A stretch of 62,158 nucleotides of DNA, counting the filler, from Choristocarpus tenellus KU-1152 (taxonomy: Eukaryota > Protista > Phaeophyceae): assembly GCA_964200185.2 (NCBI GenBank). It is 5 parts of 5 records of this genome, joined end to end, with 100 filler letters (N's around TTAATTAATTAA, not from the genome) between each part and the next. Parts side by side here need not be neighbours in the genome. Positions count along the whole stretch, not along the records: positions 1 to 23,797 come from CAXNAD020000235.1; 4 more parts are not named here. One strand, written 5' to 3'. Each line of letters begins with the position of its first letter. Position 1 is the first letter of the stretch. The notes under the pieces were generated by a model. The model did not search any database. It was not told the origin of the DNA and saw only the letters and a list, made by a program, of their open reading frames with translations. Shown here piece by piece: positions 1 to 62,158 of this stretch. Made by a program: the position numbers and the translations under genes.

Positions 1-24
1 CGCATGATGTAATCCTGTCAAATA

Positions 25-210
25 TGTACTACTATTATACATATATATACTACTATTGCACATATATATACAAATATATACTATTATTCTACTAATATAT
101 ACTATTGTTATACAAATATATACTGTTATTATACTAATATATACTATTGTTACACAAACATATACTATTACTGTACAAATATATACTACTGTATACTATT
201 GTTACAATAA
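25..210. repeat. AT-rich minisatellite (~21-bp degenerate unit, TATACTATTGTTATACAAATA-like)
   Basis: Repeated atatatactattgttatac/atatactactatt units; the 56..325 ORF (IYTIVIQIYT...) is only the translation of this repeat. Confidence 0.8.
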
Positions 211-425
211 AAATTACCATAGATTACTCCCCATAGATGTTTTGAGGGTCTTACACTCAACAGAGACGATTCCGACGAAATATACACCCTCCCTCTCACT
301 GCATGCTCCCCGAGCGCATTTGTGAAACCTCATGCCTGGTAACAAAGTAACATTCATACATCCATACCGTTGATGTCCTCGCGCTCATGTATTCCACCTC
401 CGCAGATAATTAAGCCATTCAGAGA

Positions 426-935
426 GTGAAACACGAGCAAAGCGAGTCTGTGCGACTTCTCCACAAGACAGGGGAACGAGAGTTTGACCTCCCAGTCCAT
501 TGGCTTCCCACCGATGGCAATGGCGCTGGAACTAGCACCAGCGACGTCGAAGACAATGACCAGGGCGAATGTTCGGGTGGGGGGGTTAATCTCATTGGTA
601 GTGACAATGATCTCGGTGGGCTCGAGGAAACACACTCTTCCTCATCGGACAGTGACAAGGAAGAACCTGGCTCCCGTCAACGGGGTTGGCTTCGTACAAC
701 GTTGACATCGGGGAACTATGGAAACCTGTTCTCGGTGCAGGAAGGCAGGTTTGCCTTTTTTGTGGCAACGGAGGCGCCGCTCTTGGTCGGCAAAATCCTA
801 GTGGAGCGCGTCTGCGAGGATGGGGAGAGTGGGATGGATATTCACTGGCTTCGGCCGACCAGTGATCACACACGTGACAACGCCGCGACCCTAACCCTTG
901 AGAAATATGGCAAAAGTAATTTTGTGGAAGGAGTG
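426..935 (+). pseudogene. GC-rich ORF fragment of unknown function (acidic linker plus a FAFFV...LLVGKI...IHWLRP module), possibly transposon-encoded; truncated at the junction with foreign DNA
   Basis: About 170 open, protein-like codons. Composition switches abruptly to AT-rich after ~935, where the ORF tail is not coherent with the upstream part. GTG start; no family recognised. Confidence 0.35.
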
Positions 936-1086
936 AAAGTACTCGGGAGCAACAACTTCAGTACTGCTCTCACCATTGCAAACGCGTTTGATAATGATAT
1001 CATTTTCTGTCATATACAAACAAAACTAAAATTCCAGTACCTATCAAACATGATTCAGGCCTTCCCAAGAAGAGGTACCGATAACA

Positions 1087-1263
1087 ATATATAGAAAACT
1101 TGGGCAAGATTATGATATGGCTACAAAACACCTTGAGGAAGCAATATCAATATATGATAAAATATCATCTAACTCCCCGAGAAAAGCACTAGCACTTACT
1201 CATCTTGGTAATACTTACAGAACTCTTGGAGAATTTACAAAAGCAGCTGATGCGCTAAATTCT
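1087..1263 (+). pseudogene. Bacterial-like tetratricopeptide repeat (TPR) protein fragment
   Basis: Translates IYRKLGQDYDMATKHLEEAISIYDKISSNSPRKALALTHLGNTYRTLGEFTKAADALNS, about 1.5 canonical TPR units (A..L..LG..Y..LG.Y..A...L..A..I). AT-rich codons, no start codon, no splice signals. Confidence 0.7.
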
Positions 1264-1338
1264 AATATTATTATCTTTTTGTAACAAACTATCTGTTTTG
1301 TGAATAAATTTGTGAGGTGGTTGCTTTATAGTTTCCTT

Positions 1339-1550
1339 AGAACCTGTTTAAAGTCTTTTTACCAACAACACAGAAAAAGCGAGTACCATATTTTGTAAAC
1401 TTGTAGCAAATATCGCTACAAGTTGATTATGAAAAAGCAGTTTTTCCATAATCTTCAGCATTTATCCAACCAAGAAAACTACCTCTCTACAACCCATCTT
1501 TTGGGAATAACCTTAAAAACATGCATCTCACTGCGCTTTACTACCTCTAC
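1339..1550 (-). mobile_element. IS5-family insertion sequence remnant: transposase C-terminus plus terminal inverted repeat
   Basis: Minus strand reads VEVVKRSEMHVFKVIPKRWVVER*FSWLDKC*RLWKNC (frameshift) FATSLQNMVLAFSVLLVKRL*, matching the IS5 DDE tail motif PKRWVVERSFAWL...RRLWKNCE. The stop is followed directly by ACAGGTTC|TAA (IR end plus TWA-type target). Two stops and one frameshift. Confidence 0.85.
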
Positions 1551-1840
1551 CAAAGGAACAGATAGAGGCTGCAGAAAATGATCTTATTGCAAGTATAATC
1601 TCAGAGATCACTAAATCCGATTCATATAGCAATTCTAGTAAAGCACTTAATATAGTTTTAAATACGATAGTTAAGTCTGGTATTAAATTGGATAGCAAAC
1701 AATTTCAGCAATTAACAGGGATTCTTAGTGATGCAAACTATTCTGAATCCAGAGAAAAAATCTGCAAAATTCTAATTAGCAGTGAATATAAGCCGGAGCA
1801 AGAAGAAATAACAGCTCTAATGCCATTACTAGATACTTTT
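1550..1840 (+). pseudogene. AT-rich bacterial-like helical protein fragment (start-less open frame of ~100 codons)
   Basis: PKEQIEAAENDLIASIISEITKSDSYSNSSKALNIVLNTIVKSGIKLDSKQFQQLTGILSDANYSESREKICKILISSEYKPEQEEITALMPLLDT; open to TGA at 1862-1864. Codon usage is A/T-ending, unlike host exons. Confidence 0.5.
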
Positions 1841-3136
1841 CTGTCGTTATCAGTTCAATGGTGAGGCACCCAATCAAAATCAGTCATCTTCACCGTGTCT
1901 GCTTGGGGTCATCCTAAGTCAATCACGCCTTCAACAACCAAGGTCTGAGGTAGCAGCCGTGTGGGAAATTGGTCTATGGGAAAAAAAGACAAAAGTGCCC
2001 AACTTACGACCAAACGGAACTGCAGGCACTCGCAAAAATGCATCGCAAGAACTTGACCCTCACCTCAAACAACAAGTAAGCACAGTGATTACTACTGTAA
2101 CAGTTATATCCCATTTCCCAAGGTGTAGTGGTTCAGGTGTCACCTTTTGCATCTCACATATCCAGGAGTTGATGCATAGCATTCCACAAATTTTAAGGGC
2201 TACCTACTTAGAGGTAGTAAGGAACAAAGTATCATCGAGTCTGTGTGAGTCTGTGTGTAAAGAGTTAAACTTGGACTATGCAGAGGTGTCTCGCAGTGGT
2301 CTGGTTGTGAATGTGCCTTGCTTGAAATCTAATGAACGCACCTGAAGCTCTCATATTCCTATTGCAATATTTTGCTGCTGTTTACACTCATGCTTGCAAG
2401 TTAAAAGTGTGTTATCACATCATCCACAACAAACAAAAAATCACAACCAGCTCCATCACAAAATATTTATCATTGAACACCATCTGCAAATATTTTCTTC
2501 TTTTGATACATCTCTCTCATCTAATGCTGCCACATCAGGTTCACCTACACCAAACAATTATCTTCTTGACAATAAAGTATCTGCAACTAATACTGGTACC
2601 AGTGTGACTACAGAGGACTCTCAAATAGGAGTAAGAGATAAGTCTACAAGTCTTTCTCCCTTCATGGAGTTACCTTTGGTCTGCACCAGGGATGATTGAT
2701 GCAAGAGGGTTCTCTTTGCATCAAGTGTCGATAAATACAATAAAAAACCTATCGAGTCACTTTGGAGCTCTAACCCATGCCTTTCTTTGTCTTCCTGCAT
2801 GCATCATGTTCTATAGTACCCTGGAGCACTACAGCACACCGCCAGCATGGTGGTGCATGTACTTAAGAGTAAGGCATTAACTTAACCACAAGCTTATATA
2901 TCATGCAGCAGCATCCAAAAACTGGAAGATTTCAAATAAGAGAAAGTCTTAAATAGGATTGTTTCCTATGGTGTATCATTGAAGACTATGGTCGTTATCT
3001 TGTGTCTTGTCTATTGGAGGTGTGCCTCCCATGTAGGTTTTCTATTTAAACATCCTACCACCACCATACCCAAATATAGTTAGTGGTACATAAATATAGA
3101 TTTAGTCCCCTTCCCATCCCAGCTCCCTCCCCCCAC

Positions 3137-6100
3137 CCCTAAATATGTTTGAACAGCAAACGCACCTTCAGCCCCTTCTTCAATAACCATGCCAATGTTG
3201 GCTCCTGATGTACGCCTACCAAGAACACCATGGTGGGCAAACGGGAGGTGTGCAGGGTCTTTGCCATTGCCAGGAAATCCAAAGTTGAGATACAGGGAGA
3301 GAGAGGGGAGACACAAGGAAACAAGAGGGCATTTAGAACATCTTTCAGCTCAAGTCGAGGCAGGTGAGCATAGACAAACTGTCATATACCATCAGATACC
3401 ATCAGATATCATCAGATACCATCATATACCATCAAAACAAACTGCACCACACCATTGGTACAGACACCTCTACAAGACACTCCCCTATTGTAGACCCCTG
3501 CTTCAGCACATGACAATGCATTATCTTTTACTTTGAACTGCCAACGCCCTGTCCGTGCATATGGGAAACACATGACTGCTACCAACAAATCCATATACAA
3601 TTCACAGGATGAAGGGTACGAGCTTTTCCCCTCTCCTTCCCTGAAAAGTCCATCCTCAGCACTACCATATAAGCAAATGTATCCCTCCTCAGTCCTGCAT
3701 CCATTCTGCACACCTCCTAAGTTCTCCATCAGTGTATCCCAACCATAGGGCAAGTCACGCATGTACCAATTTCCGTCGTATTCTGGGTCATCCATTTCTG
3801 CGACAATGGCGGGGTGCTTAAGCTTGCTGGCCTCCACCCCCTCAGGGGAGCTGTCTGGCCAGACCCAGAGCTTCTCCTGCACAACCTTTGTGGGCACAGA
3901 CCTAACACAGGCACTGCAAAAAAACGAGGTTTGACAGGGGTTAAGGCGGAGAGGGAGGGGAAGGAAGAGAACCAAGAGGATTGTGGGATGTATGGGTATC
4001 TAACTTGAATGTATTGCCCCAGTATAATAGTGTGCGCATGGCATGTATCCTCCACATCAGCCTTCATGTGTTTCAGCTCTACACAGTAGCAATGACCATC
4101 CCTGCAATCCTGACACAATCCAGACTTCACCTCAATTAGAGCATCAAAATTCGTATGACATACTCCAAATGAATGCATTCTGCCCCTCCTTACAAAGATC
4201 TGACCTCTGGGGTTCCTTGTTTCGTGTTAGGGTATACTTGTTGATACATGGTACATTGAAGGACTTCGATACAATAGGTAGATTGAAGTACTTTGATATA
4301 ATCTCCTGAAATTCACAATACCAGTTGTGTTATCTCTACCAATTGAACAGTTACATTAATCTAGCATGCGATAGTGGCACCCTTAAACCAAGCGATATTA
4401 TCATGGCAAGATTTATCCTGAACACAACAGTACAAAAATATCCATAGCGAGGCAAGTAACTCTGGCATACTACTATAGAGATCTTGAAATAGTCAACACA
4501 TTGGAACAGATTGAAACCTGGGATTGTGTACATTGAAGGCATGAGATAAAAGGCAGAGCACAGCCCCACCTTAGGCAACCACCTCACAAACGTAACACCT
4601 GGCTAGGTAACTGCTAATACAGATTAAAGGAAAGGGGAATACATCTTGGGGCATTGACTCGCCTAACATACAAGGACCAATCGAACACTCCTATGAGGTT
4701 GCTGAGCATCTCCTTCATCACATACTTGAGTGTTACTACTAATCCCTAACCCCCCTAACCCTAAGTGATTACTAAAAAAAAAGAACAGCAAAAAGAACAT
4801 TTTTTCAGTGTGTCATGTTCACGTTATCAACAAATAATAGTAGCCAGCACTTATTTTCACAAAACCTTACAAATAAAGCGCTGGCTTGTGTTGGTTGCCA
4901 CCGAAATCTGCATGACTGTTTCTTCTCAGACAAAGACAGGTGTTAAAACACTCTTATTCCACATTTCATCCCATAGAAGCAACAAGTGATTCATTGAAAT
5001 CAATAATCTCTTGCTAACAATAAGAATTGGTCAACCACAATAGGGTCGCACCCAGATTGCATCAATTCCATCACACTTCCAACCCCGTTGTTCCTTTTTG
5101 TATTATTATATTATTAACCCGCATGCACCAAACTGGGCATAAAACCAAACCCCCTCACCTCCACAGGTATGTATGTAGGAGTAGATATTCTCAACCTACG
5201 GGATTTTCTTGAAGACCTAAGGAGTAAAGTCCTGTCACCTTATCAGGTAGTCTCTACAATGCTGCTTACACACAGAGAGGAAAGCTTACAGCAATGAGGC
5301 CCTTGAACCACCAGCAGTAATACTCAAAGCCTAGTGTCAAGGAAAAATGCCTCCCAAATGAAAACTATTCGAGAGAGTCCAAGACTTTGCCTGAGACCAT
5401 GTTGCACCCCAAAAGCAACCACCAGTAGACAGAGCACAGATCATACACGAGGGCATAACAATGAACCACAAAGATATCCTTACTGGCTCTCTCTGAACCC
5501 TTCATGCCAAACTCATTGTAACTCCTCAAATCCCTTACACTGTCCCGGTAAATGCATCCTTGTCTCCAACGGCACTGCACATCAGAACACATCAATACCA
5601 AAACTCTCACCGCTTGGATCCTGTCGCATTCTCTTCAGTCCCTGCTCGGGCCTGTGGGATCTTTCCGCAGCTCCCATCCCTAACCACCACGGGGAACAAA
5701 AGGAGGACAGAAGTAACATCAGACAGTAACATCAGACAGCGCAGGAGGAAGTCACAGGGTCAGCTCTTTAGCTTTTACATCTCTATGCCGAGTAGCACAA
5801 GCCGGAACCTCTGACTAGACTAGACTTGTGACTTGTGACTAGACCTTCCCCGAGTAAGGTCAAGACTGAGCCAACAATACTCCCAGGGGAAAGCAAAAAG
5901 GAAACAGTGATAAGAGTGATGGCATAGCTTATCCACCTAAGAAGTAGTTATAGAAAAAAAAAGAGTACGCTGTATAATATCGAAAGGGGGAGAGTCGAAT
6001 GAGACTCCCTTGGCATTCTCATCCTCACCAACTCCCACTTTCTACAAAGCAAGAGAGGAACTAAGCACATTCCAGAACCATTCCTACTCTCCCAGCTAGG

Positions 6101-8698
6101 CCCGGTAATCACCGATCTCCTTGCCAGCACCACTGTGATACACACTGTGATACATACTTTGATACATACTGTGATACATATCAACCGAGAGGAGGGTGCC
6201 ACTGATCATTTTTGAAGGACCCTTCGAAATTTCTGGCACTACAACTGTTTAGAGTACTCCACTGCGGAGTGCATTTTGGTTAGGGTTAGGGTACATTCAC
6301 TTTGCAGAACCAAGCTGTTGTTATCAACACCCAATATACTTTACTCTTCTTTGAACAGATTCGAAAATGATCCATTAAAGCTCCAACCGACGCCACACAC
6401 CCCCCTCTTGGTCACTACCTTTTCCTCGTGAGTAATCTCTGTGGACAAGCTGCGAGTGGCACATGAATAAGACTCTTACTCATTGAACTCCCAACCGTGG
6501 TAGATGCACTGCAGTCGTCCTGTTTTCTGATCCACCCTTCCCTCTGAAAGGGGTGCCCAGCGGTGGGGGCAGCGGTCTGCAAAAACTCTCCACTCCCCGC
6601 TCTTGTCTTTCCATACTGCATACGCCTCGCCCAGTAGCTGAAGGAGAAGAGGGGGGGGAGCAGCGGGGGAGGGGGCAATGGGTCAGACCATACTGAGAAA
6701 GAGGTTATTTGTATCATTGAACATACTCTAGGAAACTCTGTCATATTGATGACATTGGACAAGATGACAAAAACATCCTTCACTTCTAGGTCTACTGCAC
6801 AGAACAAGTCAGGAAAGGGAGAACTGGTTGCGCTCACAGAGGAACAGAGCCTGAGTACAGGACCTGTACTCACTACGAACCAGAACTGGGAAGAAAATGA
6901 CTACTTCCATACATGAACAAGCAACAACAGTGAAGAGTGGCAGTCAAATTGGAAACATCCAGCTCAGACTCATATACACAAATACTGTTACACAGTTGGA
7001 TGCCACCTGCGCCACAAGAACCGATCGATGCAAATCAATCTTGGCCACAGAGCAGTACAAGCAGTCAAATCCATTTCCCTCAACACCGATCTTTACACGC
7101 CCTCAAGTGAACACACAATTGTAACATCAATGATATATGGTTATATGGCAGAGTTCAACAAACGTGATATATCCTGCACTTCCATTGATCCCAACACAAA
7201 ATAACAAAAAAAAGGGATAAGGAACATTGAACAGAGAAATTTGAACCCACGGAATGGATTATGTACAACATCGTGTCTCTCTTTGGGCAGCAGCCAGAAA
7301 GAGGTCTACTTCCCAAACCTCAACCAGAACAGGTACAGGCATCCCTATCACACAGCTTTTCCCCAGCCCTCCACCTCCGCCAACTAAAATTAATTATGCC
7401 AAGAATGTGCATTACTGCTAGTCCAAACACTCCCCACAAGAGAGCTGCAACCTCAATCCTTCCATCCACGCTTGGCTCGATCTCTCCTACTATTAGGTAC
7501 ATTAGGATAGAATGTACGACCAAGCAGGGTATTCTATTCCTGTCCACTCTCAGAGTTGAACTAGACCGAGTGACAAGTAATAATCATATTTTCCATCACA
7601 TGGTGTCAGCTGTAGGAAGAGGAAGCTCAAAAACAGGTTCTAACTGAGAATTGATAACATTACAAAGAGATGTAGAAGAAGAAAAGACCAGCAATAACCT
7701 GGGAATAGCTATCAACCAATCATAAAAAGCCACCAAAAAAGGTCAGTCCAGTCAAGAACTGACAAGAACTGTACCTCTATGCGGTAGGGTTGGCGAGGGT
7801 CTCGGGCCTCCAGATCTCTCATCACAGCCACAGGGTACCACTGCTGATGCCAGTTAAACTTGCCCTGCTCAACAGGCTGCCAGGGGTGCAACACACAAAC
7901 AGAGCATCAAAGATGTTGAGACACGTGGGTTCAGGAGGACTTTCTTGATATCATGATTATGGTCATGGTCCTATACAGAAGTCTGCCTATGGCTGCATGG
8001 ACCTCCAAGGGACATAACAGTGTCAATGTCCCCTGTCATTGCTAGTCTCTGGGTGTGCTATCTCTCACTACAAGTCACTGAAAGGCAGGTGGAAGCAAAT
8101 GTACAGTCAACCAGATAGGGAGGTGGACTAACTGTAATCCTATCATAACAAAAGTATTCATCAAATCAGACCAACAGAAGGCAAGATACCCTGACCAATA
8201 GCTCTGAAACAAACACATCATGGCATGTTCCTAACACAAGACCAGCTTCACACTAACATTGTAGAGACATATCACAACTTATGTACTCGTGTACAGTAGT
8301 ACACGGAACTGTGTACCTTGATACAGACAAACTACAGCCATCTCTCTCAAATGTCAAGATAACGAGAATGTAAGAGAAGTGATCTCGCATACTGTTGCCC
8401 CTAACTTCTCTTCGATTCTAACTCTTACATCTCCTCCCTGGTTGGCCCCCGGTACCGCGTTACTTGTGGCAACAGCGTGACCACTGACGTTGCTGTTGTC
8501 TGACATGACCATGTGGGCAGATGAAACCCAACGGCGGGCACCACTGTGAGACTTGCTTTGCAGGTTCCATGCCCACCTAAAGGTGACGGGTGTGCTATTT
8601 TCGCCCCCCACCTGTGCTCGTTGGAAAAATTCTGGTCGCTTCTCAAGAAGGTTAAGGGTTCCTCGGGTTGGAAGCTTGAAAGACGTGATACTGGGCAC
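3137..8698 (-). CDS. Rieske [2Fe-2S] oxygenase, pheophorbide a oxygenase/Tic55/PTC52 family (5' half; probably plastid-targeted)
   Basis: Phase-consistent exons 8698-8393, 7876-7775, 6637-6480, 5679-5611, 3913-3714 and 3258-~3137. They give [11 protein letters not shown]...[11 protein letters not shown]...[14 protein letters not shown]...[10 protein letters not shown] (Rieske CxH/CxxH), KLWVWPD and [16 protein letters not shown] (mononuclear Fe motif). The first exon and start probably lie at 8771-8995; C-terminal exons were not found. Confidence 0.9.
3384..3433. repeat. 10-bp tandem repeat (ATACCATCAG) x~5
   Basis: Direct inspection; intronic. Confidence 0.75.
6133..6180. repeat. 12-bp tandem repeat (CTGTGATACAYA) x4
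   Basis: Direct inspection; intronic. Confidence 0.75.
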
Positions 8699-9040
8699 CT
8701 GTGTGTGTGAGAGGTGTACCAGTTACGTGGTAGTCATTAAAAAAACAATTGACGCAGGCCTGTGTTAAACCTGGTGGAGGAAACAATTTGAGAGTATCGC
8801 AAGGTGTATCGCAAGGTGTACAGCTGCGGGTGAGCAACTGAGGAGCAGAAAATAGGATGGTTCAGATTGGTTTTGACTCCAATTGTGCTTTCTCAGACGA
8901 AGTTGCTGCGATATGAGGACGTCGAAAAAGCCATTCAATTTTCCGATTGTGACGCTTTTCTTCCGTTGAAACCAAAAGCAATGTCGAAACTGCAAGCTCT
9001 ACACTGAGACCTACCCCACTTACAAATTAAACTTCAATAA

Positions 9041-12000
9041 ATGACAGATGCGCTCACTCCTACACAAGTTATGAAGATATTGAAGTCGCATCTGATGTTA
9101 GGAGCCGAAGCCTTCCTCTTCCTTCCGCAACAAGAGTGTAGACATATTTTGAAGGACTGGAATAGTAGTTCGGAGACTGCCTGGTACATACATAAGACCC
9201 AGGCATCACTATTTTCCCGCAGGTTAGCATAGTAAAATGTGATTGTCCTACCAAACTACCTGCTCAAAGCCGATGCATAGCACCAATAGTAGGCCCCTCC
9301 TCATTGTGTTGGATCGTTTGCAATGATAGGACCAGCAGGAAAGGCAATAAAATGTCTCAGTTGTTGCGGATGCGCATCGCAACCCTTAAGAAGTATAGAG
9401 TAGCAGTTGATGTACAACCTTGTCAATCTTAATTTCTAATTTGTGAGAACTCCAAAAGAGCCAGTGCGACTGGGTATAGGTATGATTCCATATTTGAACA
9501 CATTCGCTTACTACTTAGGACAGAAGTGTGGTAGGGAGAGGAAGATTGCCATGGGGCAAAGGTTATGGAAATTGACGATCCTCGAAGTGGTACCCTCTTT
9601 GAGGTCTCTTGTATCCCCCCCTCTCAACCATAACTCAGGTCAGTTGGATCCAACAAATGGTCCATGTACTAGTGTAAAACTTGCACAGGATACTGTGCAG
9701 AAGCTACTGGAACAGTGCCGCCAGCGAAGGTTATCTCTACATGATGTGCTGTGCGCGAGCCTTTACCTGACAATGGTTAAAGCTATGTGGGAGAAACAAA
9801 CGTTTTTGCCCCAAGCTCCAGAACGCGTATGGCGGGCTGTGGTGCTGATGGTGGTGTGCGTGGTTATGGCGTTGTTGTCTGGAATTATAGAGTCCAAGGC
9901 CTTGCGTTATTTTTGCTCAATCTACGCAGTTTTGTCAGGTAAGGGCGGGAAAAGGGTGGCGAAAGGGCTCACATTTTAAAGTCGAGCCAAGCTACGCCAC
10001 AGCAGTATCGTATCACACTTCCACCCACCCAATCCCTTTCTTACGCCATCATTTTGAACACCCCCTTCCACACCTCACACTGTATCAAGGCGAGGAATGA
10101 TTCACACCACACATTTTACGATCTGTGCTATGAAAGAATCATTTATAACCTCGCTCCTTTGCAGGTATTGGTGGTGTGAACATGATCGCAGCTGAAACTC
10201 GGGGATTGACCATCCTGATGTGCACGAGTGCCATGCTAAGGGTAAGACGTTTCTAAGCCTCTGAACACTTATTAGTCGTCCATCCCGACACATCCAACAC
10301 TATGTACAAGCATTGTTTGATCTAGGTTGCCATACAAAGGTGAGAAGAAAACATTTGTTGCCTTGGTCACTAGGAAGTCTGAGAGCATACGGGATTATCA
10401 TAACCGAACCCTCTCTATTCTTCAACAGCCCCAGTATGCATGAAGTCCCTCCATTTCAGAAAATATTTTCCGCCCTTCCCTTGTTTGTTTAGGTTGGTGT
10501 GTTTCGCAAGTTCTGTTCTACAGTATCCTTCCAAGTTGAGCCCATGCCGTACGCCCCAAATTTTTTCAAGTGCGACCAGCCTGCCATATTGTCCCAATTG
10601 AGGCACAGAGATTGAATTGATTCGGTTTATCATAAGATGACAGCCCAATAATCCAAGACTTCTAGCCGTCTTCAAACTAAGGTCAGCTAACTCCTCCACC
10701 GTCAGGGTTCTCATAGCAAAGGCAGCGAGGCCCTTTCTCCTTGACAATCTACATGCCCAGCAGCCTATATCAAGTTATTTATCTCCCAGCCTCTCCCCCC
10801 TACCATGCATGAACACACACATGATACGAAAAGATAGTTCTTTTGACTTCCTCTTGGTGGTCATGATAGGGCTGGGATGACAAGATAGGTACCGCATTCA
10901 CACCAGTGCGACTCGCCTTGGATGCTGGAGGAGATCTGTGGGAAACTGCATGTTGGCACCGGGACAAGGCCCATGGGGTGCTTGCACCACAGAAAGATTT
11001 TGAATGCTTTGTGGATCGGGTGCAGTGGCTGCGCACTACTTGGCGAGGCAAGGGGAGTGAAGATCCCACGGTAGGTTTTTATAGTTTGTTTGTAGATGGG
11101 AATCCTGGCACAATGTGTTGCAGATGAACTACTTGTCTGTGAGGGCTGTCATGTGTTTTTAGGAGTCGATTATCAGAATCGAGTGTCTGCGTTTGTGTTG
11201 TAGGGGATGTCACCCCCGTGGCTGACTTTGGTTTGATTTATTTCTCGAGTCTCAAGCACTCTACAGTGGCCCATTTGAGTGGGTTATGGGTGTTCTGTAG
11301 GACTGTGTTATGCCATAGATGTTTTGCATTCGGCACCCCTATGCCTGCCAGCACATTCTCCCATGAAGTTTCACTTGCTAGAATGACTGATAGATCGACT
11401 TTTAGAGTGCTTACTCTCTGCATGGCCTAGCAGGAGGTTGTCTTGTGTGTCCTTTTAAGCTGGTTAGAGTAGTTCAACCCTGGACCATTATTTTTTTGTC
11501 TTTTGTTGAGGGATCTTCCTTGTGGAGGCAGAATTTGGCTTTCTAACCCTAACCCTGACTTTAATCCTAATCCTGAGAATCGTGTCCTCTATACCATGAA
11601 CAACCCCCACACTCTTTTTCAAATAATGCATTACTCCCCTTAGGGTCCCATTTTAAACGGAGTACTATCTCGCTTTCTTGATGTCATCAAACAGTGAGAC
11701 TGCTGAGAGTGCCACAGTTAAACAGTGGTGTCTCACTGTCTTGGACACAAACAGAGGTGACACATTCAAACCGCAGCTTGAGGTCTACCTCTTTCCCAAC
11801 TTCCTATGATGGAAGGACATAAATCGAATGTCGTGGGGGCCCTGCAGGACTGAAATGACAGACTCAAGGGGAAAAGCAAAGGTTGAAATGACACACAGAG
11901 CATGTGCTGGTTGACACCCCAGCCTCTGATTTTGTCAAGATATTGAGATACCACACTCAGTCACCAATTTATTTTATGTTGAACGAGACTAGTTCCTCAG

Positions 12001-12997
12001 TGGAACAGTGGTATATCTCCATGTCTTGATACAGTGAATGAGTTGATACCAACTTTCAAAGAGCATTGTACGTAGTTACTATCAACAAAGGTAAACATCA
12101 GGCAAAAGTCGTCGAATGGTAACAAACATGGCAAGGTGAGACGTGCCTCAGGGGAGTTCATTGAGCTCGCCGTGTCGGCATAGGTGGCCTCTCCCAGGAG
12201 ATACCTAGGAGGGTATCACGGCATCACTGAGTAAGAGGTTGGCCATCATTAGGACTAGCCCACACAGGAGATACGTTTAATTCCAACATCATCGTCACAA
12301 AAGAACAAAAACTACTGTTGTGAATCAAAAGCATTGTGTTGAGTGTAGGTTACATCCGTTCCAGATTTTTTGGTATACTTGATTAATATTATTATTATTA
12401 TTTTAGTTAGAAGTGTACGTGCAGTGCTTGAGTCTCCAAGCGCCACGAGCAGACAGTGCTGCTAGCATTCACGTGAAGAATTATCAATTGAAAAGTAACC
12501 CTCATTTTTCTGTTTTTATTTTAAATTGAATTGTACTGATTAAATCGCCACGATTCACAGCACTAAAGAGAATGATACCCCAAGTGAATTGTTCGTTCAA
12601 TATATAGGCAAGACGTTTTGTGTTGTTTGTTTAGAACTACCTTCACATCCCCTTCACTCAGTCCTTACACCTTCCCCCTCCCCTCTCCCCTCACCGTGCC
12701 CAGACTGTGGATCAACCCCCATTCCAGGCATTAGCATGCATCCCTCTTGAGCGCAGCCAGCACAGGTTGATCACCCTGTTAAGCCCTGAGACAGTCCTTA
12801 CCTGTGTGGAAACGGGTCAAGATGCACAAGAGATTAAGTCAAAAATGGCAAGCCCTGAGGAGACAGTTTTTTGCTCCCTGTTCTCAGTCCTCAATGCAGG
12901 TCACACCTTGGTCTACCAAGAAGTTGAGGTAGAGGATGGAGTGACAGCAGCAAATGCTGGGAGTACTGCCAATGAGCAGGGTCTAACCCTGTACCTG
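9041..12997 (+). CDS. Hypothetical protein weakly resembling the C-terminal lobe of CoA-dependent acyltransferase/condensation (PapA5/alcohol acetyltransferase-like) proteins
   Basis: Candidate exons 9041-9222, ~9519-9938, 10907-11070 and ~12900-12997. The 9938|10907 junction is phase-consistent. Motifs VKLAQDTVQKLLEQCRQRRLSLHDVLCASLY and DLWETA resemble L..L...CR....T....L.A and FW..A of that family. Other junctions are unresolved. Confidence 0.45.
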
Positions 12998-13849
12998 GTA
13001 GGGGGTAGGCATGGAGGGCCGTGTAAAACAGCCACTCAGGATCTGTTGGAGAGTGCTGTGGCATTACTCATGGATGGGTGTCACAGTTTATAGGGGGTTT
13101 TCTTGTGTGATATCTGATCAAAAGGCTTGTTCTTCCCTATGCAACCAGAATGTGGGGGGCGTTTTAGTTGTTGAAGTTACTCTTGCATTGAGCTTACTAT
13201 GGAACCTCTGTTGGCTGCCTTCAATGGTGGCATGGAAACCTCCTCCAGCATTGTATGTCCATGGATAGAGAGGTAAGGAACAAGCTTTGAAATCAACTCT
13301 TGTGGAACACAGCCGCTGTTTCTCCATGTTCTACTCAGCCTGATTGAGGGAATGCAGAAAGTGCAACGATCAACCAACCACCCTGCAGGCAGCTCGTATC
13401 CCCAGTTTATTTTTTGTTTGCTTGTGCTTTCATCGCCAGGAGTTTATGAAACCCTGTGCCTGTTTGGTTGGCGAGGCAGTATTTGAATGGAAATATAAAA
13501 ACATATATTTATATATGTGTGTGTGTGCACATGGAAATCTTCTTGTACAACCAAGTGCGTTGTACTTAAAAGTACCACCATTTTGTCCAGTTACCAACCT
13601 TTTCCGCAATGAAATTCTCTGTTGTTTATCGGGAGTAATATTTACCAGTTTTATGGTGGACCCTGCTAAAAAACGTTCTCCCTGGTTCCCACCGGTGATC
13701 ACCAGTGAAAGAAGCTTGATCCTTGTGAGAGGGGAATGAGGGTTTAGTATTGTGCACTACAGAATTTTGTTTGAAACAACTGCCTGAGGAAGGCAATTAT
13801 ATCGCACATGTTATTCATGTTGGAGGTGGTGTCATGTGTCAAGAAGAGG

Positions 13850-14600
13850 ATGTATGCAGATTTACCCTAGGTACTTGGAATATGATAATAGTGTGTTCTA
13901 ACCATACTAGGGTTTTGTTTTCAAGTCTTACAGTGGGTTCATGGTTGACCTGTCAAATAACTGCTTCAAAGTATTGACTGTTAGAACTGTGGGAGTACAG
14001 TGTGCAGCAACTAAAGTCTCCATGAACAGCCCATAGTGGCAAGGCATACAAATTGGTGACACATATCAGCCTACCAACACTGTCCAGGCAAAACAGAGAT
14101 ACAGGGTGAGGTTGGTCCAACGCATGACTACTGTACTTGGTTATTTAGTCCTAGAAGGTTCAATTGAGAAACTGAAAATACCAACAGGTTTGTCCCACCA
14201 CTGTCCTATCAAGCAAAATCATCAATCTTACAAAGTGGGGCGTGGATTGGAATATCAGCCACAGTAACATTTCCCATTCAAGAGAATTTGGTTTTGATGG
14301 TCCATACATGGACTGTGTTGCCCAGTGGTCTGCTACCTGACCAATGGTTGTGTGATGAAACTATTGTTGCAGCCAATGGCACTGTGAAAAATAGTTGAAT
14401 TCCCAGTTGGAGTTTGATGCACTGGCTCTTAAGCACACTAAAGGGAGAAGAAGTAACAGAGCATCACACAAGGAAGACAATACAGACTACAAAATCTGGA
14501 ATGTGAAGTGTGGAGGAAATTTGTCAACCAATGGACTGACTGACTCAACCTGTTGGAGAAGCAAGGCACTAACCTGTTTGTACAGCTGTTTGAATGTACT
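13850..14600 (+). mobile_element. Degenerate LINE endonuclease (APE) remnant
   Basis: Interrupted frames give RFTLGTWNM (cf. GTWNV), LNSQL (cf. GDLNAR) and NG-L...NLLEKQG (cf. NG..LL.F) in the expected order. Confidence 0.35.
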
Positions 14601-15384
14601 TCAGGTAGGACACCAATGAGGTGCAGAAAATAATATGAACTCAATTTATGGACAAAGTCGCATTTTTGGTAGTGTAGTGCATTGTGGTGATTAGATGATG
14701 TCACGGTTACTTCATTGAAGCTTGAAGTTGAGGAGAAATGATCTCCTTTCTTTCTCTCACACATCTGCTCGCTTTGCCTCATGCTTGAGGTGCAGGATTC
14801 ATTTTTTTTTTTATTCAAGTCAATTCATTTTCATTTCATTTTCAAAATCATTCATTGCACTCTATGCCGTCTCTTACAGTGAGGGAAAAAAAAGTTAAAA
14901 CTATTTTGTGGACATATTATTATGTTTTTAACATTCTGTATTTTACATGGCAAATCACATTATTTGTTCCTTTGTTCTTCATTGCACTGCCTTGAAATTG
15001 CAAGCAATACATGTCTGTTCTTTACTCTTTTATGCTCTACACGTATCAAAAATTCTGTCTAAAAAAGATTTGGTATTTAAAGAATGATAACTCCACCCTC
15101 ACTCTTCAGGGTCACCCCTTCAGCCACGTAATCTACGATCTTCCCTGAGCAAAACATGAGCATAAATTCATCTCAAACATTTGAAGAGATGTGCTTCTGG
15201 CAATGAAGAAAGATCAAAAGAAAAGTGTCAAGTCCAAATTTCCTTCACTGAGGGGATACTCTTCCTTACAAACCTTAGTTCACCTCACCTCATTTGCCAG
15301 TAGGTTCATCTTGTTCATTAAAACGTTCCTAAGTAAATCAAGTTTTTAATAAGATATCTTCCAGTCCACAATACCAGTAGCGAT

Positions 15385-15600
15385 ATTAAACCGATAACAA
15401 GAACATCGATATAAACACATCCTTGAGGTGAAGGATGCACTACACCACCTCATTAAGGTATATCTAATGGAGGTGATGTTGAGGAAATATACCAAAGAAG
15501 TCCACGAGGAGCTTTACCAGGATCGAACTGCATTGCCCTAAAGGCTACACACTAATTGATTTGAACACATTGTAGTCACTCATCAAAGGGGTGTGATGAT
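15385..15600 (-). mobile_element. Degenerate LTR-type (Gypsy/DIRS-like) reverse transcriptase remnant
   Basis: IITP...MQFDPGKAP (cf. MPFGL.NAP)...CVYIDVLVIG (cf. YIDDILI) in the correct order, with disruptions. Confidence 0.35.
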
Positions 15601-16310
15601 CCGGTTGATTATACCAAATCATCTCTTATCACTTTCAAAATCGAGGTACTTCAGGGGCAATTGCTTGAAGTAGGGTCACCTTCATCATCACAATCGATAT
15701 TCCAGAACAAAATTTCCATCTTTTAGCATCGGGATACACTTTAAAAGTAATGTTCTTGACTGGTATGAACCATATGCATGCTAGAGATCTTTCAGATGCC
15801 ACTGTTTCAAGTCTGTGGAGTGTACTCTCTATGCACCACTGAACACTGGGAAAGCAATAACGTAACCCTTGTTGGACACAGTCACATGAAATACTATTCA
15901 ACAACAAACCAACTGCCATGCCCAGTAGTCCCATATATACCACATGTACATTGAACCAAGAGCTCACCATCTCAAGCCATGGTAGGGACTCAGGTTGAGC
16001 AGAGACTTGATGTCAATAATAATTGCAGCATGCAATGACAACAAAATATGTACGAGCAATTGAACAGCTCCTCAATGTCCATCAGGGGCACAACTTCACA
16101 GTAAGTCCCAATCATGTTTTTCTCTTTTTTATAATTTTATAGTTAATTAGGCAAACCCCGTGTTCTGCAGCGAGAAAATCCGCTGCTGCTACTGCTGCTG
16201 ATACTAAGCCACTCTGGAACAACCACCATCAACCTCACCCCATCACTCCAACAAACAGAGAGGGAACGCATGACTGAGCCCAGTCCTCCAGAAACTGCTC
16301 AACAACAATA

Positions 16311-18759
16311 TTACTTCCGGCCACCAGCTGCCACAATCTTGCCACGGCGCCCTGTGGTCTTAGTGTGCTGCCCACGCACACGCACACCCCAGTAGTGACG
16401 GATACCACGGTGGGAACTGCGAGAAAAAAAAGTAAGACATTTTCAGTTTGGATGACAACATCATCAGGGGAGGAATTGCAAGGAGAAATCAGTTATAGCT
16501 AGCACAAAAAAGATGAAGCGCACGTCCTTAACTTTAACAAGGAGAACCCTCAGTGCACACTGACCAAAGAAGAGACTATCGGGGTGACTGGTCAGCATGT
16601 AGACATAACATCGCCGTGGTTGTTTTCACTTTACTCTTGCTTTGCAACAAGTATATGACTTACAGCCCCCATTGGTTTGCCCGGAGATGGGAAGGGATAC
16701 ATTGAGGCTTACCGAATCTTCTTCAGTCGCTCGAGGTCATCACGCAGCTTGGCATCAATGCTCTGTGAGGAGATCTGGGAGAACTTTCCCGTCTTCCAGT
16801 CCTTCTGCCTGTTCAAGAACCAGTCAGGGATCTTGAACTGACGGGGGGTTAGGATAATCGCCACCAGCTTCTCAATCTCATCTGCAGTAAGCTCACCAGC
16901 CCTGAGCAAACACAGGGTAAGCAAGGACATTCCAATCACAAAAAAGGTGTGAAAAGGGTGCGTAGACGTGCTTGATGTTGTTTTAAGTTGAGAGAGGCAG
17001 AGTACATCAGATCTGAAACCAAGAACTGAGGTTAATAAATCTCGACACAGAGCAACTGTCCGTAAAAAGCAGCCAGAAATACCAAGTACGCCCAGAAATG
17101 TTGTACAGATTAGTGTCAGGTACTTCTTAAAACCAAAGAGCTTTAACCAATGCCCCAAATAGAGATCACCTCAAACATGTATCTATATACTTGTCCCTTC
17201 ACCACTACTGGGTGTCAGTGCAATATCGAAAATTAATGAAGGTGAAAAAAAACAAAGATCAGCCAAACAAGTAACAGCTGTTTAATTGATGTCAACTCAT
17301 CTAGGCCTGTTTTAGGTGGGAAAACTCTGGAAAGGCTTGACTCTCAGTTGAAATAAAAGATGTGCAAGCATTCATAAGGCAACCATTCATCTATTCAAAC
17401 TAGCTGGACTGGAAAGTGCTTCAACTTATAAAGTATCAACTTCAACATCGTACCTCACGCCACTTGTAGAGGGAAGACAATTCAACATTAGCAATCATTG
17501 ACATGCCACACTCTTGAGTATGCTACATATAATCCAAATTTCCGTCGATTATTAGCCCTTCAAAGTCAGCTGGTACATCCCTATTTGAACCACACACCAT
17601 AGAAAGTGTGACAAAATAAATATTTTGAGTTACGGGCTGTCAGGCTTCTCAACACCTCACTGACCTCACCCCAAGTCTCAGGTCACTTATGGAATGGAGT
17701 ATGTGAAACTCAAAAGTGTCAAATTATGTTCCCATTACCTTCACCACACTACAACCACCGGTCTTACTGTTACCCCATTAATCCTCTCAGAAGTCATGAC
17801 TGGAACGAGTTGCATGCCTCAAGGTCCAGTATGTATTTGACATTTCACAGTGCCACCAATTGGGTGCATTCCTATCATAAAAATCAGCAGCAAATTCACA
17901 AAGCTCTCACTAGAAGTCCAGGATTCAAGAGTGTTATGTTCTAGACACAGTTGAACATGTCTCCACTGTTGCATTTTCCATGAACGCTTATATATTTCCA
18001 TCCCACGCCCACATCCCTCCTCCACGTCTCCTCTCTGGCGGCTGACCAGCCCCTATTACTCCATTCATCCCTTTCCCTTGGCATTCCCAATAAGGAATTA
18101 AATTAGACTGCAAGGTACAGCAGGTCAAAGTCACTGAGATCTATATTCTCCCAAAAAGGGGACCAAGATCACGATGACTTTTCGACAAGCCGGTCACATA
18201 TTGACTCTGTCTACGACATTTTGTCTGTAACAAGGTTTCTTAGTATTAGATATTTTTCCACACAGTATCAATCACAGGGTAGGTCGGAGACTTGACTGTG
18301 TACGCTTCACCTTTTGTTGGGGTCGACTTCCGCCTTCTTACAGATGAGATTAGCAAAGCGGCGACCCACACCCTTGATGGAGGTTAGAGAGTACTGGACC
18401 TGTCGGCATGTGCGTAGGGATCATCGGGCAAGAGCGTAAGGGTATCTTTATGAACTCAAGAAATTTGAAATCCCACAATGTGCCCCATCTTGATGGATGG
18501 ACAATTCTGCACCTAGTGCGTGGTAGTAAAGCATGTAGATTGCACAGAAACCACGGAACTTGAGGTACTCATCAAGGACATAGGTTTGCTGAACTACCTA
18601 GAATACACGCAAAAGAGTATGTTCTTGTCGCAATCTTTTGTATCCGCAGCGAAGGAGAAGCTATCTAGTGTCATGTCTTAGCCTTACCTTACGCCTGCCA
18701 TCGATGTTGGTATTGAGAATACGCAGAATATGCTGAAATTCCTGGGAGATGACGAGAGA
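16311..18759 (-). CDS. RPS18: 40S ribosomal protein S18 (uS13)
   Basis: Exons 18759-18688, 18399-18311, 16901-16713 and 16416-16311 splice in phase: [59 protein letters not shown]...[11 protein letters not shown]...[46 protein letters not shown]. The ATG sits on an upstream exon (candidates ATG|GT at 19046-19044 or 19148-19146). Confidence 0.98.
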
Positions 18760-20224
18760 CTGGTCGTCACAACAGAAGAGCATTCGAAGAGAATTTTAAA
18801 GAAGGTAGAGAGAAAGGTGCGCGGGTCATCAATGTGGGCATAGATAAAGTCATGAATTGACCTTGATCCTCTAGTCACAGTTTGTTGACATATTGGCTTA
18901 GCGAGCACCACCCCAATCGCATAATCAGCACAGTTGTTGTGTATCTTCGGCTATGAATTTAACGAGTACATTTCTAGCACGAAAAACGGACCACCTACTA
19001 TTACAGAACAGGTGCAAGATCCACAGACTCAGGTCAGCTTTACCATATTCACAAGGTTGTCCTTACAGGTCTCCACACTGGTTTTACTACCACTCGTCTG
19101 TATATGTTCTCTTTTGCACTACATTCGACAGTCTGCAACACCCACCATGACTGTCCCTCTGGCCTCCTCCTGTACCACACCTCCACCTAGACAGTGACAC
19201 GGGGTTGTGATAAACACAAAACCCTTGGTCCCACAGCCATTGGAGGTGATCAACCCAAAAAAAAAAATGTCTTCTTTCTCATAACACTAAGTTGGCGTTT
19301 CTATTAGGTTGAATTTGATGTTGTGGTTAAAAAAAAAATCCCAACAAAGTGAGGGCTAGAGGGTAGCCCAACGAATCATGACAGACATGGATCGTTTGTG
19401 CCGAATACTGTCCTGGGACATACGGCCCCTGGTTCTTGATTTGATTTCTCAGGTCTTCAGGTTCATGCGCGACACCTATCATACAAGAGTACAGCCTACA
19501 ACTCCAAGGAATAAACAAAATCGCAAAAAATCGCAGTATACTTTTAACTTGGTCTCTTCTCCAGAATAACACTTGTAAGTTTGGAAGAAGTACATAAGCT
19601 CAAAAGGCAGCAAGTCGGAAGGCACCCGAATCAGATGTCATGTCTCAGTGCATAGGAAACAAGTACTCCCCGATCATGAGTTACCAATCCTGTCCAGAAG
19701 CGAGATGGAAAGACCTCGTCAACCCCATCGATGAACAGGAAAGTTATCGGGCGACTTCCTATGTTTAGACCACCGAATATCTCCTCCGTTCTTTTTTTAT
19801 TTTGGCAAGAACCTCCTCACGTCAACACACCTACTTTGCAGATAGTTAAATAAGTAAAAGTACTGTAAATGAACCACTGTTCTCCTTCGAATTTAAAAAA
19901 AAGGTGCAAGATCTGTCCACCACAGGTGATGCGATGCATCGCATCTGACATCAGAAACACCCTCAACCAAAGCAGAGCAACGAAGGATCTACAAGACCGA
20001 AGATTTGCCACTATTGTAGAGGGCACATGTGGTAGGTATATACATGTGCAGAACATATCCCATTATACACAATAATGTAGCTGCATGACTTCAAACAACG
20101 ATTTTGATTACACATCCGAGATTCGATTTTATCTTTTCTCAATATATCAACTCATACGCATTGCTTCCACAACCGTAGAGGGCTAGGTGACCTGTTTCTT
20201 GGTCCAAATCAGATGTACTCCAAG

Positions 20225-20400
20225 TAGTGTAGATCAATGAAGAGGATACATACAGGCCCATTCACGCTTCCCAAGTCAAGAAGAAACCTTTCTTCAAAGT
20301 ATTCTGTAAGTGCCCAGTCTGCTACGACAACAGTGTGCTCGTAGGGTGTTGTGCTCATATGTATGAGTAGGGGGCTTTCCCTGAGAGTTGTCCATGTAAG
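20225..20400 (-). mobile_element. Degenerate LINE (RTE-like) reverse transcriptase remnant
   Basis: LTEYFEERFLL...PVCILFIDL resembles LS.Y.E...LLPE.Q ... PL...FIDL.KA.D, with an internal deletion. Confidence 0.35.
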
Positions 20401-21992
20401 GTGCAGGAGACAATGGATCATTTTCTTTGTAGCAACCCCTCACCTGCCAGGACTGGCTATGCTGCCCGTATCATATGTTCTTCAGAAAAGCTAGTGGGGC
20501 TTCCCACAGAATTCAATTGCTTCCCCTCATTTTACCACTGTAGCAGCTATATCGCAGCCAACAGTCCTCAGTGTTTTGTACTGCACGAAGTATGCACTGC
20601 AGAGGAATGGTCTGCATACTGGGATTGTATGAAGACTGCCACAGAGAACCTTGGACTCAGTTGTAGTAGCAGGTAGTACCATCTGTGTGGTAGTACATTG
20701 GAGTATGGGGACTGTATTGTTGATATTTGATATCATTGGTCCAATAATCCTCGATCTGGATGATATATTTTGTGCACAACCACTGAAAATGTCTTCATTT
20801 CTTGAATATGTCCTCTAATGACTCTCATCATCTACCTCACTCCAGAGTGGATGTGGCAGGTGCATCAGTCAACCATGTCCACTCCAGATCAGCCCTGATT
20901 TCGTGTCACAACTCTGCAGTCCTTCTACAACCATATCTCATATTGCATCTCCTTCCCAATGTCAAGGCACTCTTGTCACGCACAGTTGTGCACACTCCAC
21001 CATGAGACACTGCTTTTGCCAGCAAAGCTTATGCTATGGCATGGGGCTTGAAACAATTTTCTCCTTATCTAGTACATGAGATGCCTTAAGCGTGCGATAA
21101 TTGGTAACGATCCAAATTTGGGTGACTAACCAAATTTCTGTATAGCCTAGGACCGTATCAGCATCTACTTTTAAGGCTTTCCTCAACTGCACAATCCCAC
21201 ACACACGCATCAACAACAAAAAATGTGTTATAAGCTGAAATGATACATAAAGTACACTTCATCACTGGTACAGCCTAAGGTGTAACACTCAAACACACAT
21301 CACATGTGCGAAAATATATTTTGGCAACGGCTCATCCCTCGGACCTGTTTGGGTAATGTTTGCGAGGGTTGCAAAGGATCCACACATCACACCATAGCGA
21401 GTTGTTGCCCTCACATTGAACTGTGTACTCTCTACTTTCCCTTTTGGAAGGCGTAGGTAAACTTCTGTATCTCGCTGCACTCTTCTACATTTCAACCTTT
21501 CCATGTGTGTATTTACACATTATAGTATTATTTGTAGATAATCCTACAATTGGACTGTTTTGAAACTTAGCACTATTTTCAAAATTACTCCCTATGACGA
21601 GTCACTCCAGACTTCAAGGTACATAGTAGTTATTAGCAAAGCCAAGGGTTATTGCACTGTTCTCTTAGGGGGTATTCAGGTGAACGTTGACATCAAGAAA
21701 ACCCATGCTAACCCCCTTCCGTCACATCTTTTTGGAGGACGTTTTGGAGGAGTGGTTGCTTCTATTTGAAGGGGATATATTTGGGAGTGTTGGACAAGTA
21801 TGATGACGGGATACGTTGGTTCTGGAGGAGAGACCATGGTAGGGGTAACAAGTATTTTACGGGGCATGGGTATGTGTCACATTCGGAAATGAGTATCGAG
21901 TGTATAAGGAGGGTGATAGAGTCTCAGTTATTAACCAAAATATATACAATATAGATTATAATATATGTACGACTCACTAAACCAATAAGATA

Positions 21993-22082
21993 ACGACGTT
22001 GATGTAGGGGTAATATATATCTCTTCAAAGGTTATGCCTGAGGTTCAAGTCCCCGTTGTCGTCGGTTGACTGGTACTTTTTA
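21993..22082 (+). pseudogene. Degenerate tRNA-like element (tRNA pseudogene or SINE head)
   Basis: ACGACG pairs with TGTCGT as an acceptor stem; A-box-like TTGATGTAGGGG; B-box GGTTCAAGTCC; loop CTTCAAA; downstream T6 run. Several stem mismatches. Confidence 0.4.
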
Positions 22083-22219
22083 CGAGTTGATGACATGATG
22101 AGCATTATCATTTTCTTGAATTATCCCATTTACGGTCACAACCTGTTGGTATGTTCTCAATTACCCTTAACTCTGAAGAATTGTATTATGGAACCACTAG
22201 TTGATCCCTGTTCCCAGCA

Positions 22220-22375
22220 GCATGTTGAAACAGTTGAGGGTCATGGGCTAGGACATGTTCGAACTTGGTTATATGCAGGCTCAGCATATAGCCTCGGTCA
22301 TGTTGAGTCAGCCATGTTCGAACTTGATTGTACCTAGACGGCCCAGTCATGTTGAAGTAGCGACTGCGATGGGCT
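22220..22375. repeat. Diverged inverted relative of the 71-bp repeat at 28141
   Basis: Contains catgttcgaact and gtcatgttgaagtag, reverse complements of agttcaaacatg and ctacttcaacatgac. Confidence 0.5.
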
Positions 22376-22813
22376 CAACTATACTATAATATTTTATATT
22401 ATCTCGGTCAGGTACTATTTTTTGCCACACAGACCAGCCACATCCTGTCCATGGTTCCCCATTCACCATTCACCTCACATATTGCATCCTACAGTATTAC
22501 TAGTGTATGTGAATAATGTGATTCTGTGGTGGCATGGTTTACTGGGGAAAGGGTGGTAAGGAGAATCACACAGCAAGACGCACTGGACGTAACCGAGAGG
22601 ACAAGGTTAAGATTGGTCAAAGTGCAAAAACAGAGAATTGCAGAGAATTCTAGACCTGGGGGGACCATCAGAAATGTCAGGATGTGACAATAAATATAAT
22701 CTTTGGTGTTGGACATCTCCAATTGTAGGGATATCCACTACTTGTGGAATTGATCTCTTTAAAATATCTCATGAAAGATCCTCAACTGAGCCGAAGGTAG
22801 CGAAAAGTACCTA

Positions 22814-22992
22814 GGCTCAAAGTATCTGGGGGGGGGGGTGGCGACTGTCCGTTTGGGGCCAATTTTTTCATGTCGTGATTTTTGGGTGATTTAATTCCAT
22901 ACGTTGGATGGATATGGTAAGTGCACTTCTCCTGTTATGACCCAAATGGACACCCGGATGTAGACCTCCCCCACCCCCAGATACTTTGGGTC
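22814..22992 (+). mobile_element. MITE family A (PIF/Harbinger, Tourist-like), 179 bp
   Basis: TIRs GGCTCAAAGTATCTGGGGG...CCCCCAGATACTTTGGGTC with a 3-bp CTA duplication on both sides; a homologous inverted copy lies at 39293. Confidence 0.85.
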
Positions 22993-23797
22993 CTAGACTG
23001 GGATAAGGATGTCAGGAAAAAATATACAAAATTTGATATTTTTTACAAACGCGTAGAGAGGATTTTTTCCGAATTGTGTCGAAATATTTCAAACAAATTT
23101 AGAACTAAATCCATAGAAATATGAACGAATTGGAATAGATTGAAAATTTGGTTTATAATGAAAAACGGGAAAAACCTGGATACCTCTAGTTTACTTTGAT
23201 TTACTGGGACCCCCGCACCTATCCCAAAGTTCCAACATCCTGCCAGCTCATGATGCCAAGATCACAAGGAGGGCTCAACATGAGATCACACACCTCCTGA
23301 ACAGGATCCGCTTCGACTCCTTTCAGACACAACTAGCCGGCCTACCAAGTCAATAATAACAGGGGAAGGAAAGTTCCTCATTATCCCTAGCACACCACTG
23401 GAGCCAGTGTGGACAAGGGGCAAACACATGGGGCTCAACGCAACCCCTGGAGCCGGCATGCCAGATCCCCCCTATCGAATTCAAGCTCACAGCCAGCAGA
23501 TCCCTAGGGAGGCAAGAGGTGTTACAGGCGAGTAGCGCGAGTATTTCTTCCCGCACTTTAAACGGCACGAGCAGTGTATATACCCGCATAGGGAAACCCC
23601 AAAGGGGAAATTCGATTTGCTAAAAAGTACCTCAATCGGCATAACAGTATATGGCATACTACGGCAATAATGGAATAGCAACAGATAAACATACTTTCCA
23701 CATCTCCCCTCCTTTGATCGGCCTTGAAGCCATTAAAACATGATTCAAGGTCAACCAAAAGTGAGCTCTGGGAGCGGGGTCAAAGTATCTGCGGGGG

Positions 23798-23897
23798 NNN
23801 NNNNNNNNNNNNNNNNNNNNNNNNNNNNNNNNNNNNNNNNNTTAATTAATTAANNNNNNNNNNNNNNNNNNNNNNNNNNNNNNNNNNNNNNNNNNNN
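23798..23897. other. Artificial contig linker (N44-TTAATTAATTAA-N44)
   Basis: Six-frame stop linker, identical at four places. Confidence 0.97.
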
Positions 23898-25496
23898 AAA
23901 AAAAAAAAGGGGGGGGGGGGGGGGAGTGCTCCTTGTTGAAGGGGTTCGATTTAGACAGAGAGTAGTATACACTGTGATTTGAAGTGTTCATATTCTTGAG
24001 TTGTTGTTTTTTTACAGGGATGGGAAAATAAACAAACAAATGGTGTTGTAGTTGGTTGTGTGATGATGTGGTGATGTTGCCCTTAAGTGTATTCTGCATT
24101 TTGTTCACCCCCAACCTATGTGCTACGTAGTATATGGAAGGCATGTTTATTTGTGATCCTCGACTCCTCAGTTTTCTTTTGTAGACCCGAATCAAGTGTT
24201 TGTTCTGAAATCAAGTACCGTTTTGAACTCTTCTTGATTACAGCTCCTGCTAGTTTTCTTGCATAAAGCTTTTCTGACATTTCTGGAGGGGGGGGGGGGG
24301 TTGCGTGGAATGCAGTGAAAAGACTTTTGATTTTAAGAGGTTTTCCTCCTGCCCTTTCAACTTTTTTTTCTTCTATACACTTGGGAATAAATAATAATAA
24401 TATTGTCATAATTTCCATTCCGAGAAACCGATCTCTTTCTCGTGACCAAGATGTGATTTGTTGATGGTGGGTTGAAAGTTTTGTCAAATGTTGATGATGG
24501 GTGGTTTGCCTTGTTTTGTTTTTGACATTTTTATAAACTGCAGTGCAGAAGAAAAATTAAAGGAATTGTATGTATATACTTGGTTGAGTCACTCCATTGC
24601 AAAGGACAAAGGATGGATTCGTCCATTCTTCTCATTACAAATTTTCTTACCTTTTCGATGAACGCCTCCCAATAACTAATGCCCCTTCTTGGTATCCACA
24701 CCCACCCCCATACACCTCCCCCCCTCAGTGATATAGCATAGTAGTGGGTGTGCCCTCTACTTGGGGAGAAGATGGAGATAAGTTCAATAGGAATTTTACC
24801 CTCAGTAGGCAACAGTTGTTGAGTGCTGAGACGATGTGTTGTAGAAGTTCTGGCATGAGATATCCGAATTTTAGTCCCAGAAATCCCTGATCTTTTTTCA
24901 GTAATTCATGCATGAGATGAGATGTCAGCAGGTCTTCCTTTGTCCCCAGTCGATATTCAGTGAAGCCTTCTTTTAAATGGTGAAATAGGGGGGGGGGGGG
25001 GGGGGTTCAATACTTGGGGTTTCTATACTTTTGGGTGGCATTTTTGTTGTCTCTTTCATCGTGTGGAATACACATACACATACACGCGCGCGCGCGCGCG
25101 TTAAAAAGACCTTCAGTTTGTACTGATGTAAGGCCAAGGTGGAGTAGGTAGTATGGTATGAGAGAGGTAGGTGGTGGAGTAGCCAGTGTGGTACAACTGT
25201 TGTGAGTGAAAACAAAGACGACTATATGATAGTTTTTATTTCTCTTATACCATCAGTGATGTACTCATACCGTCATACCATCATACCACCAAATTATTGC
25301 TTGACCTGTCCCTAAACATGATACCGTGGTGAATGTTGGTGAATGTTGGTGATGCAGTGATCTGGTAGAACTTAAGAAGGAAGAGGAGGAGAAAAGTCGA
25401 TGGCAGATGGAGGCGCATGTCCACCCCACCTCACCCTCTGCTCTGTGTACGCCTGGTCCGTCCATGCTTCACCTTATGGTGTGGAAAGGCATTGGT

Positions 25497-25874
25497 TGGT
25501 GTTGTGTTGTGTTGTGTTGTGTGTATTTGTATTTGTATTTGTATTGCGGGTAGTATTGAGGCTATGCTATAGTGGTATGTATGTCTTTATACTTGGGGAA
25601 TTTATGGTGTGTCTTGTTGTGTCTTTATATATCATGTGTTAGTTGTGTGGTGTGATGTATTAGTATATCATGTGTTAGTTGTGTGGTGTTATGCATTAGC
25701 ACGCTGTGTACTGGTGAGTAGGACATAAATGTGTTCACTTAAAGGGGTAATGTAAAAGATGCTGATAGAGAATGAATGGGCTTGCCTGATCAGGGTGTTG
25801 AACACCTCTGCTTTGCTGGCATGCAAAATAGTTGTACTCAAGATATTGTGAAACAAGTGGCAACCTTATGTTAT

Positions 25875-25910
<36 letters not shown>
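25497..25910. repeat. Microsatellite cluster: (GTTGT)n, (GTATTT)n, a ~37-bp direct duplication, (GT)n
   Basis: Direct inspection. Confidence 0.75.
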
Positions 25911-25912
<2 letters not shown>

Positions 25913-26712
25913 CAAAAGAGGTGGGTTTGATTGTGGCTTATTCTTACGTTTGAGTGGGAAGGCGAGCGTGTGAAAAATTATGCTTGAGAAACTCCCCCAA
26001 CAAAAAGGAATGCATGTATACAGATCTGTACATGGACTAAAAGAAAAATTGAGAGGTGATATGTGATTTGCTTTGACAGTTTCATTTTGTTGGTTTGGGT
26101 ATGGCCTTGTTACTTGTCGAGGTTTTTTTGTTCACATTCTGGTTCTCATCTTTTTTTTCAATGGTGTGTGGTGTGCTAGTAGGGGGCATGGTATCGTGTA
26201 ATGGTGTAAAGTGTGTTATAGTTTGTATTTGTTAATGTTGCTGCTAGTGATGGTGCTCTTTGTTTGAGACACAACCGTGCTGTTGCCAATTGTGTTCTAT
26301 TTTTTCCTGTTAGGGAGTGTTACACGAGGGGTTTTGAAGACCCCTCTCATCCAATAGGACGGTGTTGGTTAGACATGCTCCTGTGTTAGTTGCTCTTTTT
26401 TCTTTCCCAGCGCTAAAGATAGCAAAATTTTCTCATTATTTTTTTTGTGAAAACGTTTTTTCATTAGTTGCCAAGATTCTTGTAATACTTTTTTTTTTAC
26501 ATTGATGTGTCGTGTTGTCATTTCATTTTTTTTAAATACGATAACATGTTTTTGCCAATGTGAAAATACCTTGATCGCGTTTGTCACAACAAAAGTATAT
26601 TTCATGGTTCAGTCAAGGCATCATCCACAATATCGGTCTGCTGTTCCCACTTACTCTCCTATTCATACTGTCTGCACATTTTCTGCACTTGATGGAACCT
26701 CTCTCTTTCCTT

Positions 26713-26766
<54 letters not shown>

Positions 26767-26793
26767 ACGCGCCGCGGGCCTAAGCCCCGGCCG

Positions 26794-26893
26794 NNNNNNN
26801 NNNNNNNNNNNNNNNNNNNNNNNNNNNNNNNNNNNNNTTAATTAATTAANNNNNNNNNNNNNNNNNNNNNNNNNNNNNNNNNNNNNNNNNNNN
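26794..26893. other. Artificial contig linker
   Basis: N44-TTAATTAATTAA-N44. Confidence 0.97.
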
Positions 26894-27260
26894 CATGCCT
26901 GGTGGTCGGACCGGGTCCAAATACACATAAAAAATTTGGACCATGTCCACCAGGTATGGTGCTGGTCCATATCAGCTGTCCGGACCGGGCTAACATTCTA
27001 TATCATGTCTGGACCATGCCCACTAGGTAGAATACCGGTCCATGTTCGGTGGTCGGACCGGGTGCAACTACATATAAAAAATCTGGACCACGTCCACCAG
27101 GTATGGTACTGGTTCATGTCAGCTGACCAGACTGGGCTAATATTCTATGTGTAACATGTCTGGACCATGCCCACTAGGTATTATATTATACCCATCCACG
27201 TCTGGTGGTTGGACCGGGTCCAACTTCATATAAAAAAATCTGGACCATGTCCACTAGGTA
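26894..27260. repeat. Tandem satellite, 147-156-bp unit, at least 2.4 copies, running to the contig edge
   Basis: Units start at 26894, 27041 and 27197 (cayg..yggtggtyggaccgggt...tggaccatgtccac.aggta). Confidence 0.85.
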
Positions 27261-28140
27261 TTTTACTTTTCCATGTCTGCCGGGCAGTCTAACTTTTTTG
27301 AGGTATGCTCAGTCATGTATGTCCAGACCATATCCACCACATGTAGTTGTTAGTCCAGTCCACAAGCCAGATAGGTCTACTCCCTGCCCAATTTGACTCA
27401 AACAGACCTGTCCAATTCATTTGGCCGCTCTACAAAGAAAAAAAAAGTGTTTACAAAGTGTCCAAGGCGATGTTAGATTTTTATCACACTGATCAATGAG
27501 AGTACAAAAACAAAAAAAAAATGCGTGGAAACCATGCCAAATTGAGAATAATACGGTCTGGTCAATTGTTGGGGGGATCATTGGGCGCCCTTGGAAATAT
27601 ACAGACTGACCTCACTGACCATATGATACACATAGAGCAAATTGATATGTCGATACATGTCTTGTGACTTAAAAAAAATATATATATAATCGTTGGTATG
27701 CGTCTCGGCACTTCACAATAAAAAATTATATTTGTACTATAATACTGTTGAAATAGCGGTAAACAGAGAATAAAATACAGACTAGATCGTTATCTTTGTC
27801 ACATAGGTCCCATTTTTGTATGGGTAGAGATATTTCTTACATATATTGAAGAGTTCGATCGAGACATTTAAATAAGGCCGCATTTTGCTCTCACTTCTTA
27901 AAAAAAAACTCATTTGGAGACATTTTGAAACACAGGAGAAAGGTGTACACTATCAAAAGTCCAAACCAACTCTCTTCTCCACTCAAAAAAACACGATGCC
28001 CTCCAAAACGAACTTTATGTAAGTCACTGTATCTCCTTTGCTTCGAATTGTGAAGAATGCATTCATCTAGCATGTTCACTGAGAATGTGGAGAGGCACAC
28101 ATATGTGTGGAAAGTTGAAGTTACCAGTGTTATTATTTGG

Positions 28141-28320
28141 GTCCATGGCCGTCAACTACTTCAACATGACCGGGCAGTTGGCTGGCCTTGTAAAAGTTCA
28201 AACATGGCAGAGTCTATGATTGTCAACTACTTCAACGTGACTGGACAGTTGGCTGGCCTTGTAAAAGTTCAAACACGGCGGAGTCCATGGTTGTCAACTA
28301 CTTCAACATGGCTAGGCCAT
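28141..28320. repeat. 71-bp tandem repeat, ~2.5 copies
   Basis: Units start at 28141, 28212 and 28283 (gtcyatg..ygtcaactacttcaac...gttggctggccttgtaaaagttcaaaca). Confidence 0.85.
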
Positions 28321-28567
28321 GACCCAGCCTGCAGCGTGAGTAGCCTGGACAGTGGACACACTAATTAGCCGTCCCAGTGAGAGCCCCCCCACTTCCTTGC
28401 CATGAAGGTTAGTTATCTTACACCTGGGCAGGGGCCTAGCTACTCATTAATACTGAGGAAAAAGGTTCGTGGACATTGAACCACTCCCCCCCTCCCTCCC
28501 CCTCTTATCCAACAACAACAACATTTCCTATAGGTTCCCAAACACCACGGTCCACACCAAGACTGAC

Positions 28568-30313
28568 CTCTTCTTCCTTCTCCAAACAGCCCCCCCACAG
28601 TGAGTCTCCCAAGGTTGGAGCAGCAGCAGCCTCCCTCTCTAGCCTCTCATTTTGCTCCTTTTCCTCCCGAAGCTTCTTTGCCTTTTCCCATCTTGCCAGA
28701 GGGCGGGCCTCCCCTCCCTTCATTTCATTGAGACTCTCCAACCATGTTGTTCTTTTACAGCATCGAGTGATAGTGAATTGAAAATAAAACCACCGTGGGA
28801 TAGAAGGGGACTGCTTAACTTGGGACAGGCTACTACTTCAGTGAAAAGGCCCAGTTTGATAGCCCAATTATATAGCACTCGTACTGTGCTCTGTTGTGCA
28901 TCTTACAGCATTGTGTGTTAGATCTTTCAAATTTTGAATGAGTGAAAGCATCTTAGAGGGTACGAGTTTTTCCCTGTTTGTCCATTTGGGGCTTGGTTTC
29001 CCATGGGTTCTTTTATGACATTTTCCTACTCCAAAACATTTCAGAGTAGGTAAAGATGTATATTTTATGGAAAGGTGTGTCTGGAACAATGATAATTGAC
29101 ACTTCCTAACAAACACGATAGCCGAAATTACATCATAATCGCAACATTGGATTTTGACCCCAAATGGACACCGCTCTAACCTACTTTTGGGTAATCCAAT
29201 GTGTGCGACCATGATCGAGCTCAGCTAGAGAGATAAAGAACACCTGATCAACCTGCAGTTCCTTCCTCAACAGTAACTAGAAAACAAATTACAGGCTGTT
29301 GGTGAGTAAGTGCAACAGCAGAACCACTGTTTAGTCCAAGAACATTCAAGAAGCAAAGACTCCTGTTGCCATGTGGAAAAACGTATTTATTTACACATGT
29401 ACAGGAAGATCAGACTGTAAAAAAAAATGTTTTCTGGACAACTCACGAGCCAGCCCTTACTCCAAAAAGAATCACAATACAATAAATAAGAGAACCACAG
29501 CACATAGTCCAAAGCCCAGTGGTCATTCCTGGTCTCCAGCAATATCCTTCGCCAATCAATACGCATGTCTACTCACTTGTATGGCTCAGGAAGCTTCCGT
29601 TCCAGGGGCTGGTCGTTCTGCAGTTGCAGCAGGCAGAGTAGAGCGGCATGCTCCTTTGCTTGTGCTTTGGTGTGAAAAGACTCTGTTGGGCAGAAGGCCA
29701 GGTCCTTGGCCTTGTTCTTTGAGTCGGGCAGGACCAAACTGATCCGAAACAACTCCTACACATCCATATATATAACATAGTCGTGGTTTACAACATTTGG
29801 AGAGGTTTGTTGCAAGCATTTCTGCTTGAAGAGCAGCAGAGTGGGGCATGGTTTGCAGTGGGATTGCTATGGTGTGGCAGACAGAGTTAAGAGTCAATCC
29901 GATTCTGCAATGTCATAGTACAATAGTCATGATGATTGTTGACGAGGGGATGGGGGAGGGAAAAGGGCTTCTATACATTCCTAGTATTCATTGGGTCACG
30001 GGCATTTTTTAGACAGAACAGATGCACGTGAGAGAAAGCACGTTTTCCAGCTTGTACGCAATTACGACATCCTATGAACATATACAATCGAGCGCAAGAT
30101 ATATCTTCTCCCGCGCGCTACAGGAGTGACCTCCACTTCCAGGGGTGGGCGTGGACGATTCGGCGGGTCTTCGTAGTAGTTGTAGCGAAAATAGCATTAA
30201 AAGGAGAAGGCATATCAATTACTTACAGGTTCTGAGGGCTTGACAGGGTGGTAGCAAGGTTTCTTGCGGTGCTGGCGATCTGCGTACTGCTGGACTAGTT
30301 GTGATGGAAGGCG
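28568..30313 (-). CDS. DEAH-box RNA helicase DHX57/DHX29-like, N-terminal fragment
   Basis: Exons 30313-30227 (RLPSQLVQQYADRQHRKKPCYHPV), 29738-29577 (LVLPDSKNKAKDLAFCPTESF...AKEHAALLCLLQLQNDQPLERKLPEPYK) and 28751-28568 (TTWLES...). They match the N-terminal dsRBD-like region (P.QLL....K.P.Y ... A...AAL..L......L.R.LP.PY...W). A small exon between the first two is missing; the helicase core is not on this contig. Confidence 0.7.
28940..29192 (+). mobile_element. MITE family B, decayed copy (intronic)
   Basis: Collinear with 59387-59644 over its whole length; right TIR partly deleted. Confidence 0.85.
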
Positions 30314-30469
30314 CTGTGGGATGAGGCAGGAAGGGGTGGAAGAGAGGGTGTGAGGAAGGTTCAGACAGGGCACAATGGATCGATGACCACCACATTTCCA
30401 CGGGGAGAGGGGAGGTGATTCTCTTGCAGTTTGCACTATGCTTCTGATCTACATCGCGCCTTCTTGCAA

Positions 30470-30569
30470 NNNNNNNNNNNNNNNNNNNNNNNNNNNNNNN
30501 NNNNNNNNNNNNNTTAATTAATTAANNNNNNNNNNNNNNNNNNNNNNNNNNNNNNNNNNNNNNNNNNNN
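30470..30569. other. Artificial contig linker
   Basis: N44-TTAATTAATTAA-N44. Confidence 0.97.
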
Positions 30570-31344
30570 GCTCAAGCATTTGGGATAGTCTACGGCCCAG
30601 ATAGCCTTCCGTCTTCTCAACCCCCCCCCCCCCAAAAAAAAAGAGAACAGAAATGTTTTTGAATGGAGTGAAGAGTGGGGAGGAAATTGAAAGGACAACT
30701 TACTCCTCAAACTGTGTTGGACTACCACAAACTGGGCATCAGGTCCTCAAAGGTTCAGAACCACTAACCACAATTCTGGTGTGTTGTTTGATTCATGGCA
30801 TCATCGCGTTGCTTTGCATTGCATTGGGCAGCGCCATGCATATTTAATGGCAAAAACCTCTTATGTAGAGGATTATTGGTGATGGGGAATATCATGAACA
30901 CCTGAGAGTCAAGCAGACTCTAGGTGCCGGACAAGTCTTTGCCACACTGACCTCTCCATTTGGACAATATTGAAACATACCAGAGTTTTCCATCTGTTCT
31001 ACAGGATGCATCCACAAATCTGGGGATTTATTTGCAACATCCAGACTGCAAGTATGAGATGCTAGATCAAAGTACCTCCGTATTTCCAGTCCAGGACGTG
31101 GAGCATGTGTGCATCACAACATACCAATAACCACAGCACTCTTAGCAGCACTAGACACAAGCCTAATTTGTCCACGATGAAACAATCCAAATATTGAGTT
31201 CAAGTTATCAACAGGGTTAATAAATAACAAAAACCACAGTAATCTTTCCTTGCCCATCCAAACACCAGAGAATCAATTACACACCTCCCTCTAGAAAGGG
31301 GAACACAACCCCACCTTTCCAACCCTAACCCTAGCCATGCTCAC

Positions 31345-34300
31345 CTCAGTCATAGTCATAAACGCCTTTCGACATGCCCTCTCCTTGTCCTCCAGGCTAG
31401 CCTCCACCTGCCCCCAGATCCCCTGATTCACCACCTTGAACTTACGTTGCAGCTTTGGGTCCACCAGCTGGGTGCGTTGATGCCACCTATTCGCAGTCCC
31501 TTTCCACCAAGACATACATCCACTGTAGTCCCTCGCAGCAGCTTTGTCATCCCCATCTCCCCCACCCCCCCCTATTTCACTGTGCTCTATCCCAGTGTGT
31601 TCTTCCCCTTCTACATCACCGTTGTCCTTCTCAGGGGGGATGCCCCAGCTCTTCATGTGCATCCTGCGGATGCTTGAGAGGTCACCAACAAGGCCGTCCA
31701 TGGCATTAGTAGCCTTTTCAGACAACGCCTTCAGCTCTGGGTCGCTGTTGACATACAAGGGCAGCACCTCCGACCCTGCGTGGGGACAAGGAGATGATAC
31801 AAGGAAGTTAAGAGGGGGCTGACTAGCGAAATTGGACCAAAAATGTACAATAAATAGATTGGTCGTCTCGCTGGTAAGTCTGTTCACCCTATGGTGGGCA
31901 AGGATCGATAGCCTGCTTGTGAGACAAAAGAAGGTAGAGGGTAGGTTGAAATAAGTCAGACAGATAAAGGTATAGTAATGAGAAGAGACAGAAGCAACTG
32001 CCGCAGAACCAAGTGAAACAAGAAATGAGTTGGAAAAATACTGGGAAGGGTAGGAGAGTAGACTGAAGGTATTGCAACATGGAAATTCACAAAAGAAAGA
32101 TACACAACCGCACTTCATGTTCAGAAACAAAGCTTGTGCACCTTCACATGATAGGTGCTACTCATGAGGTGCAACAATCATTGATACCATCAAGCCACTT
32201 GTCATGGGGTGCATTGAACACCTCTACCCTCCCCTGACCTCAGTCTCTACATATTTTCTTGGCGCTACCAATGCACTACACAACACCTATATATATATAT
32301 ATACACAAAAAAAAAATACACCTCCAACATGTATGGTCATTTGATGTGTTGTTCATGAGAATGCCGGACCACAGGGCAACTCTAACAGGAGCTGACAGTA
32401 CTCTCCTGGGCCTCAGAAGAGTGCACTCCTGACAAAGCAAAGAACCAAAAAGGAAACTCTTATCTGGCAGCTACATTACGGAAGCAGGAGCACCTCGACA
32501 GAGACCCCACTGTAAGAAGCAGATTCATGGAAAAAAAATATATTAATACATGGACAAACAATAAATTCCCAACCCCGACAAAAATTAAATTGCACCTGGC
32601 AGTTGATTGGCCGAATTGAGCAACCGCTGCAGCAAGATACGAACCTCCAGAGTACGGTCCCACCAATGCCGCTGCCTGTGATGTGCAAAAATGGCAAAAA
32701 GGTGAGAAGAAACAGGAATGAAAAGGAGTGAAACACAGGGATCGATAGCAAGCGACACATCAGTTTCAGACAACATAGTCTAAAAGTGGTGGGATGTGGG
32801 TAAGGAAGAGACTGGAGGGTAGAAGACGCAGAATCAATGACAGGAACACACTCTGTAAAGCCAATAGTGCAGATAATGATAGACTAACATCCCAGTACAA
32901 CAGGCAATACAATTGTCGGCTGCTATAGCCCTGTGTCTCACTCAAGCCTGATATAATTGCAGCCAGATTTTTGCACTCCTTCAACTTGAAATAGATCTGT
33001 GGATGCACTGAACCATTCAGCAGAAGGTAATATTCGGAGTTCATCCGCCATGTACCCTACGACCAAATAAGGGGAGATGAAGATCACACTCACAATAAAA
33101 ACAAGTCATAGTGAACAATTCTAACCCTGTTAAGAAAGACTGGACCATCGACATCCCTTCCTTTCCAAACAAAGGGCAACATCATCTAATCTCAACCAAG
33201 TTTTGATGTTTCTTGCAGTTGCAGTTGAGCAGATAACCTTCCTTTCACATTTTAATCATTTCTGAAAAAAAAAGACATTTCAGCATTTAACCCAATCAGA
33301 TCACTATGTTGGAGGTATAGTGTTCTTGAAAAAAGAGTTTTATAACAGTGACAGTCACCTAGTTCAATGTTGCTGTACCATAAAGGACAATTAAGGTCTC
33401 TAACCCACCAAACTAGGTACAGGGGATGCCAGCAACTCACAAAGGGCAACTACACAGTTCCACAGTTTTGCATTACCAACCAGTATCAGAGAGCACATCA
33501 GCCAAGAAATGGATACAGTGCACTTCATGATTCCTACAAATCTTACAGACCCCCATTCGTCCGTGGTGAGTCTTCATACAATACTGTTCCAACCTCCCCT
33601 TCGCATTCAACATACTCCAAGAAAAATGGCTAGACTCAGGAGAAAAAGGAAGAGGTCTGCTGCCAGAGGCATCTTAAAATTCTTCTCACCTCAGCATCTC
33701 CCTAGCACACCTTAGCTCTCCCGCCCCTGCACCCACCCTTCCCTTCCGAGCCCTGTTGTCCTGCCTGTCCAGGTGTGCAATCTGCTCATCTACTAGCGCA
33801 TCCATATCCCCAACACCTGCAAACACACTGGCTTGTCCTACGGAAGAGGTGCCCTCACCATGCCCAGCAACACCGAAATTTTTCCCGCCCATATCACCAC
33901 CATTATCTTCCTCTTCTGTGAGATCTCCTTCGTCCTCAGAGGAGCTGACATCATCAAGGGTGAGGGATGCTTCGGCGTTCAGTTCCACTCCACTACTGTC
34001 ACCTTCACTTTCTGAGCTGCCGACAGCTCCTTCGTTCTCTTCGTAGCCTTCGATATCTCCGTCGGCGGCTTCGTCCAGAGGGCTTCCTCTAACTGAGAGC
34101 GAATGGTACAACAGAAAATCGTGAAGTTGGGTATCAGCAGGGCATGGAACCAGGTTGTGGCAAACTCTGTAACGCCCCCTTGGGACGACGACGTCGTCTT
34201 CGTTCTTGAATAGATGGCGGAAGCATTGCTGGCACTGTTCAAATATCATCGTGGTGTTGAGGGACAGTGAGCTTTGGAGACATCCATACAGACTCTGAAC

Positions 34301-34998
34301 TTCAGAGTTGAAGTAGAGAACGACGAAGAACTGAAGGGTGAAAGGTGCACTCTAGGAGTTATACTTGACATTTAATTGCAGATAGAGGCCGGGTATATAT
34401 ATGTATATCAATGTACTTACGGTTGCCATTTAGACGTGCCAATTTGGCACGAGACACCCGCTTGCCATGATACTCTCGACCGATGTCTTCCATGTCCGCT
34501 GCAACTCGAAGGGTGGACATGGGAGGTGGCTCGGGCGTGCCATCCTCGTCCATGCCATCATTTCCATCCTTATAGATATTCAGCCCTAGGGTGGCACACA
34601 AAGAGATCGGTTATCCAGACAGATTTGAGAATAGGCAAACGATCAAAGGCCAAGTCACAGTAAAAGGTCTGTGGTAGGGGTTGCCAAATACGGTGTTTGC
34701 AAGGAAGCCCTAGGAGGTGAGGGGAAGCAAGGGGAACCTCCTACAATTGGATATACACTTACATCTACAAATGTAAGGGGAAGATGTAGTCGAACCCATT
34801 GTACTGTCACTCGAAGTATAGGATAGCACCATAGAGGGATAGGACCAAGAACCTCATCGATGTTGTACACGCACCTGCACCCGTTCCATCATCGTATTCC
34901 GAAGCATCTGGGTCGAAGGATGTTGAAGGGGCCGCTGATGTAAGCTCAGCAAGTCTGTCCGATAGGGTTCTCTTCCTCTTTGGGACCTTGGCAGACAT
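31345..34998 (-). CDS. AATF: AATF/Che-1/BFR2 ribosome biogenesis factor (3' end beyond the contig edge)
   Basis: Phase-consistent exons 34998-34875, 34585-34421, 34092-33690, 32675-32596 and 31775-31345. They give MSAK...LAEL...FDPD, YHGKRVSR, an acidic tract, QRHWWDRTLEVRILLQRLLNSANQLP (AATF domain) and W...T......KFKVVNQGIWGQVE. Confidence 0.88.
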
Positions 34999-35256
34999 CT
35001 TGCTTGGTTTTAAGTGTTGGGTCGTGGTTGGGAACCAAGTTGTGTGAAGAACTCACTCGCGGCGCGCGACAAAATTAATAATAAATTTTATAAGGGTCGA
35101 GTTGTGTTTTGTTATTAATAGTATATAGGTCTACCAATTCTCTTGAAAATTTATGAAATGACAGCCCTCGTGCGCCTTTGCACGCCTTAGCATATATTCA
35201 ACCAACACCAGCATACACCAAGAAGTTGGCAGCAGGAAAATCATAGAACTCTGAAA
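34999..35256. promoter_or_regulatory. Putative bidirectional promoter (AATF / 139-aa gene)
   Basis: Only 258 bp between divergent ATGs; contains CGCGGCGCGCG followed by an AT-rich tract. Confidence 0.5.
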
Positions 35257-36278
35257 ATGGTTTTTGATGAACGTGCGCTGCTACGAGCGCTTCGCCAGTT
35301 TCGCCATGTCCGGGGGCCAGACCATTACCGACCAGCAAGGCGTGGGCGAGGTAGCGTTGCTGACGCAACAGGCCTTGTTAAGGTGAGTTGTTGGTTGTGA
35401 TGTTATGGTGGCAACCTCTCCCCCCCCCCTCTCTCTCTCTGACATTTCACTACGAGGATAGTACAAGCATAAGCAAAATCCAAGTGATAGGGATGTAGCA
35501 TGATTGGGATAGCAAGAAGCTGGGCTTGTCCTTAGGCCTTTTTCGAACCCAACTATACTGCGAGGGGCACATCGAACTGTGCTTCGCAATCTTGATGAAC
35601 ACCATGTCGAAATGCGGGACGAGATGGATACCATTGTGGATAGAATATTAATGTAGCCCCCACGCACTCTCTTGCCTCCAGCGGCAACCGTTGTCCAAAG
35701 AGGAACGTGCAGTAGCCGAGAGGGACCTGGCGTCTTTGGGTTCAGGGGATTGTATAGAGGATAAGACAACGGTGGCAGTAGAGGAAATTCAGAGGTTGAA
35801 CCTGATTGAGCCGGAGGAATTTTTTTCTGTGTTTGACTCCTGGGTGGATGCCAAGTACCCCGGGGATCGATTGAGCGCTACTAAATTGAAGGTTGCATTT
35901 CGAAAGGTGAGTGGCATATACTCATTTTAATATTGTTCGTCGTGATCGCCTATGGGCCCTCCACACATTTAAGGCCCCTTCGTCTTATCTGGCACTTTAC
36001 ATGCTATATCCAAGGCTGTTGCTTGATCTCGATTTATAGTTCCCTCATACGGTGTCCTCATGAGTACCTGAGGAGTTTCTATGCTTGATGGATTGTTTTT
36101 ATGTGAAAAATATAATCTCGTCTTGAAGCGATATTAGCGTTTCTCTAGTAGCTAGGACAACTACTATTTTTCACCTATCCCCAATTTTTCTTTTGCCTTG
36201 AATTTGCAGGAGCACCGAGGGGTGGTGTCAAGGTTGTGCCTGGATGACATAGAAGATATTGCCCAAGCCATGCAGTAG
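35257..36278 (+). CDS. Small protein of unknown function (139 aa)
   Basis: Three phase-0 exons 35257-35382, 35682-35906 and 36210-36278 with strong AAG|GTGAGT donors: MVFDERALLRALRQFRHVRGPDHY...FFSVFDSWVDAKY...LKVAFRKEHRGVVSRLCLDDIEDIAQAMQ*. Confidence 0.8.
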
Positions 36279-38899
36279 TAATTTTTGTTTCCCTGTCGCC
36301 AGCAAAGAATGCTAACACTGCAAAATTATTAGCTGCCAGTTAGTGAAATCTTGGCACAGTTGGAAGAGGTGAAGAGCCACTGCTGTCTCAGCGGTGTCTG
36401 CTAGTCTCATCTGCCAACTGCGCAGGACGTCGTAGATCTTGCACAACAGTGCTCAATAAGGAACCAATGAGAACAGAGGACTGGACTATGGAGCTGTAAA
36501 TACTAGTGTTATTTGAGAAGTTGCAGGTTCAATGAGACCTTCCTCTTCCATTGATGGCCACTTATGTTCCCTTTTTCGATATGCTGTGATGCTCCATGTG
36601 TGAAGGAATATGTATCGAGAGTCAACTTGAAGGCTGAACTATTGTGCTTTATAAGTATGCTGAATGTTTTTTTGACATGCCGTACCCCCTGCACTTGATC
36701 AAGTTGCCCCTGCAAGTCTTCATTTCCATCTCCTGGAAGAGAGCAGAGATTTGGCTCCTATCAATACAATTGCAATTGTGTGTTAGGTGTCTTGAAACAC
36801 TTGGTAGTACTAGTAGATACGGAGTAGGTAAGAGGACTGAGGACAATTTTCAGCTGTGTAACTTCCTGAGTTAATTGAGACCACAGAAGAACTCTTCTGC
36901 TATTGTAATACTGCATACAGTTAATACTGTACTGACTAGGAATACCATGGTAGTAACAGCGTCAGAAAGACAGAACGCCTACTTGCCAGCGTATTGGCGC
37001 AAAGGGAGATGGTGTGGAGAAGAATCAAAAGGTAAGACCACTGGACATTTGCTGCAACATCACAATGACCCAAGTACCAGGAGTACTAAACTGCTGTGAT
37101 GCCTGTTAGTGTAGGGTATATGTTCGATACGGAGTGGAGCACTTCAATTTCTCCAATGCTGAGACAAATGTGACGAAGCTTGCCTGTGGTTGGATCGCCT
37201 GCGGGTCAGGTGGGAGAATGTGGAGTGGAGTACAAAGGACATTACTTGTGAACAGAGGTGGTGTTGACTTATTACATAATTTGTTCGGAGAACCCTAAAA
37301 AAACTCTGGCATGACATGGATTTGTTGAACATCCTGATTTTGTCCCAGCAGGGATAAAAAGGAAAAGTGGCGTACCCCCTTACTTCATCAGGAGGAGGAA
37401 CACACAGTCCAACGTGGAGGAGTATATCCACCACATCACCGTAATAGAGTAATGTGGGACTACGTTTTTATTTACTGGGGTCTGACTTGGCATCTTTATG
37501 ATCCAGCAATGGTATCGCTTCGCAAAGATGTTGGCTGTTGCCCAGCAGCGAGGCACTGATTTGATGGTAACCATGTTGAGGTTGGGAAGATGAGATAAAA
37601 TCGAAATCTGGAAAATTACAGAACTGTATTGACACGTTGTATCTGAAGCACTGGCCCATCACAACCATATTTTTAGCTTAACATGCTGTGGTTACGGTTA
37701 GAGCGAGTCTCCCCCCTTGTAGTTAGCAGAATGAATTATTCCTGCACCCCAAGCATCAAGTGGGCTATAGCTATCCTTTTGTCAGTGTGAGTGCAACCTA
37801 TTCCTTACTGACCTGGGCTCTATCCTGGATGGTTTCCCTAGAGCTTCACATTTTATCCTTGATTGGGGACCTATTACAAGGAAGTTTGTGGGTATGATAG
37901 TTGTCGCACCCTTCAAATCTAAAGCCCACCTAAAAACAGTTTGCTGATATGTACTGCTTTGAGTCTTCAGATGCAATTTAATCGAATCTCAACATACATA
38001 AAGAAATGCATCATTGAGGGTCGCTTATGTTAGTGATTGCACTTCTCCCCTATATCATAGCATGATCATGTTCTTACAGGACTTTCCAATCAAGCCTGCA
38101 AAAATATGCTATGAAAATCAGCTCAGATGTAGTGTAGAGGGATAAATTGGTTGGATGCTCCATGTCATCTTCTGTCTGGCTTCCTACGTTTAAAATAATT
38201 ATCTCCAAGTACCATTCACAGCCCCAACCCCTACACAGTGACTCACCTGATCACTCCAAGTCTTACAGCCTCGAACCTTTTGCAATATGTATCATTTGAT
38301 CTGAAGGGGTCTCAGGCACTACATAGTGTTGCGTGTGTTGTAGTCATCAGTGTTACGTACACAACATAGTGTTGCCCCTTTAACGTAACACATTGTATCA
38401 GAACACAAATATAATCTTATTGCACTGTCATCCTGTGACAATTTGTGATAAAGATCAATGAGATAACATCTCATTTTTTGTACTCTAATATAACATTTTG
38501 TGTAACGAAATATCATGAAAGTGAGTGTAGTCTTTTTTGTTGAGAGGCATCTATATGAGACTTGCAACATCAACGGAAAGAAACGGTTGAATATCTGGAT
38601 TCGCCATCGCACAGCAACATCATCCTTGTATAGAATTTGGAACAGAAACACCGAACGGTCCAATAAAATGCTGAGAGACCCTACTGTCCGTCAAGTCTGT
38701 TCATAAGCAATGTGATATTTCCTACTTCAATATAATAATAAGTAATGTTATGTTGCAGCACAATGCAATGGGATGCTACGACAACACTTAGGAGAGTGTT
38801 GAGCTGTAACAATATTTTAAGTCGGAACACAATGTTATAACGTTATTTTGTGTTATGGCCTAACGTGTTTCGCTATAATGGTAACAAACACCTTAAATT

Positions 38900-39035
38900 T
38901 GTTGGTTCGGAGTGTTATGAGCATTGCACAATGTTGTATATATTTTGGTCCGGAGTGTAACGGGCACTACAATATAGTGTTATATATGTTTTGGACTGGA
39001 ACGTAACAGGCACTACATTGTGTCATCTATGTTTT
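38900..39035. repeat. ~45-bp diverged tandem repeat x3
   Basis: ttggtycggagtgt.a..ggcactaca units at 38902, 38946 and 38991. Confidence 0.65.
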
Positions 39036-39292
39036 CGTCGTCAATGCTCTGTGCATAACATAGTTTTGAGTGTAGCGTTGTCCAAGGTGTAGAAAATTCA
39101 CAATAGTAAAAGAATAGAGTTGTGGACAACAGAAAACGTTCTATGAAATAGATATTTGATTAGGTCTCATTTAAGGGAATGCTTCGATGATATTGTTTTT
39201 GAGTACAACAGATTCACATAAGCAAAGTTGTGTTTGTATAGATTGTCGTACATCCTGGATTATTTTCCACATACAGGAAAAGTCAAGGTCTA

Positions 39293-39471
39293 GACCCAAA
39301 GTATCTAGGAGGGGGGAGCGGTCTACACCAGGGTGTCCTTTTGGGTCAAAACCTGGAAAGTGTACTTACATTATCCATTTGACGTATGCAACCAAATCAC
39401 CCCAAAATCACGACATGAAAAAATTGACCCCAAATGGACAGCCGCCACCCCCCCCCCAGATACTTTGAACC
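39293..39471 (-). mobile_element. MITE family A, second copy (inverted)
   Basis: GACCCAAAGTATCT...CCCCAGATACTTTGAACC; the reverse complement aligns with 22814-22992. Confidence 0.85.
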
Positions 39472-40613
39472 TCTACATAGTGCTTAGGTGACATTGAGCT
39501 TATTTTGCATGCGTGTGCTCAATCAAGCGCATTTTTGTATCAATGGAATATAATAGGTACTCTCAAAAGAGCTGTGTACTCGTTGCAGTACGAGAAGTCT
39601 GTCCACATTTGGAGTACTTTAGTCAACACAAATTGAACAAGTGAAGAACCAGATTACATTAGGAGAGTGAGACCCACCAACATTTTATTGTCCTCAATGT
39701 CACCACATAAATAGGCCCTGTCTGAGGGATGAAGCAAGAGAATAGCACAACGGCACTGTTACTTGTAAAGGTGCTTTGGGGCTGGTAACAAATGTTTATC
39801 CCAATACATATCTTGGTCAACACTTACTACCCAAGAGGACTGGTGATCCTGAAGAGTATAGTGATCGGTCCCTCTAGATCAGCCAGCCTTTTCCACACTT
39901 GGTGGACACTGCCAAACAACTCAGCCTGTCACCTAATCTTAATCTCACGTACTGTAAGCGCCCTGTATACACACAGGAAGACAACCCTTCCGGGTTGCAA
40001 ACTATTGAGCATGTGCTCTTCTACTTCTTGTGCTGCCCAAATTCTGTATTTCTTCAAATGGTAAGAAAAGTCTTTGATCTTGGATGTACGACTAACGATT
40101 CAACCCTTCACGACATCCAGTCCAATCTCGATTTACGACACCGCGCAACGTAACATCTAGCACAATCAATATTATCTGGTTCATGCAGAAAGCTGCTCAA
40201 ATGCAGATGGTATGCCGTATGATAGGGGTTGAGGATTAGAGGCCACAACTCATACAATGCCTACCTCTCGAAAGAGGGCAATCACAGATAGATAGATACT
40301 TGGTCTTTCTTGGCACTGGAGGAGACGGTGGTTCCCATGTAGGTACCTACCAACTGGTTGCACAAACTATACCAGTCCTACCTGCCCCATACAAATGCGA
40401 TACTCCTGTATAAGTGGTGTTTCAAAGTAAGAACAGTGTAGACATTTCCATATGAAACATCTTACTTCATACGTACACATTATTGACTCTATTAGTAGGT
40501 AGCTAGCAACCTATAGAAAACGAATAGGACGTAAATAAATAAATTAGTAATACTACATAGTCTATGCACATGCAACAACAACCTTCCGTAGTAAATATCC
40601 ATAGAGATGACAC

Positions 40614-42250
40614 CTACTTCAAGTACCTGCACCTGCTATACAGTAGGCTCGACCCGTTCACCTTTTGTCCCAGCTTTCGTTGTGTTGCAGTAACGACTAG
40701 CTTGATTGAATCTTGGAGATTACAATCACCACTAACCTCCCCGTATAGCCTTAATACCTCGGAAGATCCTTCCTCGAGTTTCTCGATGGATTCGACCCCT
40801 TGTCGTTCGCTTTCACTATCAGGTCGATAGAATTTCACGAGGCTAAGTGTCTGAGAACTGAATTGGTGTGTTCATGCCGTTTGAACTACTCGTCTCTCAC
40901 CCTCTCTCTTACATCCCCCCCCGTACCTCTTCATGGTATAATGAAGTGCAGCATATATATGCCCGTGTACTTTATCCTTGCTCTCCTTGAAATACGCATA
41001 CCTTGTGAGGTGGGATTATGGCATACTTGGGGAACAATTTCGCATAGGACATGGTACTACTGGAGGCATTTTCTAGGGATTTGAGAGGATAGTTGAACAG
41101 GTATTTCACGTGTTTCAATGAGCGATCGATCAATCCTTGATAATCCTCAAGTCCACTGCCCCTTAGCCCTTGCTTTTGGCTTGGTGGATTGCTTTCTGTC
41201 AAAATATTCAATCTGGTGGTATGTGTGACTCGTACTACAACTACCACTAGTTCTAATAGTTGATCTAATTTGTGATTACACCCTACATCACAGGAAAGAA
41301 TCCAGACGTTTTGGAAACGAGAAAAAATCAAAGAAACACTATAGCATCCATCCGCCCGTCCTTTGTGTTGTTTCCCAACCCTCTCACTACCATTCATCAC
41401 TTCCAATCCATTATTCCCATTGTGGTGTATGTGTTTTCCTGTCCACACACGATACATCTATCAATATCTAGACCTGTTAATACACAAGAACCAAGCAATG
41501 TATGACTCTAGAGGCTTAGAGTCGTTCGAGAATCATAGGTGCCTTAACAATGTCACTGGTGTGTGATAAGAGCCAAGTTGAGGGGGTAACATGATGCTGC
41601 CTTAGCATTATGCTACAACTACTGCGGCGTGATGACAGTTTCTTAAGAGGCTCTTAAATGTGAGTTTGTGCTCTGTGTGAACGTCACGCAATTGCCTTTT
41701 GCATCTAATTACTGTGGTACTCACATCGTCATTTATCATTCCTTCCTCTGTTGATTGGTGTCAACTACGTTGGTACTTTGCCTCATCTTTCGTAAGTCCA
41801 TACTTTCCCGAGGGATCGACAATGTCCTAAATATGTGTGTATGTACAGAGAGTAGAGGATACTGAAGTGAATGAGGAGCGTAGCAAAGTCTAGTTAGCCC
41901 GTAGACAAGGTGAGAGACTATCAGCAAGGATTAAACTAAAGCAAAACTTAGCCGTTTACCCGTCATACCATCTCCATGGTGACGCATGCTAGTATGAGCT
42001 TACTGTCTCTCCACCTCTTTTAAGGATTCTTCGTATCAAAGAATTATAGGTCGAGTTCATTCAATAAACCTTACTTGTGCTTTCGTTACAGATGTTGACA
42101 TATGCCCCTTGTTCATGTTATCCTTGATTTGATGTAAAGGTGAGCTAGAGACTTTGCTGCTGAAAATGCTGCTGCTGCTGAAAAGGTAAGGTTGTTGTAC
42201 CTGTTTTTTTGACCTGACTGGTTTGAAGTAGCTGTAAGTGCGACGTAAAG
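40614..42250 (-). CDS. Possible lineage-specific multi-exon gene (unverified)
   Basis: Exon-like open frames ending in good donors (...TKAQ|GTAAGG near 42075; ...PPHK|GTATGC near 41002) and an open frame at 40843-40614. No recognisable homology; phases not fully reconciled. Confidence 0.25.
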
Positions 42251-43609
42251 AACGGTAGGGGAAGAGAGAAATGATGAAACAAACCATCGTGAATCAAATT
42301 GACGACGAAATAACTAGTCTTCAAAGTTTACTGATCCTCTTACCTGACCGAAACAAATTGCCGTGATAAAAAAACCCGTTCCACTTATTCCAACTTTCTT
42401 AAATGTGTATAGAGTGATACAAAATACAGTGAGGGGTGTCCACAATGTAGGTATGCTTCAGCACAAACCTAGACTACACTGAGTATGTAGCCACCATACA
42501 GCAGCCTTGGCAAATATGCGTCAACTTTGAGGAGATCATAGATACTCCTGGCAAGAACTTTCTATGTGTACAGCTCTTTTCATAGTCGATGGGTAGATTT
42601 TTTGTATCTTTGGAAGTGCATGATCCAGTGTGTGGGAATGAAGAAACTCAAAAAGTCACTGAAGTCTCAATAAAGTTCAGTTCCTGAACTGTGGGACCGT
42701 GTCAGGTATTAATTGTCATAGTTACACTGACCTGCGCCGCTGAAATGCACCCCAATTCTCTGAAGTTTTAGATGATTAAGCCTGATTATGAATGCTCACT
42801 CCATTGTGTTCCGTTTCTACATGTATGCATCCACTCTGTTGTTTTTGTCCCTTTGTGTGTCACCACCCAGGTTCAAAAGCTAGTTTTTCCAAAGACTCCT
42901 AGCATCTGTTGATCATTTGCACAGATATGCATCTGAATGAATGGAGATTGACAAGGCTTAATACTTGTTTTGGAGTTCCAAGGGTACAAGCTGTAAATGT
43001 TTTTCAGCTGTCCAAAGTTCTGGCCATAGTATTGAATTGCCTTAGGATGCTGAGTGCAGTGCCAGTTTATATTGTAGTATTTTGTGTATGTGTGGTTCTG
43101 TAGTGATGGGCACATACCTACACTCTTTAATGTTGTTGCAAAAAATATTTGATTTCCCTTCCTACAGGAAAAGGGAGTGTAGGATGTTGAGAAGGATGAA
43201 GGTGTGTGTGTGTACATGGTGTTATATACAGGAATCCAAAATGCGATATTCTTGATTTTTTTTTAAAGCTTACCATTACAACAGGCAATACAATACCACT
43301 CTGGAAGAAGCTTGTCCACATTGCCGAACAAAGCGCAACACAACTTGATTGCAGCGTACCTGCTCAGCAATACTGTAAAAATACGTGTGGTTGGTGTGTG
43401 ATAGTGGTTTAGACCTTGTGTTCTTGCTGATTGTCATTCTAATTCAGTGGATAATTGTGCTCTATAAAAAGTTGGACATGTGCAAAGAATACCTTGCTTT
43501 GCGACCATTACCCCACCACTGCAATTTTTTCCTTTCGTCAAAACCAATAGATAAAAGTCCATCAGGAGGAGAGAGTCCCTTATTTAACTTTACACTATTG
43601 GTTATTGAA

Positions 43610-43762
43610 GACCTCTTTTCTACAATCTTCACCCCTATCAGACCATCGAATACCACCCCTTGCTGCCTTACTCCCGCGTAAAGGTATTCCTTCAAAATCA
43701 TTTGAATATACAAAGATTTCAGCAGCATATGGCAGTGTAAGTGGTAAATCTGGAACATTGGA
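43610..43762 (-). pseudogene. Fragment of bacterial large-type NAD-specific glutamate dehydrogenase
   Basis: SNVPDLPLTLPYAAEIFVYSNDFEGIPLRGSKAARGGIRWSDRGEDCRKEV matches the Bac_GDH signature VP.LP.P.P..EIFVYS...EG.HLRGG.VARGG.RWSDR.ED.R.EV. No start or splice sites; conserved residues are altered (H>P, G>S, F/Y>C). Confidence 0.88.
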
Positions 43763-44614
43763 GACCTCTAAAGTAATCAGCCCATATAGGGTTATTATAG
43801 TGAGACAGTGAAGCCATGTGTATCCTGTTTCGATATTGTAGTAAAATGTGTAAGAAACGAGAAATCCAGTCCTCTAAGAAATATTTGAGTGACTTGAGTT
43901 CATGACCTCCAATCCAAGTACATGAAAAATCACCTAATGATATATATATAGTCACAAACCACAACTCATTAATTACTTGAATCACCTCATACAACACTGC
44001 TCTGGTATGTGTATTCATGACAGTAACTGATCCAGTACAATGTATTGCAAAGTAAAAGTCCTCCAGCCAGACCCAACTATATATATACATCTGCCTAACA
44101 AAATATAATATTTAAAGAGGATAGTAGAATATCTCACATCATACTTTGGAATTAGGTTTATATACATGAAGCTGAAAGGTCTTCCCATCTTCCAATTACA
44201 AAAATGTATGTATTCATGCGCTCAAACAGGGATTGATTGATTACCTCATGAAAATCAGCAGGCTTGCCATATATATATAATTGACCAAGGTAATGTAATC
44301 TTGCATTTCGTTGATTTTTATCAAATGTGTGCATGAACATAAACATACCACTGACAAGCAACCTGGGTCAACCCTTAAGTTTCACCATCCAGGATGGGTA
44401 AAGTGAGCCAATATCAAGTCAGATTTCCGAACAAATGTATGTAGCCCCAAGTCTGACTCCAAAGTCAAATGCACACATAGATTGTGGTAGTTGCACTCTT
44501 GTTTCATCTCTTTAGTAAGAAGGGGAGTGATAAGAATCAGACAATCACAGGAAGGAAAGGAAACCCTTAGAAATAAAACTCTGAAGTTGCCATAGGCTAG
44601 TCTTAATATAATGG

Positions 44615-47600
44615 TTACGGTGTTACCAATGGTTTTGGTGTCTCTAGTGATTCAGAATGACGCAACTTTTCAGCTACCCCATTGCAGTGCAGAAGACCTA
44701 GGACAGCTACCACAGGCTTCCCTGGGTTATTCTTGCATGTGCATCGAATAGATTCTGCCAAGAACATGTCCCTCTCCCCAACAACCAACCTGAGAGTAAA
44801 GGCAAGTGATGAGGGCGAAGGGGCATTTGATGAGCCTCAAGCACATGGTGGGGCTGCTGTGTGGTATGGGACTGTCATGTGAGCTAGCTATAGTACAACT
44901 AGCAGACCATAGATGCACCCATGTTCGTGAATGACTGCAGTACAGTACCCTTTGTCCTTATTTTATTTTTCATGTAGTTCAAGAATAGAAAATATGCAAA
45001 AGAACATTGGAATATTGAATGTAAAAAAAAATGGTTCTACCCTGTCAGTGAAAAAGGTTAGCCAATGTTTACCATTAAGATACTTTTGTCTGTACGGGTT
45101 ACTACTATAATTTTTTATGGTATACTGCAAATTCTCAACAAAGCGTTCAAATGGTGATGTTTTTAACCACTCTAGCTCCTGCAGCACAAAAAAGAACAAT
45201 GCAGGCAGATTACTACTACCTCACCTCTGGCTGTGCATTTTAAAATTCCTCCCATAATACAGAAAACCAAAATCAAAACAGTATCAAATATAGGAGATGT
45301 TGAAACACTACCCAATGACCAACACGGTGTCACCAACATTGTGAGAGGTACTACTAAACAGAGTACCAAATACCAAATACCAAATTGTCAAAATTAGAAA
45401 CGGTATGCCCAACTTCTAAAAAACCCGATGATGGTGTATGAGGTATTGAACATATACCGTCAGAGGTTTGTATGCATATCGATGATATTCCTTTCAACAA
45501 CATACTGATCCACTGATTGCACCAATATCTGGTTGTAGGGAGTTTCCGATTTGACCTCTAAATAGTTCAGCATTTTTTGGGGGCTATAATTGGTATTAAA
45601 CAAAAAAATAAAATGGAACTCCTCCTCCAGGAATAGAACCGATTCTACTGGATTCTTGTGAGGAGCAGTGATTATGGGTTTCAAAGTAAAAATTACGCTC
45701 TTCACTTTCTAGTTAGTAGGCATGTTGATAATGTTGATGATACTATGTGCATGCCTAGACTTTGGTTGTGCTCATTTCTGGCGAAGACCTACATATACTC
45801 TATTTAAGCATGCCAGGGAATCCCTTACAGGCCTCCACCAGAGTTTCCCCTGGCTTCGCCCTAACCCTAACCCTATGGTAGCCGGTGCTTCCTCTTCACA
45901 GCCAACATGCTAACCCTACAAGAATTTTTTGGGATAATGAAATGGTGCACCACACTTTGACGACAATTAGGGTACTGTCAGAACACAACCGCACTGACTG
46001 GTGAGGGATGAGTATTCCGTAGCCAGAGTTTGTATTCTGCTGCACTGTCTCTCCATTTAATGGGGTTGGAAAATACTATACTTGTGTTTACAAGTAATAC
46101 TATTAGTAACAACAGTACAATATTGTCAGGAATGATACTGGGTGAACACAAAACCAAGCAAAAGAACGCCATTGCCATCAAAGCTACATCAAAACCCCAA
46201 ATTCTACATCAGTTTGATGAGCTGTCGTCTTGGTCCATATTGAACAAGACTAGGACTTGACAAGAAAAAACTTTCATGCTTGGCAGAGACCCTGGCATGG
46301 AAGCTGATCATCTTGAGCTGGAGTTGACTTCTTTGATATGTTTTCAGGAAGGTATCTCAAGAAGGGGAAGGTGTATAACACTTCGTAGAAGGGTACCTAC
46401 CCACCACTTAGTATACATATTCCGTTGACATAACAATGGTGAGTATGGAAGGAAGGGGCTGCATATTCTGTGTTTCCCTCTTATTCCAGGCCTACTGCCA
46501 TTTAGTTGCCTTCTGGATGGAAGAGCCCTTTGATCTGTGACTCTGGCTGCAAAAACATGACACACAAGAAGAACACCTCATTCTTGTACAGTAACAGTCC
46601 ACCCTGTCATTCTGACCATGTCCTGATTGAGTGTAAGTAGTACTAACTACCTTGGTGTACTTTGGATCCATTAGTAATGGAAAAAAGTGGAAGCTCTTTG
46701 AGCCTTCAAGCCCTTTCGTGACCCTGCACCTTGCCCACCTTAGCAGTCCTCATTTTCCCTCACCAGTAAGGAACAGCTTAAGATAGGTTGAGAACACAAC
46801 CTGTACCTAATATTCTCCACATTGTCATGCAGTGTTGACTTGGGAATGGATACCTAGTTCCAACACGAAGGCACACTGATCAACCCGTGGGGTTTCTCTA
46901 TCGCGATCAATTCATGACTCTCCCATAGCTCTTCCATGTTGATACCCTTGTGGACTGAATTCCCCCTTCCACAGCCGCCCTTTGTTGGGATCCACAACAC
47001 CAGCATCCTTTTGTACCTTACTGGACTCCCATATTCTTCGTCACTGCCTTCCCGTTGGTGTCAAACTCCACACTTCATGTTGTCTGTGGATCAAGGATCA
47101 ATTAAAGGATATAACCCAACCCCTCCTTGCAGCCTTGAGGGAGCGCAGTGATCACTGGTCTCCTTATTCACCAACAGTCAGAACCAACCCCATTCTCCTA
47201 GAAAACATCAGGCGTCTTCCTACTCACAGGCAAGACAAGTCACGCCATGGAAGGCCTCCGACAAGAAACTTCAAAATTGTTACGGAGCTGTGAACCGTGT
47301 GAAGACTTGCGACCTCCAAGAATAAAATTGGTCCACCCCTTGAAGGTTTAATCATGACACTAGCGTATAGCATGCAGGTGACAAGCAAGCACTGTAGCAG
47401 CGAGAGCAGTAGGCCTCCCAAGTGGTGAGGGGCTTCACCGGAGAAAAACATTTATTTCTGAGGCTAACATTGAACACGTACACACGCATGTCATTGTGCA
47501 TGATGCAAGGAGCGACTTCGGTAGATTTGTATGCCCATGGATGGCGCTGGTAAAAGCCCCCAAATAATCGGTCTTCAAATATTGGGTTGTCAAGTCAATC

Positions 47601-50600
47601 GGGATTCATTCAACTAAGCTGACTGTAATTGGGACCAGTTCACATCTCTACAAATATATTTCTTGTTTTGACCCTCCTTGCACCCCTCTGCTCTCACCAA
47701 CAAAACGGCACAAATGATTTGAATGTGATGTTTGAACCGACCAATGAGAGTGCACTCTTCACCACGGCACAATCAGTCAGATCAAATTTTGTAGCAGGGA
47801 ATCGAGTTACATAAAAAAAAATACCCAAGTGTGCCAAAAAATAAATAAATCCTGATCGAAGGCAGTAGTAAGACAGTACCTACCTCACTTTAAGTCACAA
47901 CAACTGGGTGACACCATGCCTGCAAAAACAGGATACACTCAAAAAGCACCTCCCTCACTTGACACCATCATTATGCTGGGCAATCTTACACACAGCATAG
48001 GTGTGTGTGAGCAGCTCAACCTAACCTGACACTGAAAAACCCCTCACCCCCTCCTCCCTTACCCCCCTTTCCCCTCCTTAGCCATCAAATAGGAACATCT
48101 CAGTTGCAATCGACAACACACCTCCAAACAAAAACTTGTTAACTCACCTAAAGAAGCGGAGCATGTACCACCCTGCCACAACTAAGAAGCCCCCCACCCC
48201 CAAATCGTACAAGTTTGAGAGCAAATTTGAGAGCAAATTTGAGAGCGACTCTGACATCCCAATCACATGCTCAGAGCCTCCAGCAGAGGTGACCGCAGCA
48301 GATGCTGCACCCTGAACGCCTTCCAAGCAACCGTACAAAATAAATACCATGGGAACCAAAATTTTACCCAGGTCTCCCAACCACTGCGGTCAAAACACAG
48401 AGGAAGATTAATGAAGGGTCAGGGGGTTGGGGGTGGGGAATAGACCTATTGTTGGAGGAGGTGTATACAGAGAGGGCACACGAAGAAATAATACTTGCAT
48501 ACAAATATGTCTACAAATTAACACTCCTCTTGAGCAGCAACAATTCGAGGCTACAGTATTCAAATACTTGATGAATTGACAAGAAGGTTGTCAAACAATT
48601 GGAAGGGGGTAGGGTACCTCTGGAGGAAACTTATTTCTCCTTCCTAATTTCCTTGTTACGCACTTTCTCTACACAGCTGTACGTTTGGGCCACAAACCTT
48701 TCACAACCCGTACAGCCAATCGTAAGGAGTATTTGACTCTTTTGTTTCAAGCGTATAGTAACATCTCACAGTATGGTGGTCCAACGCCGACAACATGGGG
48801 GATACATAGTATCATTGAAAAAGATATACACATGGAAACACACACACACACCTCCAGGTGACAATGGTGATATCTCCATCACTGCCACTTAGGCAAAACG
48901 CAGTACTGACAAGCATCCCACCTCCCTCACACCTGACATGTCCAATTTACAACCTACACTGTACCTCAGGGTTCTCCAAGAGTGCTTGGAGGACATTTAA
49001 TGACTCAGGCCACTGCCGCCCGGGGGGGCCACACAAAGCCAACCTCAGCATCCGTAAATCATCTTCAATACCCGCCATAGGTGGTGGGGGTGTCTGTGGT
49101 GGAGGGATCAACCCACCACAGGGGGGGAAGGCCAAGATCGAAGGAAGGGATAAAAAGGTTGAGGGGATGAGGTGGGGTTGCTCATCGAATGAAGCCCCTT
49201 GCAAAATAGTAGGTATTTGGTGTATGTAGTAGTGTATTTTTTTGTGCTCTGTTGGTGACAATTATTATTTTTTCTTGTACCGTGTGAGAAAACCATGTAA
49301 CTATTTTACTAATGTTACAACTATACTCTCACATGTAACATGAACAATAATGCATCTTAAATGCCTGAAATTAAGGACACTAATAATCTTACCAGTTCCT
49401 ACTGGAGTAGCCCCACAGCAGGCTATAGTATGAGTACTATTAATACTTGTAGTACATACAGCTATCAGTATGTATCACCATGTGTGTTACCACACCAAGT
49501 CTACTCTACTGGAGGCATAATGGTGGGTAGCATATATATATATATATAAATGTATGTATGTATGTACATATATAGTACATCTCTGATACAGGTCATGAAC
49601 AATAAACAAAACAAATGAGGACACTTTACTGGTGAGCACTAATGAATCAGAGCGACTGAGAGGAGAATGCCACTGAGATTCCATGTCACTTCCGTAAATC
49701 TGTTGGTACATGTCTTCACTCCACATTTGTGTCACAGAGTTTGTCTGTTTTGTAAGTGCATTCAGTTTGCTATTATATTCGACGCCCCTTTTTCAAATGC
49801 CTTTATCTTCTTTTAACACATCCGAAAACCCCCCAAAAACTCTCAACACATACAAACGCACATCTCTCAATTGCTTTCAACACAAAACTTACCTCTCCAT
49901 AAAACTCGTAGGATGCAACTTAAACGCCTCCCCCACCCTCACCCCCACATCATGACACATACTCATATATAGTACTACTACTACTACCATTGATATTTTT
50001 CACCCCATCAAACAAAAGGATGTTTCACTCTGGCCAACACCTCAGCTTACCTTTACACCAAGTACTTCAACCTCCCCCCCTGGCTGCTCCTCACCCCCCC
50101 CAGTGCTCAGCATTCCCGAACCTATCCCCAATCCTAACAAAGCTGCCCAGTTTCCCTTGAGCATAAGTTCCTTTCCCAAAGTCATCTCAGCCCCCAGACG
50201 ATTCAATGTCTCCTGTACGTCCTGGTCCCCTTTTTTTTATTTTTTTATTTGAGTGGGGACAAACAGGGAAAAAAAACAGTGCGCAAGAGATTTTTCTTTT
50301 TTAAATGTCCACTTTTTTTCTTTTTTTTTTAACATGCTAAAAATAACAATACGTTACTGCATTGAAAGTTTACTACAAATTCTATCTCTCCCTATCTGTT
50401 TTTGCCCATCCTCTTGATTTCCGATCAAGTTCAAGCACCGCAGGACCAAAGTACCCACCTGATATCACTGATTAGAACATCGAACAATGCATTATTGATA
50501 GTGCCGTTCTGTCACAAAATTCTCGCAAGAGATACCCCAATGCTGACAGCACAAGGGAAGAACCAGAGGGAAGGAGTCCCCCACAAAACACTCCTGAAAC

Positions 50601-53600
50601 AAGCCGTGTATACTACAACACTTACTAATAGTACCACAGTTCAAAATTTTTACTAGAGCAGGGACTACGACAGACACTCGAGGATGGTACACAGAGCAAG
50701 AGGGGCAGATTGGTCCAAACAAGCAACACTGTATTAAGCACCTGCTGTTCATGAGCCATGGAGTTAAGTCCTTAGAAAAAACTTTCCACACGAACACAAA
50801 ATAACCCCTCCAATGGGTGAGTGACATTTTATCAATCCCTGAGAAAAAATTCCCCCTTCCATTCCCCCTTCCATTCACCCGAACCATATCACAAAGTTGA
50901 ACGTCACGAAAGCGTTTTGAAATTAGCCTCTTCTTTTTAGTCACATTCAAAGGGCTATGATTAATCAAAGTCTACATGTATTTATCTATCCATGCCAACC
51001 TTGACATTGGTTGTCTTCCAGGTCTCACCTAGCACTACACTAGTCTCAGAGTTCACTGGGCAGGCATCGACCCAGGCCATAGCAGTCTTGAACTCCACGC
51101 CCTGCTCAAATTTCAGTAGGTTCTGCACGAGATACGGGTAGCTAAGGAGTCCCTCCAGAGTCGCCTGGTCGGTTACGTTTACAGTTACAGGTTACGGGTT
51201 AAGGAGTGATGCAAACAGAGGGAACAGCACTAGCAATAACACCAAAAATACAATAATAGTAAGTATATTGTACTGACTCAATGTGACCCTTTACAGCTCC
51301 TAGACGTTGTACACGCCTCCCTGCATCACGTCCCTACTTCTCTGATGTTATAATCCAATCCAATAAAATACTGTCTCCTTCATAGCACTGCGGCAGTTCC
51401 TAATTGTGTGAAAACATTGTGGGAATATACTATACGAACTACAACCAGTTGATTTTCTGAATGGGTCCATACGTAAGGGTCGGAAACACTGAGTGCGATC
51501 GATAGATGATAGGGCAAGGGATTGGAAACTAGTAGGCAGTATGGTATGAACGTTGTGCCATCTTGTCTTGCCTCGGGAATACAGGAAGCGTTGGTGTGCG
51601 CATGGTACCAAGGAATGTAATGCCACCTACATCACTTCACAAGTGTAACCTTCAATGCAGAAATCCGTGCAATACTGACCGTTAAGCACAGTGGCTAACT
51701 TCTTCCCTGAAAGCTTGAAACTAAATAAAGGTGTGAATGTACTCAACAACAAAGGCATTGTCAGAAAGGTGTTAGCAGTGCTGTTCCATCCTATAAATAA
51801 CCTCGCTAAAAGTAACACACCACAAGAAGGTCAAGAAAGATCAAGAAGAATTCAGGAGAGTGAACCACACAGCAATTGCACCCAACCTCATATTGTACAT
51901 GCCACAAGCATGCACAAAACTGGCTCTAACTCGTGAAACACACGTACCTGCACAAGCATCCATGCAACAAGCACTCTCTACAACTGCTGCAATCCAAGTG
52001 ACATGACCACACACCTCAGAAACACAAAATGGGAATGACGTGGCACATACATAAGAACGGAATAGCACAAGAGACCTCTACTGATCACCAACTGCAGATG
52101 CAAACTCGAGAGAAATAGATGCTAATAGGGGGAACAGATTTTCTCTTTGATTTGGTACATGTACATTGAAAAATATAACAGTTACTGATATTGCACACAT
52201 CAGGAGCACGTGAGGATAAAACAATGGAAAATTTTGTACCTGCAGCAGCCCGTTTTGCTTTGATGTTGCCTGCACCCCATTCCACCAATGACCAAAGGCA
52301 TGCCTTAATCGCGCATTTCCTTTCAGAGGAACGGAACCCTTGCATTGAGGCGGTCAGAGGATAGTTGTAAAGAATGTGTGAAGGGAGAGCTTGGCAAGAC
52401 ACTTCGATGCCTGTGTCACCCATCATAGCAACGATGAAAAAAATCCCCAACCATTTTGGCATCATGGCTTTCGTGACACTAATCTCTTATCAAGGAAGGC
52501 ATTACTCATGACAGACTAATGCAGCACTTGTGCTAATACTACTATACAGTATTAGGTTTGGCTATTGCATGTAAAGGTGTTTTCCAAAGTTTTGAGAGGT
52601 ACTCGTCATACAACCGCCACAAGATAGCCATGCACGCAAGGATCCACCTATTTGTCAGAGGAAATGGTAGCATTCTTTACTGATTCTAATCTCGTGAGGG
52701 GGTTGCCCAGCATAGCTGTTGACCTACGGATCGTGACAGGGCCACTAACATGGACGAAAGACTCCTTCAGAATGTATGAGAACTGAGCCACTCGAATTGA
52801 ACCATTCACTATAAGTGTGAAGATGAAGCCAACTTTGTGGAAGTTAGTAAATGAAATTGCCTCCTATCGCTGGAAATTCTGATTCCGAACTCGTTCTATG
52901 CCCAGAACAGATGGAACAAGGGGGAATTATGGGCAGTTGCACCTCTGCCTTCTTCTTTAGATCCCTCTGGAGCGATTTGTAGCGGCCCTGGCAAAGCTCT
53001 AGGACAACAGAGGCGGGGCGTGTAGCATCTAAGACGGACAGGACATCTCTACCGGAGCAGGGAGCACCATGCAGACAGCCAACCTATAGTCGATAACCTC
53101 AGAACCAGGAACAAGGGGGGGGTAGATTAGTATGAAAGAAAAAATAGAAGGTCTTGTTATTTCAATCAGTGGCTTCTTCCTGAGACCTGTCGCAATTGCA
53201 AGACCGGGTAACATTTTCAGTGAGAAATGTTGAGGCACGCATCCTGCAGTCAGACCGCCGAGGATAGTAACGTTCAATGAGGGCAAAGGGGAGCACGAAA
53301 AGCTCACCAAATAAATGTCGCATCCTGTCACTTTATCCTTGACCAGTAGGGAAGATGTGGGTATCTGCGGCAGTTGGATGTCACGGAGTATGTCAAACAG
53401 CTTTTGTTCATGACACGCGACGACACTTCCATCGTCAAATTTTCGGCCAAGAAAAGACTAGTCGCTTGGTCAGTTCAAGTTCCTCCCTCGTGATGCACTT
53501 ATTTCTGGAAGAAGAAAGAAAATGTGTCGGATTAGGGCATCATACCTACCAATCACATCATTTTCTACCTCTATTGGCGCCACCATCCTTAGTCGCCGGG

Positions 53601-53736
53601 AAGAACGATATCCTCTTCGATTATTTGACTTAGAAACTGAACCCGCGGGCGAAGGAGCGAAGGATAGAGTAGGAACCATAGATGCAAGCAGGCCTGTGAA
53701 GAGAAGACAGAGGAGTGGGAAGGGGTTGGTCGGCAT
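44615..53736 (-). CDS. TraB/PrgY/GumN (TraB-domain) protein with bipartite plastid presequence
   Basis: Exons 53736-53569, ~53457-53308, 53083-52943, 52338-52240, 51164-51029, 50229-50051, 49093-48965, 48383-48148 and 44789-44615 splice in phase. Motifs DIYLVGCLHG, RPASVVLELCQGR, GVEFKTA, VVLGDQDVQETLNRL, GERDMFLA and VVAVLGLLHCNGV; signal peptide followed by LS-FAP (ASAFAP-like). Confidence 0.9.
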
Positions 53737-54123
53737 GTTTTGGTCATCTCGAAAGATCTCGGTCAGCAAGAGTCAACGTCGTCTGCCACGTACCGACACC
53801 AGTTGTCACCCATACTGCACCCCTGCGCACCATCTTTAAATGCTAGATACTTCTCCCTCAACACTGTTCCAGCTTAGTTGGAACAAAACCGTGTCGAAAG
53901 CAGCGAGGTGAATAAAGACACACGCACCTCTTACACACTTTCAACTTAAACATAATGTGAAGGAAGTTCACACCTTAAATCTGTATGCGCGCGAAATGCC
54001 TTGCGCGCGTTGGTCTTTTTATACTCACTTTCATCAACTGGAACTTTACTGGAACAGACCTACCTCCTCAATACCAAAAAAACTCAATTACAAGGGTCTT
54101 GTTGTCGAAGAGGGTTGGATGCC
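53737..54123. promoter_or_regulatory. Putative bidirectional promoter with an E2F-like site (GCGCGAAA at 53989-53996) and an inverted GCGCGCG pair
   Basis: 387 bp between divergent ATGs; sequence tgcgcgcgaaatgccttgcgcgcgt. Confidence 0.45.
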
Positions 54124-57100
54124 ATGGAGGATACGACTAGTACCATTGTAAAGCGAAAGGGGAAGGCTAAGTCAGGCACAGAACCATGCGATGAGGGGGG
54201 AAGCGCTGGCAATGCTAATGGATGTGCCATGAACGCCGTGTCGCTGGGAAAGAGGGCAACTGGTGATGTATTGGGATCCGTGCCACCAACTACCGTTGGT
54301 AGAGGAATGATACATGATTTCACCACGGAATTCAGGAGGTTCTACGACAATGCCTTTGTGCAAAGGGGGAGCTGTACTAAGATAATCTTTAGCATCGTGC
54401 TATTGTTGGTTATGCTTTCTGGTATCTTCGTGGTCCTGGTAAGATGCGGTTGCTGTTCAATCGGTCTGGTGTCGCTCTCTCCTTGAGGATGCACAGGCCT
54501 TGTTGTCGTGATTTCGAAATTATTGCTGTGCTAACCTTTACGCTCGCTTAGGTATGTACTTTTTTGTGACTATGGAACGTCGTAACAATGTCATGATTAG
54601 GGAAGCCTTCCGCTGGTGGTGATGAGCGCAGAGGATTCGCTGTCAGCCCAAATGGCCCTCTCGCTCGAGCTTCAAGGGGTGAAAGAGCGTCTTGAGTCAC
54701 AAGACAGGCGAGATTGCCTGCCAAAACTGAATGCCTCTGTTGTGGTCCCCTTGAACGATGAAAATAATGCGAGGATATGGCTTCCATCGTGCAACTCCTG
54801 TGTACGTTATTTTCGATTTGAGAGATTGTAGTGCATATTGATTGGTATGTTTTCGGAGACCGCTGTAATGTTACTCATTGCGTTGACGAATGGAACAATA
54901 GGCAAACAAGTGGATGAGAGAAGAGTATGTACAGAACCGTCAATATATCACCTGCAAGGTGTTTTTCATCTGCCTGGTCCGCCTACGTGAAGGTAGATTT
55001 TACTGTGGTTCTATCTTGTCCTATTTTCCGGTGGTCTGTGACACAAACTCTTGAAGGATGCGGAACCATCATGCAGTAATTGCAATAGAAGATATGTGCA
55101 GCTTGGACAATGTACTACATTAAACGTGGCACAATTTGACCTTTTATGACATTTGAAACATTCTGTCCTACCAGGCGATACCTGGAGGCAAGGAACATGG
55201 AATATGTTGTCAAGGAGGATCTCCAGGTAAGTTTAATATTGATACTCTTTTGTTTGGGGAAGGGGGTCTTCAGATGTTGCTAATCTGGTGTTCCCTTCAC
55301 CTATCTGTTTCCTGGTCTTTTATATGTGCCAAAGGATGTTTACAGTTGAGCACATCCCATGCAACAAAATGCAACACACATTTTCCAGTCTCTGCAAATG
55401 AAAGTGGTGCACCTTATGGTGGAGCTGAGGGAGTTGAAGGATCTTGACCAGGCAGCACAAACTGGCAGCAGTGGGGATGCAAACATGATCACAATGGTAG
55501 GCTGCTATATGAACAAACTAGTCAAGTATTGGCCCCCCGGAGGCTCCGTATCCCTGCCATATATTGCATAGTGGACATATCCGCGGAAATGTCAATGCAT
55601 ATCTCATTTACAGTATTAATCGTCCAATGCACAGGTCTAGCGTATCCGTTTGACTTCAGGGAGGCCCTATCACTCAAGTCTAAGTTTTTACAACCATATT
55701 GCAAGATTTGATCCTTTGATTATGGTTATTTGATTAGCAAAGCTGTAGAGTCCCTTGTTTCAAAGTGTTGCCTTGTGGACTGTTTCACACAGGCCTACAA
55801 TAACAGTGGGGTGTGTTTTGTGTCGTACCATAATGGAAAGTGCTTACAACTCTGGAGTGTGGAGTGTGTTCATTGCAACATCAGTGACTTCTATATTGCT
55901 CCTAGATAAGAAAGCATGTTTGTACAACCTTCTGGTACCAATGTGTTAGTGCTATGTGTAACTGGTGAGTCTGTTGCCAATATTTGTACCATTGAAGCCA
56001 ATAATACTATAAACTTGTACTAGCACAGTACACTACCACACTAGTACAGAAGGTGGTTCCCATTTGACCCTTACTTCTTTTTTGCACTAGATCATTGTCT
56101 TTCTCCATGGGTTAGGCATTTTTGAAGCATTATTTTACTATCTATTACATCACAACATTTGTGTATGATAGTAATAGCAGTATTAAGTAGTTCTGCAGAC
56201 TACAATATGTGTGCAGCAACACTTTACTCTAGAGCGAATGGTGGCTGTTCTTGCTGCAGTAGTAATGGTATTTTTCAGAGGTGTTGTGGCGTGCGCTTTA
56301 GACTTTACCTTGTGAGTACATCGCCATAATCTTGTAAGCCATAGGATAGATTGATATGGCATAGAGAGTAGGCACAAGCTGCATGGAGTAGCAACCTTGA
56401 AAGGGCACACAACAATATCAGAAGATAATTTGTCATTCCCCTGTGATGTCTGGTGGTAAAAAGTGGATTGATATTATAGTATCTTTCCAATGGAGTGCCT
56501 GTCTGCAAGGCAAAATGTATGTGTTGACACGATTGATTTTGCCTGTTTCCTTGGGAAACTCATTGGTCTCATCGGCCATCCCCTATGAATCTCATGTATG
56601 CAAATCTATCCGGTTTATTCATTTCTATTTTGTTCTCTCAACCTTCCCACTCCTCTTACCATGCCCAGTACTACATCCATAAAAAAAGCGATCAACAACA
56701 GTTGGATCCTCTTGAGGGGAGAGGAGTAAAGTTTTTTGTGCTCATTGTGTCCACCACTGCTTGTTACTCCCATGATCCATGCCTATCTCTCAAGAGGATG
56801 TTTATCTCTGTTATCTACAAAGCAACCTGCAGCCCATTCACACTCCCTTCCCCCTTCCCTATAAAACGCCAATTCACAAAATGTCTCTACTACACAGCAA
56901 TGTAGGCTTGATGTGGTTTATGACTATGATGTGGAATGTGTTGAATATCTGGTGTGGAGTATGTCACGTTGCAGTGCATGAAATGTAAGCTTGCTTCAAA
57001 ACATTGTAATACAATCATATGCCTGCTGCTTGTAATCGATTTTGAATGCAATGGTTGGTGTCTTTGGTAAGGTTTCAAGGACAAACAAGAGCCTCAAAGA

Positions 57101-57158
57101 CACTCAGGAGAGCATGTTCACGGCTCTGACACAGGTGGAGAAGCAGTTGGAGAGACAG
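54124..57158 (+). CDS. Type II membrane protein with coiled-coil stalk, unknown function (3' end beyond the contig edge)
   Basis: Exons 54124-54438 (ends in TM segment IIFSIVLLLVMLSGIFVVL), 54601-~54707, ~55175-55226, ~55389-55496 and 57072-57158 join in frame if intron 2 has a GC donor; downstream exons are heptad-rich. Confidence 0.65.
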
Positions 57159-57254
57159 GTGTGGAGTATGTCACGTTGCAGTGCATGAAATGTAAGCTTG
57201 CTTCAAAACATTGTAATACAATCATATGCCTGCTGCTTGTAATCGATTTTGAAT
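56951..57254 (+). repeat. 207-bp-period direct duplication (97 identical bases) bracketing an exon
   Basis: 56951-57047 is identical to 57158-57254, which ends at the contig edge. Confidence 0.9.
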
Positions 57255-57354
57255 NNNNNNNNNNNNNNNNNNNNNNNNNNNNNNNNNNNNNNNNNNNNTT
57301 AATTAATTAANNNNNNNNNNNNNNNNNNNNNNNNNNNNNNNNNNNNNNNNNNNN
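57255..57354. other. Artificial contig linker
   Basis: N44-TTAATTAATTAA-N44. Confidence 0.97.
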
Positions 57355-58528
57355 CACCCCCTCCAAGATATTTTGAGCCTAATATAGTTCCAGCTGGTGA
57401 CAATGAGGATCGTGACTTCTCCGGGGACATTGTCAAAGTCCCTAGCCAAGTAAAATGTGCAACAGGCGAAGCATAAATGGAGAAGAAGAGGATGGTTCCA
57501 ACCCGTTCAGGACAGTTTGCGGCCCATCCATGCAGTTCTCTTGGATACAATCGAACAGGGTGTAGAACAAAGGGGATTGACGATGGGGGGTCACAGAGTG
57601 GTGGACTGCAGGACCCACTGCGACAATGCCTTCAACAAATAGGTTGAGAGTGGCACCCAGAACATTTAGATATCCGATGGAGGAGAAGAAGAGCCGACTG
57701 GATCTGCGGCTGGAGAAGGACAGGGCGGGTACACCACTCCTATGTTTGTTGACGGTAAGGAATGATGAACTTCCAGTCGCAACATATGAAGTAGTTGCAA
57801 GCCAAATGTTGTGATCGTGAAAACATCGTTTTCAGTCTACTCTGGCCCATGCTTACTGGGTATACACAAAGTTCTTGTGTGATATACTGTGTACATGACG
57901 TTTCGATATGTTCTTGTTGAGTGACGCACGGGTTCGGAGTTAGGGTTAGGGGTTGGGTTAGGATTGTGTGGCTTGGCTGATCTTTGATACTCCAATAGGT
58001 GCCTTGGAGGAGATCTTTGTGGGTGGGCTACTAGTAATACTCTGATGTTATTATTCAGGGGTGTCCATCATATGATATATTTGCTTTTGTTGCACATGTG
58101 GGCAAAGGACTGAAACTGATTTTCTATGTTTCTATTAGTGCTTGAAAAACAGGCATTATATCAGGTTCTTTTTCGATACCAACGCTGCTTCTCTTCGTCA
58201 TTCGCTCTCCATGTTTCCACACAGTCCTTCCATCTTTGACGGTTGTATTTTTTTTCTCACTAAGGTCGTTACGAGCAACACCGTGTGGTTACAATGCTCT
58301 TGTCATTCTGATGAGTGGTGGAATGGAATGAATAGTGCTTCTCATCATCCACTGTGGTGGTAATAATTGTCGCCAATAGTGAGTAGTGGTGGTAGTACTT
58401 ACTTTCTATCATTATACAACAGTCATCCATCGTGACAATACTCTAGCGGTGATGTTAGAAGTGATAATTCCAACCACAGCAAGGAGTAGTGCTGGTATCT
58501 CGTTCCGCTTGGTGTCAAAGTAAACGAG

Positions 58529-58752
58529 AGGTACCCAGGGTTGCATTTTAAGGATGTTGACAAATATGTGCAAATTCGGCTTATTAAACAAATGTGTAGA
58601 TGATAATTTTCTGAACTGTGTCGGAAAAGTTGAAAAAATAAAGAAATAAGCACTCTCAAGTCAAAATTAGAAGTTATCCATAGAAATATGAGTGAACTGC
58701 AAAATACTAAAAAAAACGACTTAAAATGCAAATCGACCAAACCTGGGTACGT
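58529..58752. mobile_element. Fold-back/MITE family C, copy 1
   Basis: GTACCCAGGGTTGCATTTTAAG...CTTAAAATGCAA(n)AACCTGGGTAC split inverted repeats. Confidence 0.6.
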
Positions 58753-59007
58753 TTACTTTGCCTCCTATGCATCTGTGTTATCCTTGTAGCAGTTCCCACC
58801 GTTGTACTATTGCTGGTAGTAACAGCACCATTAGATCCGGCCATCTCCTGTCACAACAGACTCTTGAAGAACTCTAAGCCACAATTGCAGTACTCTATCC
58901 TGTCCATAGAAAGTCAGAAGTGGCCCATTATGGTTGTTGCAAGTAAGTCACGATAAACATCGGTATTATCTCTTGACAGAACCGGCACCAGAATCAAACC
59001 AATTGAG

Positions 59008-59232
59008 AGGTATGCAGGGTTGCATTATTAAGGATCTCGCGAAAGGGCAAAAAAGATTCCATTCCTACAACTGGAGAAATACCCTTTCTAAATTATGGTG
59101 TGGCTTTGTGTGTGGAAAGTGGGAATATAACCTTTGCGTACACTATTGTGAACATAATCCGGTGAAGTAGAGTGTATTGCACTGGGTAAGAAATATGGCT
59201 TAGAATGCAATACGGTCCGAACCTGCATACCT
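59008..59232. mobile_element. Fold-back/MITE family C, copy 2
   Basis: AGGTATGCAGGGTTGCATT...AATGCAA(n)AACCTGCATACCT; nearly the same length and the same end architecture as copy 1. Confidence 0.6.
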
Positions 59233-59386
59233 TTTAAATGGTGTAACTCATCACAGGTTCATCTGAGTATGTGTGTTTCTCAAGACATGGTGTAACTCTA
59301 TTGACAAACAGTGAAGGAACTAAGCACACAAGAGGATGTTAACGTGAGACATTCAGGAGGGAAAGAAACCCTAACCCTAACCCTAA

Positions 59387-59644
59387 GAGTGAAAGTATCT
59401 TAGAGGATACGAGTTTTGCCCTGTTTGTCCATTTGAGGCTTGGCTTCCCTCGGATTTTTTAAAGACATTTTCCTACTCCAAAATATTTCGGATCAGGTAA
59501 AATGTATACGTTATGGAAAGGTGTTTCCGCGATAAGGATATTGACACTTCCTAACAAAAACGATAGCCAAAATTAATCAAAATATCAACATTGGTTTTTG
59601 GCCCCCAAATGGACGCTGCTCTACCCTCTAAGATACTTTGGCTC
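59387..59644 (+). mobile_element. MITE family B (PIF/Harbinger, Tourist-like), 258 bp
   Basis: TIRs GAGTGAAAGTATCTTAGAGG...CCTCTAAGATACTTTGGCTC with a perfect TAA target-site duplication. Confidence 0.9.
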
Positions 59645-59846
59645 TAACCCTCAAAAATTTGTTCCAACACACCTAATCGCGCTGAAGTACCTTTGCCACA
59701 CGCTAGTCTGAGGCACAAATATGAAAGCAACACAAACAGAGCGGCAGATTGTAAAAGATCCCACCACAAAAAGGTTCCTTGTGTCGAAATAAAATTTCTC
59801 TGTGTACAATACAAAAAAAAACATATCGACACTTTATCCCAGTCAA

Positions 59847-60012
59847 TTTTGGGTCAAGCCCATTCTCAATGAAAAGTTACATGATGAATTGTTGAAATTG
59901 GATGTTAATTTTATGTAGTAGTGTNNNNNNNNNNTTTTGGGTCAAGCCCATCCTCAATGAAAAGCTCCGTCCTCAATTTTTGAAATCGGCTGTTAATTAC
60001 ATGTAGTAGTGT
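59847..60012. repeat. Two diverged ~78-bp direct repeats flanking a 10-N scaffold gap
   Basis: ttttgggtcaagcccatyctcaatgaaaag...atgtagtagtgt on both sides of 59925-59934. Confidence 0.75.
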
Positions 60013-60542
60013 AACAGGAGGTAGTGGTTAGTATTTAGGTGTCTTTGTTCCAGCAGTTACCTCCATGACCTTGCGGGGTTCGAACCCTTCGATGCTAGAC
60101 TTTTCCCCACGAAAATACGGTTTCGATAATGCTATTCCACATGACAGCCACAACAAATTGTAGACCTATCTATCCTCTCTACGCTATACCATAAAAAAAC
60201 TCTGGACCAAGATAATAAAAGTTTGAAAAACTTTGGAGGGGGTCTACGAGAAGATTCGAGGGAGGAGATGGACTGACAAACAGTGAGAGTGAACCAAGCA
60301 AGAAGGGAGAACCAAGCCAGGAATTGATGCAGTAGAATCATTTCGGTAGTTAGTCTTTCTTCTGATTGTATGGGTTGGGATCATTGTATGTAATGTGGGA
60401 CATGTTTTTGAAATTCTAGTAGTCTAAGTAATATCTTCAGAAGGCGTTGTTATTACATATAATATTAATAGGACTAAGTTGGAGTTGTCACACGATTAAT
60501 ATTTGCGATACGTATCCTGAGGTAAGGTTGGACCCAATCCAA

Positions 60543-61839
60543 ATGTGGACTACTGGGATGTTCCCGCTGCGCTTACTCCCACTTGCTATTCTTCTGACAG
60601 TAGAGGCCTATAGCCTTCGACCAGGGCCTTCACTTCCAAATGCAATGAGGCGAGATCAGCCCCTCCACATAACAGGTTTTGTGGGAACTCTCGATGTAGC
60701 CTCTCCCTCGCTGCGATGTAAGCGACTCAAGACGCTGATGATCGCAAACCCGTACATGGAACGCGTATCACGCGTTGCTGGGGATCCAGTGGCTTTGGTG
60801 CGGTGGGTGAAGGCTATCGGTGGGAATGTGGGACCAGTGGTTCTGGACGAAGGTGATGCCCTCATCGATTAAGTTATTTCTGATTTGACTTTGCAGCTTA
60901 CAAGCAAGCCGCTTTGCTGTTGCGGGATTTAGGCCGTCTTCTGCGAAAGATATATGGCTGATAATGTGTAGCACATGCCAGGGGCACTGCGCTCTTGTGA
61001 AATTATGGCAAAGGCTAGGTTGGACCTGATACGCGTGATCGATGCATTACTTGATGCTGGGTGTTTCCATGCAGTGTGCTCGCCCTTGCCCTTGTTCGAT
61101 GGATACAGATTTTGTCTCCATTGTGAGAAAAGTAACATGAAGGGACTCAAGAGACTAACCTGGGCTACATGAAACCCTTCCACAGAGGAGTGATATGTGG
61201 AAGGCGAGTATACTAGTAACCTCAAACCAATGTCCATTCAGATGCTGCCACTTACGAAGGATGAAGTAAATGTGACCAGTCGCAGATTGCTTGGCAAAAC
61301 CCTCCTGACTGTGCAATAAGCTTGACACTTAAGGCTGAAGAGGGTCACTCTTGTCCTGTCATTGTGCTCGATGTTTGCTTTCACCCGTCTTGGGACACAA
61401 ATCGACGGCCATTGTGTTTGATCGCAACATAGTGGTACATACAAGGAAACCCCCATTCGGTGACTCCAGTCCCTGTCATCCCCTTAAGCTACCCTCAACG
61501 ATTCATTGAACATCCTTGTTGTCATACCTGTCATACTTCAGACCCGTTGGCGAAGGGGTGGGGACTTCGCGCATCACGTGACATAAAGCCAGGAGAGGTC
61601 GTGGTATATATTCCACGGAGTGCATGCTTAAGGGTAGATAATGTGAGGGGTGAAAGGAAGCGTCGAGACAATGGCGATACGACAAAGGATAAAATAGTCA
61701 GGGAAGTTTCAGGGACGGAAGGTGGACCAAAGGATGTTCGGGCACAGGGTCATGATGCACAGGAAGAGTTGAGGTGGAAAGTCCCCGCGTCATTGCGGAG
61801 GGTTATTGACGTGGTTCCAAGAAAGTTCTGGACTGTTAG
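60543..61839 (+). CDS. SET-domain lysine methyltransferase, Rubisco LSMT-like (5' part), with signal peptide
   Basis: Exons 60543-60852 and 61542-61839 splice in phase: signal peptide LLPLAILLTVEA-YS, LVRWVKAIGG.V, GWGLRASRDIKPGEVVVYIPRSACL. Confidence 0.8.
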
Positions 61840-62141
61840 GTGAGGCGAGAGTGGGCATTTCATGTGTCGGCTGTTTTTTCATGCATGATCTTGACTGCCA
61901 TGATGATTGTTGCAAGTTGATATACTTTGGAGTGTGACTTTACGAATAGTGCTCACATATATTTTTTAATAGTCTGAAAGGCCTTCACAAATGCCTTTGA
62001 GCACGATGCTCTTGAAGTGCTTAGTTGTTTTGTGGTGTTGCTTTGGGGTTCAGTTCCCGGTGCTGAAGAGATTGTTCCACACCCTGGAGTGAGCTTCAAG
62101 TGCAAGGCCTCTTGGTTCTGACGTAACTTCAACTAGATATT

Positions 62142-62158
62142 GGGTCAAAGTATCTGGG
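62142..62158 (+). mobile_element. MITE family A left TIR at the window end
   Basis: GGGTCAAAGTATCTGGG; the same TIR occurs at contig ends 23777-23797 and 57355-57379. Confidence 0.7.

Follow-up and report, generated by a model that had tools for sequence, protein, structure and literature searches.

A mosaic of broken bacterial gene pieces in a nuclear contig of Choristocarpus tenellus and its possible Rickettsiales-type source

Structure of the AT-rich island

The window, which is the whole stretch of 62,158 nucleotides of Choristocarpus tenellus DNA that was analysed, contains an AT-rich island of ~0.9 kb (942–1864) near the start of an algal nuclear contig. The GC content of the island is 0.339, as compared to 0.528 in the left flank and 0.437 in the right flank. 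The island is composed of five parts, namely a group II intron scrap, a TPR scrap, a spacer, an IS5 tail and the 3′ part of an orphan gene, and every gene or element piece among them is an internal or terminal part of a larger gene or mobile element. The four pieces named in an earlier note on this DNA were all found at the coordinates that it gave, and one piece lies beyond them, the intron scrap at 942–1083 (−). The contig is built as follows:

200–931 (+): host repeat of high copy number, truncated here; its frame at 426–931 runs on in other copies
932–941 (no strand): ten bases separating host repeat from foreign DNA, matching neither side
942–1083 (−): group II intron scrap, comprising the region upstream of ltrA and its first ~24 codons; both ends broken
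1084–1275 (+): internal scrap of a TPR-repeat gene (NTPase-plus-TPR type); ~64 codons, stop-free
1276–1338 (no strand): AT-rich spacer of 63 bp, without a match in any search
1339–1550 (−): C-terminal tail of an IS5-family transposase; IS end at ~1339, cut within the gene at 1550
1551–1864 (+): 3′ part of an orphan gene; 104 codons, stop at 1862–1864, 5′ end absent
1865–23797 (no strand): unique host nuclear DNA, with an RPS18 exon at 16712–16894 (−)

Gene and mobile-element pieces

The intron scrap derives from a bacterial group II intron with an LtrA-type reverse transcriptase, and is a remnant of such an element, not the element itself. It consists of 142 bp around the start of ltrA, the reverse-transcriptase gene (ATG at 1013–1011), without the ribozyme domains (I–VI) and without the reverse-transcriptase domain; no Rfam group II match was obtained within the window. 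Among the 72,556 plasmids searched, the sole match was the ltrA start on a plasmid of Ca. Bandiella woodruffii (blastn, 77.4% identity, E 4e-18), where the counterpart is an annotated intron. Two Rickettsiales genomes match the scrap at 77%, and no match was found in 301 Chlamydiota or in the sampled non-Rickettsiales Alphaproteobacteria. An organelle source was considered and rejected, as no group II reverse transcriptase is present on the plastid contig (C1) or the mitochondrial contig (C71). The sole reverse-transcriptase scrap in the assembly is one of 58 aa on contig C11722.

The raw reads carry a ~92% identical relative of the intron scrap, which continues on both sides as a real intron, with the match beginning at 942. 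The assembly lacks this intact relative, which reaches a very high, sample-dependent depth in runs X1 and X2. Given that the scrap is only ~92% identical to this abundant intron, the assembler did not simply build it from those reads.

The TPR frame at 1087–1263 (+) matches Pfam TPR_12 (E 1.6e-9; 38.2 bits, as compared to the curated cut-off of 30.1). The scrap shows 63% amino acid identity (E 7e-26) to residues 484–547 of an NTPase-plus-TPR protein of 785 aa encoded by a Rickettsiales genome (G071), with 71% identity at the DNA level. The profile match and this relative together bear out the TPR fragment that had been read from the sequence. Only ~64 of the 785 residues of the parent protein remain. 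The pieces had been described as having no start codon; an ATG does lie in the TPR frame, at 1117, yet its methionine is internal and conserved in the parent protein. The only plasmid matches, again among 72,556, belong to Ca. Megaira polyxenophila and Ca. Paracaedimonas acanthamoebae. No match was found in 301 Chlamydiota or other sampled Alphaproteobacteria, and no second copy of the scrap in the assembly. The short open frame previously noted at 1262–1336 (−) has no match of any kind and is better called a spacer of 25% GC (0.253 over 1264–1338).

The next piece, of 212 bp, comes from an IS5-family insertion sequence. It keeps only profile positions ~140–199 of 200 and is a remnant without the catalytic DDE core, a complete transposase or both terminal repeats. 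Two further copies of the tail are present in the assembly, on contigs C362 and C15560, and no full IS5 copy was found there. The window copy is decayed, with four stops on translation (two in-frame stops by another count), an 18-bp insertion and a frameshift; besides the insertion it differs from the other two by few bases (88% identity by blastn, which counts the indel). The C362 copy is open and matches DDE_Tnp_1 (E 3.5e-7), and this match agrees with the earlier assignment of the window piece as a minus-strand IS5 tail. The end at 1339 is common to all three copies. The break at 1550 is particular to the window, the C362 copy reading past it. At the protein level, the tail is 80–84% identical to IS5 elements of Chlamydiae, Wolbachia and Dehalococcoidia, the closest match being a Chlamydiae MAG (84%). 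It was dropped as a marker of the donor taxon, as this level of identity is spread across all three groups.

The open frame at 1550–1861 (+) comprises 104 codons, in keeping with the ~100-codon frame first reported, and the longest stop-free run, of 115 codons, has a P of 0.015 in 5,000 first-order Markov simulations. The orphan gene is probably helical and appears to be of a bacterial type. An exhaustive protein search and a word search yielded only two relatives, both of them short metagenome proteins. The first (P0002, 88 aa), encoded on an ENA metagenome contig at a distance of 7 bp from the gene before it, shares 90% identity with the opening 30 residues of the frame and extends 55 residues upstream, a portion absent from the window. 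The second (P0001, from a TARA metagenome) is 30% identical. The frame had no match in Pfam, in plasmids (tblastn), in viral contigs or in JGI metagenome contigs, nothing significant among 401 Rickettsiales genomes and, in the ESM Atlas, no more than clusters that are unnamed and uninformative. In the assembly itself, an 82-bp scrap in an AT-rich island of another contig (C1543) is 89% identical to the orphan piece.

Host flanks and joins

As rbcS is located on the plastid contig, the host is an alga whose plastid is of the red type; the earlier note had likewise taken the contig as algal. Both flanks had been called host-like. The right flank is indeed single-copy host DNA: it occurs once in the assembly and carries the exon of cytosolic ribosomal protein S18, an intron-split gene (Ribosomal_S13, E 5.9e-14). 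The left flank, in contrast, is one incomplete copy of a repeated host sequence and lies only ~930 bp from the contig start. The segment 200–931 is ~92% identical to seven other copies, all of which part ways at 931. At the protein level, at least 150 copies of the repeat are present in the assembly; the full frame, as in contig C5316, goes on 'FVEGWVHAGD...', and the summed read depth is in the tens of thousands. The bases 932–941 lie outside the repeat, whose loose ends continue beyond 931 as CTGGGTGCACGCC. The repeat does not resume within 6 kb to the right of the island, and the assembly yielded neither an allele nor an alternative haplotype contig that lacks the insertion.

Assembled contigs of three runs carry 1521–3300 with zero differences, at depths of 17.9, 5.7 and 24.3, and one contig carrying this join is 21,320 bases long. 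The segment 1521–1864 comprises 30 bases of the IS5 tail and the whole orphan scrap, here joined to 21 kb of host DNA. Identical sequence in three runs at single-copy depth shows that the orphan scrap is truly joined to host DNA. By contig depth, 1521–1864 stands at the single-copy level in all three runs, as does 1336–1512 of the window-specific IS5 copy in run X3 (26.9, as compared to 24.3 in the flank). To the left, the cover is of another kind. In run X1, 1026–1383 stands at a depth of 40–50, or 2–3 times the single-copy depth (flank, 17.9), and 3 of the 201 bases of one X1 contig (1026–1226) disagree with the assembly, as compared to none of 1,780 flank bases. The segment 1084–1335 is covered in run X1 only, and 942–1025 only by variants with other letters. 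No contig listed for the three runs bridges the left join at 931/942, as both of its sides are high-copy.

These features bear on an assembly chimera, in which at least 1–1520 would have been misjoined to the nuclear contig from the reads of a bacterium in the culture. The unbridged left join, the single-run cover of 1084–1335, the nearness of the island to a contig end and the abundant intron relative, absent from the assembly, would all fit such an error. The three-sample support for the joined segment 1521–1864 speaks against it, as do the broken and decayed state of the pieces, unlike a living genome, and the ~8% difference between the intron scrap and the abundant intron. Two other islands, on contigs C1543 and C8338, moreover have host-like DNA on both sides. 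A chimera is quite improbable, and nuclear integration of bacterial DNA is well supported by the right-hand join.

Related islands and bacterial content of the assembly

The island is one of many in the assembly: similar ones are present on more than 20 other contigs, and more than 20 contigs share 40–90-bp pieces with the C1543 island. The latter spans 4.5 kb at ~26% GC and contains Megaira-like repeats and an IS982 scrap; repeats of a Megaira plasmid are 85% identical to its pieces, and the IS982 scrap is nearest to Aquicella. Further islands lie on C8338, C25635, C1792, C11722, C6935, C25702 and C13471. No tRNA or known RNA was found in the related islands except a group II D1–D4 match in C11722. 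In the present contig, the start is only ~940 bp from the island, and contig ends also host many of the other scraps.

The assembly shows no co-assembled bacterium. Neither an intact bacterial gene nor a bacterial rRNA was found in it; the rRNAs are organelle genes and one mitochondrial-derived nuclear copy, DDE transposases are limited to five partial scraps and reverse transcriptase to the one scrap. Contig C13979 was examined as a possible 16S marker of the donor and discarded, being a nuclear copy of mitochondrial DNA that is 97% identical to the mitochondrial small-subunit rRNA.

Source of the pieces

Bacterial relatives exist for the intron, TPR and IS5 scraps, and the orphan piece has metagenome relatives only. 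A sample of ~1,100 bacterial genomes gave matches to the intron and TPR scraps in Rickettsiales alone, and the plasmid matches of the two scraps are confined to the protist symbionts Ca. Bandiella, Ca. Megaira and Ca. Paracaedimonas. No two island pieces were found side by side in any sampled bacterial genome or plasmid. The proposal of a Rickettsiales-type source is supported by these two scraps as to the type of bacterium, with Ca. Megaira itself as one possible donor.

A donor outside the Rickettsiales, either another AT-rich intracellular bacterium (Chlamydiae, Holosporales or Legionellales) or a giant virus with bacterial-type mobile elements, is highly improbable. The Chlamydiae MAG as the top IS5 protein match, Ca. 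Paracaedimonas (Holosporales) as the second TPR plasmid match, the Aquicella affinity of the IS982 scrap on C1543 and the metagenome-only relatives of the orphan gene would each accommodate such a donor. However, the DNA-level intron and TPR matches are confined to Rickettsiales among the sampled groups, the Megaira plasmid repeats resemble the C1543 island pieces at 85% identity, and, as for a virus, no viral contig codes for a relative of the orphan frame.

Discussion

The best explanation of the island, to which we give a probability of about 55%, is that it represents dead, functionless DNA of an AT-rich, MGE-rich bacterium of the Rickettsiales type, captured in the algal nuclear genome at a chromosome break. 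The bacterial DNA would have been captured in end-joining repair of a break bordering one copy of the host repeat, and the joins at 931/942, 1083/1084 and 1550, cutting through genes on both sides, would be illegitimate joins. The captured DNA would itself have been partly mosaic in the bacterium already, since the boundary at 1339, where spacer and IS5 tail meet, resembles an ordinary IS insertion made there. The same process would have left the many other islands of this genome.

Two points are less certain. Ligation of the fragments as filler at the break, as in the original proposal, may hold for some of the joins; the internal boundary at 1339 is a natural IS end, as left by transposition inside a bacterium. 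The internal joins, moreover, may not be unique to this locus: X1 contigs bridge them at 2–3 times the single-copy depth, one of them with 3 differences in 201 bases, and these are hints of a second copy of the same internal joins elsewhere.

The same observations bring up another history, in which one contiguous donor piece was transferred, its mosaic having arisen in the bacterium; the alga would then have made no joins but the outer two. Remnants of introns, truncated transposases and pieces of TPR genes abound in MGE-rich Rickettsiales genomes, and Orientia, REIS and Megaira-type genomes contain debris of this kind. The IS end common to all three copies and the excess depth of the X1 contigs over 1083/1084 and 1263–1339 are in line with this history, and the depth and the base differences together suggest a second, non-identical copy of the joins outside the assembly. 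On the other hand, each of the joins at 1083/1084 and 1550 lies inside both of its partners and matches no mobile-element end, and the sampled bacterial genomes and plasmids include none with two of the pieces adjacent. We consider a wholly pre-existing mosaic somewhat unlikely, and prefer the capture of partly mosaic DNA at a chromosome break.

As to the donor, it is tentatively possible that the alga hosts, now or until very recently, an undescribed, MGE-rich, Rickettsiales-like endosymbiont. Repeated shedding of its DNA would have given rise to dozens of AT-rich islands, and the living donor would be present in the raw reads, having been removed from, or never included in, the published assembly. 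The basis for a donor in the reads is the ~92% identical, intact intron at very high depth in two of the three samples. The island had been taken for a fossil of a past or cryptic symbiosis; given this intron, the association may be current.

The transfer of DNA from a bacterial associate to the nucleus of its host is a process already known from other hosts. Nuclear Wolbachia transfers (nuwts) of arthropods and nematodes are often fragmentary, rearranged and decaying, and often lie near host repeats. The present island resembles them as endosymbiont-type DNA in a host nucleus, and differs in its algal host, its non-Wolbachia donor and its insertion of less than 1 kb. With mosaic NUMT and NUPT insertions it shares short, mixed-orientation pieces that abut without long homology between nuclear flanks and that may have been non-adjacent in the source. 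Unlike them, it has a bacterial source and at least one internal boundary, the IS end, that looks donor-inherited, and the assembly holds no insertion-free allele.

In Volvox, a ~9-kb block of Rickettsiales origin in the nuclear genome retains 16S, murB, ddlB and ftsQ in donor order (2015, PMC4324946). Host transposon sequence is interspersed among its coding sequences, most of which are incomplete and considered non-functional, and the authors interpret the block as an endosymbiont transfer (PMC4324946). Both cases place Rickettsiales-origin DNA in an algal nuclear genome, but in contrast to the housekeeping genes of that green alga, the pieces here are 60–310 bp long, mostly from mobile elements, in alternating orientation, and scattered over many loci of an alga with a red-type plastid. 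To our knowledge, Rickettsiales DNA in algal nuclei is documented in very few hosts, with Volvox as the clear case.

Islands of this kind risk being trimmed as contamination or misread as functional gene transfers, and neither applies here. Scraps of this sort, dispersed through the whole genome of an alga with a red-type plastid, would widen the host range of these symbioses, and they would provide a datable record of the association and point to a bacterium that is present in the raw data and absent from the assembly.

Composition of the island

In the part of the window that is contig C235 (of an assembly of 164 Mb in 27,310 contigs), the GC content of about 932–1864 is 0.34, as compared to 0.53 to the left and 0.44 to the right. 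We delimited the parts of this island by six-frame translation and searches:

942–1083, minus strand: group II intron scrap, 77% identical to the region around the start of ltrA on a plasmid of Ca. Bandiella woodruffii
1084–1275, plus strand: TPR scrap, stop-free, matching TPR_12 (E 1.6e-9)
1276–1338: AT-rich spacer of about 25% GC, for which no relatives were found
1339–1550, minus strand: tail of an IS5-family transposase, its last ~60 codons
1551–1864, plus strand: orphan frame of 104 open codons with a terminal stop

Translation and searches thus confirmed, within 942–1864, the four pieces described in the earlier note and their joining in alternating orientation, and the intron scrap was added as a fifth. 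The longest stop-free run is 115 codons, a length reached by 1.5% of composition-matched simulations, and the homologies are the stronger evidence for gene remnants. All of the island pieces with relatives are fragments of larger genes or elements.

The intron scrap spans the non-coding part just upstream of ltrA, the reverse-transcriptase gene of the group II intron, together with about 24 codons. Its 142 bp come from the middle of an element that normally exceeds 2 kb, and Rfam found no intron domain in the window. The TPR scrap is 63% identical (E 7e-26) to residues 484–547 of a 785-aa NTPase-plus-TPR protein from a Rickettsiales genome, and therefore represents 64 of the 785 residues of its parent. 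The IS5 tail retains only profile positions ~140–199 of 200 and, as compared to the open copy on contig C362, carries two in-frame stops, an 18-bp insertion and a frameshift. Two other copies in the assembly, with different flanks, have the same end as the window copy has at 1339, which is therefore the natural terminus of the IS5 element. The break at 1550 is peculiar to the window copy, since transposase sequence continues beyond this point in the copy on C362. The start of the orphan frame is missing. The sole close relative of this frame, the 88-aa metagenome protein P0002, is 90% identical over 30 residues and has 55 further upstream residues; on the metagenome contig, only 7 bp separate the P0002 gene from the gene before it, a bacterial-style packing.

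The host sequence is algal, as the earlier note had it: the assembly contains a mitochondrial contig as well as a plastid contig, on which rbcS and two inverted rRNA operons lie, and an exon of cytosolic ribosomal protein S18 is present in the window. Plastid-encoded rbcS is the red-type arrangement, which red algae share with those algae whose plastids are red-derived. At C13979:600–978, a fragment of mitochondrial small-subunit rRNA shares 97% identity with the mitochondrial contig C71 and represents mitochondrial DNA copied into the nucleus. At 21993–22063 (plus strand) of the window, ARAGORN calls a 71-nt tRNA-like sequence with the anticodon UCA as tRNA-SeC, and its Rfam tRNA score of 27.7 bits is just below the gathering score of 29. 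A eukaryotic selenocysteine tRNA would have to be longer than this; the sequence may represent a pseudogene or a tRNA that reads UGA.

Source of the fragments

We searched the patch at the DNA level against three genome sets.

DNA-level matches of the island pieces
Rickettsiales (401 genomes): intron scrap in two genomes, 77%; TPR scrap in one, 71%; IS5 tail
Chlamydiota (301 genomes): IS5 tail only
Alphaproteobacteria (401 broadly sampled genomes): IS5 tail only, in two genomes, both also in the Rickettsiales set

The Bandiella plasmid is the sole match of the intron scrap among 72,556 plasmids, and among all plasmids the TPR scrap matches only those of Ca. Megaira polyxenophila and Ca. Paracaedimonas acanthamoebae. 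The IS5 tail was rejected as a donor marker: its protein is 80–84% identical to elements of Chlamydiae, Wolbachia and Dehalococcoidia, and this similar closeness to all three carries no donor information. No relatives of the orphan frame were found in Rickettsiales genomes, plasmids, viral contigs or JGI metagenome contigs. From these matches, the donor is best described as Rickettsiales-like, at no finer rank than order. The intron and TPR scraps thus point to a bacterial, Rickettsiales-like source, as proposed in the earlier note, with Ca. Megaira itself a possible donor.

Evidence for continuity with nuclear DNA

Assembled contigs from three public runs (X1, X2 and X3; one study, three samples) were compared with 330–3300. 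Contigs extending from 1521 to 3300 and beyond showed zero differences, at depths of 17.9, 5.7 and 24.3, and one of those starting at 1521 has a length of 21,320 bases. All three samples thus link the final 30 bases of the IS5 tail, together with the complete orphan scrap, to host DNA at the depth of single-copy sequence. The window-specific IS5 copy (1336–1512, including the 18-bp insertion) was present in X3 at a depth of 26.9. On these results, the right half of the island is taken as proven to be nuclear.

In X1, contigs covering 1026–1226 and 1197–1383 bridge the intron/TPR and TPR/spacer/IS5 joins at a depth of 40–50, the former differing from the assembly at three bases. The region 1084–1335 was without contig cover in X2 and X3, and gaps in such cover prove nothing. 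None of the contigs listed for the three runs bridges 931/942, to the left of which lies the host repeat, with at least 150 copies, and to the right of which only ~92% identical variants of enormous summed depth occur. The gapless host-like flanks described in the earlier note thus hold at the right join; the left join abuts the host repeat with no bridging contig listed. An allele without the insertion was not found in the assembly. The left half of the island is probably nuclear.

The host repeat (200–931 in the window, truncated; also, for example, at C5316:6922–7425 and C12070:136–642) has a long open frame of up to 446 codons in some copies, with an acidic C-terminal region and no Pfam match, and is probably an uncharacterised transposable element. 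An AT-rich tandem array (19–200; periods 21 and 42, about 3–6 copies) directly precedes it at the contig start.

The ~92% variants of the intron scrap, found in contigs of all three runs, continue at both ends as genuine intron; the translation of this continuation is LtrA-like, and its sequence is similar to that of Bandiella. Their summed contig depth is about 1e5 in X1 and X2 and 448 in X3. No such intact intron is present in the assembly, which has only a 58-aa reverse-transcriptase scrap on C11722; neither an intact DDE transposase nor, by rRNA search, bacterial rRNA beyond the organelle rRNAs was found there. Given this high depth and the absence from the assembly, a bacterium or other replicon bearing the intron was co-sequenced with the alga. 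Its presence raises the risk of a chimera. In view of its 8% divergence, its stops and its truncations, the window copy is more likely to be an old integrated relative than a misassembled read.

Similar islands in the assembly

Similar fragments, for which the earlier note suggested a scan of the assembly, were found on many other contigs. The IS5 tail also occurs on C362 and C15560. On C15560 (stretch L009), the frame 'MRTYSQDLRDRVISNYNTGKYQIKELA' at 3943–4036 directly abuts the IS5 tail copy at the contig end; it has no match in Pfam and by eye looks like the N-terminus of an IS630/Tc1-type transposase. Here, scraps of bacterial mobile elements make up a second mosaic.

A second copy of 82 bp of the orphan gene, 89% identical, lies within an island on C1543 (about 500–5000 of C1543:8000–13259), which is 4.5 kb long, has ~26% GC and host-like DNA on both sides, and contains no open frame longer than 81 codons. 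It holds an IS982 scrap. Short palindromic repeats, matching in both orientations, fill this island and resemble Rickettsia palindromic elements; some of these repeats share 85% identity with a plasmid of Ca. Megaira polyxenophila. Pieces of 40–90 bp from the island are found, 85–100% identical, on more than 20 further contigs, in several of which they lie within small AT-rich islands with host-like flanks. Partial transposases are present on C6935, C25702 and C13471. Many scraps lie at contig ends, so the true islands may exceed their assembled size.

An element of ~105 bp forms an inverted pair on C11722 (641–747 and 1316–1422 of stretch L027), flanking a 570-bp segment with group II intron and transposase scraps. 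It recurs beside an IS5 scrap on C25702 (~1409–1502 of L128), with a 78% relative in C3948. Rfam gave no match for this element, which is not a tRNA.

Formation of the island and comparison with known transfers

At its left end, the island abuts the host repeat, cut at 931 and followed by ten unassignable bases. End-joining at a break in the chromosome would have captured the bacterial DNA. The inner joins may have been made at integration or may already have existed in the donor. In favor of joining at integration, both partners are cut internally at 1083/1084 and at 1550. On the other hand, the boundary at 1339 is the natural end of an IS, and those X1 contigs that span the inner joins have 2–3 times the flank depth, one being a non-identical variant; the depth and the variant suggest that these joins exist in a second copy outside the assembly, as would fit a mosaic that the donor already had.

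Nuclear Wolbachia transfers and mosaic NUMT/NUPT insertions share the same mode of working. The closest precedent is the nucleus of Volvox carteri, where, in strains without the symbiont, incomplete rickettsial genes form a block of ~9 kb into which host transposon sequence is interspersed (PMC4324946). As compared to this and other known transfers, the present case differs in its host lineage, with a red-type plastid, in its very small fragments, mostly of mobile-element origin, and in the number of loci. Integration of bacterial DNA in the nucleus is thus already known, and the present case is a new instance, in an alga with a red-type plastid and at many loci.
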